Shown here: positions 1 through 64,000 of the stretch, one piece after another | Layout: each line of letters begins with the position of its first letter | How positions within the stretch are numbered: position 1 is the first letter of the stretch | Assembly: GCA_900088475.1 (NCBI GenBank) | Contig: FLMG01000368.1 | Span: forward strand, 1 to 64,000 | DNA: 64,000 nucleotides | Source of the DNA: Hyphochytrium catenoides | Taxonomy: Eukaryota; Protista; Hyphochytriomycota | Direction: 5' to 3' | Translations under genes and position numbers: made by a program | Notes under the pieces: generated by a model | What the model was told of the DNA's origin: nothing | The model's database searches: none | The model's input: only the letters and a program-made list of their open reading frames with translations

Positions 1-653
1 CTATCTGTCACTCCTTGTTGACGGTCGTTGCTGTCTTGAGGACATCTTCTGTGTCTCTACAACTCTCAGTCAGAGAGTTCCAGATTGACAGAGACTCTGG
101 ATTGATATTTAGAGCTTCAATAGTTTGAGATTTCTGACGAATAGAGACCTTGAACTCTGAATCTAGCGGGGCTTGCACGAAGGGAACTAAGCGCAAGCTT
201 ACACATATCCTACTAAAACAAGGAAGCTGATTGGCTCAGGTTGCCTTTTTTGATGAAAAGTATGTCAGGAGTACTCCTCATTAGACAAACTTAGATGATC
301 GTGCAGCACTGGCAGACGCATGCAGCTTCAGCTTGAGAAGGAGAGACTGTACCAGCTCCTCACCGTAGAGTCCGCGGTTACCTCCTGGATCCCAGATAGT
401 GGACCTGGCGCCCATGCCCTGGTGACTTTGGCAATAGCAAGGAAGTAGTATACTGGGTCGCACGCCAAGAGCAGGATAATAACAGATCGGCGGAGGAACC
501 AGAAGACACGCACGCTGAAAAGCCGGAACAGAGTGATGGAAAGAGAGAGACGAGAGCTGGGAACAGCTGATCTCGCTCGCGGCAAGACTTAGCTAGCAAT
601 ATGTTCACGGGTGTATCTATGTTACATTTAGCAAGCTAGCGAATCTACCAAGT

Positions 654-3524
654 CTAATAGCGTCTCTTCTGCAGACAGAGCTTGGTCCAGGCTTTCATAT
701 CAATCGGATGAGTTTCAGGTGTCGCGGTCTCATCTTCCTTCCATATCTTAATAGTCTTGTCCGCCTCACAAGTAATGAAGCGGCTGAGAATCACCGAGAG
801 AATCAGTATCCCTACATTAGAACTCAACGCCCCTTGATAGCAAAAGCCTTACCTGCCCGTCATGTCGAAGGTGGAGGCAAAAATACCGGCCTCGCTATCC
901 AAAGACCCTATAAAGATGCAGGGAAGGATGAGTTATATTGAGCGCTTAAGAGACAGTGGGGACTCGGACAAACGCACGAACATTATACGGAAGTAGGGAG
1001 AGGTGATCAGGGTAATAAGGGCCAACGACAGGTCCTTAAGCTGTGGAAGGAAGGATGCGTGACCGACTAGCAGACCGAGTCGAGTTGACAGGGAGACAAA
1101 AAGAAGGAGAACAGATGAGCTTCCACAGCTAGATGGGTCTTACCTGGTTGCACGATAGTCTCACTCTTAGCAAAGTTGTACCCTGACGAGTAGTCCCAGA
1201 AATAAAGCGAGCCATTATCAGCACCAGAGACGAGAACATTGTCCTGGTTGGCAGCCAAAGTGTTCACAATCGCATTGTGGCCCGACAAGTTCTTTAGAAA
1301 TTTGCCGTCTCGGGCACTCCACTTTTTCAGATTGTCCGCAGCTCCTGAGACAAAGGTGTGTTCCTGAATGTACAAGATAGATAGACAGACAAGGTCCAAT
1401 GGCCAGACCCCAAGTTTAGCGTGCTTGCCACTAAGAAAGGGCACAGCCATAGCCCCAGTAATTGAATGCCAGTAGCCGGAACAGTGGGTCATTGAAGACA
1501 GTGTGTGATGCAGACCCATGAAGCCGTCCTGCCAACGGAGGGAGGACCGACGACTCAAGGCGAAGGATATCTCATCTTACCACTGGGTTCATCACAAGCG
1601 CTCTGACAGCCTTCTTATGGTTCGTTAAAGTTGCCATTGATTTCCCTGCCGCTAAATCCCAGAGCTTGAAAACGTCTCATTAGTCAATTGGGCTTCTCAC
1701 GAAAGTTCCTTGAACATGCCATTCTGGACTTCGAAGTCCACACCCTACCTTAATCTGGTTATCGTGAGATCCGGTGATCACTTGTGGATCCGTGGTCTGC
1801 GTCAAAATGGAGGCGACAGCATCTGTATGGCCTCCCAAGACATGAATTTGCTGCTTTGACCTCATATCCCACACCTTAAAACAAACAAGAAGAAGAGGAA
1901 GAATGATGAAGGTGAGGGTCCACAAAGCACTCCGTGAGTCAAAAGACAATTCACTAAGTGATGGAGATGCAATGGAGCGGCGAGATAACCGTCTGCCTAC
2001 ATGAGCCCCCGCTTGCTGGAAAGCAAAAAGAAGATACACAGAACAGCTTCCGGACGAGAAAAAAGAAAGACAACACGTGGTCTTGGCTTACTCTTCCAAC
2101 AGAGTCTCGGCCTCCGGAAATCAGAATGTCTAGCGTCGGATGCAGTGCTAAGGAGAAGACTCCTGATAGATGGCCATGGTAATGCCGGATGACCTTGTTA
2201 TACTCTAAGTCCCAACCTAATAGAGGTCCCGAAGCACTATCAGAAAGCAGTGGTGAACGAGGAGGGCAGAGGCCATGTCGGGAAGGGGAGAACCATCGGG
2301 CAGGCAGACTGAGGAGACAAAGCTGCAGAGAGACCCACATTTAACGGTCTTGTCCTCTCCACACGAGAAGAGGTAAGGATGCCTTGCACTGACCGCAAGT
2401 CCTCTGACAGTGTTGATGTGACCTGTCAGGGTCAACTTCAAAGTACCCGAAGCCAGGTCCCAGATCTAACTCCAGGTAAAATAATGAGAAGGCAGACAAA
2501 AGCACTAGCATACTTCCCTCTCTTGGCCCTTACTTCGTTGTCCTCTCTAACACGCTAAATAACTCTCCTAGCCCTATTCTCTCTTGCCTCTCTTCATCTC
2601 TCTCTCGCTTTCCATCACCGGTTCTAGCCACCCCGACCGTTCAGTCTCCTTCGGACTTTTTTGCTAGCTTTCGCACCTTAATGGTCCTGTCAGCTGCACC
2701 AGTGGCAAACCATTCATTTGTAGGGTCCATTGCCACGGAACGCACCCAGCCCAAGTGCGCCGAAATGACGCGCATGAGTTTCCAAGGCGCATGCCATTCT
2801 GTAGGGCGTGACGGTGAGACTTACGGCTGAAACTGCGAAGATAGCATTTGGACTTGTTCTACCTGGTACGGGTACAGATGGGGGTGCTCTTCGAGCGACG
2901 AGTGCCCCTGACATGGCCTTTTGACCTGGTGCTGCCCCTGTCTGCCTGGGCTGGTAGGCAATAAGTCCTGTGCTTTCTGGTTGTGATCTAGAAAGAAAAT
3001 TGAAGGATGAGTGCTAAGATTCCGGAATAGAAGGAATGAAAACGGTGAAGAACGCGTACTTTTTAGCCTGCTTCTCGTCTTCCTTGATACTCTCAATAAC
3101 CTTATCCACGGTGGACACAGGAATCTTTGAGGGAGGAGCTGAAGACAATCGTCAGTCGACCGAGATGAGGGCAGCGGCGCAATGAATGTGATAATACCTT
3201 CTGCTAAGGCTTCACTGGGTTCCTCACCAGTCTCGCTAGGCTCTTCCCCTTGTCTTGCTGCTGGCACTGGAGGTGGTAGGTCCTTGACTGCTTCATATTC
3301 CGCTCTAATCTTTGATCGAACCTTGATCTTTTGACTGCACGTAGTAGCCATCAGTTCATAACTTTCCCCTCTAATCACTAAGCTCACTACCTGGGGAGGT
3401 GTTCAGCTACAGGAAGACCAAGATCGGACTGAAACATGGCTCTTGTCCGCTTGATGGACAGTAAAACCTTCTCTTGAAGCATTCCAAGGTCCTCTTGCCC
3501 CACGAGCTGCTCGGTGGCAGCCAT
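654..3524 (-). CDS. PLRG1: Pleiotropic regulator 1 / Prp46 WD40 spliceosomal (NTC) protein, multi-exon
   Basis: The spliced translation runs MAATEQ...[78 protein letters not shown] and [15 protein letters not shown]...[27 protein letters not shown] is at 3524, TAG at 654-656, and the introns checked are GT-AG. Confidence 0.95.
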
Positions 3525-4365
3525 TTTGCCTTTAGGACCTGTCCTGATCTCTAGATCTATATCACTTCCCTGATCTCAAAAAGTGGTACGTTCTAGGCTT
3601 ATATAGGGCTGACGAATCCTTGCTCCAGCTGCTTGCGTCGGCCCAAGCAAAGTCCACTTCACTTCAGAAAAGAACAGGATGGAGGTAGCTGTAGCTGTAG
3701 CACTTGGCAGACCTTTGCCACGTCTGGAAGCTTGATCTGAAGCTTTAGATGATCTTTGAACGGCCGAGTGATCTGAGGTTTGTGATGATGGGAAAGGAAC
3801 TCAGCCTGCAACTTTCTCTTCCACTCTCCACATCCTAATCGCCGCTTGTCTTCTTACGTCAAACTCTAAACAGTGAGATGTCGGCTTATTGGAAGCCATA
3901 GAATAAATAAAGTGAAGTGTAGATTATAAATCCCCATGAAGCCGTTAACGGCATTGACGGATGGATTCTGATTGACGGACGGTCTGGATCCAAAGAACCT
4001 GCCGGCCAAGGTCCGATGAGGGACTGCTGAAGCTTATTAACGCTGACTATCTGCGGGCCGAAGGTGGAAGAGCTATTGCCTCGACGGATTGCTCTCATGC
4101 TCGCATCATGGGCAGGTAACCCCGGGCGTGCAATAGGAAGAAGCGAAAGTAAACGATCACCCTTGCGATACGAGAAGATGCGGCGGGGAGATCATGTACG
4201 AAAGGGCATGGGACTGCCTTCACCAGGGATTCCAAAGACAATGCTTGCCACTGAATGCTGGGAACCTGCTTTGCAGGATGCAAGGGCAAGGTAGAGGTAT
4301 GGATTGATTATGTGGATTTCATTCGACAGATATATAGCGGAAGGTTCCTATACAGCGAGCCAGCC

Positions 4366-4428
4366 TTAACCTTCTATGTACAGACGGTTTATAGACATTA
4401 ACCTTCTATGTACAGACGGTTATAGACA
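4366..4428. repeat. Tandem duplication of a 31-32 bp unit (ttaaccttctatgtacagacggtt(t)atagaca x2)
   Basis: Two adjacent copies differ by a single T. Confidence 0.9.
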
Positions 4429-4685
4429 TTTACGAGAGCTCAGACAGGGGCGGGCTCCCACGACCCAGCTTAGCACACACAAATAATTGGACAATCAACT
4501 TTGCCATATGTTCGAGACCAAGAGGCACCAAGAAAGCGCCAGGATGGTCGGCCCTAAGTACCCAGGCCTTGATGTTCCTTTCCTGTGGGAGACAAGGGTG
4601 AAAGCCTATAAGTCCCACACATCTTTTCCTGAGCTCATGGTGTTAATGAAAAGGTCCAATGCTAGAGAGCGCTTGGGGAAAAGGC

Positions 4686-5304
4686 CTATGCCTTGCAAAG
4701 GTGCTTGTGGTCATATCTCCAGTGTATTTTCTGGCAATCTCTTGAACAATATTTCGTCCCATGGCACTTTCCGCAGGACAACAGCTTCCCTTTGTTCACG
4801 CAGCCATAGTTGCTGCAGAATGTCTTTTGCAAAGAGCCCCAGTCTGCGGCCGGAAGTTGGGCCTTTGCGCGAGCCTTATGAAGATCTCGGAGGCACTCTA
4901 CGGCAGCTGGGAGATCAGGATCATTACATTCCTTGCGTAGTTTGAGTCCCTCCTGAGCCACTTTTTCAGCCTAAGTGTGTGAGAGAAAGATGGTGAGAAG
5001 AACTCCTTCTCCGCAGCTGTGATCGCGTGATTCCTACCTCGTCAAACATCTTGAGCATAGTGTAAGCGTCTGCAGCGTTGACGAGAGGAATAGAGACATA
5101 TACTTTGGAGAGGTTAAGCTTCATTCTTAGTCGCAAGCACTCGTTGTATAGGTCTACAGACTTCTTGTAGTCGCCGCTCTTGAGGGCCATGCAAGCGGCA
5201 TTTGACAGCTCCACAGCCTGCATCCGTCGCATGGCGTCCTCTGGAGACACACCAAGGTCAATAGACCCAGGGCTTCCTGCTCGCCCGCTACGGAAGCCAA
5301 ACAT
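4686..5304 (-). CDS. Small TPR-like helical + MYND zinc-finger protein (2 exons)
   Basis: Exon 1 is TPR-like (ALKSGDYKKSVDLYNECLRL...LVNAADAY). An intron at about 4971-5037 joins it in frame to the MYND pattern CSNYGC...CGKCHGTKYCSRDCQKIHWRYDHKHLC. Confidence 0.8.
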
Positions 5305-5532
5305 CTTTCGCCTTTATAGCAGGGGTAAGACTAATCACGATACGTCCCTAACTGATCTCCGGTCTGTGAAAAAATGATGTGAGGAGTAGATGTTGATGTT
5401 TGTTCAGCTGCTGGCCCTGGCTTCAGAAGCCAGAAAGCTAGGAATTGGACGGCGGCGAACAATGACTTCTGGAGAGTGCAGCAGCAGCATCCTCAGCAGC
5501 AGACAAAGCTCCGCAAAGCTCCTGAGTGGGCT

Positions 5533-5620
5533 GAACTGCCGCTCTGCAGCTGGCAGAACTGCCGCTCTGCAGCTGGCAGAACTGCCGCTCCACAGCTCGC
5601 AGAAGTGCTGCTCTGCAGCT
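5533..5620. repeat. 23-bp tandem repeat, about 4 copies (gaactgccgctctgcagctggca), internally quasi-palindromic
   Basis: Two identical copies are followed by two diverged copies, in the intergenic region between divergent genes. Confidence 0.85.
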
Positions 5621-5749
5621 GATGTGCTTGATGCTTCTTTCTTCCCTTTCAGAGATCAGCATTAGGAATGCAGCTGTTTATTTATTTGGAATGCTATGGG
5701 GTGGTAGCTGTTACTGTACAGTACATGTCTGGAATCCTTTGGCTCTATT

Positions 5750-8700
5750 CTGAATTATGGCATACATGTCCACTTTGGGCTTTTCCACTTTCCCACTTTC
5801 CCACTTGCGGGCGATTCCAAATCCGTAATACTCTTTTGGCTTTTGTCAAGAATACAGTACACAGAATTTTCCCTTGTTCCTCTCTTTCTGATCTCAGTGC
5901 TCGGGGCAGCTCCTCTTGCGGAAGCTTCAACCTCAGCGCTGACGGAGGACAGAGATTATCGGCTTTTGAGACAAAGATTATCGGCTTTGGAGTCAGAGAT
6001 CAACGGCCCTCTAGGAAGGAGAGTGTAAGCGTGAAGTGGCTTTGAGGGTCTATAATTTTTTAAGAGGAAAGGAAGGGGCAGGTGAATCGGGTGCGGTTGC
6101 GAATGGGAAGCTAGAGGCTTTTCACACAGAGAGTCCAGGCATCTTGTAAGGATGACCCTGCTAGTGACAGAAGCTTGCAGCTATGATGAGGGTGACCCAG
6201 GCCCGCTGGGTCTTAACTACCTCGCCTTTCACTATTGCACCATGAAGGATATGCCGATCATATCCTTTTGCCTTCTCGCAGCTTGGCTCTTGGTCCTTTT
6301 CTTCGTCTGTAAGAACAGTGCTATGCAACTCGCCTTAATACTGTTGTCTAACCGCTGTCTTCTTTCCGCAGTGGGCAGCACCGCTGAAGCCTACCTAACA
6401 CCCATTCTTTCTGATATTTGTGAGAAGGTGAGACTTTCCTCTGGGAGTCAATGTTGACTAGACTGCCTAGCTCAGATAATGTCTTTTCCTTTCATTGCCC
6501 GCTAACTGATGCTTGTCTTGCAGCTAAACCTCTCCTACGATGTGGCGGGCGTTACCTTCCTGGCCTTTGGCAATGGGGCGCCTGACGTCTTCTCTTCTCT
6601 AGCCGCTTTCAGAAGGGGTTCAGTGGAGGTGGGGATGAATGCTCTGCTAGGAGGAGGAGCCTGTATAGTGACGCTAGTAGTCGGGCTCGTGGCGATCTGC
6701 ACGGATGTACACATCCTCCCACGAGCCTTCATCCGAGATGTCTCTTTTTACTTTGTCGGTGAGTCATTAACTCGGCTTCCAGGCCATATCGCTTGCTAGT
6801 ACTGCTTCTGCTGCGTCCGCGTGGCAACCTACTAAAGCCAAGCCTTTGTTTACTCCTGGTCACTCTGCCGCCCCTTATGGACCTACTCCCTTAGTATTTC
6901 GTCCTGTCTGACACTGTCTTCGTCGATCCTTCATATGACATTTGGAAACCAGGCCTTCTCCTGCTACTCATCATGGGTCTTTTGGGGCAATTCACACTGC
7001 ATTGGGCTCTGGCAATGGTTGGACTCTACGTGACTCATGTGGTGGTTGTCGCCTGGATGGAGAGACAGCATCGGGAGAAGAAACAACTCGGCAAGGCTTT
7101 TTCGGAGCCTAGCTACCAAGAGGTAGGAAACCCCAGATGTGTGCTGTTTAGCGCTTGCTCGGTGACCTTATCCAGGGGACCCGTTCTCATCCATCCAGGG
7201 GACCCGTTCTCATCCTATACTTGATACATGTCAGGTCCCATTCCTTGACCCTGCGCCTCTCACTCTTGCATAAGTGTCAGCACTTCAGCTTACACTACTA
7301 TGTGTTCGGAAGAGTTTCTCTCCGCCGCCGTAAAGACGTGCGTCTGTTACCTCTCCAAGTCTGCTGTGGTCCCCGCCGATGTTCTTGCTGCCTAACGAGT
7401 CTCTGGTCTTTCTGCAGGCTGAAGTAGGTGGCGCTGACTGGGCTGGCTATTGGCATAGTCCTCTCGAAGCAGCTGAAGATGATGGTCCTTCCAAGCCCAA
7501 ATACACGGCTTATCATTTCTCAACCCGAAACCCACCGTCCCTTGCAATCCCTCCATCGTTGTCAGGAACAGACCGAAAAGAAAGCATGACATGTCTTCTA
7601 GGCGAAGAATCGGTCTCTAACCTCATTGTTGACTACTTTGCGGCTGTGCCGCAGGCAGTGAAGCTGGAAACTAGTAAGAGTCAAGACAATGAAGGTAAGA
7701 AATTGCACCACTCCCACATGGTGACTGTTCGAGCTGTTGCGCTTTCCCTTCACGTCTTGTACATGGTATCCCTTACATGCCGCCCTGTGTCGAATCTTGA
7801 GCAGAAGATAAGCCCGAAGTAGAAATATCTTTGCTAGACAACCAGGAGAAAACCCTCCACGATGCGTGGAAGAGCTCAGCTCTTCGATTCGCAAAGTCCA
7901 GCCAGTCCTTCATGGCTTCTCTGTACTGGTCTTTGCTCAAAGTCCGAGGCGAGTCTCGTCGCCGCCATGGCTCTCTCTTTGAGAAGAGAGATGTGCTGCA
8001 CTCTTTCTTCGCCATTGTAGAGATTCCTCTCCATTATGCGAGGAAGTGGACCATTCCTATGGTAGATCCCGAGGATTTCTCGCGGCAAATGGCCATCGCC
8101 TGGTCCCTGGCTTGTCCACTATTCACTCTCTTTGCCCTGGGCATGCTAGAAGCAACTATTAGAGGTACGTACTAGAGATTCCGTGGCCGGGTTTGGAATT
8201 CTCCCAACACTTAGACGACCTTCCTTGGGCGCATTTGTTTGCAGATGTCGCTGATGGGTTGACTGCTTTGTCCTAATACTAGCCTCTAATACATAATACT
8301 TCTCCTTCCTATGTTTAGGCTTGGAACGCGTACTTGTGGCACTATCCGTAGGAGCTGTGGCGGCAACGGTGTCTTATCTGCTTCTGCACCGTCAACGGGT
8401 TCCAGATAACTCCACAGCAGTGGTAAGGACCATCCTACCTCCGTCCTTATGTCTTCAATCACCTTAAGCATGAGAGCCTGTAAAGCCATATGGACCTTAT
8501 GCTCTGCTTTGATATTATGTGTGTCTTTAACGCTCTAACCTCCTCCTACCACTCTGTCTATGGCAGCTCTTCATACTCATGGCAGGATTCGCAATGAGCA
8601 TTGCATGGACGTACCTGGCAGCAGAGGAGGTAAGGGATCGGGAGACTATTTGTCCTCGTGATTGCGTGGGGGATGCTCAAGGGGACCCTAACCTTCCTGA

Positions 8701-9467
8701 TCTTCTCTCTGCCTTCTCTATCTGTCACAGTTGATGGCTCTGCTGACCGCCATGGGGGAAATTGCTGGCATTGACGACAGCGTGATGGCCCTCTCCATCT
8801 TAGCTATAGGCAACTCTTTAGAGGACTTAATCAACGACCTTGCAGTGGCACGAGCCGGTAAGCACAATCCTTTCCCTTTGCCCCAAAAAATTATTGCCCG
8901 GTCTTACGCTCTTCCCTTTGCTCGTACTTGTGTGTGATCTACAGGAATGGCGGACATGGCGCTAGCAGGTTGCTATGGCGGTCCCGGCTTTAATTTACTG
9001 ATAGGACTGGGCCTGTCCATGGCTCTTAGATCTCTTAACGGTAAGCAAAGCACTGAGTGTCGGCGAACAAGAGGGGACGCAGAAGAGGTATAGGTGGATA
9101 TAGCGTAGGACATTGAATATAAAGCAATAGCCTAGGAGAGTGATCAAAGGTTCGTTTGACAAGAGAGCCAAACAAGAGAGATAGAAGAATTGGGAAAGAA
9201 CAGCTCTAGGGAAGAGGTAACGGTGATGCAAAAGGAACATGCTCATCACTGGTTGCTAAGTCTTTCCCTTCGACAGCTGAAGGCCCTGTTACCTTCAAGA
9301 TGGACGCCTACTCCTACTTCTCTATCTTTTTCCTCTTCGGCGCGCTGGGGCTTACTTTTTTTGCTGTTAAGAGAAACAACTGGCATCTCTCCCGAGCCCA
9401 TGGCTTCACCCTCTGTCTGCTCTATTCTCTCTACCTCGGTGTCAATATTCTCATGTCCCAGCTGTAG
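5750..9467 (+). CDS. Cation/Ca2+ exchanger, CCX/NCLX (SLC8B1-like) family, multi-exon; start approximate
   Basis: It has the alpha-1 repeat AGVTFLAFGNGAPDVFSS and the alpha-2 repeat ALSILAIGNSLEDLINDLAVARAG-MADMALAGCYGGPGFNLLIGLG. It also has 'RAFIRDVSFY' and a last exon ending ...YLGVNILMSQL at TAG 9465-9467. The 5' exons are uncertain. Confidence 0.88.
7170..7215. repeat. Exact 23-bp tandem duplication in a CCX intron
   Basis: atccaggggacccgttctcatcc occurs twice in tandem. Confidence 0.9.
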
Positions 9468-9523
9468 AATAATAAGATAGTTTTTGTGGCACGATTTTTC
9501 TGACATCTCATTCGTCCTCAATC

Positions 9524-9538
9524 TCTACTCTCTCTACG

Positions 9539-9566
<28 letters not shown>
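9524..9566. repeat. (CT)n microsatellite
   Basis: Visible dinucleotide run. Confidence 0.9.
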
Positions 9567-9569
<3 letters not shown>

Positions 9570-9822
9570 CGCCTCCCTAACCTTTCTGAGAGTTCTACCT
9601 CCATCCCGTGTGTGGCTATGGATAGCACTTCCCTTCCCAGCACTGGGGCCTCTCAACCCCACGACGTCCCAGTTCGTTGTTTGCCGACGGAAACAGAACT
9701 AGTGAACCAGGGTCGAGGTGTAGAGCCAACTTGATAGACTAAGAGAGAGAGAGAGAGAGAGCCAACAGGTCTTAAGGGTAGGTCGCGTGGTTATCTTCTC
9801 GAAGTTCTCCCAAAGGGGTCTC

Positions 9823-12029
9823 TTAGAGTTCCTGCTCTTCACTGTGAACCTTCTCGTTTTTCCGCCGCCGTCGCTGCCTTCTGCTAAAGGCCCAAGCTGA
9901 AAACTCTGCATCTCCCATCTGCGAGAGGTCAACGGCTTCGTCTCCGACTAGGGCAGCGCTTGATCGGTAGCTGTCTAGGAGGAAAGGTTTAGAGCTTTGT
10001 TTAAGAGGGAGCGGGATGCGCCTTCTCCTCCTTTGTTGTCTCCTTCTAAGCGACCACTGCGCATCCTCTTCTGACACTGAAACCTCTGAGACCGAGAGTG
10101 TTTCATCTGCTGGGTGTGCTACGTTGTGATGCTCAGAATTCGTCGCCTGAGCTGCCGTCAGGTTCTTTCCTTCATCTTCCGCCTTTAACTCCTGCGATGC
10201 CTTGGTAGCCGATTCAGCCTTGCGGTCTTTGTCGGCTTTCGATACTTTCTCCTCCTCTGTCTTTCTAAACTCTTCAAGCTCTTTCTCCAGCTTGGTGATC
10301 TCACTTCCTCTTCCCTCTCGAAAACCTGAGGTGAAGGCGGCGAGGGAGGCCCTAACGACCTCGAGTCTGTCCCTCGCCAGCTCCTGCAGAACTGGCCGTG
10401 CGTCCTTCATATCCGTTATTGTCTCTTCCAGGGACCTGTTCAAAGTCTTCTGCACGTCAGGGAGAGATTTCGCAGCTGGACCGAAACAGGATAAGGCGTT
10501 AGTATAAGCCTCCTCTGTCCCTCTGGTGTGACCCAGTCTTCTTCCTCTCACAAGCAGCAAGCCACCTTTACCACGCCATCATCACCTTCATAGTACTTCC
10601 ATCTCTCAGCTGTCTCTCAGCTTCTTACCGTTCACCATTGCCTTGGCTGCACGCTCTGCCCTCTCCTCTTCGACTGTCTTCTCTGGAATAGGCATGTCCC
10701 GAAGCTCGGCAATTGAGGTCTTTGAAAAGTCAACGAACTTCAGCTTTCGACGGTCCTTAGAGATGAAGGAGAGCTGCCAAACATAAAACGTAAGGCTATA
10801 ATATGCCACAATGAGAGAATGTTGCCCATTAGGATCCTGAACTTCTAGCACTAGACGCTCGGGAAGTACTTCCTAGATCGCAGAAAGAGGATAGGCTCTA
10901 ACCCAGGAGAGGAAGGCGAGTGATGCTGCTAACGGAAGCACGTTGAAGTCAGGAATAGCACGGACCAAGGAAGAGAGAGAGAAAGAGGTCTTCCTTTACC
11001 TTCAAGGAGTAGAGATAGTCGCTCCAGCCACGCTTCAATATTGCTAGATGCTCCTGGGAAGAGAGGAGAAGAGGATATTCTTGCGTCAGTGACGGATCCA
11101 TCAACAGAAGAAGGAGAAAGCGGTCAGTAGACAAGAGGGAGGTCAGAGAGAGCACACGGCGGGGATGGGGCGGGAGAAATAGGTGTCGACACTCTTCCGC
11201 CGGAATAGGACAGCAGCAATGAGGAGGCTACCTCTCGCGTGAGGCCAGAGTGGAACACCATCCGGTACAGAGACTGCTTACTACTGAAGCGTGGCTTCAT
11301 CCATTCTGGAAGAGAATCAATATCCTTCGGAGTAGGCAGCGGACGCACCTGCAAAGCAGTAGAAGCGAGCGCGGGAAGGACAAGGTTCAGCAGCTGAAAC
11401 GCAGAAGTTTTGGGAGACGTGGATAACAATGCAGAGTGCACGTGACGACGACTGGCCAGAGAAGGAGAGAGATAAGTGACAGATTCACGATTAAGGGAGG
11501 AGAGCATGGGTATCAAGAGAGATGCCATCGAGCCACTGAAGAGAGAGAACCCCAGTTGGCTAGACAGGCAACAAAGTGATACCATCGGCAAGGGACCCAG
11601 AGCGCAAGAGAGCCTTTCGTTGGAAAGATAGAAGCACAACGGCGACGGGCAACGAGCAAGAGAAGCCAGAGGCGAGGCTAAGCAAGCACGCAGGGTAGGG
11701 AGTGAGCCTCAGCTATAGTATAGAAGAGGCAGAGAGGTAGAGCCGGATCTGATAAAGCTTCTCACGTCATCTATCGCCTCCTTCACATAGTTCCTGCACC
11801 ACTCTACTGTCGCTTTCACGTCCGAAGGCATTGAGCGCAGAACTCTGAAGGTGAACTTCAGCGTCCCTTCCTCATCGGGCCAGTCGAGCCTCCGCCTCAC
11901 CCTCGCCCCCAGATGCCGGCGGTAGCCTCTATAGACTGCAGCCGTGGCCGCCGTGTGCTCCTTGGTGATCCGCCAAGTGATCTTCATGATCTCCCATTTG
12001 GAGATAGATCCTCCTCCTCTGCCTGCCAT
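9823..12029 (-). CDS. Uncharacterised multi-exon protein, possible remote similarity to plant EMB2735-type proteins
   Basis: In-frame GT-AG joins give MAGRGGGSISKWEIMK...YVKEAIDD|VRPLPTP...GLTRE|EHLAILKRGWSDYLYSLK...ELARDRLEVVRASLAAFTSGFREG, followed by a charged tail. The family assignment comes from recalled motifs only. Confidence 0.65.
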
Positions 12030-12629
12030 AGCTGATCTCAACAAAGCTCCGTGAAGAGGAGCGTATGGAGGTACAAGGAACAAGCACTAGCTCCTAGATA
12101 GATAATGGCGCTGAGATAGCCTCTACGGCCTGGGAAGACCAGAGCTTGACTTCAGGATTCGTCAACAAGAAGCCATGGATCTCGGCCCAGCGCGTGCCGT
12201 CCTTCGCTCCGCCCTCTGAACCTGGTGCTCAGCCATTTATCTCTGGCTAGGCCTGCATAGTCTCACTCCTCGACACCAGTTATGGCTCCCGTCTTGCTCC
12301 TTTTGTCTACCGACCAGTCTCCGATCTTCAGAAATCAGGCATCTGAAGCTCCTCTCCAGTCAAAACACCAAAGAGAGCCCTAAGATTGTCGCCTTAGTGC
12401 TAAAAGAATCGATGTAGCTCCAGCTACCTTCCAGCTCCTTTCTGCAAGATTACCCAGAATAATTCGCTTAAAGTGAACTTTGGTGCGGCCAATAAAAATC
12501 TGGGTCAAAAGCTTCAATCTAACCTCAGAAAGAGACGCGGAGATCGTAGAGATCCAGCAGCCTGATAGGTCAAAGGCGAGGCTCATACGAACGCTGCAAG
12601 GAGGAAAACGAGTGAGACTCAGACCAGCC

Positions 12630-13750
12630 ATGATTCGCAGAGCTTGCGCCCATTTCAGGCAAGTCCCTGCTCGGGTTCTGAGAGCCCGGCCAGCAGCTCC
12701 AAGAGTGACAGCGCCTGCCTTTCTCTCAGTCCCAGTGGAGCTAGGACGGCTATCCGTTCCCGTTCACGCTGAGCAGGTTAGAAGCTTTTCCAAAAAAGGT
12801 GAGCCTATACATTCCTTCTCGGCTTAGCTGTCGGCACCTAGCTCTCTCCCTCTTCGGCCATCGCCGTTTTATATGGCAATATCTTCCTCGTCTCACTCGC
12901 TAAGTCACACCTTCCGGCCTTTCTATTCTTGCTTGTCATTGCCCTTGGGATTGGGCCGTATAAACGCTTGGTCATGGCAGCTAAGGGTAAGAAGCAGACG
13001 CCTACGGAAGCCGAGGATGAAGGAGAAGGTCTTGGTACGGAGGAGCAGGCACGGTCAATCATCGACGACATCAACAAGAGGATGGACGGTGCTCTTAACC
13101 ATCTTAACAAGGAGTTTGCGGCCTTAAGAGCGGGACATGCGGACCCAAGTAATGCTTCTCTTTCTCTCTCTCTCCCTCTCTCTCTCCCTCTCTTACCCTG
13201 TCTCTCCATCTTTTGTTCTTTCTCTCGCTCTGTGTTGCTCTCTCTCGCTCTGTGTCGCTTTCTCTCCCTCTCTCTCTCTCTCTCTCTTTTTCCCCTGTGC
13301 TTCTCTTTAGACGTGTCCTACGAGAGCAATCTGCGGCACCTCGTTGATCTCTCTCCCCAACTGGTTCATTTAATATGTGATTGATCTCTCACTCTCGTCG
13401 TCACCTATGCTTCAAAATCCTTTAACTGCAGTCGTTCTCGTGGTCCTTTTTGAAAAAGCTCCAGCCGTGTCGAGCTAAGAGCTTTGCTCTCATCTCCTGC
13501 CTCACTCATGTCGTTTCCTCTCTCCTTTTGGGACGTCAGAGATGTTAGAGCACATTAGCGTGGAAGCTTATGACAACACTATGCCTCTGAGTGCCTTGGG
13601 CCAGGTTTCCGTTAAGTCTGCCCAACAGCTGATTGTTACGGTCTTCGATGTGGAGGTGAGGCAGTAGCTGGAGGATGCACTGTTGAGGGAAAGACAAGCA
13701 GAATTAAAGGATTGAGAAAGAACAAGGGACAGAGAGAAGGGTGGGGGCCA

Positions 13751-13783
<33 letters not shown>

Positions 13784-14772
13784 CAGAGAGACAGAGAGAC
13801 AGAGAGAGACAGAGAGAGACAGAGAGACAGAGGAGAGAGCGACATGAATTGAGAGAACTTGGAAGAATAGGGGAATAGAGGGAGACAGAGACAGATTTAT
13901 TTTGCTCTGGCAGTCTATCTTTCCTTGGGCTATTATCTCCTAGGGTTGGCAGAAAGGCATTAACAATGAATTCCTCATGGCTTTTCAGACGGCTTCGGCG
14001 GTCCAGAAGGCAATCTTTGAGGCGAATCTTGGGCTCAATCCCAAGCTAGAGGGGAACATCCTCACCGTCAATGTGCCAAAGTAAGCAGCTTATCCCATTT
14101 GCAGTAGAGACTCATCCATCTTGCTTGTGTTTGGTGTCCCATTAGACGCCGCCTCTCTCACTCTCCCGATGCTGGCCTTCTCCATCGGTGTCAGCTGCTG
14201 TGCTTATCAACTAACTCTGACGGAATACGACTTAGGGTCACTAAAGAAGGCCGGCAAGAGCTGGTGAAGGTGGCTGGCAAGTCGCTAGAGAAGGTACTAA
14301 GGTCACTAGGCTTTTTTTCTTGGCCTTATGTGTACCCTCTTGCCCCATTTATCAATAAGTTGCCTCGTTCATTCACTGACTTCCACGTCTACCTTAAGAC
14401 TAAGCAGACTCTCCGCCGACTGCGGAAGGATGGTATGGATTCTTTCAAAGGGAAGAAGGACCATTGGTCGAAGGATGACTTGCACCGCTATGAGAAGGAG
14501 GTAAGGTGGAGAGCAATAATTTTTAGCTGCTTACAGAGGAGGGGAACCAGAGCAAGTCACCAACCGAATTAGCGAGAGACGAGAGAGAGACCGAAAGAGA
14601 GAGAAGGCTAGATCCTCAGCTAAAGCCAGTCGAACCACCCTAAATGTGTACTGAGCTTAGCTTGCCTTAAAACGTGCTGCAACTTTGGCAGATTCAGCAC
14701 CTGATTGATACCAAGAGCAAGGAAGCGGATAAATTATTAGAGAAGAAGACTAAGGAGCTCCTATCGGGCTAG
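12630..14772 (+). CDS. MRRF: Ribosome recycling factor, probably mitochondrial (Arg-rich N-terminal presequence)
   Basis: The translation includes RMDGALNHLNKEFAALRAGHADPKMLEHISVEAY...LSALGQVSV, AIFEANLGLNPKLEG, TKEGRQELVK and SKDDLHRYEKEIQHLID. The N-terminus MIRRACAHFRQ...VRSFSKK lacks early acidic residues. Confidence 0.92.
13749..13838. repeat. (GA)n/(GAGACAGA)n intronic microsatellite
   Basis: Visible purine-rich repeat in an RRF intron. Confidence 0.9.
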
Positions 14773-14916
14773 GCCTAGAAAATACGGGTGGGGAAGAAGC
14801 GAGAAATGGCATCTTGCTCTCACACTTTGTATCAGGGCATTTGCACCGTACAGACAATAAAGTGTGGCTTTTCTTGACAGAGACGCGGAGCAATCAAATA
14901 GACAGGAAGGTTGGCC

Positions 14917-15545
14917 CTAGATGACTCCCGCAGATGAGATGGAGGTGGACTGAGACTCCCCAACTGTTTGGGCATACAATTCCCTAAGATCAGCGATATT
15001 CTGCGGCCCTGTGCTGAGCAGCTCCGTCACTTTGAACTGCGTGGAGTTTACCACTGAACGGACTGGTTCCCCTACCGGGCCTGCCGTCTGCCAGAGTTGA
15101 TCGAACACCCTGAGGGAGCAGACAGGAGAACGGAGTGGTTAGTGATGAAGAACGGAAACCAGCGGTTAAAGGAGCCATAGAGATTAACCGTTGAAGAGGT
15201 TTGGAAGTCACCTAGTCCACGTATCATGCAGTGAGTATAGGTATGGAAGCTTTCAGGTCGAAGAGAGTTCCATGGGTCAAGAGAGAATAAGGGAAGCCAA
15301 AGGCTATATATCAACCTCAACGTAAGTACGTAGAGTTCATAAAAGGCCATCGGATCTTGGAAAAGCTCCCAGAAAACCTCTGGTGTGGCGTTGAAGTTCC
15401 CTCCCTCCAACCTCAGTACATCCCCAAGCATGTGACACAGCTGGGAACCTACAGACGCGAGAGGATAGTCCTGCATAGACCCCTTTAGTATCCTTCATGT
15501 TGCCCGTCACCAACATAGCGTCTTTCTCTTCCTCTCTCTCTCACC

Positions 15546-15590
<45 letters not shown>

Positions 15591-17167
15591 AGTATGTCTC
15601 GGTCGGTCGCTCTCGCTCTCTCTTCCCCTCTTTCTCTTCTTCCTGGTCTCTTTCCTTCCTTCTGCTGTCCCGATCTTATGATCACCAGGATGGGCACCTT
15701 GGCAAGTACTTTGGCCCTCATTGCTAGTCAAGAGCTCGTTCCAGTCTTGCCAGCTCCTATCTCCCTACCTGTCGAGAGAGCACGGCAGCTACCTCGTCCC
15801 TACAATTTTCGTAGAGGAAGACCAGAGAACGAAGAGATAGCATGGACGGAATGTCCCGCCAGGGATCCTCAGAAGAAAAGCCAACCTGCCGAGTAAAATA
15901 GAGAATATTAGGCAGTTCCTCGTCTCCTTCTCTAGCTTGAATTGCATATCTCTTCTCTGTCGTCCTTTCTGTCCTTGCTGCCAAATCCCCGCTTCTCTAA
16001 GTGTTCATCTTCTCTTCAGTCTATACCTTTATCCAGAGGGAGGACAGCCTCAAGAAAGGCCTTCCCCTACCCACCGTGAGCCAAAGCTTTTGAAGCAAAA
16101 TCTCATGTTCTGGCTCTTGAGGCCTTGGAGTGGTCTGCAAGAGAACACGGAGGGCACCAAGCTGGCTTCCCGCCTGCGGCGATGCAGGCGCAGCTCCTCC
16201 TGCGCCTCTTCCTAAGCGAGAGAATGTTGAGGATTTCGCTTTGTCTAAGTCTCAATCTTCCCTCTCTGTTCCTCTTGCCTCAACGGCCGTCAGCACTTCT
16301 TTACAGCTGTCAGAGAGATTGGTAACCGTGGCTCCTCACCTCGATTGCGAACCACAGTCTGATAGAAACCCTTCGCTGTCCTCCCAAGCTGCTCGCCTAC
16401 AAGGGCAGGAAATGTTGTGGGGTTCACATAAGGAGCAATAGATAGTAGAACGACGAAGAAAGCAGAGATTAGTACGAATAGCTGAGAAGAAGAATGCACT
16501 GACCGACACAGAGGGAGTTCTCAGACACATTGGTGACATGGGTAAACACACAGGGAGCAAGAGGACGGAGAGATCTAACCTACCACCTGTTCCGAGAGAT
16601 CGCCGGACGACTCCTGACACAGACTTTAAGGCTGTCAGACCACCATAAGGCCCCGTCTAGAGAGCGGACGACGAAGGCGTGGTAGTCGGTTAGAACGCCA
16701 TCCTAATAGGAACGAAGAGGGATAATAAGGATGGATAGTACGTGACTTCTCACCTTTTCTCGGCGAAATGGTGCCCCTGGATCTCGGATAACCTCAGGAC
16801 CATGCTTGTCTTAATGTGGAAGACGAGAAGCAAGGTGCATTAGCGAGAGATTGCGAGAGCTGTTGGGCAAAATGAGGGCAGCGGTGAAGAGAACATTGAT
16901 AGGACAGTGCTCTTTCAAGGGAGATATATGAAAACCAAAAGGAAGAGGAGACAAAGATCTCACCGGCTGTATGGAAGATCTGCATATCCGAGTCAAAGTC
17001 TAAGACAGACTCTTCCTCGTCCCGAGTAAGCTGAGCCTTTTCACTCCCGTCCTCCGTCTCTTCATCGTCCTCTTGTAAGGGAAGAACCTAGCCGATACGA
17101 CACAGACGGTCCAAGTTCTAAGAACACTCTCTCACGCCATCTTTTGCTCTCTTTCTCTATTCTCCCT

Positions 17168-17213
<46 letters not shown>

Positions 17214-17873
17214 GTCTCACTTTCCCTGCAAGCAGTGACAAAGGTTCTAATGACTGGAAAGAGCCTTACTCAAATATCTGCCCATAACTGGCCCATAATT
17301 GGCAAAAAGAAACTGAGGAATAGGCGAGGAAGGAGGACAAGATTGAAGAACAGCAAGGCATGGGCAGCTAGAAGACAGAGCGAGGGAGAAGGAGGAGGAG
17401 GGACAGGGGAGGGGAGAGGACGAGAGGCGATGAGAGCGCCAGAGAGAAAGACAGAGGATGACAAGAGCTAACAGAAAGAGAGTGATTGACCTTAACATAG
17501 GCCACATCATCTGTCACATTCAGCTGCTGCTCATCACGAAGGAGATCCCTCCATACATAGTCTGCTCCGTTTCGTTCCCGGCATCGGAAGTGGAACTTCC
17601 CTTCGAAAGGGAAGGCGCGCCTCAGAGTCTCCAGGTTGCACTGAGTTAAGAAAGGGAAGAGATAAATGAGAGAAGGCAATCGTGTCGTTGCTGAGTCTTG
17701 AGAATGACTGGGAGCTAAAGGCACCCGGCAGCCAGAAGGGAAGGTGATGGTAGTAAACATGGTCTTAGCTCTATTACCTCGGAGGCGGGTAAGAGGAAGG
17801 CGGACGATGTGTCCGCAGGCAAAGCTCCAGCCGCTTGTATGAAGTATTCCACTCGCACGCTGCGCTGCGCCAT
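14917..17873 (-). CDS. N-terminal DIX-like domain + C-terminal ELMO/CED-12 domain protein, multi-exon
   Basis: The N-terminus MAQRSVRVEYFI...SAFLLP...LETLRRAFPFEGKFHFR...YVWRDL is DIX-like. The C-terminal part EPEHEILLQKLWLT...LSSLWIK|VGFSSEDPWRDI...LSLRSLVFL...DYPLASVG...FYELYV...FDQLW is ELMO-like. The intervening exons join in phase with GT-AG. Confidence 0.75.
15522..15592. repeat. (CT)n(GT)n microsatellite in an intron
   Basis: Visible run. Confidence 0.9.
17150..17216. repeat. (CT)n microsatellite in an intron
   Basis: Visible run. Confidence 0.9.
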
Positions 17874-18453
17874 GGTGCTAGCCCTTGCGGTGTCGGTCCT
17901 TCCTGTCGATGCTCACCTTGCCGCGGACATACTCTGACCATGCACGGCACGACTCAGCCCCTCTCTCACCTTGAACCCGACTTTCGCCGTGAAGCTACTC
18001 AGTCAGAGACTACCTCGAAGGGATCAACCAGACTGAAGACAGACTTAGCGATGATGGAGAGACCAAGAAAGCGCCGATGTCTCGGTCTCTTGAGCGATAC
18101 CACCAGCGCACTTCCGAGCAGCTCTTCATTTTGACCTTCACATCAACCCAGGATACCCACAGGGTTGCATGCTTAGCCATATTACCCAGAGGTAGGGTGA
18201 AAAGGTAGAGAATGTCTCGTCCGAAAAGCCCAAACTGAGACCTGGGTTTATGGAGCCACCACAGTTTGCCTCCCCTGTCAGATCCAAAAGTGAGATCTGC
18301 TGACGGAGCTCATCGAAGCTTCAGAACCCCTCGGGTCAGCACATCGGCTCTTTCGGCGAGACACATAAGGCCAGACCGCAATAGAGCTATAGATGTGAGT
18401 TTGTTGCAAGGCTGAGTAACTGTGTGTCAGCAAAGCAGCAGCCGGGACGACCA

Positions 18454-19669
18454 ATGGAGAGCAACAACAAAGGCACGAGCGCCGGGAAGAGATGGAAGTT
18501 TGACCTGGCCAATCCTGGAAAAGGCGATGACATTCCAGCCTCATTAGAACCTCCAGGATATAATCGCGTCATATCCGCAGATTCCGTATGTCTCTATGTG
18601 ATCCTCCTAGAAACAGCAGTTGGCTCTGACTCTCGTTTCGTTGCCTATTTGATGTGTAGAAGTCAAAGACATTGGTCTCTGCGGAGAAGGAAGAAAAACG
18701 ACAAAGAGAGCTCAAGGAGAAGGTGAGAGACGGTTAGAATTTTTTTTATCATTTTAATGAGGTGGACACTAGCAAGAAAGAGGAAGAGACTGAAGGTCAA
18801 GGGAAGAATCCTGGAAAGGGTCACTAATTAAGGCTAACTCTCTGACAGCGAGCACGGGACATCTCCTTGGGCCCCGGGAAGAATCTCTTTATGACTGCCT
18901 TCATGTTATGGATGAGTGGGACTGGACTAAATATCTTCACCATTATGATGACTGGCATGGCGATGATGACGCCCGTCAAAGCGATGTTTGCTGTCAACTC
19001 AGGTAGGGGATCACCACTTTACTCTCTCTCTCCTCGCCCGCCAACACCTCTTCTCCCTTTTAGCTCCCGCTTTCTCTCGCTGGACTATCAAAATTCACCC
19101 GTGCTCCACGACCACGTCTACTCCTTTTCATAGTTATCCTATGGCAACCCAGCTCTGTCTTGCAGCACTTCTTGTGTCATCCACGATAATGTATCTGACT
19201 CTGGAGTGGCCTTCCTCTTTATTTCTTTCTCTCCGTCTCTCACTTTGCTCCATCGCGGCCCACATGCCTTCTGACTCTCCTCATTATGCCGCCAGTTTTT
19301 GCGCCAGTAGATGATGGAAAGGTTGAACTGCTGATCCCCAAGCTCACATACCTCGCACTTAGCCTGGTTGGATTGGCAATGGGGCTGTACAAGCTAGGAA
19401 CTATGGGTCTGCTACCCATTAGCAGTGCCGACTGGAACTGGCTCCTTCCTATGAAAACGGTAAGCTTCAGATAATAGATAGAGAAGAAGACGGGACAATG
19501 GAAGGCGCGCGGCAATGGAATGGGAGAGGAACACCAGAGAAGACAGAAAAAGGAAGAAGGTTTAGTGCTTGAATGTCTTCTGGTTGTCTAATATTCTGCT
19601 CCTTCGTCCTGATATGCCCCGAAGGTCTTTGAGTACTCGGCACCGGCCGTGGAGGTGCCTAGGATCTGA
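18454..19669 (+). CDS. EMC4: ER membrane protein complex subunit 4 (TMEM85)
   Basis: The translation includes LEPPGY...RARDISLGPGKNLFMTAFMLWMSGTGLNIFTIMM...PVKAMF...GLYKLGTMGLLPISSADW. There are five exons and the TGA is at 19667-19669. Confidence 0.92.
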
Positions 19670-19820
19670 AGCTGAGAGGGCCCAACCTAAATAGTTTTCT
19701 CTTTGTTAATAATAATTGCTTGAACCTGACTCTGATGCTTTGAAGGTTTTCACTCAGCAACAGCTCAGCTTCCCATATATCTGTTTGCCTTCTTGCTCTA
19801 CCTATCCTCCGCCAATTTTC

Positions 19821-21789
19821 TTAGCGCTTGCCCCGGTGCATGCGAAGCCGCTCGTATGCGGCTTTCTCTAAGGCCTCTCTATGGTCTGGGTGAGCTATAT
19901 CAATAAGCGCACGTGCTCTCTCCTGCAAAGATTTTCCAAACAGACTGGCAATTCCATACTCAGTCACGACGTAGTGGACATGATTCTGCGTGGTGGTCAC
20001 AGTGGAGCCATGTTGGAGATATGGCACAATCTTGGACTCTCCTTTTCTCGTGACAGACCCCATGGCGATGATAGGTTTACCGCCCTTTGATAAAGAGGCA
20101 CCGTGAATATAATCAACCTGCGAGTTGTGATGCTTGTTAGTAGGGAGTATGAGAATAAAAAATGACATGGCCGACGGCATCACAGACCTGTCCTCCGACT
20201 CCTGAATACATTCTTACGCCCAAACTGGAGGCGTTGACCTGGCCGGTCAAGTCTATTTCAATGGCTGAGTTGATAGCTGTCATTTTGGAGTGCTGCGAGA
20301 TGGTATTCACGTTGTTCACGTAGGAAATGTCCATCAAGACCACGTCAGGGTTGTTGTCCACAAACTTATAGAGTCGCTTAGAGCCCATAACAAAGCCAGC
20401 CACTATCTTGCCCGTGTGTCGCTCCTTCCGTGAGTTGGTGATGACCCCGTTTTCATAGAGATCAATAACCCCATCTGAGAACAGCTCAGTGTGGATACCC
20501 TATGGCAACAGTCAGCTTTCTTCATTTTTAAAATCAGACAGGGCGGATATTACTGACCAGGTCCTTGTGACTACCTAAAGCAGCTAGAGCAGCGTCAGGA
20601 ATGGCTCCGATGCCCATTTGCAGACATGCTCCGTCCTCTACAAGCTCATTGGCTATGAGCTTGCCGATCTTAGCCTCGACTTCACTGGGAGGATGAGCTG
20701 GATGCTCAAAGATTGGAAAATCTACGGGTACTAGAGCATCAAAGTGGCTCATGTGAACAATGCCTGGTACAAGAGAAGAGTGACCGGGAGGGGAGCCTTT
20801 TAGTCTTTGAACTACATGGAGGGGACAGGCCTCTGTGGCAAAGGAGCCATACACGACGTGGTAGACAGAGATTAGCAGAAAGATCGTGAAGCAACAGCTA
20901 AATAACCTAACAGCGCAATAGAACAGTTAAGGGAGAAAGTGGTATGTAGTCCTACCGTCACCAAATGTTCTTGGCATATGTCGGTTCATCTGGCCCACAA
21001 TAATTCTGGCACTCTTGATGGCTTGCCTTGCACCTAGAAAAGAAGACGAGCCCTAAGCCTTAGCTAGGATTCATACATAAGATCAGGGAATTTACGTACA
21101 GTCCACAGATACGCCAAGCGAGCAATACCCATGTTCATCGGGTGGGCTGACGTGGACCAAAGCGACATCCAGGTCAACGACTCTTTCTTTGAAGAGCCGT
21201 GGCACTTGGCTCAGGAAGCACGGGATGAACTCTGCCCGGCCTTCAGCGATTGCATCTCTCATGTCCTTTCCCGCAATAAAGAGGGAAAGGGGGCGGAAGT
21301 GCCCCTCGTACTCCGACGTGGCGTAAGGCGTGTTCCCCTCTGTGTGTATATGTACTGTCTTGATGTCTGTGAGGTTCTCCCGCTTTGCATGTCTGACCAT
21401 TGCATCCACAAGGACTGATGGAGTGGCACAGCCGCCGTGTATGAAGACCGTCTGCCCGCTCTTCAAAAAGCCCATACAGTCATCCGGCGAGCACATCTTT
21501 GGGCTGTGACCTATCACGCGCGCCATTGGCTCTTGGAATTCTCTGCCAACCTGTAGGAAGTGGTTAAACAACCGTTAGGTGACAGAAGTTAAAAGACGAG
21601 TAATTGCCGAGGGGATTTATAGGAGAGAGCTGTGAGAAAAGCAAATGCAGCCCCTACCTGGGTAGTAGAGTAAGTTCTCCACAGCTTAGGAAAACCATTG
21701 CTATTAACGCCAGCAGATATCATGGCTGGTAATCGCCTCATGGAAGGCCTCATAATAGAGGCCATGCGTTTGCTGGCCCTAGATATCAT
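19821..21789 (-). CDS. Acetyl-CoA hydrolase/CoA-transferase (4-hydroxybutyrate CoA-transferase / ASCT subfamily IB-like), mitochondrial presequence
   Basis: Motifs include VHVSPPDEHGYCSLGVSVD, GACLQMGIGAIPDA, the catalytic-Glu motif GIHTELFSDG, AINSAIEIDLTGQV, SGVGGQVDY and VVTEYGIASLFGK...IAHPDHRE. The N-terminus is Arg/Ser-rich. Confidence 0.92.
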
Positions 21790-21911
21790 TGTGTTGCTGA
21801 GGATAAATAAAACTCTAATGTCCTCTATAGAGATTTCTCTCTAAATCTTGGTTGCTGCTAACCAAACTCCACTTTTTCGCACTTTTCTCTATGATCTCTT
21901 TTCAATAAGTG

Positions 21912-21948
21912 AGCTCCGTTCCAGTCTCTGAAGCTCCGTTCCAGTCTC
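21912..21948. repeat. 20-bp-period tandem duplication (agctccgttccagtctc x2) upstream of the CoA-transferase start
   Basis: Directly visible. Confidence 0.85.
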
Positions 21949-22593
21949 CTCGAAATCAATTACGCGCCTTCTTGATTTGCTTTCAATGGTTTTGCCGCTC
22001 TGGACGCGTTTCTACTTAGTTCTCAATGTCTCTCTGTCTGCCTGATGGTGACAGAGCACAAAGACAAGTGCGGGAGCGCATTGATTCTTCTCCTCCTCTC
22101 CTCCTTGGCCCTCCCTCCCTCCTCCCTTTTATTACAGAGTTTGAGTATTCTGATCAGCCATGAAATGACACGGAGAGATACAGACTAACTTTGAGACAGA
22201 GAGCGAAGGATCGCAAGACAGAGAGGTTATGAATTTACCAAATTCATAGGGATGCTGGTTAGTAATGGCGCGACAGATAAGAGTACTAGATGGGTAGAAG
22301 TACAAGAAGGAGATGGCTGGGTGGATGGAGACAGAGGCACGGGCCATAGGAGAGGCGGTAGTAATAACAAGTAGAAAAGATTCGTCTCGACTTTGTAACC
22401 ATCCTGCCAGCAGCTCATCAAGGGCAGCCCGTTACCGGTCCCAACCATGCGGATAGATATCATCCCACAAGGGTTATTATATAGATAATGACATGAGACA
22501 GAGCAATTGCGGTTTATCAACCGACACGTGGTACCGGTGACCTTTGGGATTCTTATAGTTCTATAGTTACAGTCCTCTTGATAGGGAACGCCG

Positions 22594-22657
22594 TGGCTTG
22601 GTCAGTGCGACACCGGCTCGGGAAGGAGTCTTTGAGTGCCGAACATCATTGCAGCCA
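22594..22657 (-). promoter_or_regulatory. Eukaryotic type II SECIS element in the TrxR 3'UTR
   Basis: The mRNA-sense sequence is UGGCU-gca-AUGAU-GUUCGGCACU-c-AAA-gaCUC-cuuccc-GAG-cc-GGUGUCGCAC-UGAC-ca-AGCCA. It contains helix I, the AUGA/GA core, a 10-bp helix II with one mismatch, the AAA motif and an apical mini-stem. Confidence 0.88.
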
Positions 22658-22701
22658 TCGGAGCCCATCATGGACAATTGAACTGGATGGATGGACGCCA
22701 C

Positions 22702-22747
22702 GCTCATTCCCAGTAGCCCATCGGCGATGAGCAAGCTGGGAATGAGC
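22702..22747 (-). promoter_or_regulatory. Strong RNA hairpin directly after the TrxR stop codon (SRE-like candidate)
   Basis: GCUCAUUCCCAG and CUGGGAAUGAGC form a perfect 12-bp stem, with an inner GCUCAUC/GAUGGGC stem. It begins 6 nt 3' of the Sec UGA. Confidence 0.6.
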
Positions 22748-24723
<1,976 letters not shown>

Positions 24724-25120
24724 CTAACTTAGGGACTCTCCATCTAGTCCGCTAGCAGTCCTGAAGGAATCAGAAGGTTTGACTACGCCGCCGATTGCAG
24801 CTTAATAAATAAAGGTGAATGCATGGGAAGTGTTGACGCGACGCGATGACTGAATGGGCTGCTGCTGCTGCTGCTGATGTTTCAGGCATTCTGATGGCAA
24901 GCTGTCCGACATCCAGTTCAGGAATCTTTCGATAGGTTATTGAAAGCTATTAGGACCCGTTGCATCCCATAGCTATTGAATCTTTCAATGCTTTCAGTTC
25001 GGCGAAGGTTTTGCTGATAGCCGTTAACGGCTAACTATAGGTTCGCTGTTGTTCTTATTCCTCTCTCTCTATCATCATAGAGAGTAAGCTCTGAACGATG
25101 AGTAGATCTCCTCTTTCTCT

Positions 25121-25352
25121 TATAAAAGCTTCTTCATCGCCCACCACTTCTCAGCACCTTGGAGGAGCAGCAGGACCACGCAGGATGACGAAGAGGTCCA
25201 GGACATGAGGCAGAGCAGCAGGCGCGACTTGCTCGTTAGTCGTCCAAATGGGCAAGAGAAGGTAATGTAAGTTGGAAGGAAAGCCTTCATAGGTTACCAT
25301 CAAAGATGGGGGGCGGCGGCGGGCCGCGAAGCCTGCCGAGATGACTATGAAC
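25121..25352 (-). CDS. Possible 3' exons of a small unidentified hydrophobic protein
   Basis: FIVISAGFAARRRPPSLM|SRLLLCLMSWTSSSSCVVLLLLQGAEKWWAMKKLL* is joined by a phase-0 GT-AG intron. No start codon or family was recognised. Confidence 0.25.
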
Positions 25353-26387
25353 CTAGCGAGGAGCGACCTACTTGTGCGATAGTTAGGCATTCCAGCGTCA
25401 AAAGCTGTGGCTGTAGTCATTATCTAGCTGTCCCCATGCAGTGACCCCTGTAGGGCTCGCTGCAGCTATTGTTGCACTTGCTCTTGAACATAGTAGAAGC
25501 GGAGAACACTAATTGATGAGCAGCACTGCTGTCTCAAGAGCCGCCTTATCAATCAAACAAGGTTACCTTTCATCAAGAATGGGATTCTCATCTCCCGCTT
25601 TCTTGGTCATCTCTTTTCAAAATTCATTATGGTGATCATCCCTTTCACTTGAGTAGCAACATGATACCGTGCATAATGGTCAAAGCTGAAATAGAGACAG
25701 AGCCAACTCAAAAGAGTCAACCCGGTGTCCTTGGCAGCCCGACCAATGCTTTACTTGCAGGACTGTGTCATTTTAGCTTCTGCGCGGCTATGCCACTTAA
25801 CGCTCCGCGGTGCCACCTAAGAAGATCGGGTGGGAGAGCTGTTTTAATGCATAGAGGAATCTGCAGAAGGCGGCGCGTAGATGGGCTAAATAACGGCCAT
25901 CGAGTCTTAGGGCTAGGAAGTGTTCTAGTGAGAGCTTAATATGAGGACAGTGCTGTTATACAGAGTTGAGTTCCTATCGAAGAGTGTCCTGAGACGATCC
26001 AATAGCTGAGTGAGCTTCAGTAGGCGGATCTCAACAATCGCGGTTGCCGTCAAGAGCCTTCCTGTCACCTGAGATAAGGTTTGTCAACAGATTGCTCCTC
26101 CTCCTCGCTACATATCTGACCCACACAGCTACCTAGTGCTGCTGCCTCGGACCCGTTGCCAGATGCTGACAGATCTGCAGATTCTGATGCCTTGGTGGGC
26201 TTTCCTTGTTGTATGAGAGGCTAAGGAAGAATCAACCTTCAAGATTATGGAGGAAGAAAGAATAGTGCGCACCTAAGTGCGTACCTGGACCTTTTAGGTA
26301 TTGTTTCGTGGCCTTACCGGCCCATACTGGGATGCGATACCGCACCTTTGGTGGCCCTTGATGGGAAGAGTCATCGTCACATAAACC

Positions 26388-26850
26388 GCTCCCCTTTTTC
26401 TCTCCTCTCTTCGTCTCTCTCTCTTTTTCTCTGTGTCTCTCTCTGTGTCTCTCTCTCTCTCTCTTTCTCTCTCTGTCCTTCTCTCTTTCTCTCTCTCTTT
26501 CTCTCGCTCTCTTTCTCTCGCTCTCTTTCTCTCTCCTCTCTCTCCTTTTCGTTCTCTTCCCTTTCTCCTCCTCTCCCTCTGTCTGCCCGCTCGCTCTTTC
26601 GCTAGTCTCTCTCGTTGTCTCTCCTCCCTAAGGACCTGCATTTCTCTCCCATACACTTCCTCTCCCTTCCTCTTTTTGCCCTTCCTCCCTCTCCTCTCTC
26701 TCTGTGTCTCTCCTACACCAGCTTGCGCTTCCGCACTTGAGCTTCTCTTGCTTAGCCTTGCTCTTCTCTTTCCCGCTCTAGAAGCTCCTCCTGATCCGAC
26801 ATCCAACCCCTCTCTCTCCTCCCTCTGACATCATTCCCTCCTCTCTTCCG
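26388..26850. repeat. About 450-bp CT-rich polypyrimidine/polypurine tract
   Basis: The + strand is almost entirely C/T, upstream of the PI-PLC-like gene. Confidence 0.9.
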
Positions 26851-27014
26851 CCTCAACGCTCAAGCGTCTCTGTCTGCCACGCCACCCGCTCGCCGCCTGA
26901 AGGTCGGCATTGCTCACCTTCTTACCGCTGCGTGGCGCCATCCTCTGCTCTTCTGAGGCGGTGACAGGCATCGGCCTCAAGGAGCAAGAGTCCTCACTCT
27001 TGCGAACACGAAGG

Positions 27015-29411
27015 ATGGCGACTGAGAGCTTTCCACGGCGCAGCGGTTGGAGACTTTTGCTTGCTCTTCTCCCAACCGTGGCCGTCGTCTGCTACACTGC
27101 TTCTATCGTCTCGCGGGATGCTGTTTCCCTTCAAACATCCCCGCAAAGATCTCTGCAAGCTCGTGATGCACTGACTGAAGAGAAGAGAGAAATTGCAGAT
27201 GATTTGGCTGTGTACGCACCCTTTCCCATCACAGAGACTCCCGACACGGTGCCGAAGGGCGTGCAATGCAAGAAGAAGAAATATTGCGATAGGCACAACA
27301 TATGCGCCATCGTCTGCGAAAGAGGGTTAGTCTCTGCCTCAGTTCTCCGCTGTTTATATTAGACAAGGGCTTTGAGAGCGATAAGCTGATTGCTGTGCAC
27401 TTTGTAGATCTGTGAAGATTGACCCATGGCTGGCACATGCGCTGAAGTTCCAGCGCAAGCTCGCTTACAAGGAGAATATCTGCCGAGCACAGCTGCCTGG
27501 CTCTCATAACACTGCCATTGACCTTGCTGATGTAGGAACAAGCTCCGCCACTATCCCTTTCGCGCTGACCTCAGCGCTGAGACTGACAAACCCACCCTGC
27601 CTTGCTTTTCCCCACCTGCGAGTAGGGCTACGGCGTAGAGGACCACGTGTATGATAAGCTTCTGAAGTTCATCTCTTGGGTTGACAAGAACTCCCACGTG
27701 AACACCAATGATCAGGTCAAGAGGCAGGCTCATCGTCTCTTCTTCTCTCTTAATATCTTCTCTATTTGCCTTGCTGCAGTTGCCATCTGACCTTTCCTTT
27801 CCCTCCTGTATCGTCNNNNNNNNNNNNNNNNNNNNNNNNNNNNNNNNNNNNNNCTCTCCCCTCTCTCTCTCTCTCTCTCCACCCCACCCCTCTCTCTCTC
27901 CTTTACGCTCTCTCACAGCTCTCTCGCTCCCGCTCTCTTCCTCTCTCTTTCTTCCTCTCTCTCTCTCCCCTTTGCTCCTTGCTAACTGTTCCCATATCTA
28001 CAGTTCTTCTCATTGACAGACTCGCTGAACATGGGCATTAGATTTGTTGAGCTAGACACGCACTGGGTCAAAGGAGACCTTAGAGTTGCGCACTGCGGCG
28101 GACTCCACTCCAAGGTCAGAGTCTGTGTTCCCAAGGTCTTTCTTCTGCTTCTTCCTCCTATCTTCCACCTTTCCTGTGCGTGTCCACGGGTGCAACCATT
28201 TATCTCTGACAATACTTTGGCCCTACTCTAGCCCTTGAATGCGCTGATTAAGGGGCTGAATGCCTTGGCCAAGCTCTTCCACTATGAGATCCAATGGGAT
28301 ACGGAGACTATCGGCTGTAGCCCCAGCGCTAGCTCTATACCTGCAGATGAGCAACGGACTACCCTCTCTGCCTTTCAAGAGATAATGGAATGGATGCAGA
28401 AGCCAGGTAGGACTTCTGTACAAACGTCACGAAGCAATCTCCTTGTTGTCTTCCCGTCACCGAGGCCCGTCCACATCTCAAGGTGATGCTCGCTCTCCAC
28501 AGAGAACCGTGATGAGTTTCTTATGATCTACTTTGATGATGAGGATGACCTTGTCAAGTGGCACAAGCTCGAGAGGCTCAAGGAACTGATATATCAAGTC
28601 TTTCCTCTGTCAATGATTTTCTCTCCCAGTGTCCACGTAAGTGCAACCCCTTACTGTCCTCGCACCATCGTCTTCATCACCTAAAGGCGTCGTGCTCTCA
28701 CTTTAGGCCAAGAGAGGATGGGCGCCGTTGGAAGATCTCTTGAAAGACGGCATCCGCGTCATGTTTTCCAGCGCTACGGACTATGGAAAGGAGATGGCGG
28801 ATCTTATATTCAGCCGACCGCAGGTCTGCCATTGGAAAGAGCCTAATCTTCCACTCTTCCCCTATCCCAACTGCACCTTCCGCGATGGAACGGTAGCCAA
28901 TAGCGACATTCTACTGCGTCCTACCTCAAGTGAAATACAGATGGGCCCGTTCAACGCTGGGGGCCATCTAGGTCCAAACAGGAACTTGGTGAATGAGAGC
29001 ACTCTGCCAGGGCTGATCAAGTGTAACGTGAATTATCCATCTCCAGACAACGTGACACCGAAACGAATGGAGGCAATGGTCTGGTCTTGGGCAAGAGGCG
29101 AGCCCATAAGCCTCTTCAATACCAACGGGACAGACATCAATGCTGTGTGCCCCTCTCTCTCTGTGAAGGACGGAAGATGGTATGAGATTGACTGCACCCA
29201 GAATGGTAGACCGGCCTGCAGAACAAAGACAGATCCAAATCAGTGGGTTCTTGGGCCAGCTGTGGGGGGAGCTGCGGCGGTCTCTTGTCCTCCCGGGACG
29301 GACTTCACGGCGCCAATCAACGCTTTTCAGAATGCGCAGCTGCAAGCAGCGGCCGGAGATGAGGAGGCTGCTATTGTGTGGTTAAACATAAAAGCTCTGG
29401 GTGTGGAGTGA
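27015..29411 (+). CDS. PI-PLC X-domain/PLC-like phosphodiesterase (Rv2075c-like) with N-terminal signal/anchor and Cys-rich C-terminal domain
   Basis: It has QLPGSHNT, NDQ|FFSLTDSLNMGIRFVELDTHW...RVAHCGG, VWSWARGEP and DGRW...C...RPACR...W...CPPGTDFTAPINAFQN...VWLN. The N-terminal segment is hydrophobic. Confidence 0.82.
27816..27853. other. Assembly gap (N run) inside a CT-rich intron
   Basis: 38 N. Confidence 1.
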
Positions 29412-29726
29412 AGGGATAGGTGCGCAGAAAGGCAAATAGCTAGCTTAGCTATCAAGAAGAAGCTTTCTCTGTTATTGTCCGACCCATATATGCCTGCTTA
29501 ACGATAGGGTCGACCACAAAGGGACTCTCAAGCACATGGCCCGTTTGACGTCGTAAGTAAGGCCGCATGATTGTCTCCATGCATATATTCAGTAAGGGAC
29601 AGCCAGCTTACGATGTTTAGCACGTTCCAGGTACCTTATTTAGCCCCCCAAGCTCAAAAGTATTGGCATATTGATGCGCTTTAGCTGTCAATCCTATTCG
29701 TTTATTCGAGACGGGATTATCTCTTC

Positions 29727-32700
29727 TTATGTCACATCATAGCCCAGAACAGTTATCACCAGCAGGTATCCGAAGGTGGCAATGAGTGCAAGGGTGATAA
29801 ACTGAAATGGGATGCCGACCTTGGCAAAGTCCTTGACCGAAAGATAGGGCTTGCCGTTGTCATCCTCCACCAGTAGAGAGTTGACGTTGGGAAAGGAGGA
29901 AAACGGAAGAGCCATGGCTGGAGAAAAAAGGGTCAAAGACAGCAGAGAAGGGTGAGCGTCGGTATGACTTCGCCAAATGGTAGTGCCAAGGGTGAGAGCT
30001 CAAGGAAGCGGAGCCCAACCGTCGTAGTAGGCAGAAGAGAGTACCATAAACGGGAAAGGACCTGATAATGTAAGATCAAGAGCTGTAAAGGCATTAGCCC
30101 CAGCAAAGGCTTAACTTGGGATACATCATCGATCCTGCCCAATGTGAACAGAAGACAGAGAGACTCGAACGGTGATAAAATATGGGGGAAAAGGAGAAAA
30201 GTACCGGCCAGCTCCATTTCCTACCGGCAGATATTGCAAAGGCGCTCAGAATGACGGGAATATGAGGAACTCCAAGGTCTACTGCCAGTCTTGCCACCAA
30301 TGGCGTAAGAATGATCGCGCCCACAGTGTGAGAGACAAAGGTAGTGAGCATGATGATAATGACGAGCAGGTACGCGGTCACAAGCCAGACATGCTCCACT
30401 GGAAGCGCAGAGACGACTTGGCGGCTCACTGTCTCCAGAAGACCCGAGGATTGAATGGCCTAAGAGTCAGATATGGGTGAGGTTATAGAATATGGTAGTC
30501 ACACCGCCACAGTGTCAGCAGCTTGTCAAACGCTAGAATTAGTGCCCAATGGGCGTTCTAACCTTGCCAAGGATGCTTCCTCCACCCAGAAGAAAGAGAA
30601 GATGCCATGAGAAGGAATTGAAATCAAATTGAGTCAGGATGCCGGTGCCAAACATGAAGCCCTAATGAAAAGAAGAAAGGTTAGCAGCTTCAGGGTCGTT
30701 AACTCGATTTCTTCTGCCTCCTCCAAGTTGAAGTCCGTCTTCAACAGATTCAGACTCACGCTATAGACTTAGCTGGCCACGGCGGTCTCGGCCACTTTGC
30801 ACATACGTCCCCTTGTCTAATCTTTGCTCCTCTTCTCTTAATATGCATCTGAACACCGCCGCCATGAATCCGTTTCCGGCCTTTCTATATCGTTTTCTCT
30901 CTATTATCTATACTTACCATGAAGAGCATCGCAACGATGCCCAAGTCTCCGAATACTGGCTTTATAAACTGAAAGAGAGCCCAGAAGCCGATGGTGGTAA
31001 GACTCGCAACGACTACCACCACGTGTACGCGGGAAATTGGTCGCTGATCGTAGACGATGGTGGGAATGGAAGTTGCGTCTTGGGGGTTCATCATGAACAA
31101 GAGGAATGCCCAGCACTGTTTTAGCAAGCAGTAATTAGGTGACTACGGACGAAAGACGGCTCGCCGCCAAGGGAATGCACGGAGTACACAAGAAAAGCAT
31201 GAGGAGCGAACTGCCAAAGGCCGTTTTGATGAAGTCTGCCAGATGTCATGGTTATGGAAGAAGGACCGAGGAAGAGAGCTACTTGAGAAGGGGACAGAAG
31301 GCCGACCAGCAGCTAAAGATAGGAGCCGGAGAGAAGCACATGTTGCTTGAAAGAGGAAGGAAAGCCTTACCATGAGAATTCCTACACAGCACATGGGGGT
31401 CGCGATAAGCATCCACTGGCCGAACGTTACGTCAAAGCCCGCCTTTTGCAGGTAAACAACAGCTAGGGCATTCTGAGGCAGAGTCCTGTTAGTTTACCAC
31501 TGCTTCCATGTTATGAAGGAAAGTCACATGATTTGAGCCAGGGAATAAATGTGAGGAAGCACATGTGCTCTATCTCTACAGATGCCATGAGCCTCCTCCA
31601 GAGAGGTCTGGGCACTGGTACCGAGATAGAGCAGAGGGAGAAAAGTAATAGTTACCTGCAAGGAGGAGATGGGCGTCATCATTCCTCCAAGGTTACAAGA
31701 GAAGGCTAATCCTAAGAGGACTGTTTTCACATATGGACTATCTCGAGGGAAGTCTCTGATAATAGGCAAGAGAACCTGGAGCAAGAAAGAAGAATCCTCG
31801 TCAAAATAGTTCTCCACCGTCTGTCCTTGACCACACTGCCTTGCTGTCCCTTGCCCTATACACAATCCTTCTATCCCCTCGATCTCTCTCGGTGCCCCTT
31901 CTGTCCTGATCATTCATTTATGAGGTGTAAGCCTACCGTGACGCAAAGGACTGGTGCTGTGTGGTTGCTGATCCACATAGAGAGGAAAAGCCCCATGTAC
32001 ATGAAGGCGAGGAGAAAGAGACGAGGTCGGCTTCCGAAGACCCTTTGCAGATAGGACGCGATGTAAAGCTCGATCTGACACTTAGCAAAGGCCGCTGATA
32101 TCGCGTAACTGTATGCAAAACCCATGTAAGGGATACTTCCAGTTAAGCAAGGGCTGGGTAAAACAAAAATTGTCTGGGAAAGCATAGGGAGACTACCTTA
32201 AGCAAGGGCTGGGTAAAACAAAAATTGTCTGGGAAAGCATAGGGAGACTACGAGAAAGCAACATCCTGCTTGATGCCGATGCAAGAGAGGGAGGAACAAA
32301 CAGGTGCTTGAGACGTTACCCGCCAAGAATGACAATAGAAGTGTGGTCCAGTAGCTCTCCTAACAGAGCCTTTCCAACTGAAGGAGCATCTAGCGCTCTC
32401 GACCGGTCGTTAGGGTCTGTCATTACCTGCATTACCACGGTAAGTTGATAACCAACACAAGAGGGAATCACATCAGGAACAGAAAAGAGCTGAAAGCATG
32501 CTAGTGATATGCTTGTAGAAGGGCTTTGAAAGCTTTGCGTCTGGACGCCACACAGATCAAGGAGAGTCTAAAGGATAGTGTATATCCTCTTCGATCGAGA
32601 AAGGTTCCTACTGATTAAGGGCTACTGGTGAAGAGTTGGCGGCCATTTATCGCACCTGTAGGAAGACTACTAGTCCAGGAATCAATAAGGCAGTTGCGAA

Positions 32701-33674
32701 ATAAGGTAACGCCTCGGTGATCCATAGAGAGATAACCAGTCCTAACAACGCTAAACAACGGTGCTCTATTTCACGGTCTAGGTCAAAAGCGAGTTTAGTC
32801 AAATAAGCCAACCAACCCAGATATGTCTCCCTCGCGTCAGTCCTCTCTCTATTGGAGCTACCATCCTTTGTCGTGAGTGCAAACACCTTCCTCCTCCACA
32901 ATTGTTAATGTCTGTCAAGTCACATTTGGTAGTACACCCCCCACACCGCAATCAACAAGGCCATAAACAATCCCCCAATCTTCTGCGTCGTTCAACCATA
33001 GGACCTCCTCTTCAACCCCTGATATACGTACCTGCTGGAAAAAGCGGAAGAAACAAGAGCACGAAGAAGATGACCCACGAAGCAATAAAGGGTTTGATCT
33101 TGACCTTGGGAGAGAGGAAGTGGAGTTAGTGTCATCTACTACCAGGGATGCTCTTAGAGGTATCTTTCGTGTCTTACTAGTCTAAAGATAGCTTCATTGT
33201 CTTGGGCACTCTTCCGCATCCGTCCCTCTACGTTGCCTTGTTCTAGCTTATCTCTGAATACCGGTAATCGTGGGAGACAGGTCAGGGTAAGAGAGACGAA
33301 GGGTCACCTCATCAAAGGGACATTATAGCTGAGTACAGACCCGACAGATAAAGACAAGGACAAGATAGCAACAAAAAAAAAAGATGATGCAAACACCACT
33401 CCAAGCTTGCAACCTGCTGACGACGTTGCACAGGATGTCCATCTGTGCGTCTAGGTCTACAGCCTTATAGAAGTGTGCCTCCTGTAGCTTCTCAACAAAT
33501 TGTGCGCTCTCGGACTCTCCTAGGGTTTTATCGTACTGGAGGATCGAAGTTATGAGCCCCATGACGGAATGCGTGGCTAAAAAAGCGGGAAAGGAGTAGC
33601 ACGACAAGCTATAGACCTCGAAGAGCTGCTTGGGCAAGGATAACGCCTGGTAAAGGAGTGGAACAGTGGAAGGA

Positions 33675-33705
<31 letters not shown>

Positions 33706-34769
33706 CGAACTTAGCATACTCGTCTACCTTCTTCACTATCTTCCGGAAGCCCTGGAAATTTAGCTTCACATAGTTCCGGAGGTCCACCAGGCTATCGTAG
33801 AGCTCTTGGATCCCAGCAAACCCTCTATCAAAGTCTGCCATAGGACCGCGCGCCGGAAAGAGTTCAAGAAAGGCAGGATTTCGGACATTAAGTCTTCACT
33901 AGGTTATCAAATGGCCAGCCCTTTTACCTGTTGACACTGTTTTGGGCCGGCCATGGACGTGGCCACGAGGAGTCGTAGACGAGAGAAAGGCAATTTCCAC
34001 CTTCATGATGCGCTGCGTCAACTCTTCCATCTACCAAGAGAATGTATGAGGACAAAGAGGAACAGTATAGTGTCAGAGGGCTGCTATGGAAAAATAGTCG
34101 GCCCAGGAAGTAGAACTAAGAGAACCATACGGGTCTGCACCAGATCCCATCCTCTCTGCGCCTTTTCACTCCGATCCAATCTTCAATATGGTCTCCCTTC
34201 TCCCTCTATTCCGTCTGCCAGGCTATGTCAGACTTCCCTAATCCTGCCTTCAGCTCTTTGTCCTCGCACTCTAAGGCTATGGGAGTTGATACCTTGCTAA
34301 AGTAGAACTGGTTGGCGACGGCCAGCTGCGAATCCAGGAAGGTCCAGAATTCCTGTTTTGCAGCTTCCTCCTCGCTTCGATCCACCACCTTCTTTACTAG
34401 CGGGGTCGTCTCTGAATCGTTTGCCTTGAACCACATAGAAAGAGTCAGAGGAAACACTCAGAGTTTATCGAAGATGGAGCTGAAGGTAGGGCGTAGTGGC
34501 AGGGCTAGACAGAAAAAGCGAAGCAGGTGAAGGAGGACAGAACAAACAACTAGCATTTGCACGGTTAGCCAGCTGAGAAGTTTCGGCTGGCAGCGGGCGA
34601 ACAGCTTGGACAGTGGACTCACCGCCTTCTTGACCGCTTCTTCTTCCTTATCCGCCGCTTCCTTAGCGAATTTGATCCGCTTGATGACCCTCTTAAGTTT
34701 CTTATAGGGTACGTAATAGTCCTGCCACTCCGGCACCATGTGCACCTCTATCTGCTTCCCAAACTTCAT
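29727..34769 (-). CDS. SPX domain + SLC13/CitMHS permease (Pho87/Pho90/Pho91- or PTC-like phosphate transporter)
   Basis: The SPX part has MKFGKQI...VPEWQDYYVPYKKLKRVIK and YVKLNFQGFRKIVKK|YDK. The permease part has LWITEALPYFAT, LSMWISNHTAP, LAFSCNLGGMMTPISS, TFVSHTVGAIILTP and MALPFSSFPN. Confidence 0.93.
32143..32251. repeat. Exact 54-bp direct repeat (55-bp period) in an SPX-SLC intron
   Basis: ttaagcaagggctgggtaaaacaaaaattgtctgggaaagcatagggagactac occurs twice. Confidence 0.95.
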
Positions 34770-35596
34770 CTTGCAGCAGCAGCTTCAGTTGCTGATACTT
34801 TGGCGATAACGTCCACGAAGACCGCCCAAGCGCTGTACCAGAGGCCAAAGACTAAAACTGTGTTGCCGCTGTGCTAGCTACAGATTTACCAGTGATGCCA
34901 CCAACCTGCACCCTCCATCACCCGCAGCTACTTGCTGCTTCTCTCTCAGTGCCTCTCACACCTCAAGCTTTCTGGCACCAAAATATCGATACTGTCGCTA
35001 TCTCCTTGCTTGCTGCTCATGCAAAGAGCTTTCCTCTGCGTGGCACCTCAGCCTACTACGTCGCGGTGGCAACCTAGCTAGCTGGCTGGCCGTACAAAGT
35101 TCATAAACATCTCGCACTTTTGCACTCTGAAAGTCGTAGAGAAGCGATCTTGCGCCAAAACTTTTTGATGGGGGAAGACATGACTAATCATATTCATTCG
35201 GAATGAGCATGGGCGTTAATGTAATAAGTTCTGCCCTAAGAGCTCTTATTAAGTATATAGTTCATGCTCATGTGAAAGCTTGACTGGCGAGGAGATTTCT
35301 GCGTCCGACCATCGAGCTTCATGATGCTTTCGTCCTCCTCTGTCCCTGCACTACTGCTCTCCTCTCTCTTCCTCTCGTTCGTCCAAACAGATTGCTAGAA
35401 TGTCTACATTGTAGGGAAAGTTTGAAAGGAGGCAACAGCTCCATTGCCAGGGACCTACCTACGGCGGGGACAGCACCATGAGAGGACCTCTTGAGCCCTG
35501 GTCCGCAGCGACAAAAGGGCATTCGAGTATTTAGAGACTGCGGGGCAGAGAGTTCGTGGCGTCTAGGTAAGCGGCAGAGGGCTGCATAGAGACTAA

Positions 35597-37208
35597 ATGA
35601 CACACTCGCTGGCCGCGGATAACAATGAAGAAGAAGAAGCAGTGGGGACGATCGTTCGAAAGATTGTTGTCGGTAAAAAGCTTGCCTTCATCACTCTTCT
35701 CCGAGGGCAATGGTGGACCCGGGAAAGGCCAACGTCGGCTTCAGACGAAGGGTCAGAGGCTGTAGCTGTGGATGACGGCGTACTACAGTCCATCTCACCT
35801 CCCGAGACACAGGAGCTGATAGAAATTGTACTGTCGGCTGACTTTGGACCACGGGAGAGTCGGAATAGTCTAACCTACAGGATCAGAGAAGTGGCCAGGC
35901 CGGGTGACTTTCTGGCTGCAATTGTAGCCAAGGAAGTGGATAGCGATGGGAAACAACGCCGGAGTCGGCCTGGATTCCCGAGCTTTAAGTTGCTAGACGC
36001 TAAGCAGCACACTCCCCTCCCAAACCCTGGACAGGAGTGGGACAAGGTCTTCTCAGACAGCATCATTGCACGGCATAGCGCGTATCTTCGTCGACAAACC
36101 TCCGGAAGTGCTAGCCTCAATGACAAGCAGCAACTCGTTGCCCCTTCAACCTCAAAGCAGAATCCTTCATGCACTAAGACCGGGCCGACAGCGGGACTGC
36201 TACCTGTCTGCCGAAGCTGGGTGTATGGCTGCTGTGAGGAAGGTACACATTTTAGAAGACACTGTAAGTATCGGCACTACTTTCTCTCTCCGGAAGAAGA
36301 GGCTTATCATATGAAGCTAAAGGAAAGAGCCAAAGAGGAGAGTGAGAGACAAAGAGAAGAGAATGTGGACCCGGATGACCCCCATGCAGATAAGCATGGA
36401 AAAGCCTTTAGTGACAGAGCATTTGTTGATTGGCTGCTGTCAACGTATGGGCGTGACTTTTTAAGCCAGGGCAGCGGCGTTATCGATGTCGCCGGAGGTC
36501 GGGGTCGCATTTCCTTCCAGCTCCATTGTCAAGAACGAATCGCCTGCACTCTGGTGGATCCACGGGACGTGAAGCAGCATCGCTGGCAGCGAAAGATTGT
36601 GAAAAAGCTCCAGAAAGAGCAGGAGAGGAACGCTCCAAGTCTGACTGGGTCTTGTTTCAAAGGACTGCCAATAAATGAGATAAGCCAAGGCAGTGGGGCT
36701 GCCCTGAAGCCCATGTTCCTTCACATTCAGCGGCTCTTTGACGAGGAGTTATTTATTGATGCAGAATACCGCCCAGTCCTGGAGGCATCATCAATGGTCA
36801 TAGGAATGCACCCAGACCAAGGTAAGGAGGAATTGTCGACGTAGATTTTGTTGGCATGGACGCTGGCTAACGTTGCTTTCTTGCTATTTTCAACTCCACG
36901 CTTCTGACTCTGTCTATCTTCTTAACTGCTGCTGTTTACCACTACTATCTGCACTGTCTGTCATTCAAGCGACAGATGCCATTGTAGACTTTGCACTGGC
37001 ACAGAAGAAAGCATTTGCCATTGTTCCATGCTGTGTGTTTACGAAGCTGTTTCCTCACCGACGCACTCCAGAAGGCCTTGAAGTCCAGACCTATCAAGAC
37101 CTTATCGCGTATCTTACAAACAAGCATCCTTCTATAAGGAAGGCCCATCTCTCCTCCGAAGGCAGGAATGCTATTCTATACCTTCTTCCATCTGATTACG
37201 ACGAGTGA
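35597..37208 (+). CDS. Uncharacterised SAM-dependent methyltransferase-like protein with N-terminal OB-fold-like segment and CCCH zinc finger (2 exons)
   Basis: It has GTIVRKIVVGKKLAFITL (OB-like) and CRSWVYGCC...CKYRH. The methyltransferase-like part has motif I VIDVAGGRG, TLVDPR and GMHPDQ|ATDAIVDFALAQKKAFAIVPCCVF. Confidence 0.8.
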
Positions 37209-39953
37209 CCTCCCGTATCAGCTCTCTTTGTTGTTCTGTGGCTTAGATACTACTGTTATTTATTGGCAACAACCTTGCCCAGGAAGCCAATGACATCGTG
37301 TTTATCTTTGAGTGTTTTTGAGGCTTACGTGGTACAATAGTATATAGATCAATATATGACCTCTTTGTTCTACGGGAGCATGGTCTGGTTGGAGGACCAA
37401 TCTTGGAGAGTCAGGCCCAAACGTTGTGATAGAGATGCGCGCCTTACTGGCTGACTGCAAGTCCAAATCCTTCCGGCAGCAGCATAAGAGCGGCGGTGAG
37501 AGTCTGACAATTCACGATGCCGCCCACAGAGCATCTGCAGCGCTCTCCTCAGGTCTTCGCTGTACGAATTTTTGGCCTTTGGCCTAACGCAGCTGCCTGC
37601 AAGGACACTTTCCACTTACTTTGACTTCTGTATCCCGAATTTAGTGAGCTAGAAAGAGAGACAGAGAAGCCCAACAATCCTCTAGCACCAAAAATAAGTC
37701 TAGATTACACGGCCAAAACAAATCCACGTCTCATCCACAAAAACAGAACGAAGATAGCCGCTACCCGCTAGGATATGCCGGGTGGGGGTGTCAGATATTT
37801 TAGGATTGCTTATTACTGCAATCTTCCGGGGAAGGGTGGGCAGTTGAGGCGGCGCCCTTAGAAGGAGGAAGACACTGGGGTAGGAACGGACGGTAAAAAC
37901 AATACATATATTTCTTTCCTGCAGTAGAACTGGTCACCAGCAAAGTCTTCACCTACCAGGAGACTGATGAGTCACAGACTAGCCAGTTGCAAGCCAAAAG
38001 TAACGCCTCAAGGGTTCGATTATGTGCACAACGGAACGAGCTTTCACCTGTGCCAAAACCAACTAACCTGTAATAAGAGGCCAACACTAGGCAGGTGAAC
38101 AGACCCTACTACTCGTACCAGAACTAGAATCTTTATGAGCCTTATTATCTTCAGTGCTGGAGTCGGCTAATGGCTTTTCTGAAGTGGGGACAGGCGTCGT
38201 TCCTTTTGTGCGGAGGGGAGAAAGAGGATCTGACAAAAAAGAGCTCATTGTAAGAGAGCGGCCTCGAGAGGCTCGCAGCACACTTTCTTCATCTCGAGTT
38301 CTATACTTGCGCCACCTAATTGCTTCTAGAACTACTGTCGTTGTTAAGGATGGAATTTATTTATTACTCTGTCAATCTGTCAATCATGAGCTAGAAAGAC
38401 TCTGCGCCGCTAGTTCCTGGAAAATGAATAAGCACCCCGCATTTTGCTGTAGGAAGTACGTGTGGTCTATGACACTATGACTGGAATAGAGGTAAAATCC
38501 TCGTAGTACGACCCTGCTATCATCATAGCTGAGGAACTGCCGACGTCAAAGTAGAAAATAGAACTGGGACTATTATTACTATTACTCGTGCTTTGAGTAC
38601 CTCTCGACTTTCCAGTCCCTCTTTGAGAGTCGGTCTTGGGTGCTGATTGTTGATATTAACCTGCTCTTGAATCACTCGCCATAACAAGGATGATTCGTGG
38701 CATTTCTCTTACACCTCTTCACAAGTGCCTCTTCTAATAGTACGAACCAAGAGCCATCTGTAGAACTATTGACAGCAAGCTTCACAATCCTCGTTTCTCT
38801 ATGAAGGCTTTCTTTCATCGGTCTTATTACTACTTTGGGTACTTCGCCATAGTGAAGTGGTTCCAAGTGGCGCCAGTTCGGAGCTCGCCTCGGTTGTGGT
38901 GCTTATTACTCGCGCTATTATTACACAGCAGTAATTCTTGTATTGTTATTATGTAGGGAAAGGTAGGATTCTCCCCTGCAACTGTGTTCCCTACTCTTTA
39001 GGCAGCCTTGATTCTCCTAGGAAACCCATACAAAAACAGGCCCAAAACAGGCAGAATAGCCTTTTCATTTCATTCCTTTGAAGAGAATGGACGCTGGCGA
39101 AGAGGTCACCCCCGTACTTTAGGTGTCGGAGTTGTCTCCTTTCACCTTGCACAAATTTGATAAGGAAAAGAACTGGTAGAAGACGCCTCTCTGTCTACCA
39201 TCACGAAGGTGCTCACCATAATCGCTATGGACCGTTTCACCATAAAAAGGCAGGCGAAGCTCTTGCTGTAGAATCTGAAGGTTCAACCTCGCCTACCCGC
39301 CCACTCTCGATCTGTCAATACATCTTTAGTAGTCCCTGATATATAGCAGTTTGATTTCGAATCCCTATCAAACTCTCTACAGCCTAAAACGTGTAGGGTA
39401 TCTGATATCCGGAATATACGGTTCCAGTGGGTGCCAAAGGGAGGAAGCATAAAGAGAAGAGCTAATTATTGTCATGATAAGCTGGAAGGGTGGATGGGCC
39501 ACACTTGGACCCAACGAACTCCGCAGTAATAATAACTGGGAGCGTCGGGTCAGTAGGAGGAACAGCGAGAAGAAGGCACTATAGGCAGAACACAAGCGTC
39601 GAGAAAAGTAGTACGCCGCTTCTTATTCTTCCTTCTCCCCTCTCATTCTTGTTCTCTATCGTTTACTCAGTCCTTCTAGGCCCCCGAGACAGAGGAGACC
39701 AGGCGCCAGACAGAGTAAGACAAAGATGTCATCATCTGCATAGTGGATAGCCTGTTTCCGGAAAGACAGAGTATATATGAGGTGGCGTCACTAGTTGTGA
39801 GAGAAAGAGGAGAAGGAGGAGAAAGGAAACGCACAGTGAGAGAGACTTTGTCCGCAAGCTAGAATGTGATACAGAAGTGGCGGGGAGTGAGAGAGAAGAA
39901 GGGGGAAAGGAGCAGGAAGACAGAGACCAAGGAGCAGAGGAGGAAGGGAAGGA

Positions 39954-40108
39954 NNNNNNNNNNNNNNNNNNNNNNNNNNNNNNNNNNNNNNNNNNNNNNN
40001 NNNNNNNNNNNNNNNNNNNNNNNNNNNNNNNNNNNNNNNNNNNNNNNNNNNNNNNNNNNNNNNNNNNNNNNNNNNNNNNNNNNNNNNNNNNNNNNNNNNN
40101 NNNNNNNN
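39954..40108. other. Assembly gap (N run) flanked by GA-rich repeats
   Basis: 155 N. Confidence 1.
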
Positions 40109-40751
40109 CACACGCGCGCAACAGAGAAGAAAGAGGCGGAAAGTGGACTGAGAGGGGCAGGAGTAGAGAGAGAGAGAGAGAGAGAGTGAGAGAGAAGAGA
40201 AAGGGTTAGAACGACTGATCTTAGATCGGACAAAGAAGAGCAGCTTGGCATGCTGCCTGCTGGACACCGCTTGACAACACCCGCTCACTGCCTAGGGGGA
40301 TCTAGGAGACAGACAGGAACAGACGATAGTGGAGAGGACACACACAACGATCAGAGAGAAGCGAAAGAAGAGAGAATACGAAGAGCGGAAGCAAGGAAGA
40401 GAAGAGGAGGACAAGAAGGAGAGAAGGGAGCTTGGGTTACGAAGCTTCCCTAGACGCGATTAGGGTGACGCCATACCGCCCAGCAGCAGAGGGAACAAAA
40501 GTACCCTGAGCGTTCTATTTTCTGCTCCTCTAGGGATGGCTGACTTTCCCCAGTTCCCACGCCGCTTCTTGGTCACTGTCTGAAAGTCTGGCCACTGTTC
40601 AAGTCGCCCCCTTGTAAGAAAGAAAGCAAGAAAAGCCTGTCTAACGGTGCCGCCGCCGGTGAGATTAGCGAGGCGGCGCCGCTGCTGATCCCTGGGCAAG
40701 CCTGTTAACCAGTTAGCGTTGCCCGCTGGAAGTGACATCAGATCCTGAAAA

Positions 40752-41951
40752 ATGCAGCTTCTGTCAGACTCCGGCTCCAAGGAAAGCTTGCCAGCACCGG
40801 ACCTAGCAACAGAGGAAGTGTCGCAGATCAGCATGGAAGTAGAGGCATCAAGCAGAAAGAGGAGGGCCTCAGACCTAGAGAGTGAAGAAGGTGACACAGG
40901 AGAGAGTGACAGCCCTCCAACAAAGCTAAAGAGGGCGAGTGCCATGCAGCCGGTGCATAGGGGAGCACTTCAGCAGCTGCAGATCAAGACTAAAACAAAG
41001 GGCAAATCGAAGGAAAAGGGGTTTTCGACTGGCCGCTGGACAGAAGAAGAGCATGCTCTCTTCTTAGAGGGTCTGAAGAGATTCCCTTACAGAGCCTGGA
41101 AGAAGATTGCCACCCTCATCGAGACTCGGACGGTTGTCCAGATCCGCACTCACGCACAGAAGTACTATCAGAAGCTGGCAAAAGAGCAGGCACAGCGCCA
41201 AGCTCAGGGTGCTATAGATCAAAGGTCTTGTCCTTCTCCAGCTGAAAGCACCTTTCAGGGTTCCGAGACCGCCAAAGGGGCAGATGCTGTCTCCTCAAAT
41301 GAAGTTGATGTCGCAGGTCAGGCAATTCTACGAGGGAACGAGCAGTATTCAACGAGAAGACGGAATCTTCCGGCTCTCGCAGGTAAAGAGTCGAGTCAAG
41401 GTCCTGCCCTAAGATTCTCCACGCGCCTTCGCGCAGCAGCGGCAGCAGCTTCTGCGGAGCAGAAAGCAAATACCAGCCCTCCAACAGAAGCTTTCCCAAA
41501 GGTGCCATCGATAACTATCGACACCAGAATGGAAAAGGGCTTTGATGAAGGTAGCCCCACGGGCGTTCAGGACTTCTTCCTGAGTTTCTCCGACACCGCC
41601 AGGCCTGAGGAAGACTCTTCTCTACCAGAAGTGTTTGAAGATTTCCAAGATCCTCTGGATTGGCTTGATACAGTCAGTCGCGCAAGTTGCACGAGCACGA
41701 CTTTGTCTGCGTCTCCTGTTGAGGCAGAAGCCGAGACGGACGCAAACGACAGCGCATTTTGCGACTCTTCATCCTCGCCATCTTCGCCCATGTCCTCCCA
41801 GTTTGTTTGCTCCCCAGTCCCAGAGTCACCTCTCTGTTCTGACTTCTTTCCGGCCTTGCAGTTTGATGCTCTACCAGACATTGAGCCTCTAGTAGCCCAG
41901 GACTTCTCAGGCTTCGCTGATACTTTCCCAGCTGAGACACTTTTATACTGA
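40752..41951 (+). CDS. Single-repeat Myb-related transcription factor, SHAQKYF class (intronless ORF)
   Basis: It has GRWTEEEHALFLEGLKRF...WKKIATLIETRTVVQIRTHAQKYYQKL and an acidic, Ser-rich C-terminus. Confidence 0.92.
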   Translation: MQLLSDSGSKESLPAPDLATEEVSQISMEVEASSRKRRASDLESEEGDTGESDSPPTKLKRASAMQPVHRGALQQLQIKTKTKGKSKEKGFSTGRWTEEEHALFLEGLKRFPYRAWKKIATLIETRTVVQIRTHAQKYYQKLAKEQAQRQAQGAIDQRSCPSPAESTFQGSETAKGADAVSSNEVDVAGQAILRGNEQYSTRRRNLPALAGKESSQGPALRFSTRLRAAAAAASAEQKANTSPPTEAFPKVPSITIDTRMEKGFDEGSPTGVQDFFLSFSDTARPEEDSSLPEVFEDFQDPLDWLDTVSRASCTSTTLSASPVEAEAETDANDSAFCDSSSSPSSPMSSQFVCSPVPESPLCSDFFPALQFDALPDIEPLVAQDFSGFADTFPAETLLY

Positions 41952-42467
41952 ATCAGCCCAGGTGTCAGGTCTCACAGGAAGAGAAGCAATCTTGCGCACC
42001 TTTTTACCTGTTAGCGTCAGAAGCAGATGAGCCACCAAGGCCTAGGGCTCATCATGTCAGCTGGTCCTTCGCTACTCCTTTTGCCTATCAAGTTCATCTC
42101 TTATCCACTTTTTGCGCTTGGGTGAGGGATCACGCTCTACGAACTCCTTGTGGCAACAGCACTTTTTGCTTGCTTGTTACGCGTTATATATGACAGTGTT
42201 ATACTAAGTATTTAATACTACTGCTCAGTTTTTGAGAGTAGCTCGATGTTGGCTCCCATCCACCGGTAATTACATAGGGCTTTATAAGAACATCTTTCAG
42301 ATGAAATGTGAGGGCTTCCTGCCCCTCAACCGCTCATATCACCCACGGTTCCCAGTGGAGGACACTCCAGGGATATGCTTGGCTGGTGGAAGGAGAACTT
42401 GGTCTCTTCAGTTGAATGGCCTACATCGTCCCAATGGCTCTTCTGATGATAGACTAGGAATGGTCTT

Positions 42468-43731
42468 TTACTTGTGCAAGAACCAATCACAGCCCTTTCC
42501 AAGGAACTCGGCTACTCGCTCTAAACCAACCTGGTCCTTCACGTTGAAGCCATTGAACTGCGTCGACGAACGACTGGCGTCAGTATGGCAGACAGTTCGC
42601 GGAACGGGAAGATCGACCCATGACCCCAGGTGGTTCTTACCTCCGGACAGTCAATATCTAGGACGGCTACAACGTTCCCTTCAGCATCTTTGATAGGGAC
42701 AACCACTTCTGACTTGGAAGCCGAATCGCAGGCGATGTGACCGGGGAACTTGTTCACGTCATAGACAAGCTACGCAGCGAAGAGCCAGGCGTGCGGCAAG
42801 TAAGCAGAGACGTGGGAGAGGACCTAGTGGGGACAAGGAAAGGAAGACATCTTCTCGAAGACTCCATACCTGCGAGGCCTTTGACTTTGCTGCTGTGCCA
42901 CAAACTCCACTTCCGAACTTTATCCGTTTACATGCTGGCTTGCCTTGGAATGGTCCAAGAACCAACAGTTTTTCAGTAACATTGGGGAGCTTCCTTACGT
43001 AGTAAAAGCCAGTCCAGTTCGTGGCTTTCTCGCCTCGCGCAGCCCTCAGGGCGTGCCAGACAGCAGCAGCTACATTGGCTGTGTTGGCAATCATGTCACG
43101 CTCCCCCTTCATGACTCTTTGAACCTCCGTCATAAGCGCTTCGTAATCTACCGGAGCTCGACTTTCTACTTGGAGCAAGAGACATGTAAGCTATCCGGAG
43201 GACCACTAGGGAAAGCATCCTCTGTATGCACCTGCTTCCTCGTTGGCTACTGGCTCCTTAGCTATGGCTGCGAATTTCCTAATCTTCTCCTCTAGCTAAA
43301 GAAAAGGAACAGTCAAGTGTCGTCCGTCACGAGCGCTTCATTTACACTATTAGCAGGTAGAATTGTTCCTACCGCTTTCCAGTCTGAGCCACTCGTCTCG
43401 TCCATTGTCTGGCCATTGCGAAGGATTTTGATGTGGGGAAAGCTCTCAACTCCTAACTCCATCACTTCGTCCTCACCGATGACATCCATATCCATCCATG
43501 CGAATCTCTACGCGTTGGGCCACTGTCAGCTTAAGGGACGCTCCATCTTCCTGGTTCGTGTCTATGTCGCCTTACCGTCTGCTTCAACTCCGCAGCAAGA
43601 GCTTTGAAGGTGCTTAGAAATGGAAAGCTAGCCTTCTCGCATGAGTATACGACACATACGATGACGTAAGACCTCGTTTTAACGCTAGACCGCACCAGGT
43701 CATGATACTCCTCAATCGACTTGAGCTCCAT
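42468..43731 (-). CDS. Thioredoxin-like domain fused to free methionine-R-sulfoxide reductase (fRMsr/MsrC, GAF fold)
   Basis: The Trx-like exons are MELKSIEEYHDL...FKALAAELKQT|RFAWMDMD...ELGVESFPHIKILRNG...GSDWKA|LEEKIRKFA. They join in phase to IANTAN...NWTGFY...LGPFQGKPACKRIKFGSGVCGTAA...DVNKFPGHIACDSASKSEVVVP...VLDIDC. TAA is at 42468-42470. Confidence 0.85.
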
Positions 43732-44428
43732 AACTGTCTGGTTTTAAATCTCTGGCCTACAGAGCTCTAACCCACGAACTAGCGATGTGTTGGGCCCAGC
43801 TGCCTCTCTCCAACCCGCTCTATGGAGACAACGGACTGCCTCTCCTGGCCGGGAGTCATCGGCTGCGAAATGTTCTCAAACGATCGATGACTGACGGTCA
43901 AGGTGATGATCGCTTCTGATCTGAGGATAAAGAGTGTGAGTTCTGATGCCGCCACAAAGCCGCTAACGGAGACGAAGCCAATAGTGGTAAGCGGTTATCA
44001 AACACTGTCTACTGTAGTCATCACAGGATTTATTCCTTTAGTTATCATTGCTTTGCTTTTTATTCAGAATGTACGATACTCCTTCCTCCTCAATGGGCTA
44101 CAGATCAAGAATAGTGTCCGTTTCTCTTCGCGTTGCCACCACCCAAACAGCAGATGGTGGTTCGCTTGTCCTTTCACATCAGAACAGCGGTCCCGGCCTC
44201 CGCCTCTGATTCTTAAGATGTTGACAGCGGCACACTGAAGGCTTCGTGAAGTCTCTGCTCGAAGGCTCCTCTCAGGGACAGACAGCTTCGTCAGCTCATT
44301 GCTCCGAGGCCGCCTGCAGTTAGCTCTTAAGGTCGTCTTCAGTGGAGGTCACAGGTAGTGCGGCTCTCAGGAGTCGTCAGCGGTGAAGGTAGCCAACTCG
44401 ACACAGCGCGGTCACGAAGTGATTTACA

Positions 44429-47400
44429 ATGGGAAAGAAGAAGCATACTGTTGATACCCCCGCGGAGCCTGTAGAGGAGGAGGTGGATCTGAAGGACCAG
44501 AAGAAGAAGAAGAAGAAGGACAAGAAGAAAAAGAAGGACAAGATAAACGATAATGGTGAGGAGTCCGTAGCTGTTGCTAATAAGGATGATTCGGAACAAG
44601 ATGCAGCAGCAGAGAACGGAATGGCAAGCAAAACGAAGAGCAGAAAGGACAGAGAGGAAGATGCCGATGATGATGTCAATGCCACACCCGAGGTTGCTGA
44701 AGATAACAATATGAATGGGACGAACAAGAAGAAGAAGAAGAAGAAGACAAAGAAGGCCACCGAGGGAGATTCCTCTAATAATCCTCCATCCCAATCTCAA
44801 GTGACTGAGGACATGCCTTCCGAAAGGGCTACACACGAATCCCCAGAGGAGGAAATGATGGATGAGTCAGAGACCAAGGCAGAAAAGAAGAAAAAGAAGA
44901 AGGAAAAGAAGAGAAAGGCAGAGACTGCTGATGGTGAAGCAGACGACGACAACCGTAAGGAGCGAAAAAAGGCAAAGAATGGGAACGCCGGGACATCGGA
45001 GGATGGGCCCTACCAGCAGCCTCCGCCGTCCGATAAGTCCTTTAAGAAGGTCAGTTCATGGGTAACGGATCCCTGTTTCCTTTTTGTTCGCTTTCTGTGG
45101 CCTGCAACTTGTCCGTAATTATAGCATAGCATAGTCTCGCCCTAAGGTCCTCTGTCTCTTGCAAAAAGAGGTCTGAAGTAGTCCTCGTCACCTGTATGAG
45201 TGCGCCCAGCGCTAACCCCTCTACGAAATTAGGCCTTCTATGACGAGTCTCCAGCGGTCAAAAAGATGTCAAAGGAGGAGGTCCAGCGTTTTCATAATGA
45301 GAACTGCATCACAGTGGCCGGCAAGAATGCCTACTACCGCCCCATCAAAGAGTTCAAGGATAGCTCTCTGCCTCCTTCCATCGTCTCCTGCTGCGCCAAG
45401 TTTGACAAACCCACCCCGATTCAGGTAGTCCGCAGGACTCTTGGCTCTTCCTCAGCTCATCGACATCCACTTTCTGTATGATCTCTTTTCGTACAATTCT
45501 CTAAATCAAAGCTCTGCTCGTCAGCGACGTCGGTACATACGTTCAAACAACCGATCCTCACATGACTAACAACTCCTTTGCTTCATTAGAGTCAGTGTTG
45601 GCCTATTCTCCTTTCGGGGCGGGATATTATCGGAATTGCAGAGACCGGGTCTGGAAAGACTCTGGCGTTCACACTACCTGCGATTGTCCACATCCTTGAC
45701 CAGCGGCCAGTGACAAAGAAGGCGTCTGGACCTATAATGCTTGTCGTCACACCAACTAGGGAGCTAGCAATGCAAGTCAACGAGGTAAGGGCTGACGATA
45801 CCTCGTCGATTGTGCTCTGTCTTCCTTGCGCTTCAAGGCTCTGCATGCCATCTAGGTACCGGTATCACCTCTGGTACAATTTTGTCCCGCTGTGATCTCC
45901 GTCATCTTACCGTCCTGGTACCGTGTTACAAACGTGGACCATCATGGAGCTCGATAACGGGGAGCTTGCACTTACGAGTACTTTCCAGGTGGTCAGTGAA
46001 GTTGGAGCTGCCAACAAACTGAGAACTGTATGTTTATACGGAGGGGTTCCGAAACACACCCAAAAGCAGGCTTTGAGGGACGGAGTCCACGTCGTGGTGG
46101 CGACTCCTGGAAGGCTGAAGGATCTTGTCGAGGACTCTTCCTGCTCTCTTGCACGAACCACCTATCTCGTATTAGACGAGGCTGATCGGATGCTGGACGG
46201 TATGTTTGCGATCACACGCTGTTCGGGGTTCCTCTATCTTCGTCCTGTACTTTCAGTCCTTCTGCTGGCTTGCACCTTTGACAGACACATCAAGCTCACT
46301 TACTTCCTACCATCTACCTTCACTGCCGTTGTACAACAAATTGTACTTGCGTACGACAGAGGGGTTCGAGAAAGATATCCGTCTAATTATTGGGAAGACC
46401 CACAAAGAGCGACAGATGGTCATGTTTAGTGCGACATGGCCAGAATCTATTCAAGCGTTGGCCAATGAGTTCCTCACTGATGCCGTGAAGGTGACAATCG
46501 GGTCGGATGATCTCTCTGCGAACAAGAGAGTAACACAGATTGTTGAGGTATGTGTGAACAACAAGTACCCTAGATCCTGGGTCCGACCTCCCCAAATTGG
46601 GTTGTCCTTGTTTGCATCTTGCTATTGGGTCAATCCGTTGCTCTAGAAGGACGTAAGGGCTTTCTTCCACTTATTTTTACTACTAGCCCTGACTACCCTA
46701 TCTGCTTTTCTTCCTTGCATTCTTAAGCTACCCCACTTCGTTCATGCTTCGACTCTTCCGAATTCTTCCTACACTTCCTCTCACATCCATCATTCTTGAC
46801 CTTTCTTTTCAACACTAGCTGACCATACGCAAATTGCTCCCATGAAGGTTATTGAGGACCGGCAACGCGACCGAAGGTTGCAAGAGCTCCTGCAAAAGTA
46901 TCATGTCTCCAGAAAAAACCGGGTGCTCATCTTTGTGCTGTACAAGAAAGAGGCTGTAAGGGTGGAGAGGATGCTGCAAGGCAGGGGCTGGAACTGTGTG
47001 GCGATCCACGGAGACAAGAGCCAGCAAGAGAGGACCAGGGCAGTCGAAAAGTTCAAGTCGGGCGAGATTCCTCTCCTCCTGGCTACGGATGTTGCAGCTC
47101 GGGGCTTAGATATCCCAGACGTGGAGCATGTGATCAATTACTCCTTTCCGTTGACAATCGAGGACTATGTGCATAGAATAGGCAGGACAGGGCGAGGAGG
47201 GAAAACGGGCCATTCACATACATTCTTCCATCAAGGAGACAAAGCTCGGGCCGGTGAGAATCTTTTACTTTTGTTATTGTTGTGGGGTATCTTTGTCCAT
47301 CTGGATGTAGTTTCTTCCATTCCCTACAGCTTCCCGCTTTCAATTCTCTAAGCTGTCTCTCGCTTGTTTACTCTTCAGGAGAGCTAGTAAATGTCCTTAG

Positions 47401-47551
47401 AGATGCAGAGCAGGCTGTGCCGCCTGAGCTCCTGAAGTTTGGCACGCATGTGAAGAAGAAGGAGCATAAGCTCTACGGTGCCTTTGCCAAGGATGTGGAC
47501 ATGACCAAGAAGGCAACAAAAGTGACTTTCAACGATAGTGATGATGAATAA
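44429..47551 (+). CDS. DBP3: DEAD-box RNA helicase Dbp3/RH5 (60S biogenesis)
   Basis: It has a Lys-rich N-terminus, [33 protein letters not shown] and [12 protein letters not shown]. The C-terminal [16 protein letters not shown] is typical of Dbp3. Confidence 0.93.
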
Positions 47552-47950
47552 TCAACCTATATATATGCGCCTCATTGGCGCTGCCTCCATCTCCGCTTCA
47601 GATGTAGTCCTGCCATAGAACATTCGTCAGATAATCCGTCTGAGTCAGTGCCTTGTAGCTTCAAACGCCTAAACCAATATGCTAGCAGCAGCACTTAAGA
47701 TCACGGCTCTTCCCGTTTCTCGCCATTTGTAGCTTTGGATTTGGTCTATCATCCGACCGATGCTAAGTTCCTGATATGTTAATGGCTGTCTGCACCGGCG
47801 GCTTGCGCTTCCTAGACGCGAGAAAACGACTACTAGACTCTGTACTCTTTCTACTTAGTTTGCGACGTAATGACCTCATTGCTTGAAATTGCATTACCTG
47901 CTAATATAGTAAGCCACTTTATGATTATGCCTATGCCTAGCACATCCAAA

Positions 47951-50900
47951 TTAACGAACAGATTGTTGCCTCTGTACCAGCTCGAACCACTGCCTTAGAG
48001 CGTCTGATAGTGCTTCCGGTAGCAAGTTTATGTCCCTGACAATCAGATAGTAGGGGAAAGGAAAGCTTTCCATGTAGGAAGAGACCTGCACCTTTCCGTT
48101 CACAAAGGCGACGGACTTGGTGTTCAAAATGGAGCTCTTCTCTTCAGGATGGTCAATGATTATCAGCACGACCAGCTGATTCCTCTCTTCCGCCTCGCGA
48201 ACTCTTCTAGCTATGCTGTCTCTTCCATCTTTGTCGTATCGGCCGTCAGAGATCAAGAAGACCAGCTGCATGCTTTCTCCTCCCGATGAGGAACGTTCTT
48301 CTCTCGCTCGGTGGAGTGCTTCGCTAATCATGTCAAGGGTTGCCGCCATGTGGGTTCTCTGCTGGGCAAAATGGAAGTTGCTAATGATCCTGGCACCGCT
48401 CTCGTCAGTGAAAGGCTGGTTGAAGTCTTGAAGGAGCGCTAAGCTCTCTCCAAAGCTTGTTACCGCGATATCTCCGACCTGCATCACGTGACGCCAGTAA
48501 GCCCTCCGTCCCTGAAAGGTTAAAGGAAGTTGTATTGCTAGTTGATTGGTTCCTACCTCAAGTTGTGACAGAGCCTTGCACACGGTAGTCATGGCCTCAA
48601 GAGCCAGACGTCCGGCATGGTTGTCCACCATAGATTGCGAGTCATCGATAGCTACCATAACCTGAACCAATTCCAAGGAGGCGGCGTAAACTATCGTGAG
48701 AAAGGTTGACCCACGATACGGGCAACACCGGTACGAGGGAGTGCACTAAAGACCCAAGGTCCATCTTTTTGAGGTGGTACCTGGTATGTTCTCTTCGACG
48801 GCTTAGTTCTTCTCATCCAAATCTTGTCTTTCCTATATTGGGAAGCAATGTAGGGGATTACGCGCCGCATGTTGAGACGCTTGCCGGTACGATAGTCCCC
48901 TTGGAGCTTGGTTGCCAGAAGCGGTTCCAGGATCAGCCGCAGCTGTGCAGAATTGGGTGAAATGGAGAGAAGAGGACGCAGAAAGGAATGAGTGAATGGA
49001 CAGTTAGCATCGACACGGACAGATCAGGACAGAAAGCTCGCAACAAAGACCAAGCGAGATGAGCCGCTAGTAAGTAACCGAGCGAAGAGTGGGTAATGGA
49101 GTAAAGGGAAAAGAGAACCCACAACAGAAGCCGCCCAAGCCACTCACTTGTTCGCAGAGTCTTTGAGAGAGATGTCCAGTGACAGCACAATACATTGACC
49201 ACAGGGCGGCACTCTCGTCAGAGGTGTAAGAGGGTTTTGAAGAGAACATGAGTTTGTCCAGCTCTTCCCTCAGCTGATCTACGTTCTTCCTTTCCCCAAC
49301 CGTACGCTCTGCTTGCGTATCCTGCAGTAGGAGGAGGTTAAGAGCCCGTCATGGTAATGGCGCAACAGGAACATAAAGCGAACGGAGTTATCTCATCACT
49401 AGATAGACAGAGAAGAGGAAAGATGAGCGCCAAGTGAGGAAGCATGCTTACCGTCGATGGCGCTGTAACTCCACTGTTTGTAACGATAGTCAGTTTATCT
49501 CTTCCGTCCTGCATGTCCTCCTCCTCTAGACCTGACGGTTCAGGGATGTTTTCTTCTGCAATCTGGGGCTCAGCATCCTTCTTTTCTTCCTCTCTCGAGT
49601 CTGTTGCTTCCCGCTCCTTCTTCGTCCGAGAGTTCATCTTGTCCTCCATTTCATCCTTTATTTCGGGCTTCTCCTTATCCATCTTTGGCTCATACTTCTT
49701 TTGAGCTTCCTCGGCCTTGTCATCCTCTTCCTCCTCCTCCTCCCGATCTTGGTGCTCTACAGAGTCAGTCATGTCCTTGGTTGGTGCCAGGGTTGTCTTG
49801 GTATCTTCATCCATTCTTTCAGTGAGTTCTACCGATTGGTCTTCCTCTCCCTCTCCCTTCTCTGCATCGTCGGCAGACTCTTGGTCTTCTTGGTTTGCTT
49901 GTCCTAGCTCCTCCCGGATTATCTTCAGTCTCCTCCTCCACTCCTTGATAGCACTCTCGGGGTCCTTGTAGGGGTTCATATCAATCTTTTCAGTGTCCAT
50001 CTCTTCTTCGCCGCTTTCCCCTGCTCTTCGTGACGCACGTGGATCCTTATCACCGTCATCCTCCGCCTTCTTTTCTCTCTTTTCATCCTCTATGTCTTCC
50101 TGATCATCTCTCTGGTCCTCCTCCGTGTCACGTGGCATCTCTATCTCTTCTGATTGCTGAATCCCCTCGTCTCCATTTGCCTGGTCTTCTACCCCGAAGG
50201 CTTGATCATTACTTCGCTGTCTCTCAGGTTGCGTCTTCTCTTCCTTCTGTTGTGGAGGCTGCTCCTCTTCGTCTGTCCTTTTTCCTTCTTCTTCCTCTTG
50301 TTGTTTCTCTTCAGGAACCTCTCCAGTCCCGCGATTTTCCAAGTCCATCTCTTCCAACCTATCCTCCTCTTCGAGTCCAGGATCCTCTTCCTCTGCGGCG
50401 GTAGGGTTCTCCACCTCCTCCTGCTCTTTTTCGCCTTCATCTTCTCCATTTTCATCATCGTTTCCATTTTCTTCCTGTTCCTGGCCTTCTTCGTCAAGGT
50501 TCATGTCCTCTGGAAGATCCTCAACGTGCTCCTCCTGATCGTCTTCAGGTCCCAGTGGATTATGATGGTTCTCTTCGTACGCACCTTCCTGGTCCTCGTT
50601 CACTTTCTCCTCTTCTTCCTCCAAATTTTCTTCTAGGTTGGCCTGCTTATCAGCGCTTTCTTCAGGTGGACTTTCCCCTTCAGGCTTGTCTTTCTCGTTG
50701 TCTTTAGAATCCTCTTGATCTTCCTTGCCTCGGACTTCATCTGGTTCGGGAGGTGCAGAAATAGGCGCGTCTTTCTCATATTTTTCCTGCTCCGCTATAT
50801 CATCTTCATCGTCGGACTCATCGCCCCACAGGCGTTCGTCTACCACCTATTTGTATACCAGAGTTAGACAGAAGACATTCACTGAGGTCCAACACGAAAC

Positions 50901-53900
50901 ATACAGAAAGCGCAAAGGAATGAAGTGGATGATGAAAGTTAGCGGTGGAGCTGAGAGGAGATCTAGTTGCCATCCAGTTTTGAGGAGCACAATCACCCTG
51001 ACCACCCGCAGGCTAGAAGGAGGATTTGACTGACCTCTTCCTCTTCGTCATCCAGCTCTCCCATCTCTCGGTCAAGCTCCTCCTTCTCCTCATCATCTCC
51101 ATCCTTCTCTTCATCCTGCTCATCCTCCTCAACATCTTCCAGAGTTCCTTCAAAGTCATTTTCCATCTCTAGTCCTTTCTTTTTGTCCTCGTTGGAAGGT
51201 TCCTGGTTCTCCTGTTTCTCCTCCCCCTTGAGTCCCAGTAGCTGTTCTTCATCCTCAATCTGGTCACTGACATCCTTTTTGCCCTCCCCTTCGCCCATTC
51301 CTGGCACACCAGTACGCAGCACGATTTAGGACGGTGATGCCGGAAAGGAAGAACGAGGGTGACCCGAAACTCATGTTAACATGGGAGAAAGAGAGAAACA
51401 AAAAGGATAGATTGATCAACAACGAGAGAGAGAGACAGACAGAGAGAGATACTGAGAGAGAAAACGAGGCAGAAGAGAGAGATGTTAAGTGAGCAAGAGA
51501 GAGAAAGAGAGACAGAGACAGAAAGAGTCGAGAGAGAATTCAATATAGTGAAAGCATATCTCATCGGCCCGCCATGTAGTACCTGTTCCTTCCACGTCAT
51601 CGGTAAATTTGCTCCCTTGTTGCCCTTCTCCGTCCTCTTCTTCGCCCTCCGGACTTTGACAAAAGCCGTGCCTGGTGAGGTTCCTGGAAACTCTGATGGC
51701 TATAAGAGTCAGCTTTGCTACTGCCTTATGGCCGGAGAGCAGGTCTAAGAGCAGTCCCTTGAGCGCTGAAGAGAGTAGAGACAGGAAGTACGATGAAGAG
51801 GCAATCGAACGAAGATAGAGCACGCTCTGGTCATCGTTTCGTCCAGCGGAAGACGTAGTAGGTGGCGAGTATTGAAAGGCCTCCTGCATAGCGGCTTCAG
51901 TTTTCCGAACTAGATTTCCAAGATCGAGCCGATAAAGGAAGCGGCAAAGGTCAGAATGCAGGTTAAGAATTCCAGCATGTTCAGGTTCTTCGGCTTCATT
52001 ATCCCCTCTCGACTCGCTTGTGCGCTTCCACTTATACAGCTTTTGAGCAACCAGCAGTAGCTCCTCAACGTACTCCCCGTACATGGCAGTTGATCTTGGC
52101 AGGGTAGCCTGGCGTTGTTGATGTTCGTGCTCCATCTCCTCAGCCGTTAGAAGACAGCTCATTTTCTTAACCTCAGTGGACTCACAGACTCTATCTAAGA
52201 ATTGGGCTACAGAAGCGAGAGAGCGCTCTATGACGGCCGCTTGCGTACCATTTTTTCTTTGTTGTTCGTCCTCTCGATCGCCCAAAGATGCCATCTGCTT
52301 CTGCGTTGCCCTAAGTACCTTTAAGTTGTCCTCCAGAACATTGAAGTCCTGCCTGCCGAACACTTCGGGACGCTTGCTTGTACGGGTCTCAAGGTCCCTC
52401 GTAATTTCCAAACGGGCTTGGATTCTACTTCGAATAGCAAGTAGAGTGTTTCGGATGGCTTGGCTCGGGTTCTTCTGGCTTTGCAGGAGGAGTAGAAGAC
52501 GCGAGAGAGAGTAGTAGAGCGTTTGCATCGTTTGCAGCTGATAAGTGAGCCAATCCTTTGCTCGGGCAGAAGAGAAGTATGGGCCACTTCCTCTATGGCG
52601 GTCCGCCACAGCTTCCTCGCCGTCGTGGGGTCTCTCCTCAAGAGATTGTAAGAGGTGAGAGAGTTGATCCAACTCATCTACTGCCTTCACAACATACAGA
52701 ACCAGCTGCCTCTGCTGGATCACAAGATAAAATAAATGTTCAGAGAAGCCCACCATCTTCTCTACCTCTACAGAAGACAGGTCTCCACTAAAAGAAGAAG
52801 AAGAGTCCGTTCTCAAAGCTTGGATTTGGGCAAAAGAACGGTAGAAGTAGTCGTCTGCCCTTTTCCAGAGCCAGTATTCTCCTGAATAGTCCCGTTGAGA
52901 GCGCTCTTCTCCACTCTTTCCGGCGTCACTAGTGTCTGTAAGCGCGGTGCAAGCAGAGATCAGTCCAGCACGAAGTTTCTCTTCAACCGTGGCAAGAGCC
53001 GGCAGAGAGAAGACTTTCTTGGGGTCTTTCTGCTCTAAGGGGACAGATGCAGAACGGAATGAGAGACCTTCCTCCTGAAATGCCTTAAGAAAGTCCACCA
53101 GCGCCCTCTTCTTCTGTGCCTTAGGGGCATCTTTAGCCCTCAGATTATGCATTCGGGACAGGATGGAGGAGGAGTACTCCTCACAGATCTCTCCCAAGGC
53201 TCTTCGTTTTTCACTCACTCTCTCGTCAGAGAGGAAGGATGACAAAAGCTCACGCATTCTCGACGCATAGCTGTGGGTCTTCCCCAGGCTTTGATGTGCC
53301 AACGTAATAGGAGCGGTGGTCCTAAGAAATAGGGAAGAAGTTAGAATACAGTAGGCATCGGAGCTTAAAGAGACATACCAACAGCTGTCAAGCTCCTTCA
53401 TCCTCTCAAGGCACCGCAGCTCGTCAATGGTCAAGCGGTTGGTGAGGCACAATGGTCCAGGTGTTTTCTTTTGTCCGTTCTGAGCGACCCGTTTGTTACT
53501 TTTTTTCCTCTTTTTTCGTGTTTTCTCCATCGCCTTATGATCTGTCTCCTGCTCTTCTTCAGGATTCTCTTGCTTTCCAAGCTCCACCTGGTCCCCCAGA
53601 GATTGAAAGAGCTTCAAGTCACTATCTAGAGCTGTGAAGGCATCTACCGCAAGCCCACCCTCAATAAAAGGGGAGAAAACGCCTTCCATAGGCTTGCTCA
53701 ACACTTCTTCTTCATATTCACGCACTAGCTTGTGCAGTCGTCGGTGGGATTTCTCGGCGGATTCTGTAGGCACGAGCAGTTAGTAACGAAGCTTGTCTGA
53801 GATTCGGGGATGAACCTTGTGAGAGACAGATAGATCTAACTTAGCGAAGTCTAGGATCTACCGATTGCGAGAGAGGGCTCTAGCTTGAAGAACCGTTACA

Positions 53901-56900
53901 GTCAAAGGGTCGCCCTCGGATAGAGTGGGACAACGAAGTAGCAGAAACGAAAACTAGAGCAGAGTGATAAAGACAGAGTCGAGCAAGCGTACCTGCTAGT
54001 GAGTAGTAAGACTGCTCATCCCACTTGCTGATTTTGGCATGCTCTTTTAGTTTCCTCTCAATGGGTCCTCGGGATAGACCGACTGACTCCTTCAGAGCGG
54101 AGAGGAACTGCTCGTAGAATCGAGAGAGATGGAAAATGAAGAAGGCGATACGCTCTCGCCCTTCTGTTAGCCTCTTAAGGTCCGGTGAGCTGGGGTTGCA
54201 TGTCATTTGGGACATCTACGGGGCAGATAGAGAGTGGTAGGGAAGGGTGAGATTGAGTGCCATAGGACAGAGGGATGCACAGCGCAAAATTGTTAAGAGA
54301 CATCAACACATCGTCGACCGGACTTAGCGACAAGGTTCTTCAAGAGTAGACTTACCTCAAACTGGAACTGTCCCCAGAAACTCTGTAGCATTTCCAGACG
54401 GCTTAGGAATTGTCCCACGGTGGACGATCGTAGGAACTGGTCTAAGGCTTCTGCAAGCCCTAAGAGGTACTCTTCATCTCCCTCTTCCACTTCCTCTGCC
54501 TCGTTCCCCTCTGGATCTCCTACATGTGGTCGCTTGCGGGGTCTATCCAAACTCCATAGTGCTGAGGAATGTAGATTAAGCCAAGTACGGAGAGAGTTCC
54601 AATGGTCTCTTCCTGTGCAGTCTGAACGAGAGGACTGAGAGTCACTTCCGCCCGCCAAAATCTCGTGGTAATTCTTAGGAGAATAGCGTTCGTTGAGGAG
54701 CCGAAAGAGGTCAAACCAAAGACGTTGGCTTGACTTGACGGCACGCTGATCGCAAACCTGCAGAAGCTGAGGCCAGGAGCGAAGCTCCAGCCTTCGCCAC
54801 CGCGAGACGAGGGCAGAAAGAGGAGATAGTACGGTGGAAAGGGAAAAAGACGATGCAGCTACCTCCTCCCACTCCTGAGACTTCCTTAATAGGAGCTCCA
54901 AGCCAGATAACACCTACGAAGCTGGCGTTAGGAATAGGCAACGAGATCGTGATAAAGAAGTCTAATTCTAGTTAGAGAGGAGCCGAAGGAAATAGAACTA
55001 GTGCTTGTCTTTGGGTTCAGAAGACAGAGGCTCCTGAACCCGCACATAGGCTAGGCATTACCTTTCCAAGTGGAGACGTGATTGGAAATCTTCTTATCCT
55101 GTCGGCAATCTTGGCAAGCTGATGCAACACCGCGTGTCCGGGCCATTGTCGCAGAAGATCGCCGACTGCCCTTAGATAGTTCTTGAGGGGAAGAGATAGA
55201 AGTTGGACTTCTGATGGACAAGGAGAAGAGTTGAAATCCAGGGCACTTGCTTCTCTGTCAGTCATAAATCTCTCTCCACTGCCCTCAGGAGTGTCATCAC
55301 CTTTCTCATGAGAAACAGGGAGAGGAAGTGCAAGGGCAGCTTTACCCTCAACCAAGGCTTCAAACGGCGATGAGATTGCGGAGAGAAGGACGACAAAGGA
55401 GCCGCTAGCCACCCAGTCAATGGACTGAGGCATAGTGCTGGCCACCTCGGCAAGCTGAGAGGCCATTGCTATTCCGTCCAGAACGTCAACCAGTGTTTGT
55501 CTCTCTTCTCGTTCTGCTCCTTTGCATTTCGCATCTGAATCAACTTTAGCGCGCAAGAAGAGTCGCTGGTATTGTGCATAGATGACTTGGATATCCTCCT
55601 GCGTAAAGGTTATTGTATCTGATTGATCTGTGTCACAGGGAGAAGTGGCAGAAGTAAGCATGGGCCTATACACCTAGGGAAGTGAGAATGGACAGTAGCC
55701 AGAGAGGAGGATACAAGAGGAGGATACTAACGCTGAACTGCCTCCCACCTTTTTGATTGTCGGAGTTGCTCTCCCCAGGGTTCTGACCGAGAATATCCGC
55801 GAAGTCAACGTTCTGGAAGTCAGGAAACCTCTCTCGGAATTCCCTCTCCTCTCTCGTCAGTTCGTCCTCGACTGGTTCTTCCTTTACCCTATATTTTATC
55901 AGTTCCCTTTCCTTCTCCTTTTTCTGTCTTTCCTCCTCTTGCTGCTCGGCCCAAAGAGAGCACAGCAAAGTGAAGAGTTCATCAGCCATCTCCTTACTCC
56001 TAGCATCCATTTTAGAGGTTGTGCAGTGTCTCACCAATCGTTGTAGGGCGACGAGGATGAGGGTCAGCTTCAGTCTGGTACTCTCTCCCTTCGAGATATC
56101 CTTCAGATGCCCAACTGATCTAACTTTTCCGTTAGGAAAATCCCCTACCAGCATCTGGGCAGTTGACGGGCTATAGAGCACCTTGGTCGGGGCCAGAGGG
56201 TGAGAATCTGAGAGAAAATCAGAGAATGTCGGGAGAGTAAAGCCCAACAAGGAGCTTAGTACTTGATACTGATCGTTTTGCATTTGCTTATCTCTTTGTT
56301 GAGTCAGGTGTTGCGCGGAGAGGCGTAGCGCCTCTCGGACGTCGTAGACGGACAGGGAGAGAGGAACCCAGATATCACGGTAGCCCGAGAACTCAGAGCT
56401 GAGGCGAGACAAGAAAGCGTCTACGCTAGCTTGCCATACATTCTCCTTAGCCAGAACTCTCTCTTCTTTGGTCCTAGTGTCTTGTGTCTTCTCATTTCCG
56501 GTGTGGGATGCGGCCAACAGCTCATCAAGCAGTTCCAATACTCGTTTTGCTTGCATTAGACTGCTGCTGAGCTTCTGCAGCTGCTGGAAGAGGAGAAGGA
56601 ACGATGGGGATGCGCTGCGGAGACCATGCAGAAGTATTTGCTGAGGTCTCTCTACTATCTCTTCTCTCAATCTCTCTAGTTCTCTTAGGGAGACGTCTCC
56701 TTCCTGGTGGATAACAGTACTGGTAAGCCTTGGAGCCTTTGGTCCTTCATGTACTCTCATGTAACGATTAGGAGAAGACGGATAGCCCTTGTCGGACAGA
56801 GAGGCCGGATAGCAGTTGGTCACTTCTTCGTGACACTTCGCCGCGAACCACTTTGTGAAAAGTCGGGTAAGTCGTTGCTCCTGGAGCTCTGCTCTCACTC

Positions 56901-59900
56901 TTGGCTCTGAAGTTGGGTCTAAAGGAGATGCAGGAAGTAGAAGGGTAAACTTCAAGAGTCCTACCAAGCATAGTAACCTAAGGGCATCCTCCCTCGGTAA
57001 CCCTTCCTGCTTCCCGTCTTCTCTCTCAAGAATTTGGACCATCGGCACCAAGAAGAGATTTGCCACATCTGGAAGTCTTTCTGCCACTTTCTGGACTGCA
57101 TCTTTAAGAGTAGAAATAGGTAAGGAGATGGACTCTGCCTCTGCTGAATGGATGAAAGAAATGCTTGAGCCAGCTCCTTCCACTGCCTCAGTCAAAAACG
57201 AAAGTACTTCCCAGCTGTCAAGCAGGGCTCTCCTGCACAGAATCGTGTGGTCTTTGGCACTGTCGCTCTCATTACTATCGGGAACCCTCATCTCCCAATG
57301 TTCCTGCAAAATTTTCAGTTGCTGCATTCTTGGAAGTAAATCTTGAATACTCAGCCCTGAGATCAGCAGAGAAGCTTGTCCGGAAACTTCAGTGCTTGTG
57401 GGGGCAGAAGAACACACTCGGATGCCGAGCTCCTTTAGAAGAGAGAGGGTGTATGCCGTCGAGAAGCCCTCGTTAAATCTGACTGGGCCATCTAGATGAG
57501 CGGGGGAAGAGTGAGGGGAATACATATTGTTGGTCTCTGATTGAAGGAGAGGAGGACTCAGCTCATGGCTGAGAGATGCCAAAGCAGGTAATCGCCACAC
57601 TCTCTTTTCCACTGAGAGGAGAAACATTTGCGTGGCCGAGAAGAAAGAACGGAGCCAAACTCTGCGTCTTCGGGCCTGCTCCTCAGTCATTCTCTCCGTA
57701 GCCCCTGAACATTGTCCAATCTCAGCACTCGTCATCCAGTCCGCAACAAGCCACCGCAACGTTAAAAGATTTCCCATGTGCTCCGGTGTGGCAAAAGAGC
57801 GTTGCTCTAGCACCGGCTGAAGCAGCTCGATAGTTTCCTGAATATTTTGCATAAGGGCCTCCAAGCTGCGCCCGAGTGCTACCTGATGAGGTGGCATGTC
57901 TCTCTTCTCGTACTCAGTCATCAGTAGAAGACTGACTAACTGCAGGAGTGACGCTATCTCTTTTTCTTTCCTGATGGCCCAGTGGTCATGCACAGCCCAA
58001 GTCTGGATGTCAGCCCAGCGGGCCAGTACACTGTCTGCATGAGATAGATGTACCAGGTTGTTCTCTATCAATTGCTCACTCTCGCTGACTCCCATGACAG
58101 CATCACCATCGTCCTCCTCCTCTTGGCGCTCAAGAGCAACACTCTGCTGCTTCCTGTCTTCAAGAAACTGCTGTCTCAATCTGCCTCCCCTTTCCTTGAC
58201 GATCGTTAGCAGGGCCTTTAATTCCGAGTTATTCCGCTTCCCCTTGTCTTGATGCATCCACCAGTAAAGTGTTGCCACAGCCTGATAAGAACGACGAGAC
58301 GATAAGTGTAACATTCCTCTAGGAAAGGGTAGGAGAGAACGAAACAGAGATTTGAGACCTGAGCCATTTCCGCCTTCATCGGTCCATCAATGTACAGAGT
58401 TGGATGGGTCTGACGCAAGAGCTCGGCAAGAGAGAGTCTCTGGCCACTATTGGTGCCATACTTATACTCGAATGATGAAGATGTTGCCAGCAACTCATCG
58501 TACACTTCCCAACTTGACCTAGCCATTTAGCAGAAGCAACAGGACAAGAGGAGCAGAAAATTAGATGAGAGTTATACATCAATGGCTAGACGGGTAGTCG
58601 AACAGCTCTGCGTGTGAGGAAGGCAGGAGGCGGCGTAACCCGCCAAAAAGTACAAGTCCATACTTTTTAAAAGGGGAGCCTCTAATGACGAGGATAAAAT
58701 CGGACATACAGACCTGTTAGTGGGTATCGCAGGATGCTTGCGCTTCCAGAAGGACACAGCCAAACGACGGTGGCGGCCCTCGCCATGCTGTTCTGAAGAA
58801 GCCGATAAGATGCTAACGAGGTTATGAGCTCTGTGTCTCAGTTCGTCTGACACTTTTCTCCTCTCCTCTTCCTGGCTCTTAGATAACTGATCGTACAGGA
58901 CAAGGCTTGCAATCAGGTTCTCTGTCCTCTTTATGCAAATCTCCACCGCGCTCGAAATCTGTCTCCAAAGCAGCAATTGCTTTTCCCATAAGCGCTCACC
59001 TGTACCCATCTCACACTGTTGACGTTCTACTATCATGGCCTCGCATTCTTCTCCAGAGTGAAATGCACCCCATAGCGAGTCGCGCAGATCTACCAGCTTC
59101 TCCCTTTCCTCTAGTATATCACTGGAAAGCTCAAGTGGTTCACTCATAGATAGTTGTATGAGAGAGACAACTGCGAGGAGTGACAGCTGTGCTGCCAAGA
59201 ATTCATCAATCGCAGTAAGAAGAGGGAAGAGGTATAGTACCGAACCCTCCAGTGCAGCTTGCACTTCTTGATATTGTGACAACCGAGGAATAAGGTCCTT
59301 ACGCTTGCCGACAAGCCCCTTGCTGGCGGCATAAGAGCGTTGCATGAGTGAAAGAGTGCCAAAGGCACTGGAGGAGACGGAAAGCGTCTCCTCTGCCTCG
59401 GAGTAGGCTAGCTTTTCTCGATAAACTTGGGGCACCCTGTCAACTTCCAGGTCAATGAGCGAACGCCAGCACTCGAGTTCCTTGAGTGTCGCTACAGTTT
59501 CTTCCCCTCCACAATACGATAGCCCGACGAGAAGGGAGAACAGTCCCTGGTTGTAACGGACGTCCCATGGACTAGCCTGTACAACCGCTGTAAGAGCCTC
59601 CTGAGTCAAGCTTCCAATGCTATGGCCAGCTGGTTGGCTTTCTTTGCTTAGTTGCAAGGGAGGGAGTCGGGCAAGAAGCACATCTCTTAGTCGTTGGAAG
59701 ACTTCCATGGTGGCAGAATTGAGGTGTCTAGCAGCAAAATACTCCAGCGCCTCACGGGTCTGTCTTGCCATACGTGCTCGCTTCTGAGAGTCTTCGCTCA
59801 AATTGTCTCCTTCGCACCTTACTAATAGGGTCTTCTCCAAACGTGCCAAGTTATGAACGACATGACGGAGTACAGAAGATGAAGAGTAGGCGAGAATTAG

Positions 59901-62900
59901 AGAAACTGCTTCCGGCATGAGCTCTCGCTTAAGGCGCGAGCGAGAATTAAGTGAGAGCGTAAGAAAAGGATTAGTTGACGAAAGGGACGAACCATCAAAC
60001 AGGGACGACTGGCACGCTAGGACATCTAGCATTGCCAAACCACAGCCTTGGTCCATTTTCTCACTCTCTTTTTGTCTCACTTCCTGATGGACGCTCTCAT
60101 GCGGCTGCGCGGAAGAAGAGGCGATAGTTCTCTGGACCAGGTTTACCAAGAGATTTGACTCCGCTTGCGAAGAACGTTGAAGCCACGCAGTCGTGTCGCT
60201 GAGGTCTTGTCCCACCAATGACAGTGGTTGTAAAGCTAGTGAGCAGACGAGAGGAGAAGTAACAGGGGACATCGAGTGGTGTCTGCTAGTAAAGAGGTTA
60301 GAGATAGCTCTCTTCAGCTCCGGTAGTAGACCTTTGTCCGACTCCGGCACTTTGTAAACCAAGCCGAAAGCTTGCAGAAGTGCTGCGGACATAGAGAAAC
60401 CGTAATGCAGCATAGTGCGAGTGAGAGACGCCCACCGTGACAAATGTCGAAGGTTGGGAGACGAAGAGAGAGGGGTCGACTGGGCTCTTTGGTCCGCCTT
60501 TTGGTGGTAGAGAACCATTAATAGGGCCACTTCTGGTTGGATCACGCCCCCGCTTTGCAATAACGTCATGCAGTCAATAACTCCGACATCTCTGCTCGTG
60601 CCTTTCCGGTTGAGGGGAACATCTACCCCTTGCTCTCCTCCCTTGAGGGAAGCCGGCGATACCAAGGGCAATGATCTCGCAATTGACGGGGAACACACTA
60701 CGGGCTGAAGGAGATAGATCTCAACGCAACGATTTCTCATCGCTCTGGAGATCTCTCCTTTCTCGGGATTCATCGTCAGAAAAATTCTGAAGTTACGGTG
60801 AGGGCGAACCACTTTAGGTTCACCGTCAACTGTCCCTCTCTCAGCAATAAGAAGCTCCCCTTGAGTTTCCAAGAGAGGGTTAAGCCTGTCCAAGACCGAT
60901 GAAGAGCAGTAGTTTACATTTTCAAGAAGAANNNNNNNNNNNNNNNNNNCTTCAAACCTGTGTTGAAGGCTGTTCACCGCATGAAATAATCGACCAAAGC
61001 TGCTATCCGCTCTTCCTAGGGCCTCCGAGGCCTTTCTCATGGCGTCTAAAGCATTCTGGATAATTGTCATGGAAACACCGTCGGGCGAAGTGGATACCCG
61101 CCTCTGGGCATCCTTCTTTTTGAGTAGCCAGTCTGCCTCCAGAATTTGCTGATTCAAAGCTAAAGCTTGATCCGACCCAAGCAGGGGCAGAGCTGTCGCC
61201 AAAGCCTGATAGAGCTCTGAAATCACACTGCGAATTGCCATCCGGAGGACCTCAAAACCCCGCCCGCTCTCCATTTGCTCAAAGCAGCCAACGAGTTCTG
61301 ATGCGTCAGTCCCACTGGTCAAAGGAATCTCGTGCAAAGTTTGACCTACAGCCTCCGCAAGCAGGCGGACTATTGTGGTTTTACCACTAGCTGAAGAGCC
61401 AACGATTAACGCTGGCCAGTTCCGCGCCACAGCATGTGCTACAGCCTCCATAGGCCTTAGGAGAAACCTGAGAAGATATCGACGATCCGAAGTACCTAGC
61501 TCAGAGGACCCCCGAGAACGATGGAGTATGGCGCGCCCGATTTGCACAATCTGGGGGGTCAGTTTGAACTCAGGTTGATCGTCTATGATTGGAGAAGATT
61601 TGAAGACCTGACGGTACAGCGCTACTACCGCCTCCCTGTCCTCAGCTGTTCTCATTCTCTGGAGGTACATCAAGTCCACAAAGTCGTCGGGTGTCCAGCA
61701 TGGCGAGGGCCGATCTCCTGAGTGAAGGGTTAGCAGCTCACACCACCGGAGCACATCGCGTAGGTTAAACTCCCAGGGGCTGCCTACTCTGCCATAGGCT
61801 CTCTTCTCCATGGTATCAACGTATAACTGCTGGTTGAAAGCGAGCATCTTTTCAAGTAACCCATCTTTTTCTTCTCCCTTACGATGACCAAGACCCGCGC
61901 TGTTGTTCCGCTGCTCTATGCCCTTAGCTTGAGATAAACCGGAGTTCAGCTCTGCCTCTATCGCAAGGTGCGGGAAGAGAGCGGTAGCAGTGAACGATAA
62001 GTCCTCTTCGCTAAGGCTGTCCATATGTACCTTAGAAAATCTGTTAAGAAATGAGCGTGGGAGACCCTTTCTTCCCCCTCCCTGCTGCAATGGGTTCTGC
62101 GCTGCAAAAATTCGAAAGCCCGGAGGGCATTCAAACCACTGATCAATCTCAGGAATATAGACTGTTGAACGATGGTCCAGAACAGAGTTTAGGCCTTCGA
62201 GCACGGCCTGCGGCGCCAGATTTAGCTCATCTAGAAGAACCCAGCTACCTGCCTTTAAAGCTCTAAGGAATACACCGTCACACCAGGCAAATCTTGGAGT
62301 GGAGGATGCAGAAGAAGCACCTGTGCCCTCATTATCTTGATCTGGAAGAGGGAGATCCGAACCAAAAAGGTCGGCAACGTCAGTCTGTTCCGATAGATTG
62401 ATACGGACTAGGGTATGGCCCGTCGCCTTGGCCAAGTTCGCAATCAAGCTTGTTTTCCCTACACCTGGACTTCCTTCCAACAGAATTGGCTTCTTCAGCT
62501 GCAACGCACGAAGTACACGTAGTAGGTTGACAGCAGTAGTGGGCGCGTTGAAGGCGAAAGGAATAGACTCAGGCATCGGTACAAGGCCATAACTAAGGTA
62601 GAAAGGAGAGATCCCGAAGCGAGAAGAGGACCGCTCCACCTCAGGCTTCCATTGTGAAGGCAACAAGGAAAGAGGAACAAACGCTTCGAGGAGGTAGCGG
62701 CCCCTCTCTAGGTCCTGTGGTGGCAACTGCTTTTGGAGCTGTTTGATGACGACAAGCTTCATTCCTCGAATAGTTTGAGGAGATAAGCCAGAGCCCAGCC
62801 CCATGCCATCAAGAAGAACCATACAGATGCCGTGAAGATAAGCCTGCCAGGGCTCTAAGTGGCTCGCATCCACAACCTCATTCATGAAAGAACTCCACGA

Positions 62901-64000
62901 AAGAATGTCACGTAGAGTAATCACAAGGCCCGGTGCAGGAGAAACGTCTTCTTGCATTCCCTTGCCTCCTCTTCTCGATTGACTGTCGCCTGCACACACC
63001 TCATTGAAAACCCTGACAAGCTCCAACATTGGCCTACTGAAGCCTCTAAGAACGTCTACGCCATTCTCTACAAGTCTATCCTCGATAATCTGCGTCAAGT
63101 CGGAGTGATCATGGATAGCTGGAACCCAAATCTCAGTGAAACGATTTCGCAATGCAGGGGACAACTCCCTCTTCCCATAGTCACCGCCTGGGTTCATAGT
63201 AGCAAATATCCTCCATGCAGGGGAGGCCACAATCGTGTCAACTGTACTTCCACCCTTCTCCGCCAGAGTCAGAGAGCGGGAAGGCTCTAGGACACTATTG
63301 AGTCTTTCCAGAACAGCATCCTCCGCCAGGCTGATCTCATCTACAAGGAAGAGATCTCCATTCCGCATAGAGCTAACCAAAGGCCCATCTTGCCACTCAA
63401 AAAGTGCTTGGCGCTTCTCCTTCATCGCGCCTATCTTCTGCTCCAGCTCTAGCAGCCTAATTCTGTAGGCCTCCTCTACTCTCTCACTCCGTCCTTGCCG
63501 CACCACTTTGAATAAGCCTTCAACCTTGGCGAGCAATTCGTGCGCAGAAGGTCCAGAGGGCGATGAGAGTAGTGTCTCCCACTCTGTCAGTACTGGCGAC
63601 GAGGACGGCAAAGAGCCAGAAACGACAGCCTCCTGAAGGTACGAGCGAAGTAGGGCCACAACCTCCGTCACGAGTTTGTCTTCTCTGTGTCTAACTGGCC
63701 GCAAACTTCCCAGCAGGTCGGCCGTCTCTGTGTGCTGATGGCAGTTGAGAATATGCAGTGGTTGGTCAAGGAGAATAGAATAAAGCTGGCAGACAGTAGT
63801 CTTCCCACATCCAGTCTCGCCGACAAGCAGCACCGGCTCCTTGTTTGCCAGGCACTTGCCCACGAGGGTAAAAAGGCGCCTCATAGAGTTCGTGAAGGCA
63901 ATAGAGCCCAACCCACTGGCTGTTCCTCTAGTCTCAGAACCTTGCTTTCCAGTTCGCAATGCTTCCAGCTTTTCCTGGACCTTAAGAAAGTTCTGGTGAA
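47951..64000 (-). CDS. MDN1: Midasin (Rea1) AAA+ ATPase, 5'-truncated by the window edge
   Basis: Tandem AAA modules are present (GETGCGKT, GSPGVGKT, GSSASGKT; FATMNPGGDYGKRELSPALRNRF), followed by a long helical linker and a D/E-rich region. The C-terminal MIDAS/VWA domain has AIDDSQSM...FPFPYY...LSDALRQWFE. Confidence 0.96.
60932..60949. other. Assembly gap inside a midasin AAA-domain exon
   Basis: 18 N lie between ...HRFE and LLENVN. Confidence 1.

Follow-up and report, generated by a model that had tools for sequence, protein, structure and literature searches.

A stable stem-loop was found whose first paired base directly follows the stop codon in a large thioredoxin reductase (TrxR) gene of the selenocysteine (Sec) type, with its base 6 nt downstream of the UGA that encodes Sec, in the 64-kb stretch of DNA from a stramenopile-like protist that was analysed here (hereafter the window). 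It is a genuine structure, has no counterpart in its neighbourhood and is locked in position, and like structures of unrelated sequence, which share a G:C-rich base, occupy the corresponding site in the majority of Sec-type TrxR genes of diverse microbial eukaryotes. This proximal stem-loop (PSL) is very probably a selected structural element, and by analogy a role resembling the one which the Sec redefinition element (SRE) plays is plausible. Termination at the Sec UGA yields a TrxR that lacks only Sec-Gly and is inactive, and TrxR truncated at this codon has been reported as harmful in mammals, which makes the role of the element at the penultimate UGA a relevant one.

The thioredoxin reductase gene and its Sec terminus

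The host gene and its terminal codons, the latter read directly from the sequence, were located as follows.

22748-24705, minus strand: multi-exon large thioredoxin reductase gene of about six exons, with the ATG at 24705 and the UAA stop at 22750-22748
22759-22748, minus strand: terminal codons TGC-TGA-GGA-TAA (Cys-Sec-Gly-stop)
22759-22757, minus strand: TGC
22756-22754, minus strand: TGA (Sec)
22753-22751, minus strand: GGA
22750-22748, minus strand: TAA

The exons were searched one by one, not as a joined spliced protein, and Pfam Pyr_redox_2, Pyr_redox and Pyr_redox_dim match separate exons, while exon 1 harbors the CVNVGC redox centre; fold and redox centre are thus those of the large (animal-type) selenoprotein TrxR. 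The best protein matches to the exons reach about 50-63% identity, the enzyme being about 50% identical to the Sec-TrxRs of many eukaryotes, and tblastn revealed that the exons are collinear with a paralog in the same genome. At 22762-22748 the sequence GGA TGC TGA GGA TAA specifies Gly-Cys-Sec-Gly and then a true stop, so that the C-terminus reads GCUG-stop. The gene is a Sec-type large TrxR, and both the selenoprotein identity and the Cys-Sec-Gly-stop ending, which had been proposed in a first-pass annotation of the letters, were borne out on the minus strand by the Pfam domains and by the C-terminus.

The paralog, a second large TrxR (G000:C3930:18041-19747; L004 1342-3048), is intronless, carries an N-terminal presequence-like extension and ends in CGGGKCG (Plasmodium-type) with no Sec, which indicates that two kinds of high-molecular-weight TrxR, one Sec-type and one Cys-type, coexist in the organism. 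Its counterparts in Saprolegnia and Thraustotheca, the nearest named relatives, share 72% and 71% identity with it, which puts the organism in the vicinity of the water moulds. This genome also has an exon of the SelK/SelG family (G000:C1896:158-259, minus strand; L100; 33.6 bits), which is located where a contig ends. A CT-rich microsatellite intron comes after it, and the C-terminus with the Sec, like the 3'UTR of that locus, lies beyond the end of the contig.

As to its surroundings, the TrxR gene is followed downstream, on its own strand, by an intron-split acetyl-CoA hydrolase/transferase (window 19824-21571, minus strand; PF02550 and PF13336), and no convergent gene overlapping the hairpin was found at the locus. 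At about 26300-28000 the window contains extended tracts of (GA)n/(CT)n-like sequence with purine/pyrimidine skew, as well as a stretch of N, which appears as X in the translations of the open reading frames, and strong GC and AT skew was noted at 26001-28000.

The stem-loop at the stop codon

Folding of the region that follows the stop codon gave the following elements.

22702-22747, minus strand: proximal stem-loop (SRE-like), 0 nt after the UAA and 6 nt after the UGA
22747-22736 with 22713-22702, minus strand: outer stem of 12 perfect Watson-Crick pairs
22732-22726 with 22722-22716, minus strand: inner stem of 7 bp, including one G-U pair
22725-22723, minus strand: 3-nt loop closing the inner stem

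The two stems are separated by an internal loop of 3 nt against 2 nt. The hairpin has an MFE of -32.7 kcal/mol in a 66-nt context, with a z of -4.31, and none of 200 dinucleotide shuffles of that context folds as well; moreover, it is kept in a 201-nt fold. Its first paired base is the first base 3' of the UAA, as in a PSL, and the spacer from the UGA to this base is exactly 6 nt (GGAUAA), as in an SRE; the stem lies wholly in the 3'UTR, and not within coding sequence as do the SREs of SEPN1 and SelT. The 12-bp and 7-bp stems at 22702-22747, their start directly after the stop and their distance from the Sec codon had all been put forward in the first-pass annotation, and the coordinates proved exact on the minus strand. 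Its comparison of the 6-nt spacing with that of the SEPN1 SRE agrees with the published position of the latter (PMC3628699).

A neutral or chance inverted repeat without function, for example the remnant of a small palindromic insertion, has to be considered for any isolated palindrome. Against this origin, the hairpin is the sole perfect inverted repeat of at least 10 bp (loop of at most 40 nt) in the whole window, its sequence occurs a single time in the 61 Mb assembly, and it sits exactly at the stop. None of the 34 long-ORF stops of the window bears a comparable compact strong hairpin, and independent sequencing runs returned the hairpin and the SECIS element downstream without any difference.

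The SECIS element and the remaining 3' region

Downstream of the stem-loop, the 3' region on the minus strand is made up of the following parts.

22659-22701, minus strand: 43-nt spacer from the PSL to the SECIS, by coordinates
22658-22587, minus strand: SECIS of type II shape, assigned from its motifs, position and gene context
22649-22646, minus strand: AUGA motif of the SECIS
22633-22631, minus strand: AAA motif of the SECIS
22604-22602, minus strand: 3' UGA motif of the SECIS
22494-22586, minus strand: remaining invariant 3' region, beyond which (from about 22494) a second sample diverges

In its fold, the SECIS has helices I and II with an internal loop between them, then an AAA bulge and an apical mini-stem (CUC/GAG); helix II is paired at 9 of 10 positions, and the motifs are those of the type II form. 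The first-pass annotation had announced a canonical type II SECIS about 100 nt downstream, of which the place, the motifs and the mini-stem were recovered, the AUGA lying 107 nt from the U of the Sec UGA, whereas the Rfam SECIS_1 model matched the element over its full length with 18.4 bits, below its gathering score of 35. Because of this sub-threshold score, the element is called a SECIS from its motifs, its position and the gene in which it lies. The same model gave one match (29.3 bits) and none reaching the threshold among 20 other Sec-TrxR loci, so that it is insensitive for these organisms. In a custom motif scan, a crude instrument that proposed candidates in only 25 of 56 loci, the SECIS of the window scored highest of all. 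The 43-nt spacer showed no predicted structure of its own.

In another sample of the same organism (run X2), 7 substitutions and 3 insertions were located in 22338-22483, and a 5-base insertion at 22947 in the last intron; the exons are identical, and no difference was encountered across 22494-22760, which spans the SECIS and the hairpin. This invariance between samples may be a faint hint of constraint, which would bear on how far the constrained part of the 3'UTR extends.

The closeness of the two elements lends some appeal to the idea that the stem-loop serves as spacer or insulator, in a purely structural way, between the stop and the SECIS and does not act on the ribosomal A site: by compacting the intervening stretch, it could guard the SECIS from being unfolded by a terminating ribosome, whose footprint reaches past the stop, or could set a workable distance between SECIS and a UGA placed at the extreme end of the ORF. 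The short separation seen in the window is in keeping with such a function. Moreover, deletion of the mammalian TR1 and SelK stem-loops left recoding unchanged in the constructs tested, and the stem-loop of SelS was replaceable by other stem-loops (PMC6844570).

Survey of Sec-type TrxR 3' ends

Metagenome contigs were scanned with the C-terminal 130 residues of 34 Sec-TrxRs, which produced 80 loci picked by protein similarity alone, 58 of them ending in C-UGA-G/S/A-stop. The 85 nt after the second stop were folded for 56 non-identical Sec-type TrxR 3' ends, largely of metagenomic origin, and a hairpin with a dG of -13 or lower was counted as stable. In 30 of the 56, pairing begins with the very base that follows the stop, equivalent to the 6-nt spacing; a stable first hairpin starts exactly there in 27 (48%), and one is found at most 6 nt from the stop in 44 (79%), compared with 22-35% in the controls. 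For the exact start, the controls gave the following frequencies.

Dinucleotide shuffles: 15%
Upstream coding windows: 9%
Windows at least 150 nt downstream: 9%
154 other long-ORF stops of the same loci: 12%

The enrichment of exact starts over the pooled shuffle and window controls corresponds to a binomial p of 1.5e-11. After the ends had been grouped into 43 clusters at 70% peptide identity, an exact start at the stop was counted in 22 clusters and a start no more than 6 nt away in 34 (p about 1e-10). The 85-nt post-stop windows have a mean MFE z of -3.5, with 66% below -2, and the most stable local structure within 200 nt on either side covers the post-stop spot in 45 of 57 ends.

The surveyed hairpins have a median length of 48 nt (range 23 to 83 nt) and a median dG of -24 kcal/mol. 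Stem sequences are unrelated between groups and loops are not conserved, while pairs 1-3 of the stems are 77-89% G:C, compared with about 48% for pairs 4-7. The spacer or insulator function accommodates loops and stems that are free to vary in sequence; however, nothing obliges a spacer to start right at the first post-stop base, as about half of the hairpins do (79% within 6 nt), nor would it call for a G:C clamp at the base that faces the ribosome, and hairpins so diverse in length set no fixed distance. We therefore consider this function unlikely, yet deserving of real weight.

Some other role in the mRNA, such as stability, localisation, protein binding or 3' end formation, with a merely coincidental link to Sec-type TrxR, would find a precedent in primate SelS, where the equivalent stem also hides a splice site, which illustrates that such stems can serve other ends. 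Nevertheless, the enrichment concerns Sec-type TrxR stops and not the other stops of the same loci or of the window, and position-locking to the stop is hard to explain in this manner. In addition, a compact hairpin abutting the stop was seen in none of 8 non-Sec TrxR ends, a small control set which includes the paralog of this genome; one of these ends (L072) has a stable hairpin that starts 5 nt after its stop. A role of this kind is accordingly judged improbable. Taken together, the locked position, the G:C-rich base, the free sequence and the lack of such hairpins in the sampled non-Sec ends argue for selection on the structure itself.

The base after the second stop is a purine in 51 of 57 Sec-TrxR loci and the next one is C in 47 of 57 (22747-22746 in the window), so that, besides the stem, the stop is followed by a primary-sequence context of R-C. 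No other conserved flanking motif was detected in the Sec-TrxR set. Acanthamoeba and Balamuthia, both without the hairpin, also have G-C right after the stop.

Three bases past the Sec UGA, 14 of the 57 non-identical Sec-TrxR ends have UGA once more as their terminator (UGA-GGN-UGA; loci L033, L035, L040, L044, L048, L050, L052, L054, L057, L060, L061, L065, L066/L067, L068 and L073), and to judge from these sequences identical codons 3 nt apart would be read differently. Many of them have a hairpin whose start lies 1-6 nt past the second UGA and which often contains GGCAACUG or GGCAGCUG.

Relatives, covariation and absences

The closest peptide match of the window (L059) possesses a 12-bp hairpin of different sequence and sits in a well-supported clade of 11 members, all with the hairpin. 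Four transcripts chosen by protein similarity (P0064, P0151, P0191 and P0205), some of them with poly(A), all carry it, and the hairpin sequences of these nearest relatives are unrelated. Prymnesium parvum has the hairpin, and Diacronema has it weakly. The absence of the element from relatives had been set beforehand as a test, and its outcome does not speak against the stem-loop, since stop-adjacent hairpins are present in most Sec-TrxR 3' ends sampled.

Acanthamoeba, Balamuthia, Salpingoeca, a mussel and Diplonema have either no such hairpin or a weak one, which implies that Sec-TrxR can be made without it. In a poorly resolved tree of the C-terminal peptides, the absences are scattered, and presence and absence are not clustered beyond chance.

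Conservation here means a recurrent structure (34 of 43 clusters), and covariation derives only from one haptophyte-like subgroup and not from orthologues of the lineage studied. In this alignable subgroup of six sequences, 6 of 13 pairs are changed on both sides and 94.6% of the cells are paired; among 500 shuffles, none reaches the paired percentage or the covariation score, and 6 reach the count of double-changed pairs. Such compensatory changes, together with the recurrence of the hairpin across the clusters, weigh against a chance repeat, in whose favour stands the lack of the hairpin in several named lineages, and we regard that origin as extremely improbable.

Several other analyses were discarded. 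Sequence-wide MAFFT alignments of 22 and of 8 hairpins misaligned the arms, the sequences being unrelated, and only the subgroup of six could be aligned. A reading of the hairpin as a sequence family was abandoned, as a covariance model trained on those six retrieved nothing but the sequences from which it had been made, which defines the hairpin as a structure at a position and not as a sequence family. An energy profile in which every offset in turn was forced to close a helix lacked position specificity, since the hairpin can be enclosed by pairs upstream of it. A count of perfect helices with G-U allowed was noisy, the peak at +7 to +9 being accompanied by another within coding sequence, at -86.

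Possible action of the stem-loop

Ribosome footprints and known stimulators of frameshifting and readthrough place a helix that starts 6 nt past the A-site codon at the mRNA entrance of the ribosome, where the stability of the base of the stem matters most. The hairpin is very probably a selected cis-element of the TrxR mRNA, abutting the stop with its base 6 nt after the Sec UGA, and once this UGA occupies the A site, the stem would have its base at that entrance. A stable helix there may slow the ribosome or alter events in the A site, and in this way the hairpin would tune the delivery of Sec-tRNA, via the SECIS 43 nt further on, relative to termination by release factor, in either direction; for instance, it could disfavour release-factor action while the SECIS complex delivers the Sec-tRNA. 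Such an action would be the one thought to operate for the SEPN1 SRE and the SelS proximal stem-loop. Since termination at the UGA leaves an inactive enzyme, pressure for a decoding aid is plausible. The non-conserved loops fit a mechanical role better than a sequence-specific one, and the G:C clamp fits a mechanical role as well. The exact start at the first base of the UTR could in part reflect freedom from coding constraint and not a spacing requirement. That the hairpin acts on the step at which UGA and stop are decoded is held with slightly less than even confidence.

A bolder proposal is that the G:C-clamped, stop-adjacent hairpin might be an ancient third cis-element of Sec decoding in TrxR, which would serve as a position ruler: a UGA 6 nt upstream of the stem would be read as Sec, and a stop abutting the stem would bring termination. 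In mammalian TR1, the insertion of Sec succeeds only close to its natural place at the C-terminus. If true, the ruler would explain both this restriction and how mRNAs ending in UGA-GGN-UGA tell their two UGAs apart; the idea is speculative and rather doubtful.

Comparison with known stem-loops near Sec codons

In bacteria, the SECIS is a hairpin immediately 3' of the UGA, with conserved apical-loop features that are bound by SelB. The TrxR stem-loop resembles it in being a hairpin 3' of the UGA and differs in that its loops are not conserved and a separate eukaryotic SECIS is present.

The closest parallel is offered by human mRNAs, for which Cockman et al. (2019) predicted a PSL right after the stop in 6 of 8 C-terminal-Sec selenoproteins, TR1 included (PMC6844570). 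The first-pass annotation had considered the arrangement undescribed for TrxR, a view which cannot be upheld, since that study discusses the TR1 PSL (PMC6844570). The arrangement has therefore been noted before for mammalian TrxR, and the comparative evidence across microbial eukaryotes appears to be new; within a literature of incomplete coverage, no paper on the recurrence of the PSL across microbial eukaryotes or on the G:C clamp was found. In the same study, the TR1 and SelK stem-loops are stated to be without known function, and deletion of the mammalian TR1 stem-loop did not raise Sec insertion, that of SelK having no effect (PMC6844570). The human PSLs are structure predictions, and the PSL of the window is much stronger (19 bp) and occurs in a stramenopile-like protist. 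What the present work adds to the human PSL work is recurrence across microbial eukaryote TrxR genes shown statistically, together with a G:C-clamped base.

The stem-loop of SelS, like that of TrxR, lies at the start of the 3'UTR of an mRNA in which Sec is penultimate, and its effect on recoding is position-dependent (SL1/PSL; PMC3628699). It was called a second functional SRE by Bubenik et al. (2013) (PMC3628699). It was stimulatory in one assay (PMC3628699) and inhibitory in another, with a separate SPUR motif (PMC6844570). Unlike in TrxR, the activity of SelS needs this short conserved SPUR just after the stem, and in primates a splice site is concealed by the SelS stem.

The mammalian results for stem-loops of this kind are mixed, with positive, negative and null outcomes (PMC3628699, PMC6844570), and the mammalian PSLs next to C-terminal Sec codons amount to predictions with contradictory or null assays. 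The comparative evidence makes the question of their function testable, and the survey supplies natural variants in length, in spacing (0 to 6 nt) and in the second stop (UAA or UGA), with which the element at a penultimate UGA can be probed.

The SRE of SEPN1 (SELENON) is likewise a stable stem-loop that begins 6 nt 3' of the Sec UGA (Howard et al. 2005, 2007), and it lies in coding sequence (PMC3628699). The ribosome must therefore translate through the SEPN1 stem, whereas the TrxR stem is all 3'UTR and need not be fully unwound. SRE function has been demonstrated in SEPN1, and it is by structure and position that the TrxR stem is SRE-like.

Follow-up and report, generated by a model that had tools for sequence, protein, structure and literature searches.

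A thioredoxin-like domain fused to a free methionine-R-sulfoxide reductase in a predicted six-exon gene of Hyphochytrium catenoides

Gene structure at the locus

The window, a 64,000-nucleotide stretch of contig FLMG01000368.1 from Hyphochytrium catenoides, carries on its minus strand, from position 43731 to 42468, a gene that we read from the sequence as six exons with a coding sequence of 873 nt (290 codons followed by TAA). The five introns, of 68, 77, 63, 100 and 83 nt in order, are all GT–AG and phase-compatible, and each contains an in-frame stop or causes a frameshift, so that splicing is required. Exon 1 (43576..43731; all features given here are on the minus strand) supplies 52 codons from an ATG that is preceded, 15 nt upstream, by an in-frame stop. 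Its translation is proposed to form the N-terminal half of a thioredoxin (Trx)-like domain, comprising strand 1, helix 1, strand 2 and helix 2, and includes two cysteines, Cys26 (codon 43656-43654) and Cys31 of the string S-C-E-K-A (codon 43641-43639). The exon ends in phase 0 at a GTAAGG donor and is followed by intron 1 (43508..43575), which has a CTGAC branch-like site. Exon 2 (43373..43507; 45 codons) covers the stretch of the Trx fold from strand 3 through helix 3 to strands 4-5; in it lie an LGV motif and the SFP motif with the cis-Pro (codon 43438-43436). Exon 3 (43232..43295), a 64-nt piece that lies beyond intron 2 (43296..43372) and ends in phase 1, translates into the last Trx-fold helix and a linker.

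Intron 3 (43169..43231), which has a tandem acceptor with a second in-frame AG 3 nt downstream, separates the Trx-like part from a free methionine-R-sulfoxide reductase (fRMsr). Exon 4 (42870..43168; 299 nt) encodes the N-terminal two thirds of this enzyme and holds two conserved cysteines, the resolving one in KPAC (42932-42930) and another in GVCG (42902-42900). Beyond intron 4 (42770..42869), exon 5 (42641..42769; 43 codons) contains the catalytic Cys of HIACD (42730-42728), the glutamate of SEVVVP and the Cys of DIDC (42649-42647); beyond intron 5 (42558..42640), exon 6 (42468..42557; 29 codons and the TAA) translates into the C-terminal helix of the GAF domain. The GT–AG splicing with matching phases that an earlier, sequence-only reading of this DNA had described is thus confirmed, and the motif strings it quoted can all be read from the minus strand at these positions (VIVC and YSCEKAS in exon 1, GVESFP in exon 2, PAC and GVCG in exon 4, HIACD in exon 5). 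Rfam gave no match around the gene, and a scan for bacterial promoters and terminators, irrelevant to a eukaryote, stayed at chance level.

Since fRMsr is usually a stand-alone protein, a small Trx-like gene and a separate fRMsr gene might have been wrongly joined by in-silico splicing. We regard this as very improbable, because the fRMsr part has no start codon of its own and the Trx-like part has no stop ahead of the splice. Exons 3 and 4 contain no in-frame ATG 5' of the fRMsr core, and a start at the first Met of exon 4 would cut off an N-terminal helix whose alignment with yeast fRMsr begins at residue 26. In a genomic contig from a closer relative (L002), exons 2–5 follow one another as they do here, with introns at matching positions, including equivalents of introns 2, 3 and 4. 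A 1015-nt environmental contig encodes the Trx and fRMsr parts as one unbroken ORF of 300 residues (P0001), and fused models of about 300 residues are known from more than ten oomycete genera. The proposal of a single gene is borne out by the missing start codon in the fRMsr exons, by the exon order kept in the relative and by the single ORF of P0001.

An fRMsr domain with its cysteines in place

Exons 4 and 5 match the fRMsr structures 1f5m, 5hl6, 1vhm, 3mmh and 3ksf with E-values ranging from 2.6e-17 to 1e-6, the yeast enzyme (1f5m) giving 2.6e-17 for exon 4 and 2.2e-12 for exon 5. Exon 4 has 1469 homologues in a library of 1.84 billion proteins and is 69% identical to L002 and 59% to P0001; exon 5 is 81% identical to L002, and exon 6 matches positions 862-933 of the contig that encodes P0001 (L003) with an E-value of 1.2e-5. 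The motifs NW.GFY, GPFQGKPAC, GVCG, HIACD, SE.VVP and DIDC are all conserved relative to 1f5m. The catalytic Cys in exon 5 aligns with that of the yeast HIACD, and the two resolving Cys in exon 4 (KPAC and GVCG) likewise align with the yeast enzyme, as expected from the original description of a complete GAF-fold fRMsr that keeps three conserved cysteines (PAC, GVCG and HIACD).

In the textbook picture, fRMsr is a stand-alone enzyme recycled by free thioredoxin. The yeast (YKL069W; 1f5m/3ko6), Escherichia coli (YebR/MsrC; 1vhm), Neisseria meningitidis (3mmh) and Staphylococcus aureus (3ksf) proteins share the GAF fold and motifs of the window protein but consist of a single domain of 160-195 residues, to which the window protein adds a Trx-derived N-domain of about 120 residues; its fRMsr domain also falls into a separate, fused clade. 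The fRMsr motif has been described as two resolving Cys situated about 30-40 residues upstream of the catalytic Cys (bioRxiv 10.1101/2021.02.26.433065). From what is known of the yeast and bacterial enzymes, the C-terminal domain is predicted to be a catalytically competent free Met-R-sulfoxide reductase: the HIACD cysteine would attack free Met-R-SO and become a sulfenic acid, which would be resolved as a disulfide with the KPAC (or GVCG) cysteine and finally reduced by an external thiol reductant.

An N-domain of probable thioredoxin descent without a dithiol

Searches of single exons against Pfam and NCBIfam returned weak matches or none: exon 2 reaches 19.6 bits (E 9.3e-4) against Pfam Thioredoxin (PF00085), below the cut-off of 23.5, and exon 1 has no match. 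The relatives are more telling. Exon 2 aligns with residues 58-98 of P0001 (E 1e-10), matches the HMM of the family described below (E 1.9e-9) and is 57% identical to L002 53-184, whereas exon 3 is weakly matched at the corresponding position of L002 and corresponds to the helix at residues 99-113 of the P0001 model. P0001, the best full-length relative, has Pfam matches to GAF_2 and to Thioredoxin (38.9 bits, which passes the cut-off), and its AF2 model (pLDDT 87.5) matches thioredoxins over the N-terminal half (2ypm, TMt 0.81) and fRMsr over the C-terminal half (1f5m, TMt 0.82; fRMsr structures, TMt 0.82-0.89), with YbbN also among the fold matches. The profile of the N-domain family aligns over its full length with thioredoxins of the PDB (E 1.7e-12), its closest relatives being ordinary cytosolic thioredoxins; the SFP of exon 2 aligns with the thioredoxin MPT, and its proline is invariant in the Trx-recognisable subgroup. 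For a Phytophthora orthologue, GAF matches fill both fold-search lists, so that a Trx-like fold is presumed for the N-domain of the Peronosporales; the pTM of its model (0.88) suggests that the domains are packed in a fixed arrangement.

The N-domain of the window protein lacks the WCxxC dithiol active site and reads Y-S-C-E-K-A, with Ser in place of the Trp before the Cys. A Trx-derived N-terminal module without a dithiol had been proposed from the outset, and family members, all of which lack CxxC, agree with it. The same reading considered the cysteine only 'nearby' the active site; its view of a single Cys without a dithiol holds, but the spacing relocates the residue. From the Cys of S-C-E-K-A to the L of LGV the distance is 39 residues, and orthologues have the residue that follows the active-site Trp 39-40 residues before the same L. 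This match puts Cys31 where thioredoxins have their nucleophilic Cys and, judged by this spacing, would make the module monothiol. Selenocysteine was considered for this site and rejected because exon 1 contains no in-frame TGA.

Exon 1 is the weakest part of the gene model. It was assigned from the logic of start and splice sites, aided by its codon usage and by a lead from a language model. The codon score is +0.21 per codon, in its reading frame only, and the nearest language-model neighbours all belong to the thioredoxin clan (DIM1 0.92, Thioredoxin 0.90). No significant similarity emerged from phmmer against the PDB, BLASTP against P0001 and P0157 or hhalign against the family profile, and a word search for homologues with the 66-aa ORF came back blank or spurious. 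This lack of similarity, to the N-terminal half of the family or to anything else, is what a miscalled exon would give; the protein would then begin in another 5' exon or at a Met within exon 2, and YSCEKAS would lie outside it. Such an error seems improbable to us, since hmmsearch with the family profile found no alternative 5' exon among the ORF pieces of 43300-44450 on either strand, exon 2 cannot be extended upstream because its acceptor TAG is an in-frame stop, and a start within exon 2 would leave half a Trx fold. Exon 1 also offers the only ATG with a phase-0 donor, its codon score is of the coding type, its neighbours are of the thioredoxin clan and its length sets Cys31 at the family spacing; within the family, moreover, the N-terminal half is the least conserved region anyway.

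A fused family across the oomycetes

The pseudofungal Trx-like–fRMsr family is defined by a length of about 300 residues, an N-domain with an LGV..P core, a linker and an fRMsr domain with four conserved Cys. The window protein shares these features, exon 2 matching the family HMM, exons 4–6 matching P0001 or L002 and the fRMsr domain belonging to the fused clade. Orthologues of about 300 residues were found in all sampled oomycete genera (among them Saprolegnia, Achlya, Thraustotheca, Aphanomyces, Phytophthora, Plasmopara, Peronospora and Hyaloperonospora), where they are annotated solely as GAF-domain proteins (for instance Saprolegnia SDRG_06952 and the Phytophthora 'GAF domain-containing protein'), the Trx relic having been missed by standard domain annotation in nearly all members. 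The architecture, first put forward as a candidate undescribed one, is therefore not rare but widespread; our literature search found no publication describing a Trx-like–fRMsr fusion. No stand-alone fRMsr from the Phytophthora/Saprolegnia lineage appeared among the matches listed, and a shape search of the ESM Atlas yielded no large Trx+GAF cluster. The sole metagenome match to a second exon-2 alignment (L004) was discarded, being a bacterial oxidoreductase of high GC content in which the string FSWIDMDVIGEDE occurs by chance.

Across the aligned family, the four cysteines of fRMsr show little or no variation, those of KPAC, GVCG and HIACD being invariant; CxxC occurs in none of the N-domains. 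The active site reads WCKKS in P0001 and WC[AN]VK in Saprolegniales, and has no Cys in Aphanomyces and the Peronosporales; a single Cys is kept in three lineages, namely those of the window protein, P0001 and Saprolegniales (three genera). The N-domain is the faster-evolving part, with an identity between groups of 0.20 versus 0.49 for the enzyme domain.

The fused fRMsr domains form one clade (support 100/99), in which glutaredoxin–fRMsr fusions from Triparma strigata (P0194) and environmental sequences (P0009, P0010, P0018 and P0020) are the sister group. These proteins have a redoxin-fold domain at the same N-terminal position and a closely related fRMsr, but their N-domain is a Pfam Glutaredoxin whose dithiol is intact (CPAC, CAAC, CGAC or CSAC), whereas that of the window protein is judged thioredoxin-type and monothiol. 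Whether orthologues might keep a CxxC, as the sequence-only reading had wondered, thus has a divided answer: none of the Trx-like members does, and the sister glutaredoxin-type fusions do. A word search with the Triparma glutaredoxin region retrieved only itself. The 'Rosetta-stone' logic applied earlier to the fusion has proved sound, given one fused clade in which each member has either a Trx-like or a CxxC-glutaredoxin domain.

Possible roles of the N-domain

We consider it likely that the locus is a nuclear gene of an oomycete-related stramenopile encoding a two-domain fRMsr, in which a decayed thioredoxin serves as a structural or docking partner and maybe as a transient monothiol. The protein, of about 290 residues, is probably cytosolic. 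Its N-domain would descend from a cytosolic-type thioredoxin through a fusion that predates the split between hyphochytrid-like organisms and oomycetes, and the resolving Cys would have been lost in all known members, the window protein keeping one Cys. With no second Cys the N-domain cannot be a self-sufficient dithiol donor; it may be packed tightly against the enzyme domain as a partner that takes no part in turnover, for structure or docking. In the lineages that keep the Cys, a transient mixed disulfide could form between the domains and be resolved by glutathione or free thioredoxin. That Aphanomyces and the Peronosporales have lost the single Cys speaks against a redox role being obligatory throughout the family, although retention of this Cys in three lineages could mean functional redox activity, a point that the interpretation as a structural remnant underweights.

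A more active function, which we entertain only tentatively, would be that of a monothiol relay, with Cys31 attacking the fRMsr sulfenic acid or disulfide and GSH/glutaredoxin or free thioredoxin resolving the adduct, thereby making recycling faster. The position of the cysteine, at the nucleophilic site and 39 residues before LGV as in Saprolegniales, its survival in the window protein, in P0001 and in three genera of Saprolegniales, and the conserved cis-Pro loop and LGV all fit a relay, and the dithiol glutaredoxin found in the same place in the sister clade makes an N-terminal redox partner the ancestral theme. However, Aphanomyces and all Peronosporales keep the domain without any Cys at the site, the window protein has Ser rather than Trp before the Cys, and established thioredoxin chemistry holds that a CxxS or CxxA thioredoxin is normally trapped as a mixed disulfide. 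That Cys is not conserved family-wide also weighs against a redox sensor or regulatory lid, in which oxidation or glutathionylation of Cys31 (or Cys26) would switch the activity of fRMsr or its binding of partners; a lone Cys of exposed type at the thioredoxin active-site position and the fixed packing predicted for the Phytophthora orthologue would suit such a switch, which we nevertheless judge quite unlikely.

Beyond the docking or structural role that we prefer, a broader and rather speculative proposal is that the stramenopile fRMsr has become permanently coupled to an N-terminal redoxin fold, and that the thiol-less Trx has gained a non-redox job on which the enzyme depends. In ochrophyte algae the fold would be a glutaredoxin with its dithiol; in the hyphochytrid/oomycete line it would be a Trx that decayed first to a monothiol and later to a thiol-less form, and whose new job might be to shape or gate the active-site flap or to recruit the real reductant. 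If true, this would be a natural series capturing a redox donor as it becomes a pseudo-enzyme subunit.

Relation to known systems

A thioredoxin-fold module is likewise joined to methionine sulfoxide reductase in the PilB-type Trx–Msr fusions, where a Trx-like domain at the N-terminus serves to regenerate the active sites of Msr (PMC6316033; PMC6211008). The PilB partner is MsrA/MsrB, whereas the window protein has an fRMsr of GAF fold; lacking CxxC, its Trx module cannot work in the manner of the PilB domain. Since Trx fusions of MsrA and MsrB were known before, no principle is overturned; the fusion described here varies this theme, with fRMsr as the partner. The natural series is graded, from CxxC glutaredoxin through monothiol Trx to a thiol-less Trx-like domain, and lets one ask how a fused electron donor persists after donation stops. 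It also raises a testable question, namely what fuels free methionine sulfoxide repair in the Phytophthora/Saprolegnia pathogen lineage.

Thioredoxin folds that lack CxxC and serve in binding rather than electron transfer include DIM1/TXNL4A, E. coli YbbN/CnoX (SxxC) and the N-terminal domain of plant CDSP32. The window protein shares with them the retention of the fold after loss of the dithiol, and DIM1 clusters rank nearest to exon 1 in the language-model comparison, but no specific kinship is seen, the N-domain family lying nearer to ordinary cytosolic thioredoxins.

Gene structure and the C-terminal enzyme

The window has a G+C content of about 50%, short introns and a eukaryotic character, and the gene described here occupies its minus strand as exon 1 (43731-43576), exon 2 (43507-43373), exon 3 (43295-43232), exon 4 (43168-42870), exon 5 (42769-42641) and exon 6 (42557-42468). 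The first three exons probably encode a thioredoxin (Trx)-like domain, and the last three encode a GAF-type free methionine-R-sulfoxide reductase (fRMsr). All five introns (68, 77, 63, 100 and 83 nt) are GT-AG with compatible exon phases, in line with the splicing proposed in the sequence-only reading, and several contain CTRAC-like branch sites. The joined exons yield a coding sequence of 873 nt (290 codons and a TAA); 15 nt ahead of its ATG (43731) there is an in-frame stop. Read-through of the exons is impossible because each intron introduces an in-frame stop or a frame shift. With the window's eight longest open frames as training set, codon-usage scores were positive for the proposed frame in all six exons (0.13-0.50 per codon; 0.21 for exon 1), negative in the alternative frames, and lower for the introns and the upstream region. 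The end of intron 3 (43166-43170, minus strand) is a tandem acceptor, CAAG/TAG, whose second AG, 3 nt downstream, would keep the frame and remove one Val at the domain boundary. On the plus strand, a single-exon SHAQKYF-type Myb protein (40752-41951; Pfam Myb, E 3.2e-12) is convergent with the gene, while a divergent Lys/Glu-rich open frame (44429-45118) with no Pfam match lies about 700 nt upstream of its ATG.

Homology searches were run exon by exon, and whole-protein residue numbers are arithmetic on exon lengths. Exons 4 and 5 matched yeast YKL069W (PDB 1f5m; E 2.6e-17 and 2.2e-12, respectively), followed by the solved fRMsrs 5hl6, 1vhm, 3mmh, 3ksf and 3rfb. All three cysteines that define the enzyme (motif description from bioRxiv 10.1101/2021.02.26.433065) are present in KPAC, GVCG and the catalytic HIAC, and the NW.GFY, SE.VVP and DIDC motifs are common to the window and yeast enzymes. 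These matches uphold the earlier claim of a full-length enzyme with its conserved cysteines, every motif quoted in that reading being found in the gene, and the C-terminal half is, judged by its sequence, a complete fRMsr with an intact active site.

The gene structure also indicates that the fRMsr exons cannot stand alone. A stop within intron 3 closes the exon 4 frame shortly before the exon, and no in-frame ATG precedes the fRMsr core; initiation at the first Met within exon 4 would cost the enzyme its N-terminal helix, which aligns with yeast fRMsr from residue 26 of the latter. Exon 3 lacks a Met, and exon 2 cannot be extended upstream because its acceptor TAG is an in-frame stop.

Distribution of the fusion

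Exon 4, used as query in an exhaustive HMMER search, returned 1469 matches, and many of the top ones were 250-330 aa long, with the fRMsr part beginning at residue 120-180. The best full-length relative, the environmental protein P0001 (300 aa, 59% identity across exon 4), matches both Pfam Thioredoxin (38.9 bits, above the cut-off) and GAF_2, and is encoded by one unbroken open frame with short flanks on a 1015-nt JGI contig that we take to be a transcript. Its AlphaFold model (pLDDT 87.5) shows the complete thioredoxin secondary-structure order; in Foldseek, residues 1-105 matched thioredoxins (2ypm, TMt 0.81; human Trx, 0.78) and the portion beyond residue 105 matched fRMsr structures (1f5m, TMt 0.82). 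Exon 2 of the window gene matches P0001 residues 58-98 (E 1e-10) and the family HMM (E 1.9e-9). In L002, a 920-nt genomic contig of a closer relative, counterparts of exons 2, 3, 4 and 5 occur in unchanged order at 57-81% identity, exon 3 matching weakly (E 0.045), and the intron positions agree with those of the window gene.

A word search with P0001 recovered orthologues of about 300 aa in Saprolegnia, Achlya, Thraustotheca, Aphanomyces, Phytophthora, Nothophytophthora, Plasmopara, Peronospora and Hyaloperonospora. These are named solely 'GAF domain-containing protein' or 'free methionine-R-sulfoxide reductase', and their precomputed Pfam domains are GAF only. The 120 matches listed included no oomycete fRMsr of the stand-alone type (about 170 aa), and the oomycete entries below the usual length of the fusion (222-264 aa) seem to be truncated models. 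The protein of the window gene itself is absent from the collection searched, and its nearest named relatives in these searches are oomycetes. Taken together, the comparisons indicate that the fusion is real and old, and it is not rare. In a survey of fungi, all fRMsrs reported are single-domain proteins whose N-terminal extensions vary (bioRxiv 10.1101/2021.02.26.433065). In the full-text literature searched, mostly open-access papers, we found no described fusion of an fRMsr with a thioredoxin or glutaredoxin domain. The architecture thus remains undescribed in the sense that no published account was found; its sequences are already widespread in databases, where annotation conceals them, and are uncharacterised.

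A maximum-likelihood tree of the fRMsr core (36 rows, hand-chosen from homologue lists, and 109 columns; one row was dropped because its anchoring motif was missing) placed all redoxin-fused enzymes in one clade (support 100/99), separated by a long branch from the fungal and bacterial stand-alone enzymes. The clade contains the window gene with L002, the glutaredoxin-fused forms including Triparma strigata (98/93), and P0001 with the oomycetes (82/85), in a branching order that the tree leaves unresolved. Identity between groups is 0.20 for the N-domain vs 0.49 for the enzyme domain, and within Peronosporales 0.58 vs 0.81; by these values the N-domain diverges at roughly double the rate of the enzyme domain, yet is still clearly conserved.

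The glutaredoxin-fRMsr fusions, apparently sister to the Trx-like ones, have an intact CxxC (CPAC, CAAC, CGAC or CSAC) and comprise P0009, P0010, P0014, P0018, P0020, P0191, P0194 (Triparma strigata) and L001:2113-2988; no description of this family was found in the same literature.

Cysteines of the N-terminal domain

In a 29-sequence family alignment the KPAC, GVCG and HIAC cysteines are invariant and that of DxDC nearly so, and no member has a CxxC in the N-domain; to the question whether orthologues keep one, the answer within this set is no. A profile of the Trx-recognisable members matched PDB thioredoxins over their full length (E 1.7e-12), aligning the family W-C with the W-C of WCGPC. 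The active-site position reads E-W-C-K-K-S in P0001, S-W-C-A-V-K in Saprolegnia and Achlya, and K-W-C-N-V-K in Thraustotheca, and it lacks a cysteine in Aphanomyces (P-W-A-S or P-W-S-A) and in Peronosporales, where the helix-3/LGV segment is also missing and a G-W-S-P-D-C-P linker motif is shared. That linker, G-[WFY]-S-P-D-C-[PS], is strictly conserved in the thiol-less Peronosporales-type orthologues (Phytophthora, Plasmopara, Peronospora, Hyaloperonospora, P0161, P0163, P0184 and P0189) and puts one cysteine between the two domains; in the family alignment it was not found in the window gene or in Saprolegniales.

The residue following the Trp lies 39-40 residues ahead of the L of LGV in Trx-recognisable members. 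Because Cys31 of the window protein (S-C-E-K-A) lies 39 residues ahead (21 + 18), we read it as the counterpart of the thioredoxin nucleophilic cysteine, in a register set by spacing and not by significant alignment. Ser replaces the preceding Trp and the resolving position is not Cys. The absence of a dithiol was thus correctly recognised, whereas 'only a nearby Cys' understated a module that appears monothiol.

This register depends on exon 1, for which sequence and profile searches gave no significant match, either in the family's N-terminal half, the most variable region of the alignment, or in any other protein. We nevertheless consider it improbable that the exon was wrongly called: of the sequence upstream of exon 2, it alone combines an ATG with a phase-0 donor, no alternative open-frame piece within 43300-44450 resembles the family, its codon score is of coding type, its length yields the family spacing of the active-site cysteine, and its language-model neighbours all belong to the thioredoxin clan (DIM1, 0.92 and 0.90; Thioredoxin, 0.90), a lead rather than proof.

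Possible roles of the fused domain

The enzyme domain would reduce free Met-R-sulfoxide by the usual route, through a sulfenic acid and then an intramolecular disulfide, and would still depend on an external reductant, since the fused domain is unable to complete dithiol-disulfide exchange. Sequence and profile comparisons indicate that the N-domain is Trx-derived and show it to be without a dithiol. Across the family a role outside redox chemistry is the most likely one, be it structural, in docking or in shaping the region of the active site, since whole lineages retain the domain without any cysteine. The same lineages count against a monothiol relay, in which a mixed disulfide would be resolved by glutathione or free thioredoxin; this is the less probable reading but a serious rival, as a cysteine at the nucleophilic position is kept in three lineages, that of the window gene included. 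A function as a sensor is a further rival, which we regard as unlikely.

A model of the Phytophthora ramorum orthologue (pLDDT 91.2) has a pTM of 0.88 and therefore suggests a fixed packing of the two domains. Its N-domain follows the strand-helix order of the thioredoxin fold minus helix 3, which makes that fold a candidate; both fold-search lists were filled by GAF matches.

Other fRMsr variants

In L001, a contig (ENA ERZ27277814 k141_1922295) with a eukaryotic glutaredoxin(CPAC)-fRMsr gene, a TGA occupies the catalytic Cys codon of HIACD (2962-2964). Beyond it the frame remains conserved (D-S-A-S-N-S-E, as in P0010) as far as a GTAAGT donor, making the gene a candidate selenocysteine-containing fRMsr; the 42 algal selenoprotein families of PMC7539508 do not include fRMsr. 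No SECIS was detected on the contig with Rfam, nor was the exon following the donor found within it, and the TGA may instead reflect a pseudogene or a sequencing error. Further fusions of fRMsr-type GAF domains, some of them probably bacterial, involve L-asparaginase II (P0126, 489 aa; Pfam E 1.4e-110) and, in ESM Atlas clusters, NUDIX and histidine phosphatase domains.
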